This document shows, piece by piece, positions 1 through 64,000 of a DNA stretch of 64,000 nucleotides. Position 1 is the stretch's first letter, and each line of letters starts with the position of its first letter. Origin of the DNA: a virus. A program made the translations under genes and the position numbers. The notes under the pieces are model-generated. The model saw only the letters and a program-made list of their open reading frames with translations. It had not been told where the DNA came from and did not search any database. The stretch spans positions 1-64,000 of IMG/VR virus record IMGVR_UViG_3300033149_005152; one strand, written 5' to 3'.

Positions 1-192
1 ATTAGTATTCATATGTCCTATTAAGATCATTTTTCCCTCATCTCTTATTATTGTACCTACAGTAAAATTCTTTTCTAAAAACTGAAAATGCTCAGTTTCT
101 AGTTTACAATTACCATGCACATTTTCCAACTTCAATTCTTCAGGAAAAATAAACTTTTCAAATTTCAAATCACTTATTTCAAATAAACTCAT
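1..192 (-). CDS. Hypothetical protein, runs off the left edge (MSLFEISDLKF...)
   Basis: ATG at 190-192 with GGAGA SD upstream; frame open to position 1. Confidence 0.6.
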   Translation of the reverse strand, partial: MSLFEISDLKFEKFIFPEELKLENVHGNCKLETEHFQFLEKNFTVGTIIRDEGKMILIGHMNTN

Positions 193-621
193 GTTTTCTT
201 TCTCCAGTCCAGCAAATGTTTATTCATGTTTTATTATCCTATATTCCATATCGCTTTAATCCAAAGTTCTCTAATTTTGTTTCTGGCAAAAATAACAAGA
301 CCACATTGGTCGTGCCATTCATCATGCAATCTATCAGCCATAGTTCTCAAACTATTTCCAGTTGTATAAACATCATCTACAATCAATTCCCTATTGACTC
401 CATCCGACTTATATTTTCTCAACTGTTTAGCAAACCTCAAACCACCTTCTGGAATACCCACAACCGAATCAAAAGATGGTAACAAGTAATTCGCCGCAAT
501 ATGAGCTAATGTTTCCAAATCTTCATCTGTAAGAGCACCACAATCAATCAACCAATCAGAATATGAACCACTGTGCAATTTAAAATCACCTAACTTAAAT
601 AAACTCATGTTTTCTTTCTCC
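181..621. repeat. 25-bp perfect direct repeat AAATAAACTCATGTTTTCTTTCTCC at 181-205 and 597-621
   Basis: Read directly; each copy holds SD, ATG and first codons (MSLF) of adjacent genes. Confidence 0.95.
234..608 (-). CDS. Type I phosphoribosyltransferase (short orotate PRTase-like)
   Basis: GDFKLHSG..S...IDC N-terminus, GIPEGG, PRPP-binding motif LIVDDVYTTGNS. Confidence 0.8.
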   Translation of the reverse strand: MSLFKLGDFKLHSGSYSDWLIDCGALTDEDLETLAHIAANYLLPSFDSVVGIPEGGLRFAKQLRKYKSDGVNRELIVDDVYTTGNSLRTMADRLHDEWHDQCGLVIFARNKIRELWIKAIWNIG

Positions 622-625
622 TTCT

Positions 626-1381
626 TTAATACTTCCTATGTTTCCTTTTGTAAACATAATCTTTCAAATTTCTAAGTCTTTCAGCCCTTTCTATTAAATA
701 TTCATCTATTTCCAACCTTTTTCTAGCCGCAACACTTTTAAATATAGGATGCCTAGATAAAGAATCTACTATTATTTTAATACCATGCTGATCTTTTATC
801 TGTTTCCTAAGTTTTCTCCCCGTCAAATTATTTTCATATAACATATTATTTTGTAATTTAGTGGAAACAACTTTGTTGCCGCCAACCCACTTTCTAGAAG
901 GATTTATTATCCGTACAAACGTTCTTTTCTGTGGAGAAATTATATCCGCAACCCTTACTCTCTGAATATCATTATTTATCAAATCATCTAAAGTGGGGAT
1001 TAATTTACCACTAGGATGATTATGAAACGTCCAAGTTATTCCTTTTTTATCTTGCACTGATTTCCACATTAATTTTTTAAACTTTTTATCACCAACCCTA
1101 ACCTCACTTCTTTTTCCCTGTGAAAAAAACCTTCCAACGGATTTTTTACCTTTTCTTGGAACATTAACATACATCCCCTCATAAAACCTACTCAACACTT
1201 GAGACTCTGGACTTTTTACAAATTTTGATCTATAATCTGGAAATCTTTTTAATACTTCTTTTTCAACTATTCTATCTACTTCCCTAGGAGACATCCTCCT
1301 CAAGCGGGAAATACCTCCGGAAAAACTAGGTCGTTTTTTAATAAGTATATTATATAACTGCTTAAAAGACAATTTTCGCAT
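626..1381 (-). CDS. Very basic protein with JAB/MPN (RadC-like) motif
   Basis: TFHNHPSGKLIPTLDD resembles HNHPSG..PS..D; K/R-rich. Confidence 0.55.
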   Translation of the reverse strand: MRKLSFKQLYNILIKKRPSFSGGISRLRRMSPREVDRIVEKEVLKRFPDYRSKFVKSPESQVLSRFYEGMYVNVPRKGKKSVGRFFSQGKRSEVRVGDKKFKKLMWKSVQDKKGITWTFHNHPSGKLIPTLDDLINNDIQRVRVADIISPQKRTFVRIINPSRKWVGGNKVVSTKLQNNMLYENNLTGRKLRKQIKDQHGIKIIVDSLSRHPIFKSVAARKRLEIDEYLIERAERLRNLKDYVYKRKHRKY

Positions 1382-1408
1382 TAATTAACAACTCACCCAC
1401 TTTTCTAG

Positions 1409-1507
1409 TTATAATTTCATCCTTGCTCTTCGTAAAGCTCTACGTATTTTAGAACCTTTTTTTCTCCTACCAGCTTTTTTAGACCTAGGGCCAACCCATT
1501 TGCTCAT
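1409..1507 (-). CDS. Small basic protein, 32 aa (MSKWVGPRSKKAGRRKKGSKIRRALRRARMKL)
   Basis: Manual translation; GGAG SD upstream; fills the gap between genes. Confidence 0.6.
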   Translation of the reverse strand: MSKWVGPRSKKAGRRKKGSKIRRALRRARMKL

Positions 1508-1510
1508 ATT

Positions 1511-1858
1511 TTAACTCCACATATATCCAATTAAAGGTATTGCAATTTGGAATAAAGAATAATCATCATTTATTTCAGAAATAGCTTTCCACACAGGAGC
1601 ATAACTTCCCATTCCATCATCTTCTTTTGCTAATTTAGCTAAAAATCTTCTTAGATCATCTGCTATTTTTTTAGCATATCGTTGATTTTTTTCATTCTCC
1701 GCTTCCCTAAAACCATACATCTTTCTCCACACATCCGTTAAAAATTCTTGAATTGGAAGAGCATTATCTTCTATTATTTTATCTGATATATCTATATTCC
1801 AACAATCTATCAATTCAACAAAATCATAACCATCAAATTTATATTCTTTATTTTCCAT
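1511..1858 (-). CDS. Hypothetical protein
   Basis: ORF with AGGAGG SD. Confidence 0.7.
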   Translation of the reverse strand: MENKEYKFDGYDFVELIDCWNIDISDKIIEDNALPIQEFLTDVWRKMYGFREAENEKNQRYAKKIADDLRRFLAKLAKEDDGMGSYAPVWKAISEINDDYSLFQIAIPLIGYMWS

Positions 1859-2059
1859 ATTTTCCTCCTTTTTCTATTCATCAGATAATAAAGAATTAAA
1901 ATAATCACAACGGTTACTTATTATTTTTTTTCTCCTTATCACATTCCGGTTGTTTCTGGTGATAAATATCTGTTACAATATGCACAGGATTAGAAGGCCA
2001 TTCTTTTTCACACTTTTCTATAACCTCATCAACATCATCAAAAAAATTACTATCATGCT

Positions 2060-2323
2060 TCATTCATAATCACCCTTACATAAAGATATATTTTCTTCCA
2101 ATCCGTACATATTTCCTCCTTTTTCTCTTGAGCTATCCGCATATAAAGCATCTATGATAAGCACATATTTGCCTTCCATATTAATTATTTTAATAGAATT
2201 TACTTCTGGAAAAATTGGATGATTTATGCAAACTGCTACAGTTTCTTCCCCCAAATCCTCCTTAAAAAAAGAATTTATTTTTGTAATCAATTGAGTAAAT
2301 TCATTCAAATTCATATTTATCAC
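2060..2323 (-). CDS. Hypothetical protein
   Basis: ORF in a tightly packed operon. Confidence 0.6.
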   Translation of the reverse strand: MINMNLNEFTQLITKINSFFKEDLGEETVAVCINHPIFPEVNSIKIINMEGKYVLIIDALYADSSREKGGNMYGLEENISLCKGDYE

Positions 2324-2331
2324 CTAACTTT

Positions 2332-2574
2332 TTAATCTGTTGGATGAAATGGTAATTTTTCATATACCGCAACAAAAATATCATCAGGACAAATAAAATA
2401 ACCATCGGGATCAACACGAACAATATATTGATTACGCTTAAAATCACGTATTTCTCCCTGCATATTAATTGTACAATCAAAAGGAACTTTCACAGCTTGT
2501 ATTACCGGATGTTTTCTTCTATATTCTGTCCAATTTATCATATCTAAATTTATTTCATTCATTTTATTCTCCAA
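2332..2574 (-). CDS. Conserved phage protein (YRKKP..AV...CxPDIF..YE type)
   Basis: EYRRKHPVIQAV ... YFICPDDIFVAVYE pattern. Confidence 0.55.
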   Translation of the reverse strand: MENKMNEINLDMINWTEYRRKHPVIQAVKVPFDCTINMQGEIRDFKRNQYIVRVDPDGYFICPDDIFVAVYEKLPFHPTD

Positions 2575-3208
2575 ATATTACAGGTAATTTTTTAACAAAT
2601 TCCTCTCTTAAAGGTACCATTATCTCTCTCATTTGAGGATGTGCCTTTTCAGAACACCTTAAATCAAAAATATGCTTCCATTCCCTTAAATTTGCAGTCA
2701 TAACTATTTCTGTTTTTAAACTATTAGGCAATACTGAACGTGCTTGTTGGGGAGACCAACCATTACTTATCATATTTTGATAAGCACATTCACAATTAAG
2801 CATATGACAAAACCACTGATACTCAGGACTATGATCTTCATCATAATGATTATAAAAAAAATGGTATTCGCCAGGCTCGGTTTTCATCCAAGGTGGTATA
2901 ATAAATGTTACACCACCACTATAATTGCAAAAACGTGTACTCTCCTGAGAGTAAGAAGCTAATCTATGTCTCACCAACTCATGAGTTACACCACGATCAC
3001 AAATAATCTTTACGGTTACATTACAATGTTCTATCACGCTCAAATGGCCTTTTTTAATTATCCCTTTTATAAATTTTTCTGCCGATTCTTCCGTTATTTT
3101 ATTTTCACTTTTATAACAAACTCTCCCCGCTCTTTCTATTCTCTCGAGCATTAATTTAAATTCTTCATCTGTTGTCCAAATCTCAAAAGAAGGTTTTATT
3201 AATCTCAT
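2564..3208 (-). CDS. thyX: FAD-dependent thymidylate synthase
   Basis: GHLSVIEH, RHRLASYSQESTR (RHRx7S), ARSVLP, NLREW, AHPQMR. Confidence 0.95.
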   Translation of the reverse strand: MRLIKPSFEIWTTDEEFKLMLERIERAGRVCYKSENKITEESAEKFIKGIIKKGHLSVIEHCNVTVKIICDRGVTHELVRHRLASYSQESTRFCNYSGGVTFIIPPWMKTEPGEYHFFYNHYDEDHSPEYQWFCHMLNCECAYQNMISNGWSPQQARSVLPNSLKTEIVMTANLREWKHIFDLRCSEKAHPQMREIMVPLREEFVKKLPVIFGE

Positions 3209-3219
3209 ATTTTTATCCC

Positions 3220-3660
3220 TTAAAATTCTATTTGTCTTAAAAGTTCACCATTATTATTCTTTTTTAGTTTTTCTATTATATCTACTTTTTCTTCTACAGG
3301 CGGTTCTGACCCTGCAACACCTTCATCATGTGTAACCCAACCAAAAAAATGATCAGGAGAAAGGATAGTACTAGGAACGGTAGCAGTAATAATAGGAAGT
3401 TCATTATTAGAAGCATCTATTGGTCTCGTATCAAAAGGAATAACATTTCTAGACGGAACTTCCTCTTTCTCTATAAGTGCTTTTTTACGTCTTTTTTTGG
3501 TTATAGTTCTTTCGATCTTATTTTTTGCAATATAACGCTTAAACATCCTTCGGTTTGCCTCTTTAATTCTTTCATTCCTTCTTCTCGTTTTCCACAACCG
3601 TAATTTATTTAATAAATTATTCGTAAATTTATTTATCCATTTTACGACCTGTACCATCAT
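3220..3660 (-). CDS. Hypothetical basic protein
   Basis: ORF, coupled to neighbours. Confidence 0.6.
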   Translation of the reverse strand: MMVQVVKWINKFTNNLLNKLRLWKTRRRNERIKEANRRMFKRYIAKNKIERTITKKRRKKALIEKEEVPSRNVIPFDTRPIDASNNELPIITATVPSTILSPDHFFGWVTHDEGVAGSEPPVEEKVDIIEKLKKNNNGELLRQIEF

Positions 3661-3853
3661 GATACCTTTCCCATATTTTAATCCATTTATTTAAAAGCAT
3701 TGAATTGACTATCACCTTCAACTTAAGCCCCTCAAACTCATGAATTAAAATATACAAATCTTTCTTTATCTTATTTACCTTATTAATTTCCTTTTGTACT
3801 TTTAATATTATAGCTATTCCTATACAAATTCCAGCAAAAATAAACAAATACAC
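3629..3853 (-). CDS. Small membrane protein
   Basis: N-terminal hydrophobic helix. Confidence 0.55.
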   Translation of the reverse strand: MYLFIFAGICIGIAIILKVQKEINKVNKIKKDLYILIHEFEGLKLKVIVNSMLLNKWIKIWERYHDGTGRKMDK

Positions 3854-3877
3854 CCCAAATCAACCATCCCCTTTTAA

Positions 3878-4534
3878 TCAATTTTTCACTTTTATTATTA
3901 TTTCTTTAACTTTGGCTCTTTCTAATTCTTTTTCAAACTCGCATTTAGCACGTTCTTCATATTTTTTAACCATTTTGGGAAGAAATTTCTTCTGAATTTC
4001 TTCAACTGATCGAGGGACAAATTTTTTAGTAACTCTTCCTGGCTTCTTTCTCTCTGCTATTTCTTTTTCAGATAAAGGCTTATTTGCTTCAAATTCATCA
4101 GGCCATACGTACGAATCTGGTAAAATATTCTTTCCCCCCGATATATCCTCTACTTGCTCTTCTACCGATAAATCCAACCATCTTTTAGGAAGAGCCTTAG
4201 CTTTATATGCCTTTTTATAATCATAACGGGTATCAGAATCTTCTTCAATCTCACATGTTTTTAACCATTCATCATACTGCATACCATGCTCATGCACAGC
4301 AAGGGCACCAGGAGCAATCACTGTAATGTTATACTCACCATCTTTCTCCTTTTTTACCTCAATAACTTCATGTAAAAAAGGAGGAGCTTTTTCATTTATT
4401 TCCTTACTTATCTCTAACGTTATAATTTTTGCCAAGTTATTTGCGTCCTTCTTTAATTTCTTAGGTAAATCTTTTTCAAAAAATTTACCCAATTTTTCTA
4501 ATTTATCTATTCCAGGACTTGATTTAATAGGCAT
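3878..4534 (-). CDS. Possible HK97 gp10-like neck/tail-completion protein
   Basis: N-terminal GIDKL..L helix, then APGALAVHEHG motif; weak resemblance only. Confidence 0.35.
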   Translation of the reverse strand: MPIKSSPGIDKLEKLGKFFEKDLPKKLKKDANNLAKIITLEISKEINEKAPPFLHEVIEVKKEKDGEYNITVIAPGALAVHEHGMQYDEWLKTCEIEEDSDTRYDYKKAYKAKALPKRWLDLSVEEQVEDISGGKNILPDSYVWPDEFEANKPLSEKEIAERKKPGRVTKKFVPRSVEEIQKKFLPKMVKKYEERAKCEFEKELERAKVKEIIIKVKN

Positions 4535-4581
4535 TATACATCATCACTTCCTACTGAAAAACAATTAGTTGTATTTTCATT

Positions 4582-5475
4582 TTATACTCCAAATTTGTCT
4601 AAATCCACCCAATTCATATTTATTAAAGACCAAAAATCCCTGGCTAAGCCCTTTAATAAATATTTATAGGGTAACATTCCATAACCGTTATTCCCCCAAT
4701 GTTTGCCCCAAGAATTTCTAATCAAAAAAGCACCAGTTGTTGCCACTTGATTCCTCTCATTTAAAATTATATAATTGTCATCGTAACCAGCTATCATTAC
4801 AGCGTGACCCCATTGTGCCTTCTCGTCATTACAGGGATAGGGAATATCTCCCTCAAATCCTCCCTCATTAAACGAATCAAATCCATAAAAACCACATACA
4901 GCAGGAACACCATATGATAACCATATTTTTACTCTTTGCAAAACATCTTCCCTGTTAATATCAGGAAAATCATGTCTAAAATAACAAATTGATTCGTAAT
5001 TATCAGCTACAGCATATACAAAAGCAGGAGGTTCCTCATCAATATAATTTGCATGTTCATAATAATCCCAATATTTATTTGGAGGTGCGCCGCATAATGC
5101 AATAGCTCCCATCGTAGACCTTAAATAAGCTCCCGTATCACCCGTTACTTTCATTAAATTTCTTGTCGTTTTATATATAAATAATTTAGAAGTTTGCAAA
5201 CATTTTCCAAACATCCTATTTTGAAAATACTCAATCATACCACCTACAGCATGTGCAGTACAAGAACCAATACTTCCCTGGTTTTCTATTGGGGAACAAT
5301 ATTTTGTTAAATCTACCTTAGAAAGTAATTCGGCAGGTTTTTCCTCATTAATTTTATGACTAATTGTGATTGATCGTAATTTATCATTATATTCATGATA
5401 ATCTCTTAAATCAGGCAAATCTGGAATCCAGCCATTCAAAATCATTCTCTCAGTTTCAACATTAATTCTACTCAT
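4582..5475 (-). CDS. Papain-family (C1A) cysteine peptidase
   Basis: GWIPDLPDLRD N-terminus, NQGSIGSCTAHA (Q, C), GHAVMIAGYDD (H), IRNSWG (N). Confidence 0.93.
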   Translation of the reverse strand: MSRINVETERMILNGWIPDLPDLRDYHEYNDKLRSITISHKINEEKPAELLSKVDLTKYCSPIENQGSIGSCTAHAVGGMIEYFQNRMFGKCLQTSKLFIYKTTRNLMKVTGDTGAYLRSTMGAIALCGAPPNKYWDYYEHANYIDEEPPAFVYAVADNYESICYFRHDFPDINREDVLQRVKIWLSYGVPAVCGFYGFDSFNEGGFEGDIPYPCNDEKAQWGHAVMIAGYDDNYIILNERNQVATTGAFLIRNSWGKHWGNNGYGMLPYKYLLKGLARDFWSLINMNWVDLDKFGV

Positions 5476-5848
5476 TTTTATCCTCCTTAAATTCTAAAAG
5501 GAAAACTTTATTTTCTAAAAATCTTACAACTTCGTGAATCGCTTCTCTGCACTCACTTTCAGTAATATATCGAGAATTTGCTAAAGCATCCAACCTGCCT
5601 AAAAACACATGAGCTACTTCATGAAAAGCTGAACGGCTAAGATTTTTTAAATTGGGTTCTATCGGCCATTTTTTACCAAGGGTAATAGACGCTGTAGCTC
5701 CACTCAAATTAAGAGTAAACATAGCAAGAGCTTCTCCTACATTATCATGAAAATAGTATACTCTCCACCTTCCAAGATCAAAAAATTGCAACCATTTATC
5801 AGCTTCTTTTTGAAATATTTCAAAATGACCGTCATTTACAACATACAT
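5468..5848 (-). CDS. Small zincin-like metallopeptidase
   Basis: AFHEVAH (HExxH) plus downstream E. Confidence 0.6.
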   Translation of the reverse strand: MYVVNDGHFEIFQKEADKWLQFFDLGRWRVYYFHDNVGEALAMFTLNLSGATASITLGKKWPIEPNLKNLSRSAFHEVAHVFLGRLDALANSRYITESECREAIHEVVRFLENKVFLLEFKEDKNE

Positions 5849-5864
5849 TTTTAATACCTTTTCC

Positions 5865-6830
5865 CTATTTTTTCTTTTTCTTGTTTTTCTTTTTAATTTT
5901 AGAATTTTTACGTAAGCCTAATTTACCGCCCATCATGGCTCCTTCTCCTTCTTCATCTTTAAGAGCGTGGAAACCTTTTCCTCTACCTCTACCATCCCGT
6001 GGGCCTCTTGCATCCCTGGGTGGGCCAGTTTTGTTTCGTCTCGGCATAGTATTACCTCCATTCACATATATTCTTTTTTTTGCTATATCATAATATTCCT
6101 TCGATATTTCACTTCCTATATATTTTCTATTAAGCAAAATCGCCGCTTCAACAGTCGTTCCGCTTCCCATCATTGGATCATATACAACATCTCCTTTATT
6201 AGACCAACTAATGATATGATCTTTAGCTAACTGAATAGGAAAAACAGCAGGATGTTTATAAACAAATTTCTTCTCGTGTCCAACTTTACATAACCATATA
6301 TTATATCTTTGACCATAGGGAACTATAATTTTTTTAGAACTTTCTTTCATACTCCCGTCTTTTTGTCTTGTAACGTTTTTCCCCCATGAACCAATATGCC
6401 CCTCATAAACGTTTTTCCTGTCTTTAATGGGATTAAAAGTATTAGGTTTTCCTTTAGAAAATACAAACATATATTCAAATATTTGATGATACCTATTAGA
6501 AGAAGGTTTTGAAAAATTATTTTTCTGATATATCATTGTATCATGTAGATTAAAACCGATTTTCTTAAAATAAAGTGCTTGTTTAAAACTTGTTCCTGTT
6601 TCACTTCTATTTATTACAGCATCTCCAACAATCCAAACAACAACACCACCCTGCTTAGTAACTCTAAATAACTCTTTTGCTATTTTCTCAAAATCAAAAA
6701 AAGAATGACATCCCCCATAAGTTCTTAAATCATCATAAGGAGGAGAAGTAACTACCAAATCAACAAAATTATCAGACATTCTTGACATCGTTATCAAACA
6801 ATCTTCATTATAAATTTTGTTTATTTCCAC
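5865..6830 (-). CDS. N4/N6 DNA methyltransferase (beta class) in frame with a C-terminal small basic ORF
   Basis: TSPPY motif IV, HPAVFP, DPMMGSGTT motif I; internal GGAGGT SD and ATG at 6047. Confidence 0.9.
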   Translation of the reverse strand: MEINKIYNEDCLITMSRMSDNFVDLVVTSPPYDDLRTYGGCHSFFDFEKIAKELFRVTKQGGVVVWIVGDAVINRSETGTSFKQALYFKKIGFNLHDTMIYQKNNFSKPSSNRYHQIFEYMFVFSKGKPNTFNPIKDRKNVYEGHIGSWGKNVTRQKDGSMKESSKKIIVPYGQRYNIWLCKVGHEKKFVYKHPAVFPIQLAKDHIISWSNKGDVVYDPMMGSGTTVEAAILLNRKYIGSEISKEYYDIAKKRIYVNGGNTMPRRNKTGPPRDARGPRDGRGRGKGFHALKDEEGEGAMMGGKLGLRKNSKIKKKNKKKKK

Positions 6831-6835
6831 TTTAT

Positions 6836-7255
6836 TTAAGCTCCAAATTCATAAAAAACAAACAATTTCCCTTTTTTTATTCCAAATTCCTTCGCATCCT
6901 TAAGATCAGCAAACCAAATATCTACCCAATTCTTTTTTCTTTTATGCATAGTATCTTCTACAATATAAAAACCACTCCGATATTTATTTTTTCCAACAAT
7001 ATCCAAATATACTTTTGTTCCGTAAGGAGCAATTTTTAAAATATCCCTGGAAACAGCTATGTAACCATTTTGAACTCTTTTATTAGATGCAGTTATAAAT
7101 GGCGTATTATCTGTTTCGCATTCTCTAGAAGTATATGCAGTTACAATTACTTTACCAACTGAATATTGATAAACAACACCATAATTTGTTGCTGTAGTTA
7201 CTGGAGAAAATAAGACGAAAAATAAAATTAAAATGTATAAAATTAGTTTCCCCAT
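6836..7255 (-). CDS. 3D-domain (MltA-like) cell-wall protein with signal anchor
   Basis: VTAY..ETDNTPFITAS, IAVSRD, VEDTM, VDIWF. Confidence 0.85.
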   Translation of the reverse strand: MGKLILYILILFFVLFSPVTTATNYGVVYQYSVGKVIVTAYTSRECETDNTPFITASNKRVQNGYIAVSRDILKIAPYGTKVYLDIVGKNKYRSGFYIVEDTMHKRKKNWVDIWFADLKDAKEFGIKKGKLFVFYEFGA

Positions 7256-7267
7256 TTCATCAATCCT

Positions 7268-7666
7268 TTATTCTTCATCATAATCAAAATATTTTTCCCT
7301 TAAAATTACTTTATCATCCTTTTTAACATAAAAAGAATAACCTTCCTCTCTTAAACGCTCTATTTCTGCATCCAAACAACGAGAACATATATTTTCCTCA
7401 ACAATTCTATATATTCTAGTTTCAATATCGTAATCCTCCCCTTTTATTTCAAATTCAGCTTCTTCCCATTTACATATATCGCACAACTGTTTTTTCACTT
7501 TATTTACTCCTCTACGAGCATCATCCATTATTCTTTCAACAACTTTATTTATTTTAGGAGTTGGAACTGGCCCTATTGGATTTTTTAATCCTTCTTCCAC
7601 CTTTTTAAGAAATTCTTTAGATTCCTTGATGTTTAGTCGTGGTGTGGGAGTTATTGGTAATGCCAT
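7268..7666 (-). CDS. Hypothetical protein, probably two in-frame ORFs (C-terminal CxxC...CxxC part from GTG 7498)
   Basis: Internal GAGGAG SD before GTG; CDIC and CSRC. Confidence 0.55.
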   Translation of the reverse strand: MALPITPTPRLNIKESKEFLKKVEEGLKNPIGPVPTPKINKVVERIMDDARRGVNKVKKQLCDICKWEEAEFEIKGEDYDIETRIYRIVEENICSRCLDAEIERLREEGYSFYVKKDDKVILREKYFDYDEE

Positions 7667-7677
7667 TTTTTATCCTC

Positions 7678-8010
7678 CTAATCAAATTCTATAGCTCTTA
7701 ATAATTTTTTTGACTTTTCCATTTTGGAAGAGTTAATACCCGCTGATCTATCATCTATTAAATAAGCAACCTCTGTATATTGTGTACTATCTATATCCGA
7801 AGCATAATTTAACCTAATGCTAAGCATATCCCCATCCCTTAGAACAATATTACGACCAAGCTCACACGCATGTCCTCCACTGGTTAAGATAACAGTATAT
7901 AATTCAGGAGCGACTTTCTCAAAAGTTAGGACTTTGTGCACATTACTCATTCTCTTTTCCTCAGATTCTATAAGTTCTCTTAACTCATCTTCAGTCATTA
8001 AATCCTCCAC
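7678..8010 (-). CDS. Hypothetical protein
   Basis: ORF. Confidence 0.6.
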   Translation of the reverse strand: MEDLMTEDELRELIESEEKRMSNVHKVLTFEKVAPELYTVILTSGGHACELGRNIVLRDGDMLSIRLNYASDIDSTQYTEVAYLIDDRSAGINSSKMEKSKKLLRAIEFD

Positions 8011-8542
8011 CAGATTTCCTTTATTTTATTTTCTCATTTACCTCATATTATGCTAAACATGATCCAAAAGCCCATAACCAAAAACACGTATAAACAAATA
8101 ATACAACAATTACAATAACAGCCACCATAATAAAAATAATTACTGTATCCCTTAAAGTTATCATTATCCTAATATATATCCCCCATTATTTATTCCCTTT
8201 CTTCTTTCCTCAAAATTTTACCTAATTCAAATGAACCATGTTGTAAACTAGACATCTCATCTTCTAATATAATAATTCTTTTCATAAGTTCATTTACCAC
8301 TATATATAATACCCCCAATAAAAACAACACTCCCAGTAAAACCAATGTAATTATTATCTGCATCTCAATTTTCCCCTATTCTAAAACAATAATAATCTTT
8401 CCAACATAATCATCACGTTCAATAAAACCAACAATTCCATGATATTCTACATCGTTATTCGTATAGTGATCATAATAATCAATCCATCCTATTTCAAACT
8501 CTGGATCATATTCTTTTAATTTTTCAATAGCCTCTTTAACCT

Positions 8543-8794
8543 TCATTTCTTTTTTCCTTTTGATTTTTTATATCCTTCAGCTAATTTTTCTTTAAATGAC
8601 TCACTCATAAAAGAATTAGCTAAGAAAAACTCGAAAAATTTAACACCATTTTCAAAGAAAACCAAGGGACTACAAGTATTATTATCAGCATCCCAAAACA
8701 TGCATTCCTCACCATGACAAAATTGTGGTTCTCCATATGATCTGTGCATAAAGGGACAAGTAGTTACAGCAGGACTTTTCTTTTTTTTACTCAT
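8543..8794 (-). CDS. Cys-rich small protein (CP..C...EC..W..C)
   Basis: TCPF...FCHGEECMFW...TC. Confidence 0.6.
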   Translation of the reverse strand: MSKKKKSPAVTTCPFMHRSYGEPQFCHGEECMFWDADNNTCSPLVFFENGVKFFEFFLANSFMSESFKEKLAEGYKKSKGKKK

Positions 8795-9026
8795 TTTTGT
8801 TTTCTCCTATCATGTTATATTCTGATAATACAGTATACATATCATTATTTTCTCTTTTCATAATTTTTACCAGATTTTTATCAACAACCAAATAATAATC
8901 CCAATCGAACCTTTTTAACATAATTGCTGGAAGTCTATTAAAATCCTCAATAGATTCTACATAATATATTGCATCTTCAAACTTCACAAACATACTTTCC
9001 ACATCTTTTAATTCCACAAACTTCAT
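8787..9026 (-). CDS. Hypothetical protein
   Basis: ORF with AGGAG SD. Confidence 0.6.
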   Translation of the reverse strand: MKFVELKDVESMFVKFEDAIYYVESIEDFNRLPAIMLKRFDWDYYLVVDKNLVKIMKRENNDMYTVLSEYNMIGENKNE

Positions 9027-9306
9027 TTTTGCTTTCTCCTATTTTTTTCTGCTTTTTTATTTATACATTTAGGACATAAATATTTAATTGGAAAATGAAC
9101 TGAATCCAAAATATGTGTATTTTCATTTACTTTAAAAGTTAAAGTCTTGTATTCATTACACTTATCACATATTCTTCTTACTTTTACCATTTTTTAATCA
9201 TCCAAAAAGTTATAATCCCCATAATAAATCCTATAGTATAAACAATCAACAAATCAATAGACATTTTTATTCTCCTATTATCAATAATAATCTTTAATTC
9301 GTTATC

Positions 9307-9489
9307 TCAATGTTTGTTTTTGTTTTCATCTTCTTTATTTCTGTTATAAAATTCTAAAATTGAAGCTCTACATTCAAGCACAATTCCATAATCTCGATCT
9401 ATTCGTAAATTAAAAAAATCTAAATCATAATCCCCATAAGTTTGAATAGTATTTTCTATAATCTCCCTTAACTCGGATGCTTTAGGCAT
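9307..9489 (-). CDS. Hypothetical protein
   Basis: ORF. Confidence 0.5.
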   Translation of the reverse strand: MPKASELREIIENTIQTYGDYDLDFFNLRIDRDYGIVLECRASILEFYNRNKEDENKNKH

Positions 9490-9521
9490 TAGATTTTACC
9501 TTTCTCTTTTCATTATTTTTC

Positions 9522-9950
9522 TTATATAAAAGGATCAACAAATCTTTTTATACCATCACGATAAGATATTGGTCTCATTTTTACATACGCATTTTTATTT
9601 ATTGCATCTTGCTCTGACAATATTCTTGGTCCACCACCCGAAGCCCCAATACAATACTTATCATCAATACACATTTCAACATGTACTGCTTTCTGACCAT
9701 TAAACCAAAAAACTAAAACACCTGCTTTCGGTACTTCTATTTCTTTCCCGCAAAATTTATTCCAAAATAAATCGTTTGCTGTCCAATCTCCAACATGGGG
9801 AAGAATACCAACCGATTTTAATACTTCGATTACAAGTCCGGAACAATCAAATCCTTTTACTGGATCATCACCCCCCCAAATATATGGGAGACCTAAAAAC
9901 TTCCAAAGTAATTCCATAGCTAATTCCTTCTGCATTAACTTATCTCCCAT
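9522..9950 (-). CDS. NlpC/P60 cell-wall endopeptidase (candidate endolysin)
   Basis: PYIWGG..GFDCSGLV and HVEM catalytic His. Confidence 0.9.
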   Translation of the reverse strand: MGDKLMQKELAMELLWKFLGLPYIWGGDDPVKGFDCSGLVIEVLKSVGILPHVGDWTANDLFWNKFCGKEIEVPKAGVLVFWFNGQKAVHVEMCIDDKYCIGASGGGPRILSEQDAINKNAYVKMRPISYRDGIKRFVDPFI

Positions 9951-10795
9951 TATTTATCAAGTCGTTTCTTCTTTTCTATTTCTTTCTTACGTTCTACCAT
10001 ACAATCACTTTCTGTTTTTGTCGTATCCCAAATAAATTCAAAATGTTCTTTCTCAAGCCAATTATAAATTCTTCTTATAGGAATAAAATAACCCATATGA
10101 GTAATGGGAACACCCCAACCAGTCACATTCACCATCGAAGGAATTCCAATAAAGTCACCATTTACCAAAAACATAGCTCCGCCACTATTTCCATAAATCA
10201 ATTGAGATGAGGACATATTATACATATAAGAATCAACTGTATGATTTTGTCTGGTAATTACGCCAACGGTAGGCAATGGGGGTAAGAGTAAAGAACATCC
10301 TACAGCTACAGTCTCATCCATCACGTGAATATCGTTTAATTTGTTTCTCGGATATAAATCAGCAACATATTTGTAAGGCTCCTCAGACCTTAACTTCAAT
10401 AATGCCATATCCTCCACACGATTATAAGCTACAATATCTGCTTCTACTTTTAAAGCTCCAATTGGAATTGATATATTTTTATATTTAAAAATCTCAACAT
10501 ACATAACAGATAACTTTTCCTTTTTAACATTTTTCTGTAAATCACGATCCCATTCATCCTCTATTTTTATAGAGGCAGCTATAACATGATGATTAGTCAA
10601 AACATATGTTGACTTATCCTTAGAATAAATAACAGTTCCAGAACCCCCCCTAGAAGAACTATCTGTTATCCTAACTACAGGATAAATATATTTTTCATGA
10701 GCTAATAATCCAGTCAAAGCTGAAAACACTGTAGTATGTGATAAAAAGATAGTAATCAATACCACCATAAAACCAACAAATATTTTAGATTTCAT
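9950..10795 (-). CDS. Trypsin-like (S1) serine protease with signal peptide
   Basis: GSG, TNHHV (H), DMALL (D), GNSGG (S). Confidence 0.9.
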   Translation of the reverse strand: MKSKIFVGFMVVLITIFLSHTTVFSALTGLLAHEKYIYPVVRITDSSSRGGSGTVIYSKDKSTYVLTNHHVIAASIKIEDEWDRDLQKNVKKEKLSVMYVEIFKYKNISIPIGALKVEADIVAYNRVEDMALLKLRSEEPYKYVADLYPRNKLNDIHVMDETVAVGCSLLLPPLPTVGVITRQNHTVDSYMYNMSSSQLIYGNSGGAMFLVNGDFIGIPSMVNVTGWGVPITHMGYFIPIRRIYNWLEKEHFEFIWDTTKTESDCMVERKKEIEKKKRLDK

Positions 10796-10797
10796 TA

Positions 10798-11358
10798 TTA
10801 ATCCTCCTCTCTATCTATCATTTTATATTTTTGAACACATTTTTGACACCACCAAGGACTCTCGAAAACATCGGGAAAATGCTTTAATTGCTCTGTTGTA
10901 CCTACTGTTACACCACAAAGGGAAGTACAAAACCTTCTTCTTGACCTATTAAACCACCTATTATATATGTGAATAGTTGGATGCCCACCAGCAGAATATT
11001 TTCTACCCAACAGATGTTTTAATTTCTGCATTTTTACATATTCTATTTTCCTTATTTTTAATTCTAATGGAAAATCATATCTCTTATATTTCTTATTATC
11101 TACTTTTACTATTACATCCCCATCATGCGGTGTTAATTCAAAAAAATCACATTCATTATGAAACTTATTTAATTTTAATTCCCTATAATGACTATTCCTC
11201 CATCTCATCATATAACACGTCAATGGACTCACCACAGCCACGCCTTTTATTTTACACGGAATCACGGCATTATCTCTTAACCACAACGTTGTAGATTCAG
11301 ACATAGCCAATTCCTTCCTTATAATTAAAAAATATCCACCTAACATACAAATTTTCAT
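10798..11358 (-). CDS. Hypothetical protein with C-terminal H..C..CxxC zinc site (start may be 11304)
   Basis: HIY..SLCG..WCQKC; AAGGAAGG before ATG 11304. Confidence 0.55.
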   Translation of the reverse strand: MKICMLGGYFLIIRKELAMSESTTLWLRDNAVIPCKIKGVAVVSPLTCYMMRWRNSHYRELKLNKFHNECDFFELTPHDGDVIVKVDNKKYKRYDFPLELKIRKIEYVKMQKLKHLLGRKYSAGGHPTIHIYNRWFNRSRRRFCTSLCGVTVGTTEQLKHFPDVFESPWWCQKCVQKYKMIDREED

Positions 11359-11361
11359 ACA

Positions 11362-11715
11362 TCAATTAAGCGTTACATTTACTTCTCTTATAACCGGCCC
11401 CTCATCCGGATGGTGAAAATCCTGAAAACTTACTATTCTACCAGATGTTAATATTGTATTACCGAAATTATCTTGACCGTCAGACACCTGAAAACCTATC
11501 ATATTAGAAAAAGAATTTAAAGTTGTGGCATTAAAAATTATTCTATAATTATGCTGAATTTCCACCCCCTTATTATCTACGGTTCTACGCCTATCCCCTT
11601 GAATTAGGCATACTACAGAATTAATAACAGTACCCATTATCTTATCACCATGCGCATCTTGACCAGTTACAGGGGTTATAGAAATTTTATGTGTTAAAAA
11701 ATGATCAAAATCCAT
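11362..11715 (-). CDS. Head-closure/stopper protein
   Basis: D.HGD....C.IQ...R.V.D..G.E pattern; follows the adaptor gene. Confidence 0.6.
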   Translation of the reverse strand: MDFDHFLTHKISITPVTGQDAHGDKIMGTVINSVVCLIQGDRRRTVDNKGVEIQHNYRIIFNATTLNSFSNMIGFQVSDGQDNFGNTILTSGRIVSFQDFHHPDEGPVIREVNVTLN

Positions 11716-11717
11716 TT

Positions 11718-12257
11718 CTATCCCCTCAATATCCTAGGCCCTACTCGATAAGCAGCCAAAAGAGAAGAAGCTTCAGGACATAATCTATTTATTCCGTCTC
11801 TATAACTATAAGATTCAGACACCCCACCAGCAGATTTACTCACCGAATAAATACCTTGAGATTTAAATTCTTGATGTATTGTTCTCTTACCAGAATATTT
11901 TAATATAAATAATGCTTGGTAACAACATGCTTGTTCAACAGTTCTTTTCATTTCCGCCTGATAAATGTTCCAAGTACTAGTAGCACTTATGACCTGTCCC
12001 CAAGGGAAAGGTTCTTCACCAGGTGGAATACGTGGAAACTCAAGAATTTGGTCATAATATAATCTTTGACCATCATAATTATAGGCATTAATATCATAAG
12101 TTGCGAGTATCAAGGCTTTAGCTCGTGTATCAGTTGTAGCAACAGTCCAAGCATCATCATCTATAATGGTATTGGAAACAAAACTAGTGGCATCTGTTAA
12201 AGACACGTAACAATTATCACCAGAACCCCCCCAAGAAGCTACTAGTGTAATAGCCAT
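11718..12257 (-). CDS. Head-tail adaptor (DnaT-like/gp15-like)
   Basis: NCYVSL.DA..F, ALILAT..I, QILEFPR, A.C.QAL, GGVSESYS. Confidence 0.75.
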   Translation of the reverse strand: MAITLVASWGGSGDNCYVSLTDATSFVSNTIIDDDAWTVATTDTRAKALILATYDINAYNYDGQRLYYDQILEFPRIPPGEEPFPWGQVISATSTWNIYQAEMKRTVEQACCYQALFILKYSGKRTIHQEFKSQGIYSVSKSAGGVSESYSYRDGINRLCPEASSLLAAYRVGPRILRG

Positions 12258-12294
12258 TAATCAATCACCTCGTATTTATTCTCGATGTATTTCT

Positions 12295-12612
12295 TCATTT
12301 ATTTAATCCCCTCTTAATCAACTCATCAGGTCTAACTACAATATCTCCTACTTCTTTATTAGAAGGTCTGTCTTCTTTTTTTAATCGTTCTACTATGCTC
12401 TTAGGAGGTTCTCCCCCTCGTGCATCCCAAGCGTGCCATACCCTACTTTGATTATTTTTCATATTAATTTGAATGTGTCCTGGTCGGGGAAATGGGAGTC
12501 TCTTAGCATTACCCCCACAAGGACATAAAATATACAAAGGCGAATCTTTCACAGAAAAATACATATCCCTTATCTCATCACATTTTTCACATCTAAATTC
12601 ATATATCGGCAT
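12295..12612 (-). CDS. FmdB-family zinc-ribbon protein
   Basis: MPIYEFRCEKC...CPCGG..AKR; GGAGGT SD before ATG 12612. Confidence 0.8.
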   Translation of the reverse strand: MPIYEFRCEKCDEIRDMYFSVKDSPLYILCPCGGNAKRLPFPRPGHIQINMKNNQSRVWHAWDARGGEPPKSIVERLKKEDRPSNKEVGDIVVRPDELIKRGLNK

Positions 12613-12883
12613 GAACCATACCTCCACCATATTGAGATTCCAATTTTGTAACATCTTCTATAAATTGCTCATCTCTTTTATATTTGTCTTTGGTTGGAAT
12701 TTTATGAACCATCTTTTTAGGAACTCTATTTAATTCCACATTCTTTCTAATACATTTACAAACTATTGCCCTTTTAACATTATCTTCTATAATATATCCT
12801 ATTCTACCCAAACCATAACAAAATTTACAGGAAGGTTTGGCATATTTTAAATATTTAGTAGGCACTTCCACATATTTCTTCAT
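12599..12883 (-). CDS. Zinc-finger protein
   Basis: CKFCYGLG...CKC. Confidence 0.6.
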   Translation of the reverse strand: MKKYVEVPTKYLKYAKPSCKFCYGLGRIGYIIEDNVKRAIVCKCIRKNVELNRVPKKMVHKIPTKDKYKRDEQFIEDVTKLESQYGGGMVHADI

Positions 12884-13956
12884 TTATTTAATACCCTCTC
12901 ACATACTTTTAGAAACTCTTTAGCTGTATTATTTATATCAAACTGTTTTTTTGCTAAAAGATATTGTTTTTTTCTTAATACTTCTCTATTTTTATGTGTC
13001 TTGAGCCACACCCAAGCCTTTTCAAGAGCATCACATACAGAAGTTGCCCATCCAAATTTATATGTAAAAAATCCAAAATTATCACAACAATCAGGAACCA
13101 CTACCTGGCATCCGCAAGCCATAGCTTCTTTTTGAACCCTACTATGTGTAATAACAGAAGATAATACAATATCAGCACTTCTTAAAAATTTCTCACATTC
13201 AGGAACCATTGCGTTAATAGAACCTATACCATCTTCCATATTATAATTTGATATGTAAGAGGCCCATATTTTAAATTCTCGCTCTTTCAATTTTCTATGT
13301 GGTGCTCCAAACAAGTGTAATCTCGCCAAAGGATATTTTTCCCAAAATAACTTGTATCCCATTAATGGGACAAATGGGTCTTTATTTTCTCGCCATACAT
13401 CAAATAAAGAAACAGTTGGGCTACCGGATAAAGGAAAGGATATTCCATTATAATTATACTTTTTTAAATCAATACCAGGTGGAAGTAAACAAATATTTAT
13501 ATCTTTTCTTTTATAACATATAGCTTCAAGAAAAGGAAGATGCCTTTTCCACATAGTAACATATGCTTTCACATTTTTATTTCTGACCAAGTTAATTACA
13601 GTAGAAAATGGAGCAGGATTATTCTTATCAAATTGGTATAATTCTGTTCTCATCAATGCTTCTGGCATCGAGTGTCCAAACATGATAATCGGTGTTCCGT
13701 CCATGTTGTAAGGATTAGGAACAATTGTATGATTTATATAAAGATCAGCACTTAACGGTTGACCAACCAAAGGATCAGTATAAAAATTATCTGCAATTTT
13801 ATCGCCACCCAAAGGGCCATTATATCCTGGACTCACTATAGGAGATACTATCCTATGATCCACACCCAATCTTCTCATCGCCAAAGCAAGATCACGTGTT
13901 GTCTCATATAAACCGGAACGATTAGGACCATACATAGCAAAACTAATTATTTTCAT
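12880..13956 (-). CDS. GT4/GT-B glycosyltransferase
   Basis: SGLYET N-terminus, PPGIDL, KDP, EAMACGCQVV. Confidence 0.8.
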   Translation of the reverse strand: MKIISFAMYGPNRSGLYETTRDLALAMRRLGVDHRIVSPIVSPGYNGPLGGDKIADNFYTDPLVGQPLSADLYINHTIVPNPYNMDGTPIIMFGHSMPEALMRTELYQFDKNNPAPFSTVINLVRNKNVKAYVTMWKRHLPFLEAICYKRKDINICLLPPGIDLKKYNYNGISFPLSGSPTVSLFDVWRENKDPFVPLMGYKLFWEKYPLARLHLFGAPHRKLKEREFKIWASYISNYNMEDGIGSINAMVPECEKFLRSADIVLSSVITHSRVQKEAMACGCQVVVPDCCDNFGFFTYKFGWATSVCDALEKAWVWLKTHKNREVLRKKQYLLAKKQFDINNTAKEFLKVCERVLNK

Positions 13957-13979
13957 TTTATATTCCTAATCAACTAATT

Positions 13980-14252
13980 TCATTTCTTATTAACTTTTGT
14001 TCCTAATTCTTTATCTATCGTAAACCCATAAACAGCATAATAAACATCACGCATTTCCTTTACCAATTTCTCAACTTCCTCGACATTAATTCTGCCATCC
14101 CGCATTGCATCCTCTATACAAGCAATAACTTCAGTTACTTCCTTCAAAACTTTTTTTACTCTAGAAGAAATAATGTAGAACTTACGGAGATAAACACCTC
14201 CCACAACAATTCCTAAAGTTAAAACCAAACTTGCAATTTCAAACCAGTCCAT
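13980..14252 (-). CDS. Membrane protein, holin-like candidate
   Basis: One N-terminal TM helix; SD before ATG 14252. Confidence 0.4.
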   Translation of the reverse strand: MDWFEIASLVLTLGIVVGGVYLRKFYIISSRVKKVLKEVTEVIACIEDAMRDGRINVEEVEKLVKEMRDVYYAVYGFTIDKELGTKVNKK

Positions 14253-14256
14253 ATTT

Positions 14257-14859
14257 TTAATCCTCCTCTCTATTATAAATAAAACGAGTGTAAATAAATC
14301 TCCCGTAATGAAAATCATATTCTGAATAAATTCTTTTAAATCCCAAAAAACGCATAAGAATATCTAAATCCGAAATTTTTATAAAATTATCTATTATTTG
14401 TTTTTGTTCTTGAGGAACATCATGCAAGGGTATACTTATCATAAATCTACCACACTGCTTCAATCCCTTAGATAATTTATGTATTAAAAGATTCCGATGA
14501 TTAACTTGAATATGTTCTATTACATCAAATAAATATATCACATCATATTTTTGTGTAAGAAGTTGCTCCCTGAAATCGTAACGTTGAAAAAAAATTTCCG
14601 GATTCAAATTTTTAGCTACTTTTATACACCTGTCAGAAATATCTACACCATGACACTTTATTCCCAAAGAATGGGTATAAGATGTTATAATGCCAATCGA
14701 ACATCCAAAATCAAGCACAACATCTTCTTTTCTTACAGTACGACAAATAAAAGATTTAAGTGCCTGTATTCGATCATTAGCTTTCTGTTTAAGAAAATGA
14801 GGCACAAATCCATCATAAAAAGAAGCCACATCCTTAGAAGTTATATTTTCTATTTCCAT
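14257..14859 (-). CDS. Class I SAM-dependent methyltransferase
   Basis: VLDFGCSIG, GVDIS, YDVIYLFDVIEHI. Confidence 0.9.
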   Translation of the reverse strand: MEIENITSKDVASFYDGFVPHFLKQKANDRIQALKSFICRTVRKEDVVLDFGCSIGIITSYTHSLGIKCHGVDISDRCIKVAKNLNPEIFFQRYDFREQLLTQKYDVIYLFDVIEHIQVNHRNLLIHKLSKGLKQCGRFMISIPLHDVPQEQKQIIDNFIKISDLDILMRFLGFKRIYSEYDFHYGRFIYTRFIYNREED

Positions 14860-14862
14860 TCA

Positions 14863-15315
14863 TTACACCATTGATAACAATACAGCCACCCAATTAAAAA
14901 ACTCTGGTGCATACAATTTTATAATATCAATTACCGGTTTTGAAAAAAACCTATTCCTATAACCCCTCATTTCTCCTAATTCATCAATGGTTAATTCCCG
15001 TGTTAAAGCTATTCTACCTAATCTTTCATAATCATTCAACAATTTAACAGATTCATGATTTAACAAACTTAAATTAATACCTAACGATTTCTTCAATACT
15101 ATTGATTCATAAGCAGCTACCTTAGCTAATTTCCTCATCATTTCAATATCATTTTCTATAAAAGTTATATATTGCTGGTTTGCGATAACTAACATATTTG
15201 ACAACTTTACATCATTCGATGTTGTAGTACATCCTAAGAAAAATACGGACAATAATATTGTAACACCTATGACCAAAATTTTCACATCAACCCCCCCAAT
15301 TTGGATAATTTCCAT
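14863..15315 (-). CDS. Lipoprotein (likely start GTG 15285)
   Basis: Signal peptide ending in lipobox FLGC. Confidence 0.6.
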   Translation of the reverse strand: MEIIQIGGVDVKILVIGVTILLSVFFLGCTTTSNDVKLSNMLVIANQQYITFIENDIEMMRKLAKVAAYESIVLKKSLGINLSLLNHESVKLLNDYERLGRIALTRELTIDELGEMRGYRNRFFSKPVIDIIKLYAPEFFNWVAVLLSMV

Positions 15316-16094
15316 TTTTTATATTTATGAGTTATCTTGCTATCTTTAATCGTTATTTCAAAAATTGATTTCTCTTCGGGAGTCCTACCAGCAGCATGTA
15401 TTAAAGGAATTCCTTTTATATTATTCCATAATCCATCAACATGACGATGTCCAAACAACACAACATCAACCCGTCCATATAAAACTTTCCACAACTCTTT
15501 TGCATCCTGTAATTCCATAAAAGGTTCATTATGAATAAAAGGATGATGATGCAAATACACAATTATGATTTCTGACTCTTTCATTAAATTTAAGGTTCCA
15601 TCTAAAATAAAATTTAAATTCTCTAATTGTTCGGTTCCAATTCTACCACAAGCAAAATCAAAAGGATGATAAGTGCGAATACATGAATTTAATCCGATTA
15701 ACATAATTTTTTCTGTTTTCGTAGTTATATAAGTAACTCTTGGTTCATCTCCAAAAGAAACTCCAACATTTTTACTAAAATAATTCACAAACTCGTCTGC
15801 ATTTTCTTTTGATTCATCATTATAAAATATCCCTACAGCACCTTCATCGTGATTACCCTGAATTGGAAAATATTTACCTTTCCACTTCTCCATCGCTTTC
15901 CGAACCTCTTCAAATTCATCCCTATATCCATTATGGGTTATATCTCCAGTATCAACAATATACACATTCTCATTTTGCTTCTTCTCAAATTCCATATCTA
16001 AAAAATCTGAAAATAATTGCAAGTTATTTATATCTTCATTTGAAAAACTAAAAAGCTTCTGATGTCTGTCACTTATATGCCATAACCTAATCAT
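15282..16094 (-). CDS. Calcineurin-like metallophosphoesterase
   Basis: HISDRH, TGDIT, GNHD, HHHP, GHRH. Confidence 0.92.
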   Translation of the reverse strand: MIRLWHISDRHQKLFSFSNEDINNLQLFSDFLDMEFEKKQNENVYIVDTGDITHNGYRDEFEEVRKAMEKWKGKYFPIQGNHDEGAVGIFYNDESKENADEFVNYFSKNVGVSFGDEPRVTYITTKTEKIMLIGLNSCIRTYHPFDFACGRIGTEQLENLNFILDGTLNLMKESEIIIVYLHHHPFIHNEPFMELQDAKELWKVLYGRVDVVLFGHRHVDGLWNNIKGIPLIHAAGRTPEEKSIFEITIKDSKITHKYKKWKLSKLGGLM

Positions 16095-16139
16095 AATTTA
16101 TCCCCTACATTATCTTTATAAACCCCAAATTTCCCCATC

Positions 16140-17171
16140 TCATATCTCCCTTAAGATATATGCTACAGCATCCTGGGATAACTTTTCAGCATCCCTACTT
16201 TGACAAACCATCTCTCTACATTTACTAGATAAAAAAGTCATATCCTTAATTCTCATCTCTTTTACAACTGATCTAAAATTACCAATCAATTCTTCAAATC
16301 CCTTAAAAATAAATTCAGAATATATATCTTCTGCACCTTTCCAACAATGCACCATAGGAATACATCCGCATGCCATAGCTTCCATTACAGAAGCATGATA
16401 ACCTTCTTCATTTGATAAACTCAAAAAGAAATCTACGTTTTGATAAAATTTTGACATATCTTGAATATGCCCCAAAAAATTCACACGATCTTGTAAATTT
16501 AAAGCAGTAATTAAGTCTAGACAATTTTGATAATATTCAACATTTCCATAACCAGAAAAAGGATTAGCATAACTACCAGCAATATGTAATTCATATTGTA
16601 ATTCTGGTTCCTGATAATAACTAGTCATTTTTTCTCTTTGAGCGTAAACTATATCTCCTAAAAGCTGAATGGCAGTATAAAATCTTTTTTTAGGTACAAT
16701 TCTGCCAGTCATTCCTATTTTTAATGGTAATTTATAAGTTCTTGGTGTCTCTGGCATAACAAATTTAGAAATATCCACCCCCTCAGGTAATACGACCATC
16801 TTTTGGGGCGAATATTTCAAACTATACTTAGTTTGCTCTTCAAACCTTTGTTTCACATGATCGGCAATAAATATGAGTAGATTGACCTTACTCCAATCCC
16901 AAGAACTTATCTGAGAATTATAAACTTCAATCCTATGAAGACGAACGACAATAGGCTTATCACAATATTTTAATAAATCGGATAAGGGGTCTTGAGCAAA
17001 ATCAACAAATACAAAATCACACCAATTAGTTAACCGGCCAATCTGTAAATAATTAAATTTAACATCAGTTGTATGATTATATTTTTGTATTTCGCAGCCA
17101 GCATTTAAAAACGCCTTTTCTAAATTTCCAAAAAAATTAGTATTAGTAGAGATTAAAGCCATCTTTTTCAT
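16140..17171 (-). CDS. GT4/GT-B glycosyltransferase
   Basis: VRLHRIE, GVDISKF, GRIVPKK, EGYHASVMEAMACG (ExxxxxxxE). Confidence 0.9.
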   Translation of the reverse strand: MKKMALISTNTNFFGNLEKAFLNAGCEIQKYNHTTDVKFNYLQIGRLTNWCDFVFVDFAQDPLSDLLKYCDKPIVVRLHRIEVYNSQISSWDWSKVNLLIFIADHVKQRFEEQTKYSLKYSPQKMVVLPEGVDISKFVMPETPRTYKLPLKIGMTGRIVPKKRFYTAIQLLGDIVYAQREKMTSYYQEPELQYELHIAGSYANPFSGYGNVEYYQNCLDLITALNLQDRVNFLGHIQDMSKFYQNVDFFLSLSNEEGYHASVMEAMACGCIPMVHCWKGAEDIYSEFIFKGFEELIGNFRSVVKEMRIKDMTFLSSKCREMVCQSRDAEKLSQDAVAYILREI

Positions 17172-17194
17172 ATACTAAATCTCCCATAAATTAT

Positions 17195-17752
17195 TTACTT
17201 AGGAACAACAAATACACCAAAAGTTCCATTATCATCAGCATGAGTTATGATGCAAGAATCAGCACTTCGTGAACTAATATAAGGCGGAGGATTACTTTGC
17301 ATCATCGTGGCAGCACCAGAATTAAGAGGAATCAACATCACAAAACCATCAACTCCAATATTTGCATTCACAATGGAATCTGAAGTACCAGAAAAAACCA
17401 CACTAAACATTTGTAAATCGTCAAAATCCATAACCCCAGTCATTGTTCCACCAGCAAGAGGTAACATACCGTCAGTAGTAGCTTCGACAGAAGTCAACTT
17501 AGCAGAAGCGGTATCCAAAGTTGTTTCAACAGATGAAGCTTTAGTAACAGCAGTATCTAAAGTTGTTTCAGTAGAAGTAACTTTTTCAGATACAGTATCT
17601 AAAGTAGCTTCGATACTATCGGCAGTAGCCTCTATGGAAGTCAACTTTTCAGAATCACTTTCTAAAAATGTACCCAATTTAGGACCAAATTCTCCGCCAA
17701 GTGCGGGACACGCATGATTCAAACGATCAATTAGGTCAGCAGTCCAAGCCAT
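17195..17752 (-). CDS. Head decoration/fibre-like protein with S/T-rich ~14-residue repeats
   Basis: EATLDTVSEKVTST-type repeats; LPLAGGTMTG fibre motif; just downstream of the capsid gene. Confidence 0.55.
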   Translation of the reverse strand: MAWTADLIDRLNHACPALGGEFGPKLGTFLESDSEKLTSIEATADSIEATLDTVSEKVTSTETTLDTAVTKASSVETTLDTASAKLTSVEATTDGMLPLAGGTMTGVMDFDDLQMFSVVFSGTSDSIVNANIGVDGFVMLIPLNSGAATMMQSNPPPYISSRSADSCIITHADDNGTFGVFVVPK

Positions 17753-17795
17753 TTATATAAAAACACCTCATCTTTCAAATTTGAAATACGATACA

Positions 17796-18137
17796 TTAAT
17801 ATATATCAAAATTTTGGTCTGGATTCAAAATGCCCAATCCTTTACGCATTTCTTCACGCCAGACATTAAGAGCAATTTCATTGATTTCCCTTCCAGAACG
17901 CATTGTCATTATTCCTATATAAATTTCCCATAGAATTTTAAATGCTTCCTCTACATTCTTCTCCATTTCCATTTTTTCCTCTTCCAACCTGTTCACTTTC
18001 AACATATACAAATCCAATTTTTTTTCGCACTTTTCAATTTCAGAAATATTCTGATTTGATATTTCCTCACCTTTTATAACCCTAACTTTTGTCTTTTTCT
18101 TCATAATTTCCTCCAAAAATAAAAGGGAGAAATTCAT
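17796..18137 (-). CDS. Hypothetical coiled-coil protein
   Basis: ORF; likely start at MKKKTK after GGAGG. Confidence 0.55.
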   Translation of the reverse strand: MNFSLLFLEEIMKKKTKVRVIKGEEISNQNISEIEKCEKKLDLYMLKVNRLEEEKMEMEKNVEEAFKILWEIYIGIMTMRSGREINEIALNVWREEMRKGLGILNPDQNFDIY

Positions 18138-18181
18138 TTATTAAAACAATAAAATTGTAAATATAAATAAAACTTCTCCCT
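18124..18181 (-). terminator. Long-stem intrinsic terminator after the capsid gene
   Basis: AGGGAGAAGTT...AATTTCTCCCT stem with inner pairings, followed by TTTATTTTT. Confidence 0.7.
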
Positions 18182-18202
18182 GTCTGTCAATCAAATTTCA
18201 AA

Positions 18203-20322
18203 TCAACCAGCATAACCCTTTGCCATACCTTTTTCATTTTTAATTTCCGTAGTGTATTCACCAATAATCATACCCTTCTGTGAATCACCCGTAATAGAAA
18301 CCTTTTTATGAGCAAATGATCTACCCTGTAAATTTAGGACTCTAACTCTAGGAGTCGCAGTAATAATCAAAGAACTTGCTCGCATCCACCGACACAGCAT
18401 AACTTCCAACACACCAAAAGTTCCCTCGTAATAAGAAACTAAATTACGATGTTTCATTTCCGCATTATCGGTACGTGTGCGAGTGCTGTTCCATGTATCT
18501 ATAATACGCTTCCAATTAGCATCCACAGCAATAACATCAATATCACTTCCACCATTATCCCATGCCTTTTTTGTTATACTACCCAACCAAGATTCTGTAA
18601 GAGTAGCAAGAGACTGAGAATTAGTAGAAATCCTACTCCAAAGACCCTGCATTGTCCTATATGCAGTAGCACTACCAAGAGTATTACCAGATAAAACAGA
18701 CAAGAAAGTAGCCTGCTCCAAATCACGAAGCACTTCTCGCATCCTTTGACTCTGCTGATAAGTATACTCAGATGTTATATTACCCAGCTGAGTTACTGCT
18801 TCCTGGGTACCACTGACAATAATATCTTTTTTCATGATCTGGCAATAATTAGTTTTGCGAGACCTAGGTTGCGAAATATCCAGACTTACGTCTGAACCTT
18901 CCAATGCAGTTGAGTGTAAAACTCTAAAACTTTGACCCGCAGCATAAGAGGAAGCAACAGTTCCCCCAAAACTACGAGTTACAGTAAGAGTATTAGTTGT
19001 AGAATTATAAGTTATACTATTAATCCGAACATATTCGGTATTGTCTCCAACTGTAGGCATCATAAGTACATCGCCAGGTTGGAGAAAACGTCCATCGTTA
19101 TTAGTAAGTGTTACATTATCCTCAGTTGTAGTACCCATAGCAGTTGAAGAAACAACAGTAGCAGGATTCAACACATCTTCTAACCATTCCATTTTTGTTA
19201 CTATTTGCAACTTGCAAACGAAGTAGTCATTTCTGCTACTTTCTACATATCTCTATGCAGATCGGACTATATCATCACCAAATAAGGTGGGAAGCATGTA
19301 GTCTCTGGGCAAAAAGGAAAATAAATCTAATTAATTAAATCAATATCCTTATTTTCTCTAACATTTTTAATTAACTCTAAATCGGTAGTTTCATAAGGAT
19401 GATGGTTAGGTAATTTTAAACGTCTATCACAAAACTTTAAAAGATTTTCAGCTTTATGTTTTTTTCCTACTAAATACGGTATTAATTTAGGGAGAGAATT
19501 ATAACAACGCTTTATACCTTGTATAATAATCTCATATTTAATCTTCCATTCAGGATGCCTATTATTTTTTTTTGATTGCACATAATGAGGAATCCCTAAA
19601 TAATCCAACAATTCAATAGCCTGATTAATTATAATTAAATCAGTATTAACTATAGCTACTCTAGGATTCCATCCATTTTGTTTAACTTTAGAACTGCTAC
19701 GCTTAATAATAGTTACCATCCCCTCACCGTCTATAATACCACCTAACCAAAATAATAAATTTTCCTTTCTTTGCTGCTGATTGTCTAATATCAATTGTTA
19801 TCACCTCATTAGTAAATTGATCTCTAAAGAGTTTCCAGCATATAGCTTCCTTTAATCTCCACAAATTTACCTATGGAGAACATTACGTGCGGGATAAGGA
19901 GCATCACCAATTCTATCAAGAAAAGGAGTTTCATAGGGGCTTATCATCCCTATTTCTTCTGCTACATCCTCAGCAGTAACGTCAAAAACACCACTATCAT
20001 ATAAAGCTTTCAATTTTGTTATCGTGAAATCGTTTAAATTTCACTTCTTATAGTTTCCTATAAGTTCAGACTATTTCTTTCCTTTCGGAGAGGGCACTCG
20101 TGCTGATATTACCGGCATATCAAAAAAATGACTTAGCCTCGATCAATAGTCGTTGAACCCACCTAACAATTTCTTGTAAGGCTTGGCTTAGCGTTACCAT
20201 ATATAAATAAATCTTCATATTTATACTTAGGCTTCCACTAAATTCACCCTCTTTGCATCCATGAGCAAAAATCATATATCAATTTACTCATGATGGGGCT
20301 ATAACTAACCCGTAAAAGCCAA
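18203..20322 (-). CDS. Major capsid protein (SU10/DUF5309-like), 379 aa; exons 20308-20322, 19873-20010, 18203-19189
   Basis: Spliced product MAFTG|KALYDSGVFDVTAEDVAEEIGMISPYETPFLDRIGDAPYPARNVLH|EWLEDVLNP...NYCQI..VSGTQ..GEYT; TTG start with GAGGTG SD; all junctions in frame; follows the scaffold gene. Confidence 0.9.
19190..19872 (-). mobile_element. Group I intron 2 (683 nt) in the capsid gene, with homing endonuclease gene
   Basis: P1 CUCCAU/GUGGAG; P AUGCUGGAAA; Q AAUCAGCAG; R CAGAGACUA; S AUGAUAUAGUCC; P3 GGAAGC/GCUUCC; terminal G at 19190. Confidence 0.93.
19327..19794 (-). CDS. Single-motif LAGLIDADG homing endonuclease (intron-encoded)
   Basis: WLGGIIDGEG motif, I.NTD, PYLVGKK; TTG start after GAGGTGA. 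Confidence 0.9.
   Translation of the reverse strand: MILDNQQQRKENLLFWLGGIIDGEGMVTIIKRSSSKVKQNGWNPRVAIVNTDLIIINQAIELLDYLGIPHYVQSKKNNRHPEWKIKYEIIIQGIKRCYNSLPKLIPYLVGKKHKAENLLKFCDRRLKLPNHHPYETTDLELIKNVRENKDIDLIN
20011..20307 (-). mobile_element. Group I intron 1 (297 nt, no ORF) in the capsid gene
   Basis: P1 GGGU/GCCC with U.G at the 5' splice site; P3 GAGGGU/GCCCUC; R UUCAACGACUA and S AAGAAAUAGUC (P7); P9 GAAA loop; terminal G at 20011. Confidence 0.92.
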
Positions 20323-20383
20323 AAAAATCACCTCTAAATTTTACTTTTCATAATGAAAAATATTGTTATTTTTTATTTTTTTA

Positions 20384-21295
20384 TTAAGTTGCGGCAGCCG
20401 TATCCGCTTCCATTTCCTTTAATGCTCTTTTTTCTTCCATAAACTGAGCCATATGTTCCGGCCTGGTGGGATTATCCTCTGCTATCTTTTTCAATTGTGC
20501 CAATTTAGCCTTTTGAGATTCCAACATAGTAGATTTATCCTCACGTGTTTCTGAAGCACCAGACCCACCCGTTCCTGCCGCCTTTTTAGCCCACTTCGGC
20601 ATATCTTCTCTTATCCCATCAGATACAGATTTCTCTTCACCCTTTTGATTAATATATATCCATTTTTCATTTTCATCATCATATTGTAAATTATCTACAA
20701 ATAATTTAGATACATTACTAATATCTACGGCACCAGCAGCTTCACATGCGGCAGACAATAATCTATCTCTTTCAGCAAGTAAAGATTTTGTCTCAGCATT
20801 TTGTCTCATTTCTTCCGCCATCTGTACTCTTTTTTCCAGCTGTCTTATTCTTTTTGCTTGTTCCTTTTTTTCTCTAGCAGCTTCTTCAGCCTCTATTTCC
20901 CCCAATAATTCCTCTATATCTTCATCATCATAATCTTCTTCATCATCATCGTAATCTTCATCGTCATAATCCTCGTCATCATCATAATCATAATCATAAT
21001 CTTCATCGTCATAATCCTCGTCATCGTAATCTTCATCGTCATAATCCTCGTCATCATAATCTTCGTCACCTAATTCTTCATCCAGAACATCAAAAAATTC
21101 TTTAGATGCTTTAATTATCTCAGCATCATCCTCTCTTTGACTTTGTAATTGTTTTATTAACTTGTCTTGTTCTTTTATAGTCGTTTCTAATTCATCTAGC
21201 TTTTTATTAAACTTTTTATCATCCCCAGCTTCTCCCCTCTCGTCAGCAAGAAATGAATTCTTATAATAATTAAAAATAATATCCCATAAAACCAT
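20384..21295 (-). CDS. Capsid scaffolding protein with acidic DEDYD repeats
   Basis: Coiled-coil, GTGGSG near the C-terminus, immediately upstream of the capsid gene. Confidence 0.75.
   Translation of the reverse strand: MVLWDIIFNYYKNSFLADERGEAGDDKKFNKKLDELETTIKEQDKLIKQLQSQREDDAEIIKASKEFFDVLDEELGDEDYDDEDYDDEDYDDEDYDDEDYDYDYDDDEDYDDEDYDDDEEDYDDEDIEELLGEIEAEEAAREKKEQAKRIRQLEKRVQMAEEMRQNAETKSLLAERDRLLSAACEAAGAVDISNVSKLFVDNLQYDDENEKWIYINQKGEEKSVSDGIREDMPKWAKKAAGTGGSGASETREDKSTMLESQKAKLAQLKKIAEDNPTRPEHMAQFMEEKRALKEMEADTAAAT
20918..21067. repeat. Degenerate 15-nt tandem repeat encoding (DEDYD)n
   Basis: Read directly. Confidence 0.9.
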
Positions 21296-21296
21296 G

Positions 21297-21485
21297 TTAA
21301 ATACTTATCCTCCTTAACTTTTTATCCTTTCTTTTAACATCTCTAGGATCATACTCATAAAAATATTTACAACCACACAAACTGCACAACGCAGGTTTTA
21401 TTGTGGCAGACCCCTTTTCCATATGCAAACAATTAATGCACCAATAATATCCCCTTTTATTTAAATAAATATCATAATTAAACAT
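21297..21485 (-). CDS. Zinc-ribbon protein
   Basis: CINC...CSLCGC. Confidence 0.6.
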   Translation of the reverse strand: MFNYDIYLNKRGYYWCINCLHMEKGSATIKPALCSLCGCKYFYEYDPRDVKRKDKKLRRISI

Positions 21486-21496
21486 AACAAATTACG

Positions 21497-22096
21497 TTAT
21501 CCTATATACACATTACCCATAGGAACACGTATCTTCTTTCCCCGTTCTTTAATTGTAATAAATCTTGGAAACTTAACCTTTCTCGAAACGGATTTTATAT
21601 ACCCAGCTCCAGGTAAATTTTTATAAACAGTACCTTCTCTCCTATATATATCTCCAGGATAAGAACTTTCTAACTTTTTAATGGCAACATCTATATTCTT
21701 AACTTTATGACCAGACATAACCACTTTCTTACCACGAATACGATTAAGAAATTTACGAAAAATGCTCTTATTCTTTTCTGATTTTAACTTTTTCAAATAA
21801 TTTTCTTTCAAAGATTGTTGCCTTTTCATGGATTTAGAGGCTATTAATTGTTTTCCCTTTTTAGAAGAAGAATGATATTTCACATTCTGATTAATAGTAC
21901 CTTTAATCCTACTTAATGCAGCAATAACCCTTTTAGTAGTCCTTAACACAGAACCGTCAGAAAAAATAATCATTCGTGATTTACCTGATTTTTCGACAGA
22001 AGCTATAATCTTACCACGATAGTTTAATCCTTTTAAATGTCTCGAGGCACTTGATTTAATTCGCTTTCTTCTATGTCTGACAAATGATCCTGCCAT
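21497..22096 (-). CDS. Extremely basic protein (possible internal DNA-binding virion protein)
   Basis: K/R-rich throughout; located in the head module. Confidence 0.55.
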   Translation of the reverse strand: MAGSFVRHRRKRIKSSASRHLKGLNYRGKIIASVEKSGKSRMIIFSDGSVLRTTKRVIAALSRIKGTINQNVKYHSSSKKGKQLIASKSMKRQQSLKENYLKKLKSEKNKSIFRKFLNRIRGKKVVMSGHKVKNIDVAIKKLESSYPGDIYRREGTVYKNLPGAGYIKSVSRKVKFPRFITIKERGKKIRVPMGNVYIG

Positions 22097-22557
22097 TCGT
22101 TTTGGCGTCCTTCCCTCCTCAACTTATCAAACAATTCTTTTACATAATAAGGTTTACCCCAGTTTGAAACGTATAATTTTTTAGCTATTTTCTTAACCTT
22201 ACCTTGTCGTCCACGCCCAAAAGATACAATATAAGTATTTTCGTCATGATCTCCCAAAACAACAGGATTTTGCTTTCGTGATTTATGATGAGGTTTCACC
22301 AAATGATACTCGTCCCCAACATCAAACTCATCACTATTTTCCATTTCTTCTTGAATCATCTCAAAGAGAATATCAAGTTCGGTATCCATCTCATGCACTT
22401 TCTGGAAAATACCCCTTAAAAGACGGGCAAATTTCTTTACCTGAAACGGAAACTTATTCAGGTCTTCTTTTTCAGGAACATCTACTTCCAAAACAGGAGA
22501 ATTTGTTCCTTCACTATCACCAATATCATTACTTTTAGTCTTTGTTACCTTGTTCAT
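22033..22557 (-). CDS. Hypothetical protein
   Basis: ORF with AGGAG SD after the portal gene. Confidence 0.6.
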   Translation of the reverse strand: MNKVTKTKSNDIGDSEGTNSPVLEVDVPEKEDLNKFPFQVKKFARLLRGIFQKVHEMDTELDILFEMIQEEMENSDEFDVGDEYHLVKPHHKSRKQNPVVLGDHDENTYIVSFGRGRQGKVKKIAKKLYVSNWGKPYYVKELFDKLRREGRQNEWQDHLSDIEESELNQVPRDI

Positions 22558-22575
22558 ACCTTAATCTCCTTATTA

Positions 22576-24204
22576 TTATGACATTGGAGGAAAAAATCCA
22601 GGTTTTTCTTCCTCATTTATTTCTATCTCAGCGTCAATAACATCAGAAATATCTTGCCTTACTTTTCCAAGCATTTTACGTGCAAGACGTTTTTCAAGTT
22701 CTCTTTTAAATAATTGTGACCTAATTTGTTGTTTAATTTCACTAGAAGCTTTTATATCTTCAGCTAAATTCATTATATCAAAATTATCGGGATAATTAAT
22801 ATATCCTTTCCACTTCCTTCCTATCCATTTTGACCATAATTGATGTATTTTTTCCTCTCCTTCCTCAAGAATATCTGCCTTCTCTGCCAATGTCCTGTTA
22901 GTTTCATTAAATTCACGAGCATAAGCTATACCAGATTGTGATTCCTTTAAAAAACTAATTCCACCACCAAGAACAGCCAATCTATAAATTACTTGCTCCA
23001 TCTTTGAAATCATTTCCAAAATAAACGATCCAGGTTCGCTTGACGGAGTCAAATAAGAAGGAGGCTGATCCCCAGTATATTCCAAAACATTATTTAATGA
23101 CAACTGAACAGTTTTAGCATTAGTTTGTGTCTGTTGCATAAGTAAAACAGAAATGCATTGCTTATAAATATCCTCGTCCACCAAAGACAACCAATTATAA
23201 ATAGCTACATTAATCTTTCCTATTGAAGAAATTGCCGAAATACCGTCCTCAGTGTCCCCCAAAGAATTTCTATTCAAAAATTTAACTAATGGTACTTCAT
23301 TTAATTTATGTGTTCCTCTCTGCACTTCAATTACACATGTACCTTTTTTCTCTTCAATCACAGTATGAACATACCATTCATTTCTAGTCCAAGTTCTGTA
23401 ACGTACTACTTTTTTACCGTGTCTTTCCTCAAATGCTTTAATATTTGAACTTGCCTCTTCTCTAATTCTAACCCATAAAAATTGACCGTCATCATCCAAT
23501 TCCCAATTCACCAAATTCAACGGAGGAATATGAACCAAATAAGGCTTTATACCAGCATCTATTCTTTCTTGTTCCGTCTCTATAGTTCTATCAACTTGGG
23601 GCATGTCCACAAGAACATAACTTTCCCCGTATATAAGATAAGAAACTCCAACCTTTTGCTTCATAAACTTATTTATCGAATCTCCACGTCCGTTACAATT
23701 CTCCCAAAAATCTTTTAATTCATCCGAAATTTCCTGACCAATTCTCATCTTTTTTTTGATCTCATTTGCTCTTTTAATTCTCTCAGCAACATCCGAATTA
23801 ATAATTTCATCCCCGTACATATGAGAATTCTGCTGAGGTACTGACTGTTGAGGAAGAGATTGTCCAACCTGATCAGACTCTATTTTATTTAACTCAGGTT
23901 CTACTTTCTCTAACCTAGCCTTATCTTCAAGCCTCACAATATTCTGCGAAAAAATATAATGCAAATACATATCTATTACGGTAGCACAATAATTAATCCA
24001 GGGTGCTCTCTTTCTTCTATTATCTACAGATAACTTTTCTTCCCGTATATGCCGATATATAAATCGTGTAATATCTCTTCCGTCATACCACGCTCTATAA
24101 TTCTTCCATGCTTGTTCCTGCTTGATATACTCGGGATGTTTTTGTTCTAATATTTTTTTTAAATGCAAATTATCACGAATATCCGTTAATCTCGATTTGA
24201 TCAT
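22576..24204 (-). CDS. Portal protein
   Basis: KHPEY, NYCATVID, YGESYVLVDMP, KPY...VNWELD, H.LNEVP, SGIA; position after terL. Confidence 0.88.
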   Translation of the reverse strand: MIKSRLTDIRDNLHLKKILEQKHPEYIKQEQAWKNYRAWYDGRDITRFIYRHIREEKLSVDNRRKRAPWINYCATVIDMYLHYIFSQNIVRLEDKARLEKVEPELNKIESDQVGQSLPQQSVPQQNSHMYGDEIINSDVAERIKRANEIKKKMRIGQEISDELKDFWENCNGRGDSINKFMKQKVGVSYLIYGESYVLVDMPQVDRTIETEQERIDAGIKPYLVHIPPLNLVNWELDDDGQFLWVRIREEASSNIKAFEERHGKKVVRYRTWTRNEWYVHTVIEEKKGTCVIEVQRGTHKLNEVPLVKFLNRNSLGDTEDGISAISSIGKINVAIYNWLSLVDEDIYKQCISVLLMQQTQTNAKTVQLSLNNVLEYTGDQPPSYLTPSSEPGSFILEMISKMEQVIYRLAVLGGGISFLKESQSGIAYAREFNETNRTLAEKADILEEGEEKIHQLWSKWIGRKWKGYINYPDNFDIMNLAEDIKASSEIKQQIRSQLFKRELEKRLARKMLGKVRQDISDVIDAEIEINEEEKPGFFPPMS

Positions 24205-24271
24205 TATTATTTAAAAGCACTTAACCCCCCTTTTTCTTTCAACTGCCTTCTGAAATTATCTATCTCGATAT

Positions 24272-24463
24272 TTAAAAAGCCCCCAATCTTCCCTCTCTTC
24301 TAATTCTATCTAATAATGGAGCTTTATTTCCCTCACAATAAAATTGAACCAACTTATCATCTCCTCCGTACTTAAAAAGATAATTCAAAATCTCATGGTA
24401 TATACCAATTGGATGATTTCTTAATAAATTTATCTTAATCATCTTATACTCCTTACTCTTCAT
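24272..24463 (-). CDS. Hypothetical protein
   Basis: Short ORF between terL and portal. Confidence 0.45.
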   Translation of the reverse strand: MKSKEYKMIKINLLRNHPIGIYHEILNYLFKYGGDDKLVQFYCEGNKAPLLDRIRREGRLGAF

Positions 24464-24616
24464 CTAAAGTCAGTGGTAAATCATTTAAAATATTCTCCAA
24501 TGCACTTATAGTTATATGTGCACCTGGCTCATGCTCTCGTAAATATCTTACATACCATTCAAAAACATCTATCGCATCACACCATTCTGCTTGTGTTGGT
24601 TTATCTTCCCACATTT

Positions 24617-26194
24617 TTATATCCCCCTAACACTATACGTTCTATACAAAATTCTTCTTCCTACCCTATCAGAAAAAATTGCATAACGTAAAGCATCTAC
24701 CGAATGGTCATTTTCATCCTTTATAAAATCTTCAAAATCTGGCCTGCCATCAGGCAATTTAGGATGCGAATAACCTTCTAATTCCTCTCTTAATTTTCCA
24801 TTATCTCCCGAATCAATGATAACTCTTAATCTAGGATTCCCTTTTGGAGTAAAAGTCAACAATTCTTTTAACGCATTCACTCCTTCATATCGGGCATTCT
24901 CACATGGGGTTATCAAAAGACCCTTATCTCTCATATCCACAATACTCTGTTTCGCTGACTTATCCCCGTAAATCATTTCTGGAACTCCCCAATATGGAGC
25001 CTTCTTAATCACCTCACTGTGTCCTGAAGTTGTTCTATCCCCCATAATTTGAGAATCCCAATAATACGACCAAAATACCCACCAATTACCAAGAGGATCA
25101 ATTGCACATTTTACATAAGCAAATGTTGAACCAAAATCTAATCCTGATACAAATCTCCAAGTTTTCGGCAACTCTTTTAATTGAGTTATACTTCTAAAAT
25201 CCTCCCAAGTAATAAAATGTTCATCCGTTAAATAATCCCCAAAAACTGTAAAACCACCACTTGGTCTCAAACATAACCACTCAGTAGTCCATGTATCCCA
25301 ATTCATTAAAGTAACTTTATCTATAAAATCTTGTATCTTATACCATCCGCCCCTACAATCATGGGCCTTACCCCCGCACACTAATCTTTCTTCCCTTTGT
25401 TTACCAAATTTCCTTGAATATACAGGACAATCACCATAAACAGGATCACCATGACACTTTCTATGACAAGTTTCTAAAGTTTCCCAAATACAATATTTAT
25501 AAACTTTTATTCCTAAAATTTCAGCTTCGTCTAGTAACCTTTGAACTACACCCCGTGAATGTTGCCGTGTACTCAAGTAAGTATTTTGACCCATAACATC
25601 CCTTTTAGAAATAGACATAGACATAGATGTTTGTAATAAATCCCATGTTAATAACTCAATCTCATCTATTCTTAATTTCTGAGGATGTGGTGATCTAAAT
25701 CCTTTCTCCGATCCCGTAACAACTTCAACAATGGAATTATTGGTTAATTCAGTTCTTTGTTGACTCTTTAACTGCTGCCCCTTTTCCATTTTAATATGAG
25801 GAGCAAATAATTTATCGTTATAAATATTAGTAAAATATCTATAACAACGTCCAGCCTGTGCTTTTGAAGCTCCGGCAGAGCATATTTCAATATCGTCTTT
25901 AAATTCCGCATCAAGATGGTTCAAAATAGCAACATTTAACGTCTTTCCACCAGTTCTATTCGCAAAAGAAAAAGCATTTCTAACCCTCTCAAAAAACATA
26001 TCCGAAATAAACTGAAAAGGAGCAATGTGTCCTTTCGCCACACAAGAAGGATGAACATATTTAGGAATATTCCACCCCAAAAAATATCTAATATAAAAGT
26101 CTAATTCCTCATCATTTTTTATACCTTCTCGTTTAAAATAACTTAATAATGCTTTTTTTTCTTTAAAAGATAATTCATTATTCCTCGTTTCCAT
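24617..26194 (-). CDS. terL: Terminase large subunit
   Basis: Walker A ANRTGGKT, Walker B LRIDEIE, nuclease GLDFG and DHSVDALRY. Confidence 0.93.
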   Translation of the reverse strand: METRNNELSFKEKKALLSYFKREGIKNDEELDFYIRYFLGWNIPKYVHPSCVAKGHIAPFQFISDMFFERVRNAFSFANRTGGKTLNVAILNHLDAEFKDDIEICSAGASKAQAGRCYRYFTNIYNDKLFAPHIKMEKGQQLKSQQRTELTNNSIVEVVTGSEKGFRSPHPQKLRIDEIELLTWDLLQTSMSMSISKRDVMGQNTYLSTRQHSRGVVQRLLDEAEILGIKVYKYCIWETLETCHRKCHGDPVYGDCPVYSRKFGKQREERLVCGGKAHDCRGGWYKIQDFIDKVTLMNWDTWTTEWLCLRPSGGFTVFGDYLTDEHFITWEDFRSITQLKELPKTWRFVSGLDFGSTFAYVKCAIDPLGNWWVFWSYYWDSQIMGDRTTSGHSEVIKKAPYWGVPEMIYGDKSAKQSIVDMRDKGLLITPCENARYEGVNALKELLTFTPKGNPRLRVIIDSGDNGKLREELEGYSHPKLPDGRPDFEDFIKDENDHSVDALRYAIFSDRVGRRILYRTYSVRGI

Positions 26195-26579
26195 TAACCT
26201 TATCCATTAATTATTTTTTGTTCTCTTCTTCCCTTGCCAACTTTAAAACATCGAAATATTTATATTTCCCCTTTTGGTCAGGAGAATATTTTTTTGCTAT
26301 CTCAGGATGCTCATCAAGATATAAAGCAACCGCACAGTGAGTCCTCACCCTATCCTCTAAAATGCAAGCAGATGCAACAAGCGTGGAAATTTCTAAACCA
26401 TATTTACTCCACCATTCTGTCTTTAATGGCCAGTGAAAATGCTTCCATCTCAAAATGTCAGTCTCACTAAAAGAGTTATAAATAACATTAGTCATTTTTT
26501 CTAAACGCTCTTTAAAAGTTGTCATAACAAACACCTTTCTCCTTCACATCAACTTTTTCCATTAACCTTATCCATTAAT
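26188..26579. repeat. 24-bp perfect direct repeat TTTCCATTAACCTTATCCATTAAT at 26188-26211 and 26556-26579
   Basis: Read directly; brackets the ORF between terS and terL. Confidence 0.95.
26211..26534 (-). CDS. Hypothetical protein inserted between terS and terL
   Basis: ORF between the direct repeats. Confidence 0.65.
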   Translation of the reverse strand: MFVMTTFKERLEKMTNVIYNSFSETDILRWKHFHWPLKTEWWSKYGLEISTLVASACILEDRVRTHCAVALYLDEHPEIAKKYSPDQKGKYKYFDVLKLAREEENKK

Positions 26580-27043
26580 CGTTTTGCATCATCATGATCC
26601 ATCATATAAGTCCAATCCGGATTTACATCATTCTTAATGGCATCTTTGTCAACTTTACTTGCTCTAATTTCCCACGCATCAATATTCTCAAACAATTTAC
26701 TATTAACTTTATATATTAAATCAATAGCTTTTAAAGCTAATTCGTCATCTTTAGTATTCAAAAGTTGTTGATGCCGCTTCATAGCTTTTAAAATTAAAAA
26801 GGAAAATCTTTTAATAACTCTTTCCCTTGACTCATCTAAAATACTTTTTTCCATTTCTAAATACTCTTTATCACTATTAACCATCTCGTGAATAGCTTGA
26901 TAACTATATCCCAATTTGTTTGCTATTTTTTGTTGCGTTTCCCCTTGACAACGTAGCCATACCACTTGTTGTTTTTGAGCTTTTGTAAGAATTTTCTTCC
27001 TTCTTTTATACTTATCAACTTTACTTTTCCTTTCCCTTAACAT
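26549..27043 (-). CDS. terS: Terminase small subunit (N-terminal HTH)
   Basis: GETQQKIANKLGYSYQAI HTH; upstream of terL. Confidence 0.7.
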   Translation of the reverse strand: MLRERKSKVDKYKRRKKILTKAQKQQVVWLRCQGETQQKIANKLGYSYQAIHEMVNSDKEYLEMEKSILDESRERVIKRFSFLILKAMKRHQQLLNTKDDELALKAIDLIYKVNSKLFENIDAWEIRASKVDKDAIKNDVNPDWTYMMDHDDAKRLMDKVNGKS

Positions 27044-27080
27044 CCTAAATAAAACCTCCCAAAATTATATCCTTATTTAT

Positions 27081-27108
27081 AGTTTACCACATTTTTTCAG
27101 GAAGTCAA
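27081..27108 (-). promoter_or_regulatory. Sigma70-like promoter for the packaging/head operon
   Basis: TTGACT-16bp-TAAACT with TG extension. Confidence 0.7.
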
Positions 27109-27184
27109 GAGGAGGAAACTACAGGTTTTTGTACATTCCCTACCAATATCTCCCTATAGATAAAAATATCTTCTGTTTATAAAC

Positions 27185-30100
27185 TTAAAAACATTCTTTA
27201 CTACCACAAAAATTACAATATGAACAACCATCTGAATCAATATACATCATATTACCACACTTACAAAAAACACCAGACAAAGCATCTTGTTCTATAGGTT
27301 CTTCTTTTTCCAATTGTGATATATCCTCCAAAATAACATCTGCAATGGCATCAGGACCAGAAGAATATATTTTACCATTACTAAAAGAAGTAGCTTTACC
27401 TCCTATACTATCTAATTGATCAACAACATCCCTAACATCAGTCCCATTTTTTAATGCCAATGTAATTAATCTACCAACAGCCTCAGACCACGCCGTAACA
27501 TCTGATCCTCCCTTACCAAAATTCAAAAACGTTTCTCTCAACCTACCACGTCCCTTTAAAATATCACAAATTATTCTCCTATCCTTCTCACATAATGAAT
27601 AATTTTTAGTAACATAAGCATTACCATGCGGACTTTTTACTTTAACTGTCTGACCATACATTATATCAAATCTAGTCTTAAAATCATCTGGTAATACGGA
27701 CTCCCATGCTTGAATTCTACGACTATCCTGTCTATAAACAGTAATCCCTTTCACTCCTTGATCATGAGAATCCATAAAAGCCCTGGATACATCTTCAACA
27801 GTAGCATCCTTAGACAAATTAATTGTTTTTGAGATACCAGAATCAATATATTTTTGAAATACTCCAACCATTTTTACGTGATCTTCGGGCTTAATTTCTG
27901 AAGATTTCACAAAATAAGACGGAAGCTCATATTTACCAGTTTTTTCTCTATAATTCTTTACAAGTGGGTGCAAAACTTTTAATTTATTGTCTATTATATT
28001 CTTAGAAAATTCCCATTCAAAATTAGGTTCAATACCACTTGAACATCCAGCAATTATACTACAACTCCCAGTGGGAGCCATACAAGATACAACGGCATTA
28101 TCCGATCTTCTATAATTATTACAACGCCGTTTAAAAAACTCCATAAATTTTTCAGCAAAATCTATAGACTCTCGAGAACCATATTTTAATCCTAATTTTA
28201 TTAACAAATCTCCCCACCCCATCAACCCCAGTCCAATCTTTCTTGTTTCTTTTGTCATCTTTTCGATCTCTGGAGTAGGAAAAGATGAAACGTCAATTAC
28301 ATTATTTAAAAATTGAATACCAAATTTTATTAATTTGTCAAATAAATCCCAATTTATTGAAGTCATACCTTCAGCCCATACGGGAATATCAACCAATTTA
28401 CTTACGTCTATACTACCAAGATTACAATTATGAACAATAAAACCGTTAGCAATAAAATGTTTAGACTTGGGAATTATAAGGTCATATACCTCACGAAGCC
28501 CAATCTTATTCACACTTTTTATCCTAACTAAATCTTGGATTTTATCATATCTATATTTTGGATTCCAATTAAATTTATTTAATTTATAAGAATTTAAAAA
28601 CCCAATTAAACGCATAAACCTAAAAGCATTTCCCTGAGTAACTGCCAACTTATATTGATTCCTTCTATTCAAACTTTCGTCAAATTTGCTTTCATAAATA
28701 GTAGAATGAATCCCGAATCTAATAAGCAAAATTTGAATATCAATCAAAAATTTCTTACTAGTACTAAATAAAAAAACTTGATTATTTTGTTTACCCGAAA
28801 TAGTACCATCTGCCGTAAATAACCCCTTTAAAAAGGAAATTTGAAAAACGGGATTTTCCATCCATATACATGTTGGTAATCTTCTTTCATATGCCTTTCC
28901 TAATTTAACTCCCAATTTCAATAATTTATCTCGTGCATCTTTTTTACCAGTTTGTAACTGATAATTATTAGGAGTATTATACATAGGGACTATATCATAA
29001 CATTCAAAATAATCCAAAAAAACTGGTAATAATCTATCTTTTACTTCAAAATCACCATCTTTTTCATTAAATGATATGCCAACTATTTTCTCAGTAAACC
29101 AACCGTCCCCATGTATCCAACCCAACATTTCGGCAACCAGATTATTTTCTTTTTCCGGAATAACATAAGAATTTAATGGAATACGAAGCAATTGTTCCTT
29201 ATTAAATTCTGTAACAGGAAGCCAATTTCCATCTTTATCTAAAAATAAATGATCTGAAGTTGTTTTTATTTTATATCCCTCAAAAGTCTCTATTTCATAA
29301 ACCACTTTTTTACCACGTTTTAGACTTTTATAAACTGTTTCATAAAAGGGCATTCCCTCCAATTCAACAGCAACCATATCCCCCTTCTTAACATTCTTTA
29401 TGGCTTTCCAGCCGTCTTCACATAAAATTAAACTATCCTCATCCAAACATGATTCGTTAGGATAAAGAGGAAGCTCAGAACAAGGATTAGTTGCAGTTAT
29501 TAGACCATATTCTTTTAAAAGAGGATTATTTTTATTAATATTATCTAAATAAATTAAGCCAGGTTCGCCATTTAACCAAGCATTTTCACAAATTTTATCC
29601 CATATTTTCTTCACAGGAACTTCTGCAAATCCTCCTCCACCCCATCCATCAAAAAAATCATAACTATCATGAGAAAAAAGTAAATTATTAGTTTTTAAAG
29701 CCTGAAAAAACCATTCATCAACAGCGACAGATATATTTAAATTAGATAAACTATTTTCATTCCTCTTACAATCAATAAATTCCAAAATATCAGGATGCCT
29801 ATAATTTAAAATAGCTATCATCGCTGCACGTCTTAATCCACCTTGTTTTATTTGTTCAGAAAATACATCAAACATATTCATAAAACTCACAGGGCCAGAT
29901 GAAAACCCCATTGTGCTTTTAATTCTTGATCCTTTCGGTCTTAATGGGCTAAAATCTATTCCTACTCCACCACCAACTTTAAATATTTTAGCCGTATCGC
30001 ACAGAGTTTTTAAAATACTTTCTAAAGAATCTTCTATACCTAAAACAAAACAAGCAGATAAATTATTTAGAGGTAATCCTGCATTCATGAGACAGGGAGA

Positions 30101-31636
30101 ATTATGAGTTACAAAACCATTTGCTATATAATTATGAGTTTTATCCACAGTTAGGTCAAATACAGGAGATATGAACTTCTTCCCAATATATATTTTCTCG
30201 TATAAATTATCTTGTAAATCACATAATTTATAAGTATAAGAATCCCTAAAATCAGAAATTTTATTAGCTAATTCCAAACATTTTTCCGTAGAAATAGCAA
30301 TTAAATCTTTATTCTCTTTACGACCACAAAATGGAGAAAACAATCTATAAGTAGCCATTCCCCTATTCTTACTTTGTCTATACCATTCTAAAATTTTATA
30401 CTTTTGATTAGGAATTCTCTGATTACTCTTCCCAACTTTTGAAAGCGAGGATAAAAAAGCTTTTTTACGTTCACTAATAAATCCTATTATCTTCTCAAAT
30501 CGCTCTAAAAAAGAAGAATAAATTCTCAATCTATAACCATTAACTTTACCACATTTTCTTTTTTCGCTAACTTTAGAATAAATACCCACCCCCAACAATA
30601 ATAATTGAACCTGCCTAATAAATTCTTCTGAAGAACTATAAAACTCTATATTTCCCTCAACTGATTTATCTTTATTTATACGTTCTTTATTCACGCAACC
30701 ATCCGCCTCAAATAAACCCCTCAAAAATCCACAAATTGAATCAAAATCACCTTCCAAAATCGCTGGTGGAATTTTCAAATTATCTGATGGCTTAATTAAA
30801 TTATTAATCTCCATAAATTCCCTAAAAGCCACTCGTGCAAACGAGATAACACCACAATTTTTATCTTTGATTTTAGTAAATTTAGGAGTAATCCCAAAAA
30901 TTCTAAAAATCAAATTATTTAAATACTCGCCCAAATCAACATCATCATAAAAATATGCTAACTTCAAATTTGAATTTTTATCTATATGCCCATCACCAAA
31001 ATAATAACCCAATAATTCTGCAAAATAAACATCTATATAATCTGGCAATTCAATATATTTTCTATTTGATCCATATCCATCCAGCGGAAATAATTCTTTA
31101 TTTCCTTTATTCAAAACATACTTTTCACTTCTATTACATAAAAATCCCATTTTTAAAGAAAGATAATCGTATTCTAAATCAATATCTTTTAACATTTTCC
31201 AAAGCAAATCTCCATTTTTATCAACCACCAAAAAACTATGTTCCGGAGTAGCATAAATCTGATAACCCGAAGTGGAAACAATTTCCCAAACTTCTTTTTT
31301 TCCATTTTTCCAAAATTTCCTCAACTCTCCATATCCCACATGAGAATAAAGAGATAAATTACCAAGTTCCTCCAAATCAACAACCCTTTTCAATCCTTTT
31401 CCAGTAGCTATCAATGAATCGGGACCAACACAATTTGGAGTAAAATATAAATTCTTCAATATCCACTGAAATTCTTTTTCTAAACCACCATCTCCATTAG
31501 ATATATGTTTCGCTATTCGGTCAAACATTTGCTCAGGAGTTTCTATAATATTACCTTCAACATCCTTTTGAAGATAACGCTTTTTTAAAACGAGTAAGGC
31601 ATTTTCACTTAAATTTTGCAATATATCACTCTCCAT
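27185..31636 (-). CDS. nrdJ: Class II (B12-dependent) ribonucleotide reductase with two inteins (extein ~698 aa)
   Basis: KRYL, PN|SP, SACF, GGGVG, QGG.RRAA, TNPCSE, CNLGS, APTGS, C-terminal TSCPD-like and Cys tail; no nrdB nearby. Confidence 0.93.
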   Translation of the reverse strand: MESDILQNLSENALLVLKKRYLQKDVEGNIIETPEQMFDRIAKHISNGDGGLEKEFQWILKNLYFTPNCVGPDSLIATGKGLKRVVDLEELGNLSLYSHVGYGELRKFWKNGKKEVWEIVSTSGYQIYATPEHSFLVVDKNGDLLWKMLKDIDLEYDYLSLKMGFLCNRSEKYVLNKGNKELFPLDGYGSNRKYIELPDYIDVYFAELLGYYFGDGHIDKNSNLKLAYFYDDVDLGEYLNNLIFRIFGITPKFTKIKDKNCGVISFARVAFREFMEINNLIKPSDNLKIPPAILEGDFDSICGFLRGLFEADGCVNKERINKDKSVEGNIEFYSSSEEFIRQVQLLLLGVGIYSKVSEKRKCGKVNGYRLRIYSSFLERFEKIIGFISERKKAFLSSLSKVGKSNQRIPNQKYKILEWYRQSKNRGMATYRLFSPFCGRKENKDLIAISTEKCLELANKISDFRDSYTYKLCDLQDNLYEKIYIGKKFISPVFDLTVDKTHNYIANGFVTHNSPCLMNAGLPLNNLSACFVLGIEDSLESILKTLCDTAKIFKVGGGVGIDFSPLRPKGSRIKSTMGFSSGPVSFMNMFDVFSEQIKQGGLRRAAMIAILNYRHPDILEFIDCKRNENSLSNLNISVAVDEWFFQALKTNNLLFSHDSYDFFDGWGGGGFAEVPVKKIWDKICENAWLNGEPGLIYLDNINKNNPLLKEYGLITATNPCSELPLYPNESCLDEDSLILCEDGWKAIKNVKKGDMVAVELEGMPFYETVYKSLKRGKKVVYEIETFEGYKIKTTSDHLFLDKDGNWLPVTEFNKEQLLRIPLNSYVIPEKENNLVAEMLGWIHGDGWFTEKIVGISFNEKDGDFEVKDRLLPVFLDYFECYDIVPMYNTPNNYQLQTGKKDARDKLLKLGVKLGKAYERRLPTCIWMENPVFQISFLKGLFTADGTISGKQNNQVFLFSTSKKFLIDIQILLIRFGIHSTIYESKFDESLNRRNQYKLAVTQGNAFRFMRLIGFLNSYKLNKFNWNPKYRYDKIQDLVRIKSVNKIGLREVYDLIIPKSKHFIANGFIVHNCNLGSIDVSKLVDIPVWAEGMTSINWDLFDKLIKFGIQFLNNVIDVSSFPTPEIEKMTKETRKIGLGLMGWGDLLIKLGLKYGSRESIDFAEKFMEFFKRRCNNYRRSDNAVVSCMAPTGSCSIIAGCSSGIEPNFEWEFSKNIIDNKLKVLHPLVKNYREKTGKYELPSYFVKSSEIKPEDHVKMVGVFQKYIDSGISKTINLSKDATVEDVSRAFMDSHDQGVKGITVYRQDSRRIQAWESVLPDDFKTRFDIMYGQTVKVKSPHGNAYVTKNYSLCEKDRRIICDILKGRGRLRETFLNFGKGGSDVTAWSEAVGRLITLALKNGTDVRDVVDQLDSIGGKATSFSNGKIYSSGPDAIADVILEDISQLEKEEPIEQDALSGVFCKCGNMMYIDSDGCSYCNFCGSKECF
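28427..29449 (-). mobile_element. Intein 2 (341 aa, LAGLIDADG) before catalytic CNLGS of NrdJ
   Basis: Starts CLDEDS, TTSDHLF, MLGWIHGDG and FLKGLFTADG, ends VHN/C. Confidence 0.93.
30101..31432 (-). mobile_element. Intein 1 (444 aa, LAGLIDADG) at PN|SP of NrdJ
   Basis: Starts CVGPDS, block B ATPEHSF, LLGYYFGDG and FLRGLFEADG, ends THN/S. Confidence 0.93.
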
Positions 31637-31644
31637 TAATTATT

Positions 31645-31893
31645 TTACAAATCACTAAAATCATCTTGTTTTACTCCTATTATACTTTTAACTATCCCCC
31701 TTTTTACTTTTTTCTTTGCCCTTTTCCTTAAATATTGATCTATTTCGCTAAAAAATTCCTGAATAACTTGTGTTCTATTTTCCTTACTATTACTGCTTAT
31801 TTCAACTTCAAAACCTAATTCATCCCCAATAGAACTATAATCTTGAGATAATTTATAACTAGAATTCACGAAAACTTTTACCACCTTAGCCAT
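31645..31893 (-). CDS. Hypothetical protein
   Basis: Translationally coupled ORF. Confidence 0.6.
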   Translation of the reverse strand: MAKVVKVFVNSSYKLSQDYSSIGDELGFEVEISSNSKENRTQVIQEFFSEIDQYLRKRAKKKVKRGIVKSIIGVKQDDFSDL

Positions 31894-32384
31894 TATCTTT
31901 TCCTCCGCAATAATACTTTATTGTCCAATATTTCATAAAAATCAGTTGCAATCAACAAATCACGATTAAAACTATCATGAAATGCAAAGACTCCCACCTG
32001 TTTTCCTTTTTTCTTCAAATATTTACAAAATGGTAAAAAATCGCCATCTCCACTAGCAATAACAATCACATCATAATCAACAGCAAAATTATTCAAATCA
32101 TTAAACGTAGCTTGATCCGTATCTGTGTCAGACAACTTCCCATCTTTCTTCTTTATTTGTACAACATTTGTTTCATATCCAATATATTTAAGCATCCCTT
32201 TAAAAGACTCTAAATTTTCCCCTAAATGATTAAAATAAGCAATAGAATAAATCTCAGAATATCCCCGACACTTTTTCATAACCAATCTTCTCAGTTTCAT
32301 AAAATCAATTCTCGACTTAAACCCATACAAGTCTCTCGCAGAATAAAAAAGATTTGGAACATCAACAAGAAACAATACTTTCAT
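31893..32384 (-). CDS. NYN/LabA-family PIN-like nuclease
   Basis: VDVPNL, DTD, IASGDGDFLP, GKQV. Confidence 0.88.
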   Translation of the reverse strand: MKVLFLVDVPNLFYSARDLYGFKSRIDFMKLRRLVMKKCRGYSEIYSIAYFNHLGENLESFKGMLKYIGYETNVVQIKKKDGKLSDTDTDQATFNDLNNFAVDYDVIVIASGDGDFLPFCKYLKKKGKQVGVFAFHDSFNRDLLIATDFYEILDNKVLLRRKR

Positions 32385-32968
32385 CGTTCTTCTCCAACTT
32401 CCCTTAAATATCTTTTCCTATATTCCACCAAAGTATCTTTTTTTACACAAGCAAAAAAATCTTTTAATAATATAAATGTCAAACTTTGATCTTTAAACCA
32501 ACATCCCAAATCCGCATATATAGTAAGAAGTAAACCATATCTTTGAGGAAGTAAAATTCTAGCCAATTCATCTGTATCACTAACATCAAAAAATATCTCA
32601 AGTGGAAATAAAAGAATATCGGGAAAATAATTCTTTGTAAAAATAAACATAGGAAAAAAATTAACTGTATTCGCATTGTTTAAACATTGTTTTAATCCCT
32701 CTATAATAAATGGAGATTTTGGATACCGCAATAATTCATCTATTGACCAATCTTCCCAATGTTTAGTTTCAACTGAAAGACAATAATCAGGAACACTTTT
32801 CGCAGGAACTATATCCCCTGGAAAAATACCTTGATGAGTATGTATACGACTACCTGAACCAGGAGCATGAACAAGAGCATTCTCATCACCACACCACCAC
32901 TTTCCTATTTTCTTAGCAATTTTTTTTTCATATCTCGTTCCCTTAGCTTTACAAGCCCCACCTTTCAT
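32381..32968 (-). CDS. Holliday junction resolvase (PD-(D/E)xK)
   Basis: KAKGTRYE, PGSG, GDI, SVETK. Confidence 0.8.
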   Translation of the reverse strand: MKGGACKAKGTRYEKKIAKKIGKWWCGDENALVHAPGSGSRIHTHQGIFPGDIVPAKSVPDYCLSVETKHWEDWSIDELLRYPKSPFIIEGLKQCLNNANTVNFFPMFIFTKNYFPDILLFPLEIFFDVSDTDELARILLPQRYGLLLTIYADLGCWFKDQSLTFILLKDFFACVKKDTLVEYRKRYLREVGEER

Positions 32969-33033
32969 TATCTATTCCTCCGCATTTTTCATAATTATGA
33001 ATATTTGAAACAAGCATATTCTCTACTCCATAT

Positions 33034-33564
33034 TCATTTTCTTACCTTCGCCTTCTTCTTTTTAATTACTTCCTTTATATCCTTCTTACCCATGCCTTCA
33101 GATAATGCAATCACATGAGGCCACTGATTCGGAGTTAATCCAAATTTCTTTATTTCCTCTTCAAATGCCTCCACTTCTATATCATGAGGATTAATAAAAA
33201 TTTTAACTCTGCCACAATCGTCCAAAACTAAATCCCAAGCAGAATTAACCTCCACTCCGCAATGAAACAATTCATGCCACAATAATCTTCGTTTTTGTTC
33301 TTCACTTGACTCGAGCCAAAACGGTTTAAAAATTTCTATTAAAAAATCAAAATGGAATAAATCACGGTATTTAGCAGGAATTTTAATACATTCTCCCAAA
33401 ACCATCTCACCAGATTTTTTAAATTTAGGTTTATGTCTAAACGCAAAATATATTTTTACATTTTTTAAAAGCTTAAAAGCAGAATCTTTAACAATAATAT
33501 CTTGTGCTAAATTTATGACATCACTTGTAGCAGGTTGAAATTTATTAGGTATTTTCTGATCCAT
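33034..33564 (-). CDS. Phage putative metallopeptidase
   Basis: LLWHELFHC and PHDIE. Confidence 0.8.
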   Translation of the reverse strand: MDQKIPNKFQPATSDVINLAQDIIVKDSAFKLLKNVKIYFAFRHKPKFKKSGEMVLGECIKIPAKYRDLFHFDFLIEIFKPFWLESSEEQKRRLLWHELFHCGVEVNSAWDLVLDDCGRVKIFINPHDIEVEAFEEEIKKFGLTPNQWPHVIALSEGMGKKDIKEVIKKKKAKVRK

Positions 33565-33748
33565 TCTATAATTCCTCCTGAAAATCTTTAAAATCTCTAG
33601 TTCTCATTTTTGCTCTCACCTTTTCATAATATTCGTCCGTATATACTATTATTTCTTCAATATCAATCTCATATCCTTCACAAAAACACAACTATAACCA
33701 GCAATATTACCATGCTCATCAACAAATTCATCCATTTTGTTACCATAC

Positions 33749-34075
33749 TTACAATACATCTATTCCTCCAATTAAATGTCTTTTCTCAACTATTTCTTCT
33801 CCCTGCTTCTTTTCACCCCCTATTAAATCAGCAAGACTTTTCATACCGATGGCATTTAATCCCATTAATTCTAAAATTTCACTACTAGTATCAGGCCGTT
33901 CCTCCAAAATAGCCATAACACTATAATTCAATGCTGCTGAATTTTTCAGAAGCACTCTAATCGCCATTGTTTTTAATTGATCATCCTTTCTATAATCATA
34001 TATTTCAGAAACAAAAAACGAAGTTACAAATACATTTACAACTACCATTATGAATATAATTATTTTAAATCTCAT
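33749..34075 (-). CDS. Membrane-anchored hypothetical protein
   Basis: N-terminal TM helix. Confidence 0.55.
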   Translation of the reverse strand: MRFKIIIFIMVVVNVFVTSFFVSEIYDYRKDDQLKTMAIRVLLKNSAALNYSVMAILEERPDTSSEILELMGLNAIGMKSLADLIGGEKKQGEEIVEKRHLIGGIDVL

Positions 34076-34091
34076 TCAGTCTTTCCCCCAT

Positions 34092-34379
34092 TTATCTAAA
34101 ACGTCTCTCAATACTCTTTAACTGCCCTTTTTCAAACACAACCTCATATTCTATCCAGCCATAATTAGGATAATTCGTATAAAAAGTTATCTTTCTCGTT
34201 GTCCTAATAAAACTTTGTTCATTATCCTCCTCTTCTCTAAAAAGCAAGCCATCTTTAGTAATGGTATATTTCTTCATCAAACAATCTAAATTTTTTGTCT
34301 GAAACGCATGCGTTTGTGCTACTTCAAATGGCAAATCGGGTAAGGAATATTCACTAACAATCGTATCATACAATCCCAT
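34092..34379 (-). CDS. Conserved phage hypothetical (MGLYD...FQTK.L type)
   Basis: Motif pattern. Confidence 0.6.
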   Translation of the reverse strand: MGLYDTIVSEYSLPDLPFEVAQTHAFQTKNLDCLMKKYTITKDGLLFREEEDNEQSFIRTTRKITFYTNYPNYGWIEYEVVFEKGQLKSIERRFR

Positions 34380-34452
34380 TTTATCTACTCCCCTAAATAA
34401 AATCTTTAACTTTCATTACAGATTGAATTTTTGGATATTCTATAAAATCCAT

Positions 34453-36150
34453 TTATTTCTCCAATCTTGAAAATCCAAAAGGGGTATTAGGTTCTTTTAC
34501 CACTTTATAAATTTTAGGAAAAAAAGAAGCTAATGCTTCATTATGAGACATAACAAAAATAGATTCTATATTCATATTCAAAAATAAATTAACTGCTTTC
34601 TCCGTTGTCTTTTCATCTAACCCCTCAAACGGCTCATCCAAAATTAGAATATTAGGTTTAACTCCTATCCTATTTGCAGCTATATCAAGTAAAGCACAAC
34701 CTACAGCTAAATCCTGGCATCGCCTTTCTCCACCAGATAATTTCTGGTACGTTCGCCTCTCAAAATCAGATACACACGTAAATCTACCATTTTCAGAAAT
34801 TTCAAATTTTATATTTGGTTCACCCAGATCATTCAAATAACAATTAACAGTCGAATTAAAAGAAGGCAAATACTTCTCAATAAACAAAGTTCTTAATCCA
34901 TATCTCCCAAATGTACTTACAGCAAAATCACCTATTTCCTTATTTTCCTGTACTTTAATCAATTGTTTCCTTTTACTCATTAATTCCTTGTTTATCTCTT
35001 TAATTTTATCATTAAAGAACTCAATCTGCTTTCTAGGTTGTTCTTTCCTAATTTTATCTGCTTTATCAAGAAGAGCTATCTCAAAAATAATACCATCCAA
35101 CGTTGATGAAAGATAATCATATGCGATTAAAGCTTTATCCCTTTCAGCAATTACCTGCAATCTATATTTATCCACATTATCTTTCTTTATCTTCTTAACA
35201 TCACCTTTTTCTATCAACGCATCAATCTTAATTTTTTCCTTCTTCAAAAATGCTTTTTTCCATAGTTTGTCTATTTCCCTCTCACAGAAAGGGCAAATAC
35301 TTTTTTCACCAACCTCAACCATTCTAAGTTTTCGTGCTTTTATTACCTTCTCGTTCTCTTCGATTTCTTCCAACAGAGAATAAAATTGTGAATCCAATCT
35401 AGATATATTATCTTCATGCCCTTTTAAAACCTTTTTTAAGTCTTCAACTTCTTTCTGTCTCTTATCCCTCTCTATCCCCAATGCTTCCCTATTCTTTTTA
35501 ACTTCCCTCAAACTTTCTTTAATTTCCTTTCGTATTAATCCTATTTGCTCTTTCAAATTTTCCTTTTCCTGTTCTAATCCTTGTATTTCAAATTCTACAT
35601 CCAATTTTCTCTGGGTACTTTCGGCTAAATATACTTTAGCTTTATCAAGAGCAGAATCAAATATATCTAAACCAATAACAGATTCAAATATATTTTTTTG
35701 TTCTGCATCAGCATAGCCAGAAAAATATTTTTCCACTCCCTGACCAAATACTATCGAATTACGAAATGTTTCAAAATTAAACGGCAACAATTTTCCAAGA
35801 AATTTCTCAGCTTCCGTATTAGTGTTAAAATGCATATATTCATCATCAAATATTACCTCTAAACCGTGATGATCTTTCATACCTCGTCCAACAGAAATAT
35901 TACAATTTTTCTTATCCAACTCAAAAGATAAATCAACCTTACAATTTTTCTTTTCTACCCAATTTATAACATGATCTGCTTTTATACCCTTCAAAGTTTT
36001 TCGATATAAAGCAAAAGAAATAGCATCAAATATAGATGATTTTCCACTTCCCTTTTTGCCCATAATAAAAACCAAACCTTGGTTTTTAAGTTCAAAATCT
36101 AATTTTCTCCAACTCCTGAAATTCCGCAACCGGACTTCCCTTAAATACAT
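34453..36150 (-). CDS. SbcC/Rad50/gp46-like ATPase
   Basis: GKKGSGKSS, Q-loop, CPFC hook, LSGGE, LILDEPF, MSH. Confidence 0.93.
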   Translation of the reverse strand: MYLREVRLRNFRSWRKLDFELKNQGLVFIMGKKGSGKSSIFDAISFALYRKTLKGIKADHVINWVEKKNCKVDLSFELDKKNCNISVGRGMKDHHGLEVIFDDEYMHFNTNTEAEKFLGKLLPFNFETFRNSIVFGQGVEKYFSGYADAEQKNIFESVIGLDIFDSALDKAKVYLAESTQRKLDVEFEIQGLEQEKENLKEQIGLIRKEIKESLREVKKNREALGIERDKRQKEVEDLKKVLKGHEDNISRLDSQFYSLLEEIEENEKVIKARKLRMVEVGEKSICPFCEREIDKLWKKAFLKKEKIKIDALIEKGDVKKIKKDNVDKYRLQVIAERDKALIAYDYLSSTLDGIIFEIALLDKADKIRKEQPRKQIEFFNDKIKEINKELMSKRKQLIKVQENKEIGDFAVSTFGRYGLRTLFIEKYLPSFNSTVNCYLNDLGEPNIKFEISENGRFTCVSDFERRTYQKLSGGERRCQDLAVGCALLDIAANRIGVKPNILILDEPFEGLDEKTTEKAVNLFLNMNIESIFVMSHNEALASFFPKIYKVVKEPNTPFGFSRLEK

Positions 36151-36160
36151 TTTATTCTCC

Positions 36161-37222
36161 CTAAATAAACTTTTTCATTATTTCATAATACTCTTTCACC
36201 TTTTTTTCTTCAACATTGTGTCTTACATAATCTAACAAAATTTTACTAACGTCCATATTCCCATTCTTTAATTTTGAATTATTATCAGGTAAATAAACAA
36301 TCTTCACTTCGGGCTTCACAAATCTCGCTCCTAAAGACAAAAATTCATCTCTTACCAATTTCCAATTATCCCCCACTTTATACTGTAATTTTATAAAATT
36401 ATTATTAATAAGTGAATATGCTTCAAAATTAGTCAACTTTTGATCGAAATCTATTGTTACAAATTTAGGAGCCTTCACTGGAATTTTTTTAATTTTCCAT
36501 AACTTTGTATCAAAAAGAATAAAATATTTATCTATTCCTTCATCGCCCCAATTAAGTTGCAATGGAGAACCTATAAAATAACATTTATTTTTAATCTTCC
36601 TGAAATTATGAAAATGACCAAAAAAATTCCAACAATTCTTAGGGATTCTTCCAGCAGGCATTGATATATCAAAATAATGAAACCCTTCTACACCACAATG
36701 CCAAAAAACAACATCTACATCAAGTCTTTCTATCTTTTCAGCTATTTCTACTAACTTTTCACTACCATTCTTAATATAAGGAACAAATACCACTCTTAAT
36801 TCTTCACCATTTTCACTACGAAGAAGCCAGGTTAAATTATTAATATCATCATCCTCCTCAATGGATTTTAATTGATCTGAATAACTTAATCCTTTAAATT
36901 CTTTCCATAAATCAAATATAGAAGTATTCCCATAAAGACTTATATCATGATTTCCCACATTTACTAATAATCTATCCCATATATCATGATTTGAAAGTAA
37001 TTTACCCATAGTCATATCAACTAATTCAGTCCTTATAATACTCCTTTTATGAAATAAGTCGCCCCCAAAAATTATAAAATCAGCTTTATATTTTTCCTTA
37101 CATTCAAATAACTGATCCAACACATTCATTGAATCAAGAAATCTAGTATTATCATTTTTTTCTCCATAACTACAATCCAACCAATCATTAACGTGTAAAT
37201 CAGAAAATATCAAAAGCTTCAT
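36161..37222 (-). CDS. SbcD/Mre11/gp47-like nuclease
   Basis: SDLH, GGDLFH, GNHD, GHFH, IGSPLQ. Confidence 0.92.
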   Translation of the reverse strand: MKLLIFSDLHVNDWLDCSYGEKNDNTRFLDSMNVLDQLFECKEKYKADFIIFGGDLFHKRSIIRTELVDMTMGKLLSNHDIWDRLLVNVGNHDISLYGNTSIFDLWKEFKGLSYSDQLKSIEEDDDINNLTWLLRSENGEELRVVFVPYIKNGSEKLVEIAEKIERLDVDVVFWHCGVEGFHYFDISMPAGRIPKNCWNFFGHFHNFRKIKNKCYFIGSPLQLNWGDEGIDKYFILFDTKLWKIKKIPVKAPKFVTIDFDQKLTNFEAYSLINNNFIKLQYKVGDNWKLVRDEFLSLGARFVKPEVKIVYLPDNNSKLKNGNMDVSKILLDYVRHNVEEKKVKEYYEIMKKFI

Positions 37223-37794
37223 TTTTCTTCCTCTAGTTCCATAACATTATTCTCTAACCTATATCCTCTAGCATTTAACTCATCCTCCCAATTTTTTAAT
37301 TCATTTTTCCAACCATTTAATTCATTTTTCCAACCTTCTAATTTATTTTCCTTATTCTCTAACTTATATTCTTTATCATTTAATTTTTTTTCTCTATTAT
37401 TTAGTCTGTTTTCCCAATCAATCAAGACATCTTTTCTATCATTTAGTAATTTTTCTCTATTCTTTATATCATCTTCCTTATTTTTAACTTCATCTTTCTC
37501 ATTTTTCACTACCTCTATATCATCACAAAAGCGCATCACTTTTTCCAAGGATAAATCTGTTTTCCTTATTGCATCACACAATACATTATACAACACGTTC
37601 CCGTGATACAATACACTCCCCTGGTATTCACCATCTCCTATCTTAATATACCACGTATCCCCAATTATATAACAATAAATCTTAAAACCATATTCCACCT
37701 CAGTTTTTTCATCAATTTGTTTATTAATCTCTTCTCTACTTTTACGTGCATCAGATTTTGTTTTTCTCATTAATCTTCTCCTCAATTTTCCCAT
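37219..37794 (-). CDS. Coiled-coil protein with heptad repeats
   Basis: NELNGWK-type repeats. Confidence 0.6.
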   Translation of the reverse strand: MGKLRRRLMRKTKSDARKSREEINKQIDEKTEVEYGFKIYCYIIGDTWYIKIGDGEYQGSVLYHGNVLYNVLCDAIRKTDLSLEKVMRFCDDIEVVKNEKDEVKNKEDDIKNREKLLNDRKDVLIDWENRLNNREKKLNDKEYKLENKENKLEGWKNELNGWKNELKNWEDELNARGYRLENNVMELEEEK

Positions 37795-38854
37795 AAGATT
37801 TAATAAATCCTCTTTTTATTGCCTCAGTCAATAACAAATCCCTAAACTTATCACAACCGCCCTTTTTTTCTACAAAATCTTTCCACTTTACTTTTCCTAT
37901 TTTATCATTTTTATAAATAAAACTCCTTCCTTCTTCCCTTATGTATCCTATTTTTAATGCACCATCATACAAATCTTCAAATTTATCTATACCACTTTTA
38001 AACAACAAACCAAATTGACTTTTTTCTTCAGGAGCCGCCATATCATTCTTTTCAATCCTAGTCCTTATAATTCTTCCCAACACTTTTCCATTTTCCTCTA
38101 TTTTAGAACTTTTTGCTAATGATATTCTTACTGAAGTATGATATTTAGGAGATTCTCCCCCAGAAGATTCCAAATCAGCATCAAACCGTGCTTGCCATCC
38201 TGTTTTTTTGAAATCATGCTTAACTTGATTTAATAAAACTACCAATATTTTTTGTTCGGCTACTTGTCTCACAAACTTCTTAAATGCCCTTGACAAAGCT
38301 CTCGCTTGGTTTCCAGGTAAATTATCTTCATAGCCACCAGCTAAATCAGCTATGGTAGCCGCACCACCAATAGAATCTATTACTATTGTCATTGGTGTTT
38401 TATAATCATGAACTGCCCTAATTGTTTGAATTAAATCAGCACACACCTTAAATGCAGTTTCTAAAGTATCAGGCTGTAACAAAAACAATTCTTTGCCAAA
38501 ATTAAACAATCCCATCATCCTATCACGATCTATCTTATGTTCTATCTCGCAAAGAACCGGAATACCTTCTTTCCTTTTTGTCTCATGTAAAATATGATAA
38601 CCTAAAGTTGATTTAGCAGCTTGATTTTTACCCATAATCTCAACAATTCTACCTACGGGCAAACCAGGACGCCCTATAGTCAAATCTAAACACAATGATT
38701 GCGTTGAAATACCGTATGGAACATAAGACAAAAATGTTCTGTCATCGTCCATCCTAGTTACTGTAAATTCTCCATATTTTTTCTTTAATTCTTTAACGAT
38801 AGATTCCTTATCCAATAAAAGATCAACTTGATCAGAATGGAATATCGTCTTCAT
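37751..38854 (-). CDS. RecA/UvsX-like recombinase (atypical Walker A)
   Basis: ISTQSLCLD...GLPVGRIVEI, IVIDS, QAR.LS, LNQ, GG..KY. Confidence 0.88.
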   Translation of the reverse strand: MKTIFHSDQVDLLLDKESIVKELKKKYGEFTVTRMDDDRTFLSYVPYGISTQSLCLDLTIGRPGLPVGRIVEIMGKNQAAKSTLGYHILHETKRKEGIPVLCEIEHKIDRDRMMGLFNFGKELFLLQPDTLETAFKVCADLIQTIRAVHDYKTPMTIVIDSIGGAATIADLAGGYEDNLPGNQARALSRAFKKFVRQVAEQKILVVLLNQVKHDFKKTGWQARFDADLESSGGESPKYHTSVRISLAKSSKIEENGKVLGRIIRTRIEKNDMAAPEEKSQFGLLFKSGIDKFEDLYDGALKIGYIREEGRSFIYKNDKIGKVKWKDFVEKKGGCDKFRDLLLTEAIKRGFIKSYGKIEEKINEKNKI

Positions 38855-39650
38855 CTTCCCATCTTTTTTCCCATTCTTCTTCATCTTCTTCATCATCATC
38901 CTCCAATTTCATTTCCTCCTCATCTTCCCATTCCTTTTCATCTTCTTCTTCATCATCAACCAAACTCATATCGTAAATCCCTAATATTTTCTTTTGTTCT
39001 TTCTCATCTACCATAGTTACAATTTTATCCAAATCATGTAATTCAGTAAGAAATGAAAGAGGAATAGCTGAAGGATTTTTTTCTAACCGCACATCCTTAT
39101 ATTTGGCCCCTATAGTACCAGGATTTACACATCTAAATTTCAAATTGTATCCCTCTTTTGGGTCTGTAAAATCCCCATAATCATTGTCGTTGTAGAATGA
39201 AAATAATGATGATATAATAGTTTCAGGACATTTAAAAATACGTGGCCCTAATTGAATTGTTTCCTTTGAAGTCATATCCAAAACATTTACCCAATAACAA
39301 ACCCGCAACTTTAAACGGTCAACCAGCCTCGTAGCACGTGGCGTCCCCTTAAGACATAATCTCTCGACAAAAGCACCTATTAAATCTCTTCCAACAGGTT
39401 TAACAAATCCTCTTTTTTCTATAAAATAACATTCTTCTTCCTTTATAAAACTACCATTCTTCTTCCACGAAGGTAATATGCGAATTAAATTTAATTCTTT
39501 TGGTTTATACCTTATAGATAATCTTTTTTCCAAAGAAATCCGTTGTTTTTGTATAACATCTTTATTTGGACGATACCACACATTTGATTTTGCGTTTGAT
39601 TTTGTGTTTGGCTTTACACTTGACTTTCGCCTTTTTATTTTTACTGACAT
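38832..39650 (-). CDS. gp32-like single-stranded DNA-binding protein
   Basis: IRILP, YWVNV, GDFTDPKEGY, acidic tail ending DDIPF. Confidence 0.8.
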   Translation of the reverse strand: MSVKIKRRKSSVKPNTKSNAKSNVWYRPNKDVIQKQRISLEKRLSIRYKPKELNLIRILPSWKKNGSFIKEEECYFIEKRGFVKPVGRDLIGAFVERLCLKGTPRATRLVDRLKLRVCYWVNVLDMTSKETIQLGPRIFKCPETIISSLFSFYNDNDYGDFTDPKEGYNLKFRCVNPGTIGAKYKDVRLEKNPSAIPLSFLTELHDLDKIVTMVDEKEQKKILGIYDMSLVDDEEEDEKEWEDEEEMKLEDDDEEDEEEWEKRWEDEDDIPF

Positions 39651-39909
39651 TTTTTTCCTCCAATTTTCTTTTAACGCAATATTTTATACAATCCCTCAAC
39701 TTTTCGGAATCATATCCACCCAATTTACATAAAACCTCAAAATCAGTTAATTTCTTTCTACCTTTAACAAATATCCAATTTTGAGCACTAATATATTCAT
39801 TACTAGCTAAATTTAATTCCGACAAATTAACAAAATCCTGAATAGCTCTCAATATAACCTTGTCTAACAAATATACAGCCTTATATTTGTCAACTTGTTC
39901 ATTTTCCAT
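39562..39909 (-). CDS. Hypothetical protein
   Basis: ORF. Confidence 0.6.
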   Translation of the reverse strand: MENEQVDKYKAVYLLDKVILRAIQDFVNLSELNLASNEYISAQNWIFVKGRKKLTDFEVLCKLGGYDSEKLRDCIKYCVKRKLEEKNVSKNKKAKVKCKAKHKIKRKIKCVVSSK

Positions 39910-39910
39910 C

Positions 39911-42391
39911 TTAATCTCGCACCTTCACCTTTTTTGCATTTCTTTCCGCTATAGACCAATTTTCTCCCTCCCCAATCTCAAATAAAAATTTATGATTGCC
40001 CAATTCAGGAATAGATTTCCCCATTTTCTCAATCATAATATCCCTAACTTCTTCAACCAATTCAACAGGAGTTTCCACCATTAACGAATCATAAACGATA
40101 TTAACAGGATATGGAATTTCCATAAGGGACCTAGAAGTTAATTTTCCATTTGCAAACCTCCTTTCAAATTCATGAACTATATTATAATTAGCATCTTTTG
40201 TAACCTCAACAGCACAATGTTGAGGCAAAATATTTAATACCTGATTTCTCTGATGGAAATCTTTAATATTAAAATCAGGAAATCTCCTTTTATACCCAAA
40301 AGGAGTTACTACATACCCATTCTTTTTAACCTTCTTTAAAAGATTAGTCTGAAAATCGGGTATCTTAGGATAATGGGAATAAATTCTATCCTTAATTTCT
40401 GAAACCTTTTCAACATCTATCCCCAAACTACGAGCCATACCTGCATCCGTGCTACCATAAATAAGTCCAAAATTAACTATTTTAGCATCCCTCCTTATTT
40501 TCTTTAACTTATTATAAATATATATCTTTTTCTTATCGTTCTCATCCAACTTTTTAAATTTGTCAGTAGCACTTATTCTTTTTAATTTCAAATATTCTTC
40601 ATCATAAATAGCTATTGCCGTTTCATGATGAGCATCCCCTTCCCCCCCATACAAATTCTGAATTATTTTCTCTTCACCGCAAAGGACACCCAAAATAAAA
40701 ATCTCTATCTGACTATAATCAGCAACTATAAAAGTATATCCTTCTTTTGCCACAAATAAAGACCGAATTGAAATAGACTCTTTCTCATCCCCTAAATCAA
40801 TTTCCCCATCAGCAGGAATGTTCATAATATTAGGATCACTTGAAGAAGGTCTCAATGTAATAGTACCAATATCGTTAATATTGGTATGAATCCTACCATC
40901 AGGAGTCTTTGAAAATTCAATTAATGCTTTTATATCCTTCGTCAACAATTTGTTTATACGTTTATATTTTGAAATGTAAGAAACAACGGGGTGCTCATCC
41001 ATTAATGCATTCAAAACCTCTTTATCCGTTGAAGGAGCACCTTTTTTCGTATATTTAACCTCAGTCAAATCAAGATCATCAAATAACAATTTCCTTACTT
41101 GTAGATGTGAATTTGGATTAAATTCGTCATCACCAGTTTCTAACTTTATTTTATTTAAAAAACCATCTTCCGCCCTTTTCAATTTCCTTTGCACATTTTT
41201 AACCTGGGATAAATTTATTCCTATTCCTCTCAATTCCATCTTCAAAGATACAAGTAAATTTCTCTGCATCCTTTTCTGAAAATAGGGCCAAACTTTTTCA
41301 GTTCTCATTTTAGAAACTATTTTTGGAAATATCCTCGCTAATGCATCAACATCACTTGCACCATAATTTATTAAAATATCCTTCGGTGCTTCAACCATTT
41401 TCTTTTTATACGCCTCGACAGGAAGCCAATAAAAACCCATCTCAGGAGCAAATAAAGAAACCAATGTATCTAAATCACGACTTCCACTTGTATTTTCATC
41501 AGTTAAATAATACATGGACAAAGTATCAAAAAACTCTCTTAAAGAAAATACATCAAAACCATTCTGGTATAAAAATCTTAAATCAAACTTAATATTTTGG
41601 CCTACAAGTTTATTTTTACTAATCAATTTATTAATCAATCTTATTAAAGTCGGATTAATTCCCAACCTATAAACAGGATAAATATATCCCACTCCCGATT
41701 TTTTAGTAAATTGAATAGACAATATTCCATTATCCCAATAAGTTAATCCGGTAGTTTCTAAATCAAAAAACAAAAATTCATTCCTTTGAGTCAATTCAGT
41801 AACTATTCTATTTAATTCTTTATTACTTTTTATCAAAATAGGTTTAGTAACAACAGAGGGTATTATTTTTTCTCCCAAATAAACCTTATAAGCAAATTTT
41901 AAATCCTCATACATCAGATCAACTTGATAAGGTTGACGTGCGGCAGGATGATATGTAGCAATAAGTTTAGCACCCATATATTCATATATCTGCCCTCTTG
42001 AATTCTTAATTTCTGCTTTACGTGTAAAAACTTTTAAAGCGCAAGCTCCTAATGCAATAATTAATTTAGGTTTTATTTTATTTATAACAAAATCTAAATA
42101 TGGTTTACACTGTTTACACACTTCATCATCCGGTTTTTCATTTCTCACATTGTAACACTTCACCACATTATCAAAAAATAATTCAGAAATATTAAAACCA
42201 GCTTTTTTTAATCCAGCCCTTATTCTTCCACCAGCTTGTCCATCAGGATGAAACGGTATATTATGTTCAGCCTCATTTGCACCAGGATTTTGACCCACCA
42301 CCATCACCTCAGCATGAATATTCCCTTTTCCCCAAACAGCCTTATTGAATTCATATTGACAATCATGACAATATTTTCTTAACTTTTTCAT
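39911..42391 (-). CDS. polA: Family A DNA polymerase with N-terminal family-4 UDG-like domain and 3'-5' exonuclease
   Basis: UDG: CxxC, VGQNPG, NVVKC, YHPAA; exo: DLETTGL, QNIKFD, YGASD; pol: DYSQIE, RRDAKIVNFGLIYG, VYDS. Confidence 0.93.
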   Translation of the reverse strand: MKKLRKYCHDCQYEFNKAVWGKGNIHAEVMVVGQNPGANEAEHNIPFHPDGQAGGRIRAGLKKAGFNISELFFDNVVKCYNVRNEKPDDEVCKQCKPYLDFVINKIKPKLIIALGACALKVFTRKAEIKNSRGQIYEYMGAKLIATYHPAARQPYQVDLMYEDLKFAYKVYLGEKIIPSVVTKPILIKSNKELNRIVTELTQRNEFLFFDLETTGLTYWDNGILSIQFTKKSGVGYIYPVYRLGINPTLIRLINKLISKNKLVGQNIKFDLRFLYQNGFDVFSLREFFDTLSMYYLTDENTSGSRDLDTLVSLFAPEMGFYWLPVEAYKKKMVEAPKDILINYGASDVDALARIFPKIVSKMRTEKVWPYFQKRMQRNLLVSLKMELRGIGINLSQVKNVQRKLKRAEDGFLNKIKLETGDDEFNPNSHLQVRKLLFDDLDLTEVKYTKKGAPSTDKEVLNALMDEHPVVSYISKYKRINKLLTKDIKALIEFSKTPDGRIHTNINDIGTITLRPSSSDPNIMNIPADGEIDLGDEKESISIRSLFVAKEGYTFIVADYSQIEIFILGVLCGEEKIIQNLYGGEGDAHHETAIAIYDEEYLKLKRISATDKFKKLDENDKKKIYIYNKLKKIRRDAKIVNFGLIYGSTDAGMARSLGIDVEKVSEIKDRIYSHYPKIPDFQTNLLKKVKKNGYVVTPFGYKRRFPDFNIKDFHQRNQVLNILPQHCAVEVTKDANYNIVHEFERRFANGKLTSRSLMEIPYPVNIVYDSLMVETPVELVEEVRDIMIEKMGKSIPELGNHKFLFEIGEGENWSIAERNAKKVKVRD

Positions 42392-42627
42392 TTATTTTTT
42401 CCTAATCTAGAATGAGTCAATTCATGAGGAGATAAAGCCGAAAGATAGACGTGCCCATTAGTCATAATTATAACAGACATAGTAGGTTGATCTCTAGAAC
42501 ATGAATAAAGTATATTTTCTTTTCTTGCTTGTTTTATAACTCTCTTAATTGGATTACTATTAGGTTCTAAAATAGATTCTATACTACTTATTTTCAAATG
42601 ACAATCATATCCTATATTGACCATCAT
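42388..42627 (-). CDS. RemA/DUF370-family DNA-binding regulator homologue
   Basis: NIG....., S.PIKR.I..AR, SVIIM..GHVYLSAL.P..L..RL match the RemA consensus as I recall it. Confidence 0.8.
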   Translation of the reverse strand: MMVNIGYDCHLKISSIESILEPNSNPIKRVIKQARKENILYSCSRDQPTMSVIIMTNGHVYLSALSPHELTHSRLGKNK

Positions 42628-42683
42628 AATCCCCTCCTAATCAAATCCCAAAAATCTCAAAATCTTCCTTCCTTATCACATCC

Positions 42684-43526
42684 TTATATGGGAGAAAATC
42701 CATCCCAAAACTCAGTTGATTTTATTTTTCTTCTTAAATCGTCATATTCCCAATCATCAGGTTGCGGACGTTCTTTTGATAACTTTATTACTTTTACCTT
42801 AAACTGCTTAAACAATTTCCTCGCCGCTTTATAAGTTTCCTTTTCAGCACCATAATCCCATAACAAAACTATTTCATCAAATCCTTTATTCACCAATTTC
42901 TTTATTTGAATATCAGATAATGAACATCCAAAACTTGCCATAAATCCAAATTGAATAGCAGGAAATACTCCCTCCACTATCACACCCAGATCATTTCTTT
43001 GATTATCTATATTATAGATATAATGACTCACTTGAGAATTTTTTGAAAATAAATATTTTGTTTTCCGTTTCCCACTCAAATCTCTGGCTACAAAAAAAAC
43101 CATATTTCCTTTATCATAAATGGGAACTATCACCATATCTATATAATTACCACCATAACAATATAAAATATTCCTACTTTCTATTTCTTCTCTTGAAATG
43201 TTCCTATTCTCTAAATATTTTAAAGCTCTCCTACTTTTTAAAGCAGATACAACAAAATCCAACTTTAAATCATCTATACCTTCTTGTTTTGCTATATTTT
43301 TAAATATAGAAACTTGATCTATCTGTTTTATTAATCCTAAACTTCTCATCAATTCCATAAAAGAAATTTTTTCCTTACACCTTTGACAATAACCTACTTT
43401 TTTATAAATATTAAAATATAAATGTTTGGGCTTATTACATTTAGGGCAAGTTAATATAATTTCTCCATGCGAATTAGGAAATGAAACATCTATTCCCCTT
43501 TTTTGTAACAATTCAACCAAATTCAT
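42684..43526 (-). CDS. DNA primase (zinc finger + TOPRIM)
   Basis: CPKC..H...CQRC, FFVARD..KYL, IVEGVF, LLWD. Confidence 0.85.
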   Translation of the reverse strand: MNLVELLQKRGIDVSFPNSHGEIILTCPKCNKPKHLYFNIYKKVGYCQRCKEKISFMELMRSLGLIKQIDQVSIFKNIAKQEGIDDLKLDFVVSALKSRRALKYLENRNISREEIESRNILYCYGGNYIDMVIVPIYDKGNMVFFVARDLSGKRKTKYLFSKNSQVSHYIYNIDNQRNDLGVIVEGVFPAIQFGFMASFGCSLSDIQIKKLVNKGFDEIVLLWDYGAEKETYKAARKLFKQFKVKVIKLSKERPQPDDWEYDDLRRKIKSTEFWDGFSPI

Positions 43527-44832
43527 TTCTTATCCTTCGGGATAATTTTCTATAAAATTGCCCTTTCACAAAATTAGTATAAATAGGAATCTGTATACCT
43601 GCCCTCTCATTTCTATTTTTACCAAGATATATCCTTATTTTACTTTCTTTTTCCTCGTCCTTCGTTTGATTCAAAGAAATCATTACGTCAGCTATCGCCG
43701 GTTTTAAACGACTTGCTCCACAATCACCCATAGTTAATATTTCCTTATCCTCTGTTCCACTTTTAGTCCATGCGGCAGTCCATACAGCAGAATTATATTT
43801 TTGACCAAATCCCTTTAATTCTTGATAAATATCACCTTGTTCCCTATGAATAGAATAAGCATCAGAAAATCCCCGTGAACTCATGGACATCATTAAATCA
43901 GCAGAATCTATTACAATTAAATCCGGACTAAAACCTTTAGACTTCAATGATCTAATAATTTCATCCATATTTTTAACAGAAAATCCGGTAGGATATGAAC
44001 TTATTATCAAATTACCATTATATACTTTTGAAAACCTATCTATTTTTTTTGAAAATAATCCCTGTTCACTAATTAATTCATTAATTTTCACGCCAGTAAA
44101 CGCAGAATCCATTCTCATCGCAATAACGTCATAAGGCATTTCCAAGGTTATAAACCAAACTTTTAAATTTTGTAATATTCCTGCTTTTGCAACATGAACG
44201 AGAAAAAAGGTCTTTCCTACATTTGGATGAGCCAATACAAAACCCAATTCTCCTCTTGCTAAACCATTCAACAACAAACATTGATCCAATTCTGTAATCA
44301 ACGTACGAATAGCTCTTATTGGATTTTTTAATCTACGAACCATACGTTGTTTTATATCTTCAAAGTAATCATAATCTTCAGATCTAATCATAGCTATCCT
44401 AAAAGAATTATAGAAATGATTCTCTAATTCATCTATATCTTCATTAGTTAAATCTTCTATTCGACCGCTGAGTAATTGACCCGCATTATAAATAGAATTA
44501 CGAATTGCTTGAATTCTAATCCATAACAAAATTCTATCATTAATATACTTTTCTTCAAATTCAGAGACAGGATTAGAAATTCTTCTAAAAATTTTAAGCC
44601 ACATCTCTTTATCTTCAATAGTATCTACTCGATCAAGAAATTTAGATTTTAGTATCTTCCAATCGGGATAAATACCATATTGTTTACTAAGAGATGTCGC
44701 TTCTTCAAATATTATACCCAATTCTCCAACAGAAAAAAAATCTTTTGTTATATATATATTTATAGGTAAATTAACCTTATTCTTCAAAATTAAATTTATA
44801 AACTTATACTCATAATCAGATGTAAGTTCCAA
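43513..44832 (-). CDS. DnaB-like replicative helicase
   Basis: AHPNVGKT, FITLEM, IVIDSAD, KNRN; TTG start after GGAGGA. Confidence 0.9.
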   Translation of the reverse strand: MELTSDYEYKFINLILKNKVNLPINIYITKDFFSVGELGIIFEEATSLSKQYGIYPDWKILKSKFLDRVDTIEDKEMWLKIFRRISNPVSEFEEKYINDRILLWIRIQAIRNSIYNAGQLLSGRIEDLTNEDIDELENHFYNSFRIAMIRSEDYDYFEDIKQRMVRRLKNPIRAIRTLITELDQCLLLNGLARGELGFVLAHPNVGKTFFLVHVAKAGILQNLKVWFITLEMPYDVIAMRMDSAFTGVKINELISEQGLFSKKIDRFSKVYNGNLIISSYPTGFSVKNMDEIIRSLKSKGFSPDLIVIDSADLMMSMSSRGFSDAYSIHREQGDIYQELKGFGQKYNSAVWTAAWTKSGTEDKEILTMGDCGASRLKPAIADVMISLNQTKDEEKESKIRIYLGKNRNERAGIQIPIYTNFVKGQFYRKLSRRIRNEFG

Positions 44833-44948
44833 ATCACTTCGTCCTCCCTTAAAGAACAAATGATACTGTCTCCCTTTCTTCGATCCTAAATCCTTTTTCC
44901 GTGCTTTCCAAACATAATTTGTAACTTATTTCTCATAATTACCACCTT

Positions 44949-45338
44949 TTAATAATCAAAAATTTGAATTGCTTTTTCAACAGAAATTGACCAAATATCA
45001 GCTAAATATTCTATTTCCTCTCTTACTTCTTTTTCACTTATTGGTTTAACGACAATGTAATTAGGATTTCCGATATATTTGAAATAAATATCAAAACTAT
45101 TTTTAGAGAGTAATTGTGAAGGATATAAATACTTCTTATAAATCTTATAATGGGCCTTTATATACTTTATTAAATCTATTTCTTTATTATTTTTACGCTC
45201 GTAATCTTCTACTCTTTTAATCAACTTCTCGAATATTTCTAATCCTTTTTCCCTTTTCCTACCATACTTCCATCTGTTATAATTCAATTCCCCATACTCT
45301 AAAAAAAATCTGTGAAGAAAAACAGCATCTCTTTTCAT
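44949..45338 (-). CDS. Hypothetical protein (possible helicase-associated)
   Basis: ORF between the two helicases. Confidence 0.55.
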   Translation of the reverse strand: MKRDAVFLHRFFLEYGELNYNRWKYGRKREKGLEIFEKLIKRVEDYERKNNKEIDLIKYIKAHYKIYKKYLYPSQLLSKNSFDIYFKYIGNPNYIVVKPISEKEVREEIEYLADIWSISVEKAIQIFDY

Positions 45339-45757
45339 TATTTTTTATCTAACTGTTGCAATTCCATTAACAAACTCATTATTTCCATTGATTCATTATC
45401 ATGATCAGATTTTTCTTCGAGTTTATTATGTAAATAATTCAATGCGGATGTCGGCAATGTTATAACTTGTTCATTTCTTAAAATTTTAGGAACCAAATAA
45501 ATAGCTAACATCCAATTCTTATTTGGTAAAAATAAATTAATTAATAAAAATATACATAAAGCTATTATTGATTTCTTAATCAAATTTTTAGCATTTGCCA
45601 TATCCTTCTCTAACTTCCCACCGCAATTACTAAAAGCGGCTATCCAATAAACAATTGACACAATAATTGCAAATATCGAAAATACAACAAAAAGACTATT
45701 CAATTGTTGTATCTGACCAAGAAAAAACCACAAATAAATCAACAATTCCATGATCAA
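45338..45757 (-). CDS. Membrane protein
   Basis: Two to three TM helices. Confidence 0.65.
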   Translation of the reverse strand: MIMELLIYLWFFLGQIQQLNSLFVVFSIFAIIVSIVYWIAAFSNCGGKLEKDMANAKNLIKKSIIALCIFLLINLFLPNKNWMLAIYLVPKILRNEQVITLPTSALNYLHNKLEEKSDHDNESMEIMSLLMELQQLDKK

Positions 45758-47187
45758 TCCTCCATCAAATTAATCTTAAATCCTTCATTTTCATAAATTC
45801 TCAGTCTCTCTTCAGAATGTTTTTCACAATAATACTGTTGATGATCATAAAAGTCTATTACCTCAAGCTCATTATTATTCTCTTTCCTTCTCATTCCCCT
45901 ACCTGGCCTCTGTATCGCTTTTATCTCTGATTTTTCTCCACCAGCCAAAACCAAACAATTAATTTTAGGAATGTCAATACCCTGGTCAAATATCGTTGTA
46001 GTAATAACAACTTTATTTTTACCCTGTCTAAAATCTTTCCTCACTTTGTTACGAAAATCCATATCATCTTGACCATGAATATATTCTACATCAATCCCTT
46101 TCTCCCATAATTTATTTTGTAATATTCTACCATGTTCCACTCTTAAACATAAAATCAAAATATGTTTTCCTTTTTTTAACCTATCAATTACCTTTTCCAC
46201 AAGCAAATTATTTCTTACTTCATTTTCCACAATAGCAATATTATAAATTTCATGATAATCACCCTTTCTAGGTAATCCAACAGGCTCATGAACAGGAAAC
46301 ATATTAACAATTACACTTGATAAAATACCCTTTTTCATTAATTCTTCGGATGTTATTTTATCTAACAAACCTCCTACCCATCCCCTTAAATACCAATCAC
46401 ATATATCTTTTCTCTTAAAAGGAGTACCAGAAAAACCAAATCTATAATAAGCGTTTGGCATAAAACGCATTATTTTATAATAAGTAGCATCATTAAAAAA
46501 ATGACATTCATCTATAATTACACAATTCACTTTATCTAAAAATTCAATTATTTTTTTATCTTTGTTTTTTAATAAAGATGCGAGAGTTTCCACCATACCA
46601 ATCGAAACTTTCTTCTCCGTCTCCCTTCGAGACCCCGCTATAACTCCAGGAATAAACCCAAAATGATTAAATTCATCTTCAAATTGACTTAATAAATCTC
46701 TTTTATTGAGAAATATAACAGTATTTACATTAAAAGATCGTGCAATTAAAAAAATAGCCCCTGTCTTACCAGAACCAACCGGATACTGAAAAACTCCCCT
46801 ATTCCAATTCATATTCCTAAACTTCTTAGATTTAGCTATCTCCCACGCATTATATTGTATTCTTGCAATATTGTCATTAAATTTGTTACCAAAAATCCTT
46901 GATAATAAATCACACCAATCGTCAAAAGAAATCTCATTAAATTTATTATTTTGAAACTTCCTTCTATCCTCTAATTCAAACTCTATGTTTTTCTTTCCCA
47001 AATAAGGAAGAAATCCAGTTGGAAATTTATTCCAATCAAAAAATCTTTTATATCCATCCCATCCGCACTTGTATGCATTTGTATATGGAGCACTAGGAAT
47101 AAAAAATGAGAGAGATTCATAAATTCGTTTTTTTTCTTTTAAAGTACCAATTACTTTAACATAATCGTTATTCACCAGCATTTTCAT
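45754..47187 (-). CDS. SF2 (UvsW-like) DNA helicase
   Basis: PVGSGKT, DECH, FSGTP, GIDIP, QRPGRGMR. Confidence 0.92.
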   Translation of the reverse strand: MKMLVNNDYVKVIGTLKEKKRIYESLSFFIPSAPYTNAYKCGWDGYKRFFDWNKFPTGFLPYLGKKNIEFELEDRRKFQNNKFNEISFDDWCDLLSRIFGNKFNDNIARIQYNAWEIAKSKKFRNMNWNRGVFQYPVGSGKTGAIFLIARSFNVNTVIFLNKRDLLSQFEDEFNHFGFIPGVIAGSRRETEKKVSIGMVETLASLLKNKDKKIIEFLDKVNCVIIDECHFFNDATYYKIMRFMPNAYYRFGFSGTPFKRKDICDWYLRGWVGGLLDKITSEELMKKGILSSVIVNMFPVHEPVGLPRKGDYHEIYNIAIVENEVRNNLLVEKVIDRLKKGKHILILCLRVEHGRILQNKLWEKGIDVEYIHGQDDMDFRNKVRKDFRQGKNKVVITTTIFDQGIDIPKINCLVLAGGEKSEIKAIQRPGRGMRRKENNNELEVIDFYDHQQYYCEKHSEERLRIYENEGFKINLMED

Positions 47188-47205
47188 TTCAATTACCCAA
47201 ATAAT

Positions 47206-47233
47206 AGAGCGGGACAAAAACTTATCCCGCTCT
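47206..47233 (-). terminator. Hairpin/terminator after the acidic protein gene
   Basis: AGAGCGGGA...TCCCGCTCT inverted repeat with AT-rich flanks. Confidence 0.7.
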
Positions 47234-47249
47234 TATTAATTTATTAAAT

Positions 47250-48071
47250 TTAATCAGAATCAACTTCCCGCATTTTTATTCCAGCAGCTAACAAACCCTT
47301 TTGCGTATAGGCAGCATTGAATTTTTTTCCAGCCTTCCCCGAAAATTTCAACTCAACCTTTTTTGGAGAAGGTTTCCTTACAACTTTCCCCTCTATTATC
47401 TCATCCTTATAATTCACATAAACAGAAGTATGTTTATCAAGCATATCAATTTCAGCTGGAACTAAATCATCAGGCTCATCCTCTTCATCAGGCTCATCTT
47501 CTTCATCAAGCTCATCTTCTTCATCAAGCTCATCTTCCTCATCAGGCTCATCTTCTTCATCAAGCTCATCTTCTTCATCAGGCTCATCTTCATATTTAAC
47601 TTCAATCCCAAATTCATTATAAGCTTCTTCGTCATAAGTTTCCACATCATCATCATCCCACTCAATAGTAACCACCCTTTTATTCCTCTTTCCTCCTCCC
47701 TCAACGGCCGTAACCACACCCATCTGTCCAGTATTTGGGTCTCTTACAATATCATCAACCTCCAATTCTGAAAAATCAGGGTGTTCAAAACTAATTCCCC
47801 CTTCATCAGTCTCATCTTCCCCATTATCCCCACCAAGATCAGCATTATAAACATCTTCTTCAATATCAAGATCAGGAGGCTCAACATTAGAAAGAACTTT
47901 AGCAAGACTTTTAAATGATTTTTCAGTTCTCTCCGATAATTTATCCACTAAATCAATTAATACAGTCAATGATTCCTGAATCGTCTCAAAAACACTTTTC
48001 TCAACATTCCTTTCTACATTTTTCATAATAGATTTTTTTTCAGCTACCTTAGGTCTGCCCCGTTTTGCCAT
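47250..48071 (-). CDS. Very acidic protein with N-terminal AT-hook and two SH3/Tudor-like beta modules
   Basis: MAKRGRPK; (EEDE[P/L]D)n linker; first gene of the replication operon. Confidence 0.65.
   Translation of the reverse strand: MAKRGRPKVAEKKSIMKNVERNVEKSVFETIQESLTVLIDLVDKLSERTEKSFKSLAKVLSNVEPPDLDIEEDVYNADLGGDNGEDETDEGGISFEHPDFSELEVDDIVRDPNTGQMGVVTAVEGGGKRNKRVVTIEWDDDDVETYDEEAYNEFGIEVKYEDEPDEEDELDEEDEPDEEDELDEEDELDEEDEPDEEDEPDDLVPAEIDMLDKHTSVYVNYKDEIIEGKVVRKPSPKKVELKFSGKAGKKFNAAYTQKGLLAAGIKMREVDSD
47469..47592. repeat. 18-nt tandem repeat, about 7 copies (EEDE[P/L]D)
   Basis: TCATCA[A/G]GCTCATCTTC units read directly. Confidence 0.9.
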
Positions 48072-48128
48072 TATTTTTCTCCTTCTGTAAATTAAATTGG
48101 TGAAAATATAAAAACATCCAATACTATT

Positions 48129-48156
48129 ACTGTACCATATTTTTTCCCAATGTCAA
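48129..48156 (-). promoter_or_regulatory. Sigma70-like promoter for the replication operon
   Basis: TTGACA-16bp-TACAGT with TG extension. Confidence 0.7.
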
Positions 48157-48328
48157 GAACTATCTTACCTCCTCTCTCCAAACGTCAATATTATTAACTA
48201 CTTATCAAACAACCCTACCTCTAACCGATAAAAATATCAAAAACGTTTCAAAGTTCATAAACATGCAAATTTAGCTCATATTTTAATCATTAACGAGCTA
48301 TTCCACAATAATCGTTATTTCCACATCC

Positions 48329-48356
48329 TTGACTTCTTGAAAAAGTATGTTATACT
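48329..48356 (+). promoter_or_regulatory. Plus-strand sigma70-like promoter
   Basis: TTGACT-16bp-TATACT with TG extension; 28/33 identical to the promoter at 27077-27109. Confidence 0.65.
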
Positions 48357-48400
48357 ATAACTGGATGGTAGGGGGAGATAATATATCTTCTTCGTTTTCT

Positions 48401-48604
48401 TTATTTAATTTTAAATTTTTCTTGTAATAACATATATTTTCTTTTTCCAAGTACAGCTAAATCATAAAATCCTAATTTATTAGCCAGATCAACAACACAA
48501 TCATAGTCATACATATTACATAAACCACTTTTCCTTATATATTCGTATTGTTTTATAACATTATGCTTGTATTCCTCGTTTTCTTCAACCATATCAGTTA
48601 CCAT
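48401..48604 (-). CDS. DUF5049-like protein
   Basis: IRKSGLCNMYD...LA..LGFYDL. Confidence 0.7.
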   Translation of the reverse strand: MVTDMVEENEEYKHNVIKQYEYIRKSGLCNMYDYDCVVDLANKLGFYDLAVLGKRKYMLLQEKFKIK

Positions 48605-49115
48605 CTTTTTTTTCTTTACCCTTATCAAAATCGAAATCTTCAAATGGATTTTTTTCTCCTTTAATTACATCCTCATTATATTTTCCAAACAATTCAAGAA
48701 ACTCATTTAAAAACTCGTCTACTTCCACATCTTGCGATTCATCTTTTAACTCCCCCATAATTTTTTCTATGTTGTGTACTCCATTTTTTAATTCTTTCAT
48801 AATTTCTGAATAACGACGTTTTATATCTAAAATAAATAAACGCTTAATAAATTTTACTTCTTCTACCATTTTATCACTATTCGTAACTATTGAAAGATGT
48901 ATTATACTATCTAAAAGAACTAATAGCAACATATCTCTATTAAAACAATAATTTATCATGAAAATACGAAAATAACGATTTTTATCTTCCCTATTTTCAA
49001 GTTCTTCTGTTCTTATAGTCAATTCTTTGTTTTTATTTATTAAAGCAGTTTCAACTTCATTAAATCTTTCATTTATTTGATCTATTACTTTTTGTAATTT
49101 ATCCTCATCTATCAT
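48594..49115 (-). CDS. Hypothetical coiled-coil protein
   Basis: ORF with GGAGG SD. Confidence 0.6.
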   Translation of the reverse strand: MIDEDKLQKVIDQINERFNEVETALINKNKELTIRTEELENREDKNRYFRIFMINYCFNRDMLLLVLLDSIIHLSIVTNSDKMVEEVKFIKRLFILDIKRRYSEIMKELKNGVHNIEKIMGELKDESQDVEVDEFLNEFLELFGKYNEDVIKGEKNPFEDFDFDKGKEKKDGN

Positions 49116-49263
49116 CTTTCCTCCATTTTTTTAATATTATCAAATTAATCTTACATTTTCGATAAGATAATCAAGAACTTCATAAAAAGTTTGGGTGTCA
49201 TCATCATCAATTTGACAAATATCACAAATACCCTCAGCAATTTCTTTCATTACTTCATTTTCT

Positions 49264-49524
49264 TCATCTTGTTTTGTTATCATTATTTTCTCCTTTATCT
49301 TTTTCTGATTTGATTCTTTCTATTTCTAATTCAACTTTTTCTATTCTCAAATCAAGAAAATCATTATCATTTCTTAATCCAACAATACTTAACTCGTTTG
49401 CCATAATAGTACCTCTCCAACGATTATAAAACATTATAATTCTAAAAGTAGCATATACATCAGCTATTATAACCAAAATAAGTATTATAACTACCCATTC
49501 CATTATTTTCTCCTTTTTATCCAC
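49264..49524 (-). CDS. Membrane protein
   Basis: N-terminal TM helix plus coiled coil. Confidence 0.55.
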   Translation of the reverse strand: MDKKEKIMEWVVIILILVIIADVYATFRIIMFYNRWRGTIMANELSIVGLRNDNDFLDLRIEKVELEIERIKSEKDKGENNDNKTR

Positions 49525-49667
49525 AATAAGGATTGTCTAAAAGATTAAATCCAGAAATATCAATTGATATTTCCTTCAAAACCTCCGCAACTTTTTCATC
49601 CCACCAATCGCACCATATCTGATCTTTATCTATAATAATCATCATTTGTTCTCTTTTTTTGGTCATT

Positions 49668-49853
49668 TTAACTCCTTAATTTAATGTTATCTACTAACTC
49701 GATATAATATTCCTCTTTTTTACGATGATCTAATTCATCCCCCATTTCTCTCAATATATCATCAATTCGATCATAACAACTACTACCTTCAAAACCAAAA
49801 CCCTCAATAGAAAAATCCCCGTTTTTATCAATAATTATTTCCCAACGTGCCAT
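49668..49853 (-). CDS. DUF2997-family protein
   Basis: I.IDKNG...IEG.GF.GSSC......LG......K.EYY. Confidence 0.8.
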   Translation of the reverse strand: MARWEIIIDKNGDFSIEGFGFEGSSCYDRIDDILREMGDELDHRKKEEYYIELVDNIKLRS

Positions 49854-50143
49854 TATTTCATTCCTCCTATCCTTTGCTTATATTCCATTAAAGCTTCATA
49901 TCTTTTTTTATCCCTAATTAATTCTTTATAGCTCCATATCCAAAACCTACAAATATCATGATCATATGTATTACAAATTTCATCAAACTTATATCCATTG
50001 TACCAGCTTAACTCATTTTCTGCATTCATTTTATAACATAAATCAATTAACTCAATTCTTCGCCTAAATACCCATTCATTTCTATACATCATATAAAAAG
50101 CGAAAAGAGTGGAAATACATATTAAAAATATAAATATAAACAT
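49853..50143 (-). CDS. Membrane-anchored hypothetical protein
   Basis: N-terminal TM helix. Confidence 0.6.
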   Translation of the reverse strand: MFIFIFLICISTLFAFYMMYRNEWVFRRRIELIDLCYKMNAENELSWYNGYKFDEICNTYDHDICRFWIWSYKELIRDKKRYEALMEYKQRIGGMK

Positions 50144-50154
50144 TTTGTCCCTCC

Positions 50155-50529
50155 TTATGCCATTACTTGTAATTTTATCCTACCATTTTCAATTACTTCT
50201 GCATCAGAAAGTGATAATCCTTTTCTAAGAAATTTTTCAGTTAATTCCTCTTTTGTGTAGTTTTGTAAAATTTCTCTCTGTAAATTTTCATTATAATAAG
50301 TATCATAAATCATCTCATAAGTTCCATCCGGCATTAATTTGAAACCAAATTCAAATTCATGATTAAAACGACTATTTCCTTTTACTTTAATATCTACTTC
50401 TTTTGTTTCAGCATAACCTTTAATGGTTAATCCTTCTCCTATTTCAAATTGTAATCCTAAATCTTCCATTACTTTTGAGAGAGTGCTCAAATTACTTATT
50501 CTTGTTTTTGTTAATGTATAATGACTCAT
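50155..50529 (-). CDS. Ycf35/DUF1257-family protein
   Basis: MSHY...KTRI.....L...L.DLG, I.GY, FGF...DGTYE.IYD, Q.Y, G...I.L. Confidence 0.85.
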   Translation of the reverse strand: MSHYTLTKTRISNLSTLSKVMEDLGLQFEIGEGLTIKGYAETKEVDIKVKGNSRFNHEFEFGFKLMPDGTYEMIYDTYYNENLQREILQNYTKEELTEKFLRKGLSLSDAEVIENGRIKLQVMA

Positions 50530-50714
50530 TTTTTATCTCCTTATTTAAAAGTATATCTTATTTTTACAAAAACGCTAGTAACTATCCAACAAAATAATAC
50601 TAAAAGAAAATTTATGTAAACATTATTATTAAAATAATCACTTATTATTCCATCTCCTACTATAATCCACATAATTGCTATTATCCAAGCTTTCCAGAAA
50701 GGCATTTTAATCTC

Positions 50715-51014
50715 CTATATACCTAAAGAATGAAGTATTCGTAAAACATCAAGTACTTGAGAATCTGGTTGACCTTCTTTATCACATCCACAATAAGCAC
50801 ACATTTTATTCTTTTTAGAATGAACAAAATTATAATCTTCACATTCACAATTCCAAAATAATCCAGTTGTAAAAAATGTAAAACCATGTGAATCTATATG
50901 TTCTTCTATTTTTAATTCCTTTTTTAATTTATTATATTCATCATCTTCCGATTTTAAACCATAACTACTAAATCTAGTAAACTTCTTTTTTAATTCTTCA
51001 TACTTCATTTCCAA
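50715..51014 (-). CDS. Zinc-binding hypothetical (W.CEC...H...CxxCG...PDS)
   Basis: Motif pattern. Confidence 0.6.
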   Translation of the reverse strand: MEMKYEELKKKFTRFSSYGLKSEDDEYNKLKKELKIEEHIDSHGFTFFTTGLFWNCECEDYNFVHSKKNKMCAYCGCDKEGQPDSQVLDVLRILHSLGI

Positions 51015-51019
51015 TCTCC

Positions 51020-51259
51020 TTATTCAGTTATATACCAACACCGTTGAATGACAAAACCACATTCACCATAAACTTCCTCATATCTTAATTTACCTTTACT
51101 CACCAAGGTAAATAATCTATCTCGTAAATAAGTTTCATAGGCCTGGCGATCCCCACGTAATTGAGCAAGTTGATGAGTATTACAACCTTGATTATTCTTC
51201 ACCAGTTGTAGCAATTCCTTTTGACGCTTTTTACTATTGTTATGACGAAAATACGGCAT
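51020..51259 (-). CDS. Winged-helix DNA-binding protein
   Basis: ELLQLVKNNQGCNTHQLA...L..LVSKGKL. Confidence 0.55.
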   Translation of the reverse strand: MPYFRHNNSKKRQKELLQLVKNNQGCNTHQLAQLRGDRQAYETYLRDRLFTLVSKGKLRYEEVYGECGFVIQRCWYITE

Positions 51260-51271
51260 TCTATCCTCCTT

Positions 51272-52225
51272 TTAATCAAATTCTATTTTCCTTTTAAATT
51301 GTCCTGTAATTTTAGAAATATCACTTACAGTCTCTGCCTTTTCTCTTATTCTTGACAATATTTCAGCTAATTCACTTCTTGTTCCCTCATTTTTTTTATA
51401 ATCATAAGAATCTACATTCTTCAAATGTCCCTTTAATTCTTCAAGTTGTTTCTCAACTGTCTCATCACCTACAAAATTCAAACTTTTAAAATACTCAATA
51501 AAATTTTCCATGGTACTAATGTTTTTGTTAGAAATTAATTCATTGTTATCTAATTTCTTTTTAAGCATATCACACAATTCAGTTGTTTGCAAACGCAATT
51601 CAGCGACTATATCATCAATAAATTCATCAATAAGGATTTTAGATTTTTCCCGATATATCTCTGCTAATTTTTCATTTTCTGCCTGCGCCTCTAACGCTTC
51701 ATTATCAGTTACAAATACTCCATCATTATTGGATATAGCAAATAGAATCCAGTCAAAAGAAAATTTAGTTCTTATCCTCTTTGCTATTGGATATAACGAT
51801 CTTATTTTATCCACAATACTTATTCCAGACTTTTTCTCCCATTCCATATATTCCTTTATCATTTCCTCCTGTATTTCTCTATACTCATCAATAAATTCTT
51901 CTACACATTGATAAAATTCAGATTTTAATTCTTCCAACTTAGAAAGTAAATCAGGCAAATTCTTCTTAGGGATAAAATAGTGTTTTCCTATAGGAAACTG
52001 GAAACCATGTTCAGATACACATAATCTTGTCCTCGTATCAATAGAATTAAATTTCCCTACTAGTCCTTTAGGAATAAGACGTTTTCTACCTAAAGAATAA
52101 AATTCAGGAGCTTCATCTAAACCTAAATCTTCTTTATCTAATCTTACCTTTCCTTCCCATTTGGAGATATTAACATCAATCAATACTCCTTCCGTAAATA
52201 ATTTCCCAAAATTTAATTTTTCCAT
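51272..52225 (-). CDS. DUF3150-like helical protein
   Basis: LIDVNISKW.G...L...DLG, SLG.KRLIP, YFIP, YP.....KFSF, LNF.GD. Confidence 0.65.
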   Translation of the reverse strand: MEKLNFGKLFTEGVLIDVNISKWEGKVRLDKEDLGLDEAPEFYSLGRKRLIPKGLVGKFNSIDTRTRLCVSEHGFQFPIGKHYFIPKKNLPDLLSKLEELKSEFYQCVEEFIDEYREIQEEMIKEYMEWEKKSGISIVDKIRSLYPIAKRIRTKFSFDWILFAISNNDGVFVTDNEALEAQAENEKLAEIYREKSKILIDEFIDDIVAELRLQTTELCDMLKKKLDNNELISNKNISTMENFIEYFKSLNFVGDETVEKQLEELKGHLKNVDSYDYKKNEGTRSELAEILSRIREKAETVSDISKITGQFKRKIEFD

Positions 52226-52306
52226 TATTTACTCCTAGTCGTTCATTTTTAATAATAAATAATTCCTCTATAAGCATCAAATTTTCTTTTTATAATTAAA
52301 TCCCCC

Positions 52307-53866
52307 TTAAAGTTCTATTTTTCTCCCTGATTTTTCTTTCTTTACTTCCTCAACAACATTAGCCGAAACTGCAATACCATCCAATCTTTTACGCATGTGA
52401 TCTAAATCATTTCTCATCGCAATAGATATTGGTTTTATATTCTCATAAGCATCTGCTATAAATTCAGTATTAACTTCCTTTCCCCTATCAAAAGCCTCGA
52501 ACATAGCTTGTATAATACCTTGCTCAATTTCGGCACCTACAAAGTTATTAGATAAACCAGCTAACAATTTTAAATCAAAATCCTTTGGATTTCTATTCCT
52601 TTTTCTAATATGAATAGAAATAATCTCCATTCGCCCCTTATATCCTGGCAAATCCGCCCAAAATATCTCATCGAATCTACCTTTTCGTAAAAAATGTGGT
52701 GGTAATCCTTTAATATCATTTGCAGTAGCCACCCATATAATAGGATCAGTAGATTCTTGCATAAAAGTTAAAAACATTCCTATGATCCGAGCAGTAGTTC
52801 CAGAATCGCTTCTACCCGATGATTCAACCCCCTGAAAGGCCTTATCAAACTCATCAGCGAATATAACAACAGGAGCTATAGCTTTAGCTAGTTCAAAAAA
52901 CCGTTTTGTTTTTCCTTCAGATTCTCCATAAATTCCCGTAACAATATCGGCCATAGTAAATTTTAATAAAGGCATACCAAATTCATTTGATATAGCCTTC
53001 CCTATAAGAGATTTTCCTGTACCAGCAATTCCTACAATAAGAATGCCTTTTGGGAAGGGCAAACCATAATCTCTTGCCTCTTTAGACAAAATACTCTTTC
53101 TTTTTTTACACCAATTTTTAATATTTACTAAATCTCCTACGTCCGACATTTTCTCGTCAGTAGCATAATAATCTACACCAGACTTCTTTAAAGACTTTAT
53201 TTTTTCCTCTTGAACCATTTGAATACCTTTTTCTTCAAACCCTTTTTTACCTTCTCTTGATATTATATACGAAAGAGTATTTTCCATTTCTTCAGTAGTC
53301 AAACCTATTCCCGCATAAGACATCTTTTCCTTAACTTCATCAGTTATTTTTATTTTTGCATCTTCACCTCCACCTTTTTCGGCAATAATTGTATTAGCAC
53401 TTTCTATTACGTATTCTACTCTTTCTTTTAAATCATCTCTTGAAGGAAGAGCATATTCAAGTAATACAATTTGTTTTTCTAATTCTTCTGGTATTTTTAC
53501 AACGGATGACACAATTATTATACTTCTTTTTGTTGCTTTCAAGATATAAGATACATCTTTAAATTCTCTAGTTAAAATATTGTCCTTTTCTAAATAAGGA
53601 TGAAAATCCAATAGGACAAATATAGCTTTTCCATCATTTAATTCTTTTTTTTCTAAAATTTCCTTAATTATTCCCTTAGGATTACCGATAGAACTTTTTT
53701 TCTCATCATCCCATCCATCAGTAATTTTCCAAATAAAGATTTCTCTTTGTAGTTCTTCTGCTATGGCTTTGATCTCAGCTATTACTTTACTTTCTTCCCA
53801 TGTTCGCACCCACAAAAAAGGAAAGGAAGCCTTTATATATCCCTTCAAATTATCATAAAATCCCAT
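52307..53866 (-). CDS. Ycf46-like AAA+ ATPase
   Basis: Degenerate N-domain (T.EE, LLDFHPYL), GIAGTGKS, ADEFDKAF, ATAN..LPP.FLRKGRFDEIF, GAEIEQ. Confidence 0.9.
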   Translation of the reverse strand: MGFYDNLKGYIKASFPFLWVRTWEESKVIAEIKAIAEELQREIFIWKITDGWDDEKKSSIGNPKGIIKEILEKKELNDGKAIFVLLDFHPYLEKDNILTREFKDVSYILKATKRSIIIVSSVVKIPEELEKQIVLLEYALPSRDDLKERVEYVIESANTIIAEKGGGEDAKIKITDEVKEKMSYAGIGLTTEEMENTLSYIISREGKKGFEEKGIQMVQEEKIKSLKKSGVDYYATDEKMSDVGDLVNIKNWCKKRKSILSKEARDYGLPFPKGILIVGIAGTGKSLIGKAISNEFGMPLLKFTMADIVTGIYGESEGKTKRFFELAKAIAPVVIFADEFDKAFQGVESSGRSDSGTTARIIGMFLTFMQESTDPIIWVATANDIKGLPPHFLRKGRFDEIFWADLPGYKGRMEIISIHIRKRNRNPKDFDLKLLAGLSNNFVGAEIEQGIIQAMFEAFDRGKEVNTEFIADAYENIKPISIAMRNDLDHMRKRLDGIAVSANVVEEVKKEKSGRKIEL

Positions 53867-53925
53867 TGATCAATTTCCTCCTTGTACTTCTCCATTATTT
53901 TCCATCATTCGCCTCCTCATTAAAT

Positions 53926-53953
53926 ATTATACTATCTCTAAAAATTTTGTCAA
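53926..53953 (-). promoter_or_regulatory. Consensus sigma70 promoter for the Ycf46 module
   Basis: TTGACA-16bp-TATAAT about 60 nt upstream of the ATPase start. Confidence 0.8.
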
Positions 53954-53962
53954 GAAAAATCT

Positions 53963-54301
53963 CTAGCTGAACCTTATGTTCTTAGAAATATTAATTTTTC
54001 CTATCTTTTCCAATTCAACTTCTGTCAAAAATCTTTTCGCCTGTGTAATTGAAACGGAAACTGAAGCAAGTAATTTATCATGAGTAATGATAGGATGTTT
54101 ATCGTACAAATAAGGATCAATTGTCAACCTCTTTGTTTCAATTAACTTACAAGTACCAAAATGCTTACTTTGTTTTTCTTCAATTCCCATTTTCTCCATT
54201 TTAGAAATCAAACGTTTAGACAATTCTTTATCTTTTTTATCTAAAAGATTTTTTTCATTTCTAATATCTTTTAATTGTTTCATCATATCTAACAAATTCA
54301 T
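53963..54301 (-). CDS. Hypothetical coiled-coil protein
   Basis: ORF with SD. Confidence 0.6.
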   Translation of the reverse strand: MNLLDMMKQLKDIRNEKNLLDKKDKELSKRLISKMEKMGIEEKQSKHFGTCKLIETKRLTIDPYLYDKHPIITHDKLLASVSVSITQAKRFLTEVELEKIGKINISKNIRFS

Positions 54302-54323
54302 CTTTTAATCCTCCTTATAATAT

Positions 54324-54533
54324 TTACCCCCTGTTATAAATTGCTTCTATTAAGCTAAAATCACACTCAAAAACTTTATCGTACTCTCCATCATTTTTAA
54401 AATCAGAACGATCACATATATACATATTAACTCCTCTATTAGGATACATAGACATGGCAAAAACATCATCATCAATTATTACCGTATATCTATCACATGT
54501 CTTTCCACCGTTATCATAAATTTCTACTTTCAT
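54324..54533 (-). CDS. Conserved phage protein (YDNGG.T.DRYTV type)
   Basis: Motif pattern. Confidence 0.65.
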   Translation of the reverse strand: MKVEIYDNGGKTCDRYTVIIDDDVFAMSMYPNRGVNMYICDRSDFKNDGEYDKVFECDFSLIEAIYNRG

Positions 54534-54544
54534 TTTTAGTTCTC

Positions 54545-54820
54545 CTATTCATCTTTGTTACCTATTACAATTTTGTATGAAAAATCACGTACAAGCTTTT
54601 CTAATATAATCATAACATGACTATTTAACTTTTCCCATCTTGTTAAAATATGTTCATTTAAATTCATATATTCTTCATCTCGACCATACAAATCTTCAAT
54701 CCACTTTTTTAGGCTTTCCTGAACTTCTTTTGGGATTTTTTCTACCCTGTTTTCTTGTAGCATTTTTCTTTCCTCCTTTTGGCTTTTCTTTTTCACTCCC
54801 ATTCCAATAATCAAGAGCAA
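54545..54820 (-). CDS. Hypothetical protein
   Basis: ORF. Confidence 0.5.
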   Translation of the reverse strand: MLLIIGMGVKKKSQKEERKMLQENRVEKIPKEVQESLKKWIEDLYGRDEEYMNLNEHILTRWEKLNSHVMIILEKLVRDFSYKIVIGNKDE

Positions 54821-54914
54821 TATTTAAAACAATAGCAATAAAATCTATTACTTTTACAATAGGATTCAAAGCTTTTCCAAAATCTTGCATTTTTTACTCC
54901 CTCTCTTTAATAAT

Positions 54915-55145
54915 TTATGATCCTTTTACTAAATCATCAACAATATATAACACATCACCTTTATAATCATCATCTCTAATTTCCACGATCGCCTTATCAT
55001 CCCAAATAACATCTCTATCCAGCAAATTTTCACCCTCGTCAGATTCGGAGAGCATCACTAAGAGGTTATCTGGATCGTAGGTATAATCTCCATCATTAAG
55101 ACGGACGCTGTCTGGCATTTGATTTAATACGTCTTTGAGTTTCAT
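54915..55145 (-). CDS. Acidic hypothetical protein
   Basis: ORF bracketed by an 18-bp direct repeat. Confidence 0.6.
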   Translation of the reverse strand: MKLKDVLNQMPDSVRLNDGDYTYDPDNLLVMLSESDEGENLLDRDVIWDDKAIVEIRDDDYKGDVLYIVDDLVKGS

Positions 55146-55247
55146 TTTAATTCCCTTTCCAAATCCATCGTCATCCCATATACTAAATGCTGGCGATGTT
55201 GATCTTTGTCGCCATCTTCATAAATCTACTACTAAATCATCAACAAT
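54927..55247. repeat. 18-bp direct repeat TACTAAATCATCAACAAT at 54927-54944 and 55230-55247
   Basis: Read directly; encodes IVDDLV at the end of two adjacent genes. Confidence 0.9.
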
Positions 55248-55406
55248 CTCATACAACTCTCGTTTGAGATTGCATTTTAAATCTAACCAATCAAAATCTG
55301 AACCGCTTTTTCGTGCTTCTTTAACCTTCTCCATTGCTTCCTTAATATCTCCTATAATTGATCTTCTTGTAGTTTCCCTAATAAAGGACATATCAAAAAT
55401 ATCCAT
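55218..55406 (-). CDS. Hypothetical protein
   Basis: ORF with SD. Confidence 0.55.
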   Translation of the reverse strand: MDIFDMSFIRETTRRSIIGDIKEAMEKVKEARKSGSDFDWLDLKCNLKRELYEIVDDLVVDL

Positions 55407-55476
55407 TTTCTTTCTCCTTTCTTTAATGGTTTGTATCTTTCAACCATTATTTTAACACAACATACCTTTCTTTCAT

Positions 55477-56046
55477 TTACTCAAAAGTACTCTTACGGGA
55501 CATCAATAGGGCTAAATGGTCAGGCTTTTGGAACATTGCCATAGGAGCACTTTCTTTGGATCTTTGATGAAGAGTAATATCGTAATCACCCTCACCAATA
55601 TCCATAAAGAATTTATATTCAAAATAATAAGAAGAATCTAATCCCATTAATCGGGAAAATTTATTATAAGTTTGATCATTAATTGCTACTTGTCTCAACT
55701 CAATTTTAAGTCCATTCGTTGGAATAATACTTTCCCATTTAAATACATCAATATTTTCCTTCCTAACTCTTTTTAATGCAACTTGTGTTTTTGTGTTTAT
55801 TTCAACTTTATATTGCCCCTCTGGATATCCCATTCTTGTTTTGAACGCATGAAGTCTAAATCTATCCGTTCCTACAAAATATCCTTTATCATAGATTAAA
55901 TAACTATATCTTAAATCACGTTTGTTAATCGCCCTAACTACCCACAACACACCTTCAACATCCACCATTTCTGAATGTTTCTCTTTTTTAAACATAAACA
56001 TTTCACCCATATCTATTTTCCCTTCCTCTCTTTTAATGTTTTCCAT
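55477..56046 (-). CDS. Hypothetical protein, weak beta-clamp-like motif
   Basis: FVGTDRFRLH resembles ATDGHRL. Confidence 0.4.
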   Translation of the reverse strand: MENIKREEGKIDMGEMFMFKKEKHSEMVDVEGVLWVVRAINKRDLRYSYLIYDKGYFVGTDRFRLHAFKTRMGYPEGQYKVEINTKTQVALKRVRKENIDVFKWESIIPTNGLKIELRQVAINDQTYNKFSRLMGLDSSYYFEYKFFMDIGEGDYDITLHQRSKESAPMAMFQKPDHLALLMSRKSTFE

Positions 56047-56085
56047 TTTCTTCCTCCCTTTCCTAAAATTTTTTATAATTAATCT

Positions 56086-56448
56086 CTACCCCCAAAAAGA
56101 TTGACCATCAAATTCAACTTCAGTATAATTCTGCTTTAATTGTTCCGCCGCCGCATTCCAATCAATATGATTTGCAGGCCAATTTTGATTTCTATCAATA
56201 GCTCCAACATCTTCAGCAAGTTCTTGTGCATATTCTTCAAAATAATCATCATTAATAAGGCAAACTCCATATTTCATTACTTCTGCAGAAAAAGTCTCCT
56301 CTATTTCGTTCTTAAATTCTTTTAATTTTTCTAATTCCTCTTTATCTTCATCAAAAGATTCATCATTTATCACATCTTCAAGGTATTCTATATACTCAAT
56401 AAGGTCTCTACTGTCAATAATTTTATCGCAATTAGTAATCTCTCTCAT
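56086..56448 (-). CDS. ArdA-like acidic anti-restriction protein
   Basis: FEEYAQELAEDVG...HIDWNAAAEQL; highly acidic. Confidence 0.6.
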   Translation of the reverse strand: MREITNCDKIIDSRDLIEYIEYLEDVINDESFDEDKEELEKLKEFKNEIEETFSAEVMKYGVCLINDDYFEEYAQELAEDVGAIDRNQNWPANHIDWNAAAEQLKQNYTEVEFDGQSFWG

Positions 56449-56450
56449 TT

Positions 56451-56648
56451 CTAATCCTCCTTGTCCTCGCCATAAGTTGTAACTATATCAATAACACCAC
56501 CTTCTTTACGAACATCAATATCCATTTTTACAACATCCTCCTTATCATCTCTATATATAAGAATATCAAATAACATATTACCACCATCATAAATAATTAT
56601 TTGTTTCAATTCAGTTCCACTATGCACATGAATAACACGAGTATTCAT
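56451..56648 (-). CDS. Hypothetical protein
   Basis: ORF with SD. Confidence 0.55.
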   Translation of the reverse strand: MNTRVIHVHSGTELKQIIIYDGGNMLFDILIYRDDKEDVVKMDIDVRKEGGVIDIVTTYGEDKED

Positions 56649-56650
56649 TT

Positions 56651-56875
56651 TTAATTCTCCTCACCGTTTTTAATATTTACTTGATTAAAAGAAAATTCAT
56701 AAATTTCAGAACCTTCTTTTCCACAATTCTCACAATGAAATTTATACCCAGGAATATTAAAATCCCAACATCCATCTGCAACATATTCACTCCCACAATA
56801 AGGGCATATCCCTGCTTCATAATTTACATATACCTTTCCTTCTCCAGGAATTATACGTAAATTTTCCTCTCTCAT
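56651..56875 (-). CDS. Zinc-ribbon protein
   Basis: CPYCGS...CENCG. Confidence 0.6.
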   Translation of the reverse strand: MREENLRIIPGEGKVYVNYEAGICPYCGSEYVADGCWDFNIPGYKFHCENCGKEGSEIYEFSFNQVNIKNGEEN

Positions 56876-56897
56876 TTTTAATTCTCCTTTTCATTTA

Positions 56898-57806
56898 TCA
56901 GTCTATTTGGCCGTCCACCGTCCAACTTCCCAAATGGGTTGATTCAACAGCCAAATGCCAAGTTTCCCCTAATTTAAGCATTTTGTGATCTCCGTTCCTA
57001 TGCCTTACAGTACCTCTTACTAATACAGATTTACCTATTGAGACCCAATCTCTAACCATATGATTACGATCATATTTACCATTTAAATGTGTTTGTTTTA
57101 CTATATCTTTTTTCATTACATGCTTTGTTTTCTTACTCAAGTTATTTACAGGAACAAAAAACCACTCTCCTTGTCTCTTATACGAATATTTTCTCTTTTT
57201 AACAATTGGAGGAACAAGAGAATCAAATGCTTCTTTTATAGTAGCTACCTTGTGAGGAAGCATAGTTAAAAAATAGTTATAATTCTCCATTGAAGATAGA
57301 TAATATTCATCATCACCATGACGAGAATATTTTAGGACACAAGTCTCGGGACGATACTCTTTTTTATATTCATCACACACCGATATTTGTTTAACAGATA
57401 AAAAATCATACAAATCTTGGGAAATTCTTTTTCCAGTTTTCTTATGAACATAATCCCATTCTAAAGCTTCATGACTATTATAATAATCAACTAAGGATAC
57501 TTTTCCGGCAAGAAGTATATCATCAACAAGACGAGAAATACCAGCACGAAAAGCCCTCTGCAAAGCACTAAATGGAATTTGAACCGTTGCATATTCAAAA
57601 CAGGAAGATTGATGACTACTCGTAGTTACACTATACTTATCTGCATTTAATAAAAATTTATCCTTACCCCAATTTCTCATTCTAACCAACAATGGAAAAT
57701 GGTATCCATAAGAATATAAAACATCTCCGCTAATGAACATGTGTCCAGATTTACCATTTTCTCCCCCAATAAATCTTTTTATAACTTCACTATTTGTTAA
57801 CTTCAT
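56898..57806 (-). CDS. Conserved phage early protein
   Basis: LYSYGYHFPL, YSVTTSSHQ, RQGEWFFVP, H...H motifs. Confidence 0.7.
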   Translation of the reverse strand: MKLTNSEVIKRFIGGENGKSGHMFISGDVLYSYGYHFPLLVRMRNWGKDKFLLNADKYSVTTSSHQSSCFEYATVQIPFSALQRAFRAGISRLVDDILLAGKVSLVDYYNSHEALEWDYVHKKTGKRISQDLYDFLSVKQISVCDEYKKEYRPETCVLKYSRHGDDEYYLSSMENYNYFLTMLPHKVATIKEAFDSLVPPIVKKRKYSYKRQGEWFFVPVNNLSKKTKHVMKKDIVKQTHLNGKYDRNHMVRDWVSIGKSVLVRGTVRHRNGDHKMLKLGETWHLAVESTHLGSWTVDGQID

Positions 57807-58003
57807 CTTAATTCTCCTTTCTTACTTAGGATGTTATTGTATGATCTCACTGTATGTTTACATCTATTACAAGTAATAGCCCAAGTTATACGCCTATAAA
57901 TTTTTCTTCCACAATCACATTTTTCATAAACAGTAGGCAACGGAGGCCACATATCAAACAATATATGAGCTTTCCATGCTCGTCTATATTCAGATATTGT
58001 CAT
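57803..58003 (-). CDS. Small Cys protein
   Basis: CDCG...CNRC. Confidence 0.5.
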   Translation of the reverse strand: MTISEYRRAWKAHILFDMWPPLPTVYEKCDCGRKIYRRITWAITCNRCKHTVRSYNNILSKKGELR

Positions 58004-58230
58004 TTTAATTCTTCCTCCTTTTCAAAATAGGATATTGTTATAATCTCTAATCGAATTTACCATTAAGAAGTAAAGAAAAGGTAATACATTAATAACAAAT
58101 CCACATCCTAATATACCGTAAAAAAGATAATCTTCCCAATTTTCCATTAATCGTTTACCTCCTTATTTTTGTGTAAATAACTTTTCATTTTCTTAACTTT
58201 TTCTCTCAATACACAAATCCAACCAGCTCA

Positions 58231-58431
58231 TCATAAATCAATATCTTCCAAGTATGATATTATTATTTTAATAATGATATACCTCTTTCCATAATTATTA
58301 CCATAATATTCAACAGCATTTAATAAATCTTTTTTACTTGTACGTTTTAACCATTTTTTAAAATCACTTATATTCCCATTAATTAGAGTATCAATAGCTT
58401 CCTCTGCTGATCTTTTCGTATCTTTTTTCAT
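58231..58431 (-). CDS. Hypothetical protein
   Basis: ORF with GGAGG SD. Confidence 0.55.
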   Translation of the reverse strand: MKKDTKRSAEEAIDTLINGNISDFKKWLKRTSKKDLLNAVEYYGNNYGKRYIIIKIIISYLEDIDL

Positions 58432-58443
58432 TTTAAACCTCCG

Positions 58444-58635
58444 TCAATAAGTTCTCCCACAATCTACTTCATCAAATCCATTTATTCTTATTCTTTCCTT
58501 TAAAACCTTAAAATATTCCTGCCTCTTAAATAAAAATTCTTTTTCTTCTTTTGATATAGAGACAAACTTGCCCCTTTTCGTTCCAAACAATTTCCCGTCT
58601 TTTCCTTTAACAACCCTACATTCAAATATATTCAT
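58444..58635 (-). CDS. Hypothetical protein
   Basis: ORF with GGAGG SD. Confidence 0.55.
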   Translation of the reverse strand: MNIFECRVVKGKDGKLFGTKRGKFVSISKEEKEFLFKRQEYFKVLKERIRINGFDEVDCGRTY

Positions 58636-58953
58636 CTCAATCTTCCTCCCTTACCTTTATAAACAACTAAAAGTATGGCGTGGCTGTTGACTTTGTTCTA
58701 CCACAAAACCCCTCATACAGAAGATTTTTTTAAGAAATCTTAACATCTTTTTAATCACTTTTCAACTTTAATCCTCTTTTTTAATCAAACTTTCCTTCAA
58801 AAAATCAGGCCACGACTTCAATATTTTCCCATTGATATTATTTTTACCTCCATGTTCTTGAACAAACTTATACCAAATCTTCATTATTAATTTTACATTT
58901 TTTTCAATATCAGTCATTGATTTCCCCCCTTTTTATAATATGCGTTAATTATT

Positions 58954-59160
58954 CTATCCTTTTAAATTTAATACTTCAACATTCGTTATTTCCTTAACAT
59001 TTATCTTTCTACAAGCGGTCTCTATTTTAATATCAAAAACATCAACTTTTTTTTGTGTTATTGTCAATTCGTGTTTTAAATTTCCAAGATAAAGGTGAAG
59101 ATTTAAAATATCTCCATCTTTAAAATCATCAACATCATCACAAAATCTCAACATATTCAT
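58954..59160 (-). CDS. Hypothetical protein
   Basis: ORF with GGAG SD. Confidence 0.5.
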   Translation of the reverse strand: MNMLRFCDDVDDFKDGDILNLHLYLGNLKHELTITQKKVDVFDIKIETACRKINVKEITNVEVLNLKG

Positions 59161-59385
59161 TTTTATCTACTCCCTATATTAATTAGCATATAAAACATAT
59201 TGCCTCCCACGCAACCCAGGAAACAACATCCTTTCCTCGTGCCCTATCTTAAATATAGGATTTCCATATACATCCTTTTCGTCAAACTGGCCTATTTTAT
59301 ACAAATATTCAAAATAGGCCCTATAATCTCCTTTAAATTTTAATTCTATCATAACATCTTCCCCTAATTCAATTTAGTTGTTTAT

Positions 59386-59697
59386 TTAATCAATTACACC
59401 ACCAATAACATATTCATCGGGTGCAGAATATAAACAACTTGCCGCACTAACCTCTGCAATCTCTCTTAGTTCCTCTGCGCATGTATCCATAATGTACTCA
59501 TGCGCAAACCAAGGAGTCTTCATTCTCTCCGCTTGTTCAAATGCTTTATCTATTTTGTCTTGCAATTCCTCATCAAACATTAAAAATCCCTCAACTATAT
59601 CCTGTAATAACCTGTTTAAGAAAATTTTAACAGCCTTCTCTTTTTGTTTTTCTGTTAATTCACTATAACTTTTCATCTTAAACCCTCCAATAATCAT
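59386..59697 (-). CDS. Acidic hypothetical protein
   Basis: ORF; likely start 59676 after GGAGG. Confidence 0.6.
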   Translation of the reverse strand: MIIGGFKMKSYSELTEKQKEKAVKIFLNRLLQDIVEGFLMFDEELQDKIDKAFEQAERMKTPWFAHEYIMDTCAEELREIAEVSAASCLYSAPDEYVIGGVID

Positions 59698-59873
59698 TTA
59701 GTTGTTTTTGTCAGGCAAGAATATATCTGTAAAAACATTTGTCATATATCCTTGCTATCTTCCATGCTGTTTTTAACTTTAACCCACAATCACGCAATCT
59801 ACAAAATACATGTTGTGGGTTAAAATAATGTCTTATTGTATCCATGACATTCCCTTAATTCTTAATTGTTTAA

Positions 59874-60869
59874 TTATGCTGACCAAATAGCCGACAACTT
59901 TCGGATTAACCAATTTCGTTTTTCTGCTTTCTTATTAACTCTACGATTCCCGTTATTAACCTTATTGTTAACCTTATTATCATTATAAGGTTTAGTTGTC
60001 CGGTTATTTTTGTTACATCCTTCATGTGCCGCATAATATCTTCCCTTATACCTCCATAATTTTCCAGTTCCTTTCTTGACAATACCGCCACAATAAACGC
60101 AGTTCGTATCATATTTCGTAGTCCATTTTCCACCATTACCGTTAACTTTTGCAGTACTATTTTTTGCAGTTTCCTTTACCGGCTTGTTTTTACTTCCCAC
60201 AGGACGACCCCGTTTTTTTACAGTTTCCCTTATTTCTGGTTTACTTTTCCTATTTTTACTTCCTACGGGACGACCCCGCTTTTTTACAATTTCCTTTACT
60301 TCCGGCTTGCTCTTAGGCTTCCTGTCAACCGGTTTAAACCGTGAATAGTTATTGGCAAGACATTCAGCACATACTTTATGCTTACCCTTAAACCGGCCTA
60401 AATTACAAGTTTCAAGTTTTTCGCAAGTTTTTACCTTTGCGACTTTAGCCGTCTTTTTTACTTTCTTACTCATAATTCTAACTCCCTTCTTTTCTTTGCG
60501 GTTAATTTTTTCAACCTTACTCTCAACTGTATGAACAGGTGAAAGTTCGGCAACATCATTGACTTTTGCTTTTGCCTTGACCTTCCTTTTTACCCCTTCC
60601 CTTTTAATAAGTTTAGGCTTTTCAACAATCCGCAAAGTATTATTTCGCATAATGACCTTGCTTTCTATTTTATCGTCCTCATAAACCTTAAAATAATACT
60701 TCCCGTCTTTTGAGAGTTTAAACCCTTCTCTCAATTTAAAATTATCTTCATTGCCAGGTATGCCATATTTTATCAAAGGTTGACTATACTTACAATTGGA
60801 ACACTCATTTATTAATGATTTGCAAACAGCGCACTTATTATCTTTTAACACAATAGTTTCCTTTTTCAT
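59874..60869 (-). CDS. Very basic protein with two AT-hooks and three Cys clusters
   Basis: KKRGRPVGSKN twice (66-nt repeat); CAVC..CSNC; CAEC; CVYC..HEGC. Confidence 0.7.
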   Translation of the reverse strand: MKKETIVLKDNKCAVCKSLINECSNCKYSQPLIKYGIPGNEDNFKLREGFKLSKDGKYYFKVYEDDKIESKVIMRNNTLRIVEKPKLIKREGVKRKVKAKAKVNDVAELSPVHTVESKVEKINRKEKKGVRIMSKKVKKTAKVAKVKTCEKLETCNLGRFKGKHKVCAECLANNYSRFKPVDRKPKSKPEVKEIVKKRGRPVGSKNRKSKPEIRETVKKRGRPVGSKNKPVKETAKNSTAKVNGNGGKWTTKYDTNCVYCGGIVKKGTGKLWRYKGRYYAAHEGCNKNNRTTKPYNDNKVNNKVNNGNRRVNKKAEKRNWLIRKLSAIWSA

Positions 60870-61215
60870 TTTTTCCTTCCTTTCATCAACGAGACACAAT
60901 CCCATGTTATGCTTTACATCAAAGCACCTCTCTCATACCTATGCACGGTTGAAAGTATCGCACCGTTAAGCCATTTGCTTTCCTAACCGGATACCAAGAG
61001 CAAGGGATAATAGCTCATGACCCCCTATTATATAATAAGGTGTAGCGGCAATATATCTTGTCCACAAAACTATTGAAAAACATACAGAAATACCTATAGA
61101 GAAAAAAAATAAAAAAAATCAAAAAATAATTAATTAAGTGGACAAAAAGTGGACAAAGTTGTGAAATAAATTAATTGATTTATTGGACAAAAAAAGAAAA
61201 GTTATTTAAGGTAAG

Positions 61216-61243
61216 AAGGGGAAATAATTCAATATTTCCCCTT
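61216..61243 (-). terminator. Terminator hairpin closing the tail module
   Basis: AAGGGGAAATA-6nt-TATTTCCCCTT directly after the stop at 61254. Confidence 0.75.
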
Positions 61244-61253
61244 GTTGATTTGA

Positions 61254-63308
61254 TTAAATGAACCAAGATATTCTATTCGGAACTATCAAAACATTTAATG
61301 CACCAGTAGAAGTGAATGTAATAGCAATTTCTCCACTAATAGCTCGTATACCGGCTATTCTATTAGCAGTCAAAGCGGAAGCAATATCAATATCTCCACT
61401 AATAGCCCACACACCGGCTATCTTATTAGCAGTTAAAGCAGAAACAATATCAATATCTCCCGTTAATTTTTGCGAAAGTTTTAATTTATCCGCAGTTAAA
61501 GAAGAAGTTATAGCAATATTACCTATCATTTCTTTTAAAATCTTTATTTCAGTAGCATTTAAAGAAGAAGTTATATCAATACTACCTGTCATTGCTTTTG
61601 AAAGTTTTATTTTAGATGCAAGTAAATCAGACTCTATTTCTATAATACCATCCATTTTTTTTGAAAGTTTTATAACAGGAGCAGTCAAGGCAGATGTTAT
61701 ATTAATATCTCCGCCTAAGCACCATAAACCAGCCAAATTTGCTTCCGAACTAGATTTTATTATTACACTACCGTCTAATTTTTGCGAAAGTTTTAATTTA
61801 TCAGCAGTTAAAGTAGATTCTATCCCCATATTTCCCGTTACTTTTCTTAATGCCTTCATTCCAGTTGCAGATAATGCTAATGTAATATCTGATGAACCAG
61901 TCATTAAAATAGGAGCTGTACAAATAACAGACAAATAAGGATCATTATCAGTACCTTCATAATCACTTGCACGACACGACATCACATTTACATCTGTAGA
62001 ACCCCATCCAGGATTATCATCACTCAAATCCGCAGCACACCTAATACCATGACGTGTATTACCAGTAGTACTGATGCTATTCTTCCCCGCTGTGTTGAGT
62101 GTTATTTCGTTATAACCATCTGTAACGAAATCGCCATATGCTATGCTCCCAAAGTCTGTTGTACCGAGAGAGTCGAAGTCCCCATCTACTAAGTCGTCAT
62201 CGCTTGCTGGGTTTGACGAAACAATATGCGCCTTACCTTCATCTTCTGTGAAGGATTCTAAAGATTTATAAGTACCCCGCAAATGCCAGGATGCAGCAGT
62301 TACTACCCCAGACAAAGAAGATGTATCTACTACGAGAATTCCACGATACAAGTCGCTCCAATAATTGGTGTGGTTATATTTTCCTACCGCCCGCCACATA
62401 TACATAGCAGTATCAGTGTCATTATTAACATTACCAGACGCACTACGTATTGCAGACCAAGTAAGATCAGTAGACCCCTGTCCCACTTCCCCATCAACCG
62501 TTGTGCCTGGAACAGGATAAAAATCAGTATCACAATAAACAGGAAATACAACATCATCAAAAAAAACAGCAGGAATATATTTTGTTATAATAAGTTTTCC
62601 TTTTTTTAATTTTGCTGTAGTCCGAACAAAAGCACTTTTTCGCTCAATAGGGTTACTATCCCATATTCTTGCTTTTCCTAAAATAATTTCTCTTGATAAA
62701 CTATCTTTTTTCAAAATTGTTAATTTATCAGTTAATATAGTACCAGCTTCAGAAATAGAAATACTAGATGTCCATTCTCCTTGAAAATTAACTTCAAAAG
62801 AAAAAGAAACATCCTTTACCGGAGCCTTATTAATTCTAATTAATTTTCTTAATCTCGGTGGATTTCCATGATGAGAATTTAAAACGTAATCAACACCACT
62901 TCCAAAAGCATCTTTAAATATCACTTTATCTTGTTCTATAATACCACTTACTCTATTAATATCAACTGGCTTAACATCTAATGCAAATTCAGGCTCGTTT
63001 ATGATAGTTTTAGAAGATGCTCTAAGTCTTTCTTTATCAGGAGGAGATATTTTAAATTTACTGTTTGCAGAAAATTGTAAAACTTCATCTGAATTTTTTG
63101 GAAAAACACAAGAAAAAACAGACTTATCCATCTGCCATATTCCAGATTTTTCCTCAACACGCATATCTATATCTCGCCAGTCAGATTCTAAATCTGCAAG
63201 ATAATGAATTTGTTTAATATGAAATTCGGTAGTTAATCCTGGAGAAGTTCTTTTAAAAGTTTTACTATTCCAATTTCTTTTACTTATAATTTCTGCCATT
63301 AAATCCAC
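61254..63308 (-). CDS. Tail fibre/structural protein with C-terminal ~19-20 aa repeats
   Basis: G/S/T-rich beta domain, then GDIDI.S.LTA.K repeats. Confidence 0.65.
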   Translation of the reverse strand: MDLMAEIISKRNWNSKTFKRTSPGLTTEFHIKQIHYLADLESDWRDIDMRVEEKSGIWQMDKSVFSCVFPKNSDEVLQFSANSKFKISPPDKERLRASSKTIINEPEFALDVKPVDINRVSGIIEQDKVIFKDAFGSGVDYVLNSHHGNPPRLRKLIRINKAPVKDVSFSFEVNFQGEWTSSISISEAGTILTDKLTILKKDSLSREIILGKARIWDSNPIERKSAFVRTTAKLKKGKLIITKYIPAVFFDDVVFPVYCDTDFYPVPGTTVDGEVGQGSTDLTWSAIRSASGNVNNDTDTAMYMWRAVGKYNHTNYWSDLYRGILVVDTSSLSGVVTAASWHLRGTYKSLESFTEDEGKAHIVSSNPASDDDLVDGDFDSLGTTDFGSIAYGDFVTDGYNEITLNTAGKNSISTTGNTRHGIRCAADLSDDNPGWGSTDVNVMSCRASDYEGTDNDPYLSVICTAPILMTGSSDITLALSATGMKALRKVTGNMGIESTLTADKLKLSQKLDGSVIIKSSSEANLAGLWCLGGDINITSALTAPVIKLSKKMDGIIEIESDLLASKIKLSKAMTGSIDITSSLNATEIKILKEMIGNIAITSSLTADKLKLSQKLTGDIDIVSALTANKIAGVWAISGDIDIASALTANRIAGIRAISGEIAITFTSTGALNVLIVPNRISWFI

Positions 63309-63309
63309 C

Positions 63310-64000
63310 TTATTTATAAAATGTCATTAAAACTGTTAATCCGTAAGGAGCTACATCAGTCACAGCATCTATATCTACATAAATTATATCTCCTGTTAAC
63401 ACATCATCATTATTGGTATCTATCGTACAAGTAGAAGAACTATAAACATCAACAGCTAATTGAATTTTAGAAGTTAACATATCAACATCAACACCGTTCC
63501 TCCTGCGTCTTAATTGAATATCGGTCGTATTTCCAGTTGTACCAGGTGTATGAACTATTGCTAAAACTTCTATCAAGTTTAATCCGTTTAAATCTGATGG
63601 AATACCCACAGGAATTGTTCCATCTCCCACGGTCACGTAATCATTTGATTTAAATGGAGCAAACGAAACACTTCTTTTTCTTGAGTTAGGATAAACCCTT
63701 CTATCCGAAATATTGGAGCTTTCCATGTAATCTTCATTTGCTGCTATATATACATTCGCAAGAGGAGCACATAAATTCGGAGTATTAGGAACAACGGGAT
63801 CTGCTGCCGGTGTACCTTTTGAAACAACAATTGTTCCATTTTTAGTTAAATAAACCAAATCATATCTTGGATGTGTAGCATCAGCAGTTTCTATTTCTAT
63901 ACTAGCAAAACATGTAGATTTAGATACAGTTAAAATAACAGCATACGCATCAACATAAGCAATATTACAATTTTCGTAATCTTCATTTTGTACAGTATTT
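63310..64000 (-). CDS. Tail/baseplate-associated protein, 5' end outside the window
   Basis: Frame open to the window edge; ADATHPRYDLV..GTPAADPVVP...LANVYI...ISDRR motif. Confidence 0.7.
   Translation of the reverse strand, partial: NTVQNEDYENCNIAYVDAYAVILTVSKSTCFASIEIETADATHPRYDLVYLTKNGTIVVSKGTPAADPVVPNTPNLCAPLANVYIAANEDYMESSNISDRRVYPNSRKRSVSFAPFKSNDYVTVGDGTIPVGIPSDLNGLNLIEVLAIVHTPGTTGNTTDIQLRRRRNGVDVDMLTSKIQLAVDVYSSSTCTIDTNNDDVLTGDIIYVDIDAVTDVAPYGLTVLMTFYK

Follow-up and report, generated by a model that had tools for sequence, protein, structure and literature searches.

How does a phage produce its major capsid protein from a gene whose annotated reading frame lacks the amino-terminal end? 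The locus that raises this question belongs to an uncultivated phage whose source record spans 98,585 bp, carries direct terminal repeats and is rated complete. The window analyzed here is the first 64 kb of that record; all long open reading frames (ORFs) in the ORF list of this window are on the minus strand, as are all features of this genome described below. The ORF at 19210-18203 matches the Pfam family SU10_MCP (PF17236, formerly DUF5309) with an E-value of 5.5e-53, from profile position 44 onward only, and SU10_MCP-type matches in annotated phages carry the names major capsid or head protein. In the collection itself, the gene called at this position is 329 aa long, covers nothing but the segment described below as exon 3, and starts at an ATG made by the last three bases of the intervening sequence that precedes it. 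The public call thus misses 51 residues, and with them both of the small exons that automated annotation had been expected to overlook.

The surroundings of this gene are those of a normal head module. Large terminase (26194-24617), portal (24204-22576, phrog_145, E 3.7e-58) and a probable scaffold, an acidic protein of 303 aa (21295-20384), are followed by the capsid gene and then by small proteins and a glycosyltransferase. A tRNA scan of the window found none, and a promoter and terminator scan of positions 17700-21600 gave counts not above those of shuffled sequence.

When the segments 20322-20308, 20010-19873 and 19189-18203 were joined by script, they yielded 1140 nt comprising 379 codons and a stop, with no internal stop codon, and the product is an SU10/DUF5309-type capsid protein; the coordinates and junctions given in the original prediction are exact. 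The first segment (20308..20322) reads TTG GCT TTT ACG GGT, or MAFTG, and lies behind a Shine-Dalgarno sequence, AGAGGTGAT, read from the sequence at 20327..20335, 4 nt upstream of the TTG. Its earlier description as a 5-codon first exon holds for the coding part; the 5' exon of the RNA also includes the untranslated leader, and the start codon is TTG, not ATG. Exon 2 (19873..20010) supplies 46 codons (KALYD...ARNVLH) and corresponds to SU10_MCP positions 8-43 (E 3.5e-5), while exon 3 (18203..19189) supplies 328 codons and the TGA stop (EWLED...KGYAG) and corresponds to positions 44-287 (E 5.5e-53), such that the two are contiguous in the profile exactly at their junction. Exon 3 scores 180.8 bits against this profile, and exon 2 alone scores 23.9 bits, just below the 24.1 cut-off.

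Both interruptions are in phase 0, the first after codon 5 and the second between H51 and E52. On unspliced RNA the reading frame ends almost at once in either case, as had been claimed: exon 1 runs into GGT|TAG, with a stop as the first intron codon, and exon 2 into CAT|AGG TAA, with a stop as the second. These in-frame stops right after both junctions exclude inteins. They are one reason why we give practically no chance to the proposal that the gaps hold some other intervening element, be it an intein, a group II intron or a free-standing endonuclease cassette in a truly split gene. Some phages do have free-standing endonuclease genes lodged between the two halves of a gene (PMC9040626), but fragments of 5 and 46 residues could not act as separate capsid subunits, the downstream parts have no start signals of their own, and the sole RNA family matched in the gaps is that of group I introns.

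If the gaps are introns, the joined protein should resemble the products of uninterrupted genes. A search with exon 3 returned 407 homologues, mostly of 370-380 aa compared with the 379 aa predicted here, the best being 54-55% identical. The loci used for comparison were found with an alignment query, a query with the single protein having given distant capsids only. When the joined protein was compared with the fetched DNA by tblastn, a single uninterrupted, colinear match across both junctions was obtained in about 36 loci from IMG/VR and in 59 of the 80 from metagenomes, and most of the remaining loci were broken by contig ends. The joined protein is thus colinear at both junctions with about 100 uninterrupted homologues, the outcome on which the original prediction depended; since even the closest of these are merely ~55% identical, colinearity was read at the protein level. 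The introns are absent from most relatives, and the short homologues P0009-P0011 may have introns near both ends.

The two insertion points fall within well conserved sequence. Among 104 full-length homologues, 29 start exactly with MAFTG and nearly all with M[APV]F[TSN]G, and residues F3 and G5 are 98-99% conserved in the alignment of 105 sequences. The second junction lies in NVLH|EWLED, which is found exactly in 40 of the 104 and is the second most conserved 9-residue window of the same alignment (0.900, compared with 0.904 for the best window and a mean of 0.642 for the whole protein).

The first intervening sequence, intron 1 (20011..20307, 297 nt, with its terminal G at 20011), contains no ORF. 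The Rfam group I model RF00028 matches positions 20325-20047 with 62.5 bits, above the gathering score of 50 (E 1.8e-13 in the 64-kb window). Because plain minimum-free-energy folding cannot show the P3/P7 pseudoknot, helices in both introns were assigned by homology to stronger introns and checked pair by pair. In intron 1, P1 (20311-20296) pairs GGGU|UA with UAGCCC in 6 of 6 positions, with a U.G pair at the splice site; this helix takes in just 4 exon bases, the last four (GGGU), which pair with GCCC. It is followed by P2 (20295-20256), P3 (20251-20246/20095-20090), P4 (20242-20236/20193-20187), P7 (20151-20147/20073-20069), P8, whose 3' strand was read from the sequence at 20082-20080, P9 (20064-20047) and P9.1 (20044-20024). 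P6 contains one non-standard pair and every other listed pair is standard; no convincing P10 was seen on inspection of intron 1.

The Rfam model ends at 20047, 36 nt short of the proposed 3' splice site, and this remaining stretch is covered by homology to other phage introns. In a blastn search of GenBank phages, the 3' 67 nt of intron 1 (bases 231-297) showed 82.6% identity to the DNA-polymerase intron of Bacillus phage Bastille. The CDS join in AY256517.1 (..686 and 1540..) places the end of the Bastille intron at 1539, and it is with this base that the G at 20011 aligns, both introns having the same 3' tail, ...AUAACAnAAUUG, which ends at the splice site. P9 and P9.1 show compensatory changes between the two introns, and the P3-P7 region is homologous as well. 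The Bastille intron, which encodes I-BasI, is one of the two closest relatives of intron 1, and differs from it in residing in a DNA-metabolism gene, carrying the ORF of an HNH endonuclease and lacking P2, whereas intron 1 has a P2 hairpin and no ORF.

The other close relative is an unannotated intron (Rfam, 59.8 bits) in the temperate Streptococcus phage Javan576 (MK448987.1), where it splits the portal gene into two CDSs that are both annotated as 'portal protein'. It is ~79% identical to the 3' end of intron 1, its exon likewise ends in ...GGGU opposite GCCC, it has both P1 and P2, and it too interrupts a head-morphogenesis gene; the differences are that the interrupted gene encodes portal rather than capsid protein, and that the phage is a temperate streptococcal one. 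More widely, the conserved 3' motif of this intron family was present in more than 108 IMG/VR stretches, and in none of the 80 loci fetched was its host an SU10-type capsid gene.

These relatives bear on the question of whether intron 1 is removed at GGT|AAA at all. Translation might instead begin at an in-frame TTG at 20013-20011, formed by the last three bases of the intron and in frame with exon 2 (M-KALYD...). Alternatively, splicing might take place at a U.G pair in the P2 hairpin: in this hairpin (20295-20256), CAUGAGU, with AAA behind it, pairs with GCUCAU, which is the P1 sequence of an intron in a related phage (intron C of locus L010, described below), and pairing would be possible between a UUUU run before GCUCAU and the AAAG at the start of exon 2. 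Splicing after CAUGAGU (20291-20285) would place an in-frame AUG before exon 2 (M-S-KALYD...), leaving MAFTG as a mere leader peptide. We consider either variant very unlikely. A Shine-Dalgarno sequence is missing from both alternative starts but present, as AGAGGTGAT, before the TTG at 20322, and MAFTG, with its nearly invariant F3 and G5, is the consensus N-terminus of the family. As for the hairpin, intron 1 has no detectable overall similarity to the L010 intron, and its nearest relative, that of Javan576, has the same arrangement of P1 (GGGU/GCCC) and P2, which makes the hairpin an ordinary P2. The same hairpin had also led us to consider that it might be a fossil P1, carried along with exon sequence when intron 1 moved from the HE^W site; this idea was dropped, given the lack of overall similarity to the L010 intron and the identical P1 and P2 layout and GCCC guide in Javan576.

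Removal at GGT|AAA therefore stays the preferred reading for intron 1. Intron 2 (19190..19872, 683 nt, with its terminal G at 19190) is larger and gives a partial match to RF00028 at 19448-19243 of 34.8 bits, which is below the gathering score of 50 (E 3.7e-5 in the window and 9e-7 in a 1.6-kb region). The score is low, and only the P7-P9 half was aligned, because a 468-nt ORF inside P6 splits the ribozyme. A complete core from P1 to P9.2 can nonetheless be drawn, in which all listed helices are fully paired. P1 (19879-19856) joins UCUCCAU|AG to UUGUGGAGA in 9 of 9 pairs with a U.G pair at the splice site, and a P10 of 4 bp pairs AUUU (19866-19863) with GAAU of exon 3 (19189-19186). The remaining helices are P3 (19850-19845/19295-19290), P4 (19840-19835/19780-19775), P5a (19821-19815/19796-19790), P6 (19774-19759/19322-19309), P7 (19303-19299/19269-19265), P8 (19289-19276, 3' strand 19279-19276), P9 (19260-19243), P9.1 (19241-19221) and P9.2 (19218-19204, 3' strand 19208-19204). 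The P4, J4-5 and P4' motifs are near those of the 95.9-bit intron B of L010. Against GenBank phages, blastn with intron 2 gave nothing beyond matches of 35-37 nt, which lie towards the 3' end in the P9.1-P9.2 region.

The ORF within intron 2 (19327..19794, 155 aa) starts at a TTG and has its own Shine-Dalgarno sequence, GAGGTGAT, at 19807-19800; the layout of GAGGTGAT, spacer and TTG is common to the start of the capsid gene and to this ORF. Its start codon lies in the 3' strand of P5a, from where the frame runs through P4' and P6 and then fills the P6 loop. The product contains a single LGGIIDGEG motif and, on the basis of sequence comparisons, is probably a single-motif LAGLIDADG homing endonuclease. 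It matches Pfam LAGLIDADG_3 just below the cut-off (21.6 of the required 22.5 bits, E 2.7e-4) and LAGLIDADG_1 with E 0.01, and the best 25 sequence matches in the PDB are all LAGLIDADG enzymes, among them I-CreI, aligned nearly in full over residues 8-124 with a weak E of 0.16-0.7. In PHROGs it falls into phrog_5046 (E 4e-12), and we take the 'HNH endonuclease' label of that family as a loose one. A tblastn search of GenBank phages with this ORF returned no match, it has no similarity to the LAGLIDADG ORF of L010, and a single-sequence AlphaFold model was uninformative (pLDDT 47).

Taken together, both introns allow full pairing of P3, P4, P5, P6, P7, P8 and P9, apart from the one P6 pair of intron 1, and in both introns P7 (GACUA/UAGUC) and J8/7 are those of the Rfam consensus. 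The pair-by-pair check found in both gaps each of the features attributed to them beforehand, namely a P1 with U.G, a P3/P7 core and a terminal G. A covariance-model search, the check proposed at the outset, places intron 1 above the Rfam threshold and also matches the second gap, below threshold at 34.8 bits. Covariance matches, core helices, homology to the Bastille intron down to the last nucleotide and protein colinearity thus agree on two group I introns in the capsid gene. We find it very probable that the major capsid gene is interrupted by two such introns, whose self-splicing would produce the mRNA for a 379-aa protein, and that the endonuclease would spread intron 2. The anatomy, model matches, homology and protein colinearity were observed; splicing, its efficiency and endonuclease activity are inferred.

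The sub-threshold score of intron 2 could also be taken to mean that the gene is dead, with decayed introns that no longer splice, in a phage that is defective or uses another capsid gene. This we regard as highly improbable: the genome in the record is complete, with direct terminal repeats, each of the three exons is open and conserved (full-length identity to the best homologues is 54-55%), the core helices are intact in both introns, the intron 2 ORF is open, and the ORF list of the window contains no second SU10-type capsid gene. In the rest of the window and the other 35 kb of the 98.5-kb genome, the Rfam search found no further RF00028 match, and the capsid gene is thus the sole gene with detectable group I introns.

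Under the preferred reading of two functional introns, each ribozyme would fold after transcription, its internal guide pairing with the last bases of the upstream exon (GGGU with GCCC in intron 1 and UCUCCAU with GUGGAGA in intron 2) to place a U.G pair at each splice site. Exogenous guanosine would attack the 5' splice site, and the freed exon end would then attack after the terminal G, giving the joins GGT|AAA and CAT|GAA and the mRNA for the 379-aa capsid protein. On RNA that has yet to be spliced, the stops in intron codons (TAG in codon 1 of intron 1 and TAA in codon 2 of intron 2) would bar ribosomes from the ribozyme cores. Alleles that lack the intron would be cleaved by the endonuclease at the conserved site during co-infection, and repair would then drive the intron in.

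The position of intron 1 raises the question of how a single short RNA segment can accommodate both splicing and the initiation of translation. Since it follows codon 5 in phase 0, this intron separates the Shine-Dalgarno sequence, the TTG and the codons for MAFTG, all located on the 5' exon, from the remainder of the gene. The 5' splice site is 15 nt after the start codon, and the guide helix (20311-20296) begins 12 nt after it, within the footprint of a ribosome that starts at TTG 20322 or stops at TAG 20307; P1 formation and ribosome loading should therefore be mutually exclusive. It is conceivable, though on balance we doubt it, that intron 1 gates capsid synthesis and is not a neutral passenger, with a kinetic race between splicing and translation setting the output, perhaps via GTP supply or timing. 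Because both introns are in phase 0, skipping of exon 2 would give an in-frame MAFTG-EWLED product.

One other lineage proved to be interrupted in the same capsid gene (loci L009/L010, identical to L087/L088, and L150), and three introns were read there. In L010, intron A measures ~1.05 kb, carries an HNH-type ORF and separates S from M in DIISMISP. Intron B (Rfam 95.9 bits, 314 nt) splits the Leu codon of NVL behind its second base, and intron C, whose 944 nt include a LAGLIDADG-like ORF of 259 aa, splits the Trp codon behind its first base, which leaves an 8-nt micro-exon between B and C. Joining L010 positions 1017-1108, 2164-2232, 2547-2554 and 3499-4460 gives a stop-free protein of 377 aa that is colinear with the nearest intron-less homologue. 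The sequence coding for NVLHEW therefore holds three different insertion points within 9 nt, contributed by two lineages. The sporadic distribution, with most relatives free of introns, and the presence of endonuclease genes fit mobile introns homing into conserved sequence, and such introns occupy the most conserved stretches of this SU10-type capsid family.

The original prediction had set the locus against a background in which most characterized phage group I introns sit in DNA-metabolism genes. The rarity thereby implied is overstated, as introns in capsid and other late genes are documented (PMC3706429, PMC7886860, PMC12880540). In mycobacteriophage LittleE (Cluster J; Pope et al. 2013), splicing of a capsid-gene intron was proven by RT-PCR and N-terminal sequencing (PMC3706429). 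As at our locus, this is a probable group I intron in the major capsid gene, with U as the last base of the upstream exon, G as the last base of the intron and a LAGLIDADG-like ORF inside; LittleE, however, has one intron, a different capsid family and an ORF on the opposite strand, whereas here there are two introns, the first of them 15 nt into the gene, and the ORF is on the same strand. In the crAss-like Zeta group, a capsid gene in five pieces with group I intron domains has been described (Yutin et al. 2021, PMC7886860). Jug phages carry on average 18.5 group I introns in each genome, and sequence reads support their splicing (PMC12880540). These cases share with ours a metagenomic capsid or terminase gene fragmented by group I introns that annotation missed, and differ in lineage, in capsid family and in having many introns per genome rather than in the capsid gene only.

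The architecture of intron 2 also has precedents. Bacterial group I introns have been described in which an ORF in P6 overlaps the core, starts at a non-AUG codon within structured RNA and is preceded by a stop just inside the intron (PMC3073962), and intron 2 shows this pattern, with a P6 ORF that overlaps the core, a TTG start within structure and an early stop. The td intron of phage T4 with I-TevI (PMC3073962) is alike in that its endonuclease ORF in the P6 loop extends into core helices, its start lies within the ribozyme structure and a stop comes early; it is unlike intron 2 in that its enzyme is of the GIY-YIG type and it is the single intron of a nucleotide-metabolism gene. The arrangement at our locus is therefore already known in kind, and what sets it apart is that one intron begins 15 nt into the coding sequence and that insertion sites cluster in a single motif. 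It would add another case in which the most heavily expressed late gene appears to depend on two ribozyme reactions.

The missing 51 residues of the public capsid call have a wider bearing, as the same error hides introns in deposited genomes, for instance in the Javan576 portal gene listed as two CDSs. Because capsid proteins serve as markers in phylogenetic and host-range analyses, truncated capsid calls distort both. Introns in capsid or head genes recur in the sequences fetched here, in L010, in the Javan576 portal gene and in a further IMG/VR locus, L212, where a lambda-E-type capsid gene (Phage_cap_E, E 1e-9) contains four to five Rfam group I matches in 2.7 kb.

In a relative (locus L010), the SU10-type capsid gene appears to be interrupted by three group I introns, designated A, B and C (L010:1017-4460). 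Intron A contains an HNH-type ORF, intron B scores 95.9 bits and intron C contains a LAGLIDADG-like ORF; introns B and C are separated by a micro-exon of 8 nt (2547-2554). Joining the capsid exons of L010 gives a protein of 377 aa that aligns colinearly with intron-less homologues. The capsid gene is laid out in the same way in L009, L087, L088 and L150 (L009 and L010 being the same loci as L087 and L088).

Within intron 1 of the window's own capsid gene, the P2 hairpin (20295-20256) includes CAUGAGU-AAA paired with GCUCAU. The same sequence makes up P1 of L010 intron C, and it also matches exactly the capsid gene's H-E-W codons; the AUG within the hairpin is in frame with exon 2. We judged the match to both the intron C P1 and the H-E-W codons to be coincidental; it is possible that the hairpin acts as a cryptic 5' splice site.

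Two metagenome contigs, L103 and L117, have their first base precisely at residue 54 or 55 of the capsid protein, immediately past the NVLHEW intron hot spot; such starts could mean that mixed intron-plus and intron-minus variants broke the assembly, or could be due to chance. Three homologous capsid proteins from ENA (P0009-P0011, 318 aa) have their N-terminus just past the EWLEDD motif and end in ...EEGKFPCPN in place of ...EEGLARIF. Because of this start and this ending, the protein sequences suggest that the corresponding genes may contain further introns near both termini, including one that would precede a tiny last exon.

Group I matches also lie in other phage head genes. In L212 (IMGVR_UViG_3300044675_004353), Rfam gives four to five group I matches (scoring up to 107 bits) that break up a lambda-E-type major capsid gene (2186-4842), whose last fragment matches Pfam Phage_cap_E; two of the matches hold ORFs, one with a NUMOD3 motif. 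In Streptococcus phage Javan576 (L082, MK448987.1), an unannotated group I intron (L082:1262-1570; Rfam, 59.8 bits) that is a close relative of the window's intron 1 splits the portal gene, whose two parts are listed as independent 'portal protein' CDSs.

In the window's head module, the terminase-portal interval (24205-24616, ~410 nt) contains no ORF of at least 100 aa and gave no Rfam match. Directly 3' of the capsid stop codon is a terminator-like element (18180-18116), in which GGGAGAA and UUCUCCC could pair ahead of a U-rich run; its 41-nt loop places it outside the loop limit of the terminator scan. This element overlaps the first listed ATG of the next ORF (18137); that ORF more probably begins at 18104, with an ATG preceded by GGAGG.

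Follow-up and report, generated by a model that had tools for sequence, protein, structure and literature searches.

A Ycf46-family module lies on the minus strand of an uncultured phage of 98.6 kb, of which a 64-kb stretch (the window) was analyzed; all features given below with coordinates are on this strand. The close-packed operon contains genes for a 519-aa Ycf46-type AAA+ ATPase (52307..53866), a 317-aa DUF3150 protein (51272..52225), a 124-aa DUF1257 (Ycf35-family) protein with an MSHY start (50155..50529), and a 61-aa DUF2997 protein (49668..49853). A previous sequence-only reading had described these and several smaller ORFs, all of which were found where it had placed them. Its family assignments also held: the AAA (PF00004, E 2.8e-26), DUF3150 (PF11348, 87.8 bits, cut-off 24.9), DUF1257 (PF06868, 37.0 bits, cut-off 22.2), and DUF2997 (PF11211, 25.4 bits, cut-off 24.1, a narrow pass) proteins all exceed their Pfam cut-offs. 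The genes 3' of DUF3150 follow one another at −8 to +12 nt, and a Shine-Dalgarno site precedes each of them except a GTG-start 86-aa ORF. This ORF and a 49-aa ORF, which overlap or abut (49264..49666; gaps +1 and −8 nt), end the packed string and have no family match in Pfam or PHROG.

The operon is headed, as the same reading had claimed, by a sigma-70-type consensus promoter, TTGACA-16-TATAAT (53926..53953, read from 53953 to 53926), and the ATPase start codon is 60 nt downstream. It is the sole 12/12 match within the window; 0.14 matches were expected by shuffling, and at least one perfect match occurred in 12 of 100 shuffles. These values are suggestive of a working promoter for the operon. 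Genes for an SF2 helicase, DnaB, primase, and PolA lie just downstream. Early expression of the operon may be read from position only, namely the promoter, the small-ORF region, and the place ahead of the replication genes.

The ATPase (phrog_8638, E 8e-118) comprises a Ycf46-specific N-domain (residues ~1–245), a single classical AAA domain, a K/E-rich linker, and the C-terminal tail SGRKIEL (52310..52330). Walker A (GIAGTGKS, 279–286), Walker B (..FADEFD, 333–340), and the arginine fingers (RKGRFDE, 394–400), which had been noted as intact, are all present and invariant throughout the family. The N-domain had been called degenerate; family comparison and a structural match (TM 0.88 to a cluster named ycf46) indicate that it is not merely so, and is a conserved Ycf46-specific domain. 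There were 3121 relatives at E≤1e-20, the best with 39–40% identity over the full length, and cyanobacterial proteins were 34–38% identical along almost all of the sequence (query 1–481 to 1–507). The AAA domain matched p97/VAT with an E of ~1e-49, and PADLOC matched the generic AAA domain alone. At the level of sequence, these comparisons establish the ATPase as a classical-clade (Cdc48/p97/PAN-like) AAA+ protein of the Ycf46 family with intact motifs for ATP binding and hydrolysis.

The DUF3150 protein is modeled by AF2 (pLDDT 88.6) with an N-terminal small sheet, a long helical hairpin, and a C-terminal four-helix bundle, followed by the tail KRKIEFD (51275..51295), in which R312 is invariant in the family. 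The family is large (6492 representative clusters), and most of the ESM Atlas clusters nearest to the phage protein are viral; a search for solved relatives gave none that was informative. The DUF1257 protein has no tail and carries the near-invariant N-terminal M-S-H of its family. Its AF2 model (pLDDT 89.2) weakly resembles KA1 and adaptin-appendage-platform folds, with Z values of 7.0–7.8 that can reflect a common arrangement. The DUF2997 protein, also without a tail, has the G..G..G..C core of its family, with near-invariant G12, G20, G23, and C26 in the family alignment.

Small ORFs are interspersed among these genes. A 79-aa ORF (51020..51259) had been read as a winged HTH protein, for which the only basis is one sub-threshold DeoR-HTH match (E 0.046), and a 99-aa Cys-rich ORF (CxC...CxxCxC; 50715..51014) as a zinc protein, for which the only basis is the Cys pattern, possibly a zinc ribbon, and one PHROG of unknown function (phrog_18262, E 3.6e-6). 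A 54-aa hydrophobic ORF (50541..50705), without a Pfam or PHROG match, is by its sequence a probable membrane peptide, and a 96-aa ORF with an N-terminal membrane helix (49853..50143) matched another PHROG of unknown function (phrog_25285, E 4e-9). No relative of the four or five small genes between the four family genes, including the putative HTH and zinc proteins, turned up in 83 other viral loci; judged by homology, these genes are lineage-specific passengers rather than conserved components.

The neighborhood survey bore out the co-occurrence of the families in other mobile elements, namely other phages and a plasmid, and extended it to cellular genomes. The ATPase, DUF1257, and DUF2997 genes formed a same-strand triad within ~5 kb at 43 of 84 viral loci and 42 of 80 genome loci, the latter from Verrucomicrobiota, Planctomycetota, Myxococcota, Chloroflexota, Cyanobacteriota, and archaea. 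The triad is also present in cultured phages of Rhizobium, Aeromonas, Rhodobacter, and Agrobacterium (RHph_I4, HJ05, RcTiptonus, and JP1), and a Ca. Manganitrophus plasmid carries the full set of four side by side, flanked by JAB-domain and Fic genes. Thus, DUF1257 and DUF2997 are conserved partners of the ATPase in phages, plasmids, bacteria, and archaea. In contrast, DUF3150 was beside the ATPase at 12 of 84 viral loci and 0 of 80 genome loci, an add-on to the triad that the survey met on mobile elements only. In roughly half of the loci, viral and genomic alike, no partner was detectable near the ATPase; detection used home-made HMMs and 5–7 kb flanks, by which partners may be missed. Cellular triads stand with sigma factor, radical SAM, S26-like, TPR, and PilT-like genes, or with Hsp70-like and WD40 genes. 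No description of the module was found in the literature searched.

The ATPase and DUF3150 end in similar peptides. R-x-I-E-[F/L] occurs six times in the phage proteome (31,346 residues), five of them at extreme C-termini, where chance would give a mean of 0.02 (maximum 2 in 2000 shuffles). The bearers are the ATPase, DUF3150, and three small proteins of 146, 110, and 109 aa. The 146-aa protein (3220..3660) has a very basic N-terminus, a K/E-rich linker, and the end ..GELLRQIEF, and the 110-aa protein (7678..8010) ends in ..KKLLRAIEFD; both are candidate partners or clients without a PHROG match. Thus, one terminal peptide, R-x-I-E-[F/L](D), is common to the ATPase, DUF3150, and three phage proteins that are otherwise unrelated, and it stands after K/E-rich, probably flexible linkers.

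The sequence-only reading had missed this tail, which ties the module to three distant genes.

The tail was also followed in other loci. In nine loci, an ATPase tail and a DUF3150 tail from one locus resembled each other more than those from different loci did (mean 13.3 vs 10.2; permutation p 0.02). Tail-like endings among same-strand neighbors of the ATPase numbered 25, against an expected 4.0 ± 1.9. None of 31 DUF1257 and none of 14 DUF2997 proteins had the tail. Among genome ATPases, 27 of 42 with DUF1257/DUF2997 neighbors bore it, compared with 3 of 37 without (Fisher p 1.6e-7); with relatedness controlled by independent pairs, the association was not significant in an underpowered test (~3 pairs the same way vs 0.1 the other, p ~0.25). 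Of the viral partner-bearing ATPases, 11 of 43 fitted the pattern, which undercounts, as tails vary by lineage. The proteins that bear the tail vary between phages.

Cyanobacterial ycf46 has been reported in a co-regulated three-gene stress operon, and its product is reported to interact with KaiC and to have ties to CO2 use and severe stress (PMC13683863). A cyanobacterial cluster DUF2997-ycf35-fed7 includes a ferredoxin gene (PMC4284462). The phage ATPase is homologous to the cyanobacterial and plastid Ycf46 along its full length, including the specific N-domain, and shares the two small partner families; in cyanobacteria, a DUF1257 gene is directly 3' of ycf46, and Ycf46 ends in a related tail, ..QRMEF. 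However, the phage protein is only 34–40% identical and sits on a long branch, and its module has a host-type promoter, replication-gene neighbors, DUF3150, and three additional tailed proteins.

The AAA domain is closest to those of Cdc48/p97/VAT and PAN/Rpt, with which it shares the classical clade and two arginine fingers, whereas the phage ATPase has one AAA domain instead of two and a different N-domain. In Cdc48/p97 and PAN/Rpt, a short C-terminal peptide (p97 tails, HbYX motifs) docks the ring to a partner, and dedicated cofactors are used. The phage tail is neither HbYX nor DDLYG, and non-ATPase proteins carry it too; no 20S-type protease or ubiquitin-like tagging gene was found in the phage (neither ThiF nor Prok-JAB). 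SspB-type adaptors dock on the ClpX N-domain by an extreme C-terminal peptide; such a short basic-hydrophobic peptide after a flexible linker lets several unrelated adaptors reach one AAA+ machine. The phage differs in ATPase family and motif, and its ATPase itself carries the tail, so that the receptor may be something other than the N-domain. PADLOC and NCBIfam IetA/IteA models, from the IetAS and SGI1 SgiAT systems (AAA ATPase and S8 protease), matched the phage AAA domain; membership was rejected, as the match covers the generic AAA domain only (55 bits against a 510-bit cut-off), and the phage ATPase has a different N-domain and lacks a protease partner.

A multi-component ATP-driven remodelling machine, as the sequence-only reading had proposed, is the natural reading of a classical-clade ATPase with intact motifs, although the interspersed HTH-like, Cys-rich, and membrane ORFs are not conserved parts of it. 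We tentatively propose, with a nearly even chance of being right, that the locus encodes a single multi-protein AAA+ unfoldase or segregase, the partners and clients of which have a common C-terminal docking tail. Transcription of the operon, which precedes the replication genes, is probably driven by the strong host-type promoter. The ATPase would assemble as a ring and use ATP to unfold or separate protein targets. The tail would be a portable address, like p97 tails, the HbYX tails of proteasomal ATPases, and the tail by which SspB docks on ClpX, bringing its bearers and the ATPase itself to one shared site. The best candidates for this site are DUF1257 and/or DUF2997, because they are always present and never tailed and because the DUF1257 fold resembles peptide-binding platform domains; alternatively, the tail could dock on the N-domain of the ATPase or on a host protein. 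DUF3150 and the three small tailed proteins would serve as adaptors or clients.

The tail may instead be a substrate recognition tag, by which DUF3150 and the 146-, 110-, and 109-aa proteins would be unfolded or passed to a host protease on schedule, the ATPase tail acting as an autoinhibitory pseudo-substrate. The tails end flexible-looking linkers, segments where unfoldases start, the ATPase is nearest to substrate-threading AAA+ proteins, and the set of bearers changes from phage to phage, as expected of clients. We consider this unlikely, since DUF3150 is a conserved, well-folded operon partner and no obvious disposable client, the module encodes no protease, and an ATPase with its own degron would be unusual. 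We find it improbable, too, that the module assists replication or recombination, its ATPase serving to load, unload, or recycle ring ATPases of the RecA/DnaB superfamily (the phage DnaB-like helicase and RecA-like proteins; KaiC in cyanobacteria). Since phage early genes generally group with replication genes, their adjacency here is weak evidence, as it is for ATPase genes between SbcCD-like genes and a DnaC/IstB-like loader, DnaB, and primase (~22 viral loci), between ParB and a RecA/KaiC-like protein (~10 viral loci), or before a replication-O-like gene (RHph_I4 and HJ05, with DnaB in RHph_I4). The reported Ycf46–KaiC interaction (PMC13683863) is consistent with such a role, but cellular triads stand in quite different gene contexts, and no recognizable replication protein is among the tail bearers of this phage.

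A host-takeover or counter-defence device, as the sequence-only reading had suggested, would remove or disable a host protein early in infection or at plasmid entry; this has a similarly low likelihood. It would fit the presence of the module on many unrelated phages and on plasmids, the promoter-led region rich in small orphan genes, the JAB-domain and Fic neighbors on the Manganitrophus plasmid, and the finding of DUF3150 on mobile elements only among the loci surveyed. However, entire phyla, cyanobacteria among them, stably maintain the triad as a chromosomal operon, a distribution for which a housekeeping or stress machine is a better fit than a weapon, and only the generic AAA domain matched a known defence or anti-defence family. 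It is still less probable that DUF2997, with its single conserved cysteine, and DUF1257 act with Fe-S enzymes in a redox or iron-sulfur/radical step, the ATPase being their chaperone. This would explain an NrdG-like radical-SAM protein as a recurrent neighbor (17 viral and 10 genome loci, at least seven arrangements), a second radical-SAM gene in the PVC operon, the ferredoxin of the cyanobacterial cluster (PMC4284462), and the near-invariant C26. The link comes purely from gene neighborhood, though; a single cysteine cannot hold a cluster alone, and the phage has no Fer4_12/radical-SAM gene, so the module operates without one. That there is no system, only unrelated early genes adjacent by chance, is scarcely credible: non-conserved small ORFs do interrupt the family genes, but dozens of unrelated loci in viruses, plasmids, and cellular genomes show the same-strand linkage, and tail sharing is far beyond chance.

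Under the docking-tail proposal, the common tail offers a direct way to probe the partner choice of a widespread, unstudied machine.

The virus record is a complete genome of 98,585 bp with direct terminal repeats, and the window is its first 64 kb. The G+C content of the window is approximately 31%, the GC skew is strongly negative all along, every annotated gene lies on the minus strand, and strong Shine-Dalgarno sites are present at gene starts. The host is probably a member of the Bacillota. When cultured phages were searched with the locus (megablast) and with the terminase, the DUF3150 protein, and two DUF3150 relatives (tblastn), no match or a single weak one came up. The phage has no close cultured relative.

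The sole perfect TTGACA-16-TATAAT match in the window is located at 53953-53926 (shuffling expectation, 0.14; at least one match in 12 of 100 shuffles), and a gene string starts 60 bases downstream of it. The nearest terminator-like hairpin on the minus strand past this promoter lies at 47233-47206. The string encodes, on the minus strand throughout, a AAA ATPase of 519 aa (52307-53866), a DUF3150 protein of 317 aa, a DUF1257 protein of 124 aa, and a DUF2997 protein of 61 aa. Four small ORFs (79, 99, 54, and 96 aa) are interspersed and two further small ORFs stand at the end; the spacing between genes past DUF3150 is −8 to +12 nt. Immediately downstream of the operon, an 80-aa ORF with a DUF5049 match (48401-48643; E 5e-9) shares 50 nt with the end of a 173-aa ORF (48594-49115).

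The family names that the sequence-only reading had given for these genes were all right, and the Pfam scores exceed the cut-offs. The DUF3150 protein matched PF11348 at 87.8 bits (gathering cut-off, 24.9 bits; model positions 5-229 of 257). The DUF1257 protein matched PF06868, the Ycf35 family, at 37.0 bits (cut-off, 22.2 bits; positions 2-102 of 103); its N-terminal M-S-H is present, and S2 is near-invariant in 55 sequences of the family. The DUF2997 protein passed PF11211 narrowly (25.4 against 24.1 bits), and G12, G20, G23, and C26 of its G..G..G..C core are near-invariant in 53 sequences. A single-protein pattern scan of IMG/VR and a word-based search for DUF3150 homologues found nothing; relatives came from profile-based searches, and the one for DUF3150 returned 6492 representative clusters.

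The ATPase contains one AAA domain (PF00004, residues 275-404, E 2.8e-26), which is nearest to the D2 domains of p97/VAT/Cdc48 (E ~1e-49). Residues 1-245 match the predicted-structure cluster “AAA domain-containing protein ycf46” with a TM score of 0.88. The 3121 relatives at E ≤ 1e-20 are all approximately 500-540 aa long and align end to end, with a top identity of just 39-40%; cyanobacterial proteins (Microcystis, Leptolyngbya, Okeania) show 34-38% identity over nearly the whole length, in alignments that begin at residues 1-5. Walker A, Walker B, the RKGRFDE arginine-finger segment, and a dozen N-domain residues are invariant in the family: an 18-member alignment retains G279, G282, G284, K285, S286, D338, E339, R394, and R397 throughout, and E24, E25, W46, G51, D87, and R100 are invariant in the N-domain. 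The protein is thus a Ycf46-family member with a single classical AAA domain of the substrate-threading type. It is predicted to work like the type II Cdc48/p97 segregases, yet is not one of them: these combine a pair of AAA domains in tandem with an N-domain of the double-psi-barrel fold, whereas the ATPase has one AAA domain and an N-domain that matches only Ycf46-type clusters. A proteasomal ATPase with an HbYX tail was rejected because the C-terminus (..GRKIEL) is without the penultimate Tyr. The ATPase tree does not separate phage sequences from cellular ones, which are intermingled, and the partner label is clustered yet scattered; the window ATPase sits on a long branch that joins weakly to a clade with an Aneurinibacillus genome locus. 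A structure search also returned a mostly viral cluster of Ycf46-like ATPases of approximately 1000 aa that have an intein with a LAGLIDADG endonuclease.

Linkage was surveyed in 84 viral loci, namely 80 of the 357 ATPase-encoding IMG/VR loci, three cultured-phage loci, and the window (the three added loci come from two phages and one Streptococcus satellite); profiles derived from the window proteins in iterative rounds were run against the ORFs. In 43 of the 84 loci, the ATPase has DUF1257 and/or DUF2997 on its own strand no more than approximately 5 kb away; for DUF3150, counted among ATPase-anchored loci, this holds in 12. The triad of ATPase, DUF1257, and DUF2997 is found in 42 of 80 genome loci, which span Verrucomicrobiota, Planctomycetota, Myxococcota, Chloroflexota, Cyanobacteriota (ATPase and DUF1257), and archaea; DUF3150 stands beside the ATPase in none of the 80. 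Synechococcus elongatus is the sole one of 14 model genomes to have DUF1257 and DUF2997. The cultured phages RHph_I4 (Rhizobium), HJ05 (Aeromonas), RcTiptonus (Rhodobacter), and JP1 (Agrobacterium) carry the ATPase, a 210-240-aa gene, DUF1257, and DUF2997 at the head of a gene block after the tail/lysis genes; this block runs on into replication genes in two of the four, RHph_I4 and HJ05. The gene of approximately 210 aa after the ATPase in these two phages was rejected as a diverged DUF3150 (hhalign probability <1%).

The recurrence of the set on other mobile elements, on which the sequence-only reading had staked its claim, was borne out: the ATPase occurs with DUF1257/DUF2997 in other phages, and all four families occur on a Ca. 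Manganitrophus plasmid in the order JAB, hypothetical, AAA, DUF1257, DUF2997, DUF3150, hypothetical, Fic. The further proposal that the whole operon is one module is supported for these four families but not for the intervening small ORFs of the window, which have no relative in any other surveyed viral locus and are thus passengers.

Several variants of these neighbourhoods were also observed. An NrdG-like radical-SAM protein of approximately 200 aa (Fer4_12; motifs GPG.R...GC...C.GC and GGEP; e.g., L027:9800-10432) recurs beside the triad: 17 viral loci and 10 genome loci have it, in at least seven gene orders (viral: L027, L011, L016-L023, L034, L038, L043, L051, L056, and L070; genome: L103, L120, L122, L123, L126, L135, L138, L139, L148, and L164); a radical-SAM partner is absent from the phage studied here. 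A larger cellular version in a Chloroflexota locus (L120:7001-13596) consists of AAA, Hsp70-like, DUF1257, DUF2997, radical SAM, and a WD40 protein. Another, from Planctomycetota (L124:5809-12179), comprises radical SAM, AAA, DUF1257, DUF2997, an S26-peptidase-like protein, TPR, and a PilT/T2SSE-like ATPase, and in locus L085 an ECF sigma factor lies upstream of this version. Copy number varies: a KSB1 MAG (L114:4335-10606) has three tandem Ycf46-like ATPase paralogues around one DUF1257-DUF2997 pair, and in loci L007 and L008 a single ATPase is flanked by two such pairs. A Ycf46-like ATPase is encoded by cluster O mycobacteriophages as well (Mycobacterium phage Corndog gp96-gp90, L168; query 126-503, 30% identity); after it come a 266-aa gene, several small genes, and then a ParB-like gene, and our profiles detected neither DUF1257 nor DUF2997 there.

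The ATPase ends in ..SGRKIEL and the DUF3150 protein in ..FKRKIEFD. There are six instances of R.IE[FL] in all predicted proteins of the genome (145 minus-strand genes, 31,346 residues); five of them stand at the extreme C-terminus, and shuffling of the last 40 residues gave a mean of 0.02 C-terminal tails with a maximum of 2 in 2000 trials. Besides the ATPase and DUF3150, the tailed proteins are three small minus-strand products of 146 aa (window 3220-3660; ..LLRQIEF), 110 aa (window 7678-8010; ..LLRAIEFD), and 109 aa (genome 93177-93506; ..ILRQIEF). Outside the tail, these three resemble neither each other nor any PHROG; a K/E-rich stretch precedes the tail in all of them. The N-terminal 60 residues of the 146-aa protein are extremely basic, with R/K runs; its gene adjoins thymidylate synthase (2564-3208), and genes for a peptidase-like protein (4582-5475) and for a DNA methyltransferase (5865-6830) lie within a few genes of it.

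The tails of DUF3150 and the ATPase are more similar within a locus than between loci (mean 13.3 vs 10.2; permutation p 0.02, nine loci), as in the same-locus pairs SRAATLDL/SRASVLEL and GRRIDA/GRVIDIE. Tail-like endings are enriched six-fold in same-strand ATPase neighbours in viral loci, and other unrelated proteins bear them in L010, L034, L045, and L046. DUF1257 (0/31) and DUF2997 (0/14) carry none. Among genome ATPases, 27 of the 42 having DUF1257/DUF2997 neighbours are tailed vs 3 of the 37 without (Fisher p 1.6e-7); partnerless ones end right after the conserved RARxAS, and cyanobacterial Ycf46 ends in ..QRMEF. When relatedness was controlled, approximately 3 vs 0.1 independent pairs were obtained (p ~0.25, approximately 8 usable pairs), and with so few pairs the association of the tail with DUF1257/DUF2997 neighbours in genomes is suggestive, not proven.

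In the AF2 model of DUF3150 (pLDDT 88.6), a small sheet at the N-terminus is followed by a long helical hairpin and then by a bundle of four helices at the C-terminus; fold searches with this model returned generic helical-bundle matches only, at residues ~180-317. The DUF1257 model (pLDDT 89.2) is a compact alpha+beta domain whose top fold matches are KA1 domains and adaptin-appendage platform subdomains, which bind peptides, lipids, or RNA, at middling scores (Z 7.0-7.8); Foldseek with this model gave no match at E ≤ 0.001. Sequence searches of the PDB with DUF3150 and DUF1257 gave no matches. On the Allochromatium tepidum plasmid pAt1 (L166:3610-6023), DUF3150 lies directly 3′ of a different, 321-aa AAA ATPase, adjoins a VWA-domain gene, and is near topoisomerase III. 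This arrangement suggests that the partners of DUF3150 may include AAA ATPases of different kinds.

From the observed genes, families, recurrent linkage, and shared tail, we propose, as the most likely reading, that the ring ATPase remodels proteins and that the tail may be a docking address common to the ATPase, DUF3150, and lineage-specific proteins. As DUF1257/DUF2997 are present throughout and free of the tail, the docking site would most plausibly be formed by them. In its widest form, which we put forward tentatively and think rather unlikely, the R-x-hydrophobic-[D/E]-hydrophobic C-terminal peptide would be a portable address code across the Ycf46 world, with DUF1257/DUF2997 as the socket and the ATPase and any tailed protein (DUF3150 and phage- or plasmid-specific clients) as the plugs. 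Alternatively, the tail may mark substrates. A less likely alternative is that the module remodels ring ATPases, as suggested by phage contexts rich in replication/recombination genes (SbcCD, DnaC-like, DnaB, and primase; or ParB and RecA-like) and by the reported interaction of Ycf46 with KaiC, a RecA-superfamily ring (PMC13683863); however, the cellular contexts of the triad vary widely.

PADLOC matched the AAA domain alone and tied the module to no known defence or counter-defence family, and a known defence system was rejected on this ground. The anti-phage system IetAS was likewise rejected, as the match to IteA_antiphage reached 55 bits (cut-off, 510 bits) and no protease family was matched in the module. 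A ubiquitin-like tag-and-unfold cassette was also rejected, since ThiF (E1) and Prok-JAB were unmatched in the complete 98.6-kb genome.

Plastid and cyanobacterial genomes have for decades listed ycf46 and ycf35 as orphan genes with a name. In the searchable full-text literature, DUF3150, DUF2997, DUF1257, Ycf46, ycf35, and slr0374 led to plastid-genome catalogues, to a review of ferredoxins in which a DUF2997-ycf35-fed7 cluster is listed (PMC4284462), and to a transcriptome study covering the ycf46 operon (PMC13683863); these do not deal with the phage module or the tail, and no searchable paper treats the core as one machine. For cyanobacterial Ycf46, links to a stress operon, to KaiC, and to CO2 have been reported. 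The GenBank annotation of RHph_I4 already labels the DUF genes. Our study contributes a clean case from an AT-rich genome in which five proteins are tailed, the absence of the tail from DUF1257 and DUF2997 throughout, a suggestive association of tail and partners in genomes, and a model-based lead to a possible fold relationship of DUF1257.

The same core is present on unrelated phages and on a plasmid, and many phyla of bacteria and archaea have it in conserved operons. The common tail reduces an otherwise opaque set of genes to a concrete question about a peptide of 5-7 residues, and it lets candidate partners or clients be listed for each genome; here, these are three small proteins encoded far from the operon. 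The four triad-bearing cultured phages, RHph_I4, HJ05, RcTiptonus, and JP1, are possible genetic models. If the address code is true, the clients of chloroplast and cyanobacterial ycf46 and ycf35, and those of hundreds of phages and plasmids, would be predictable from sequence alone.
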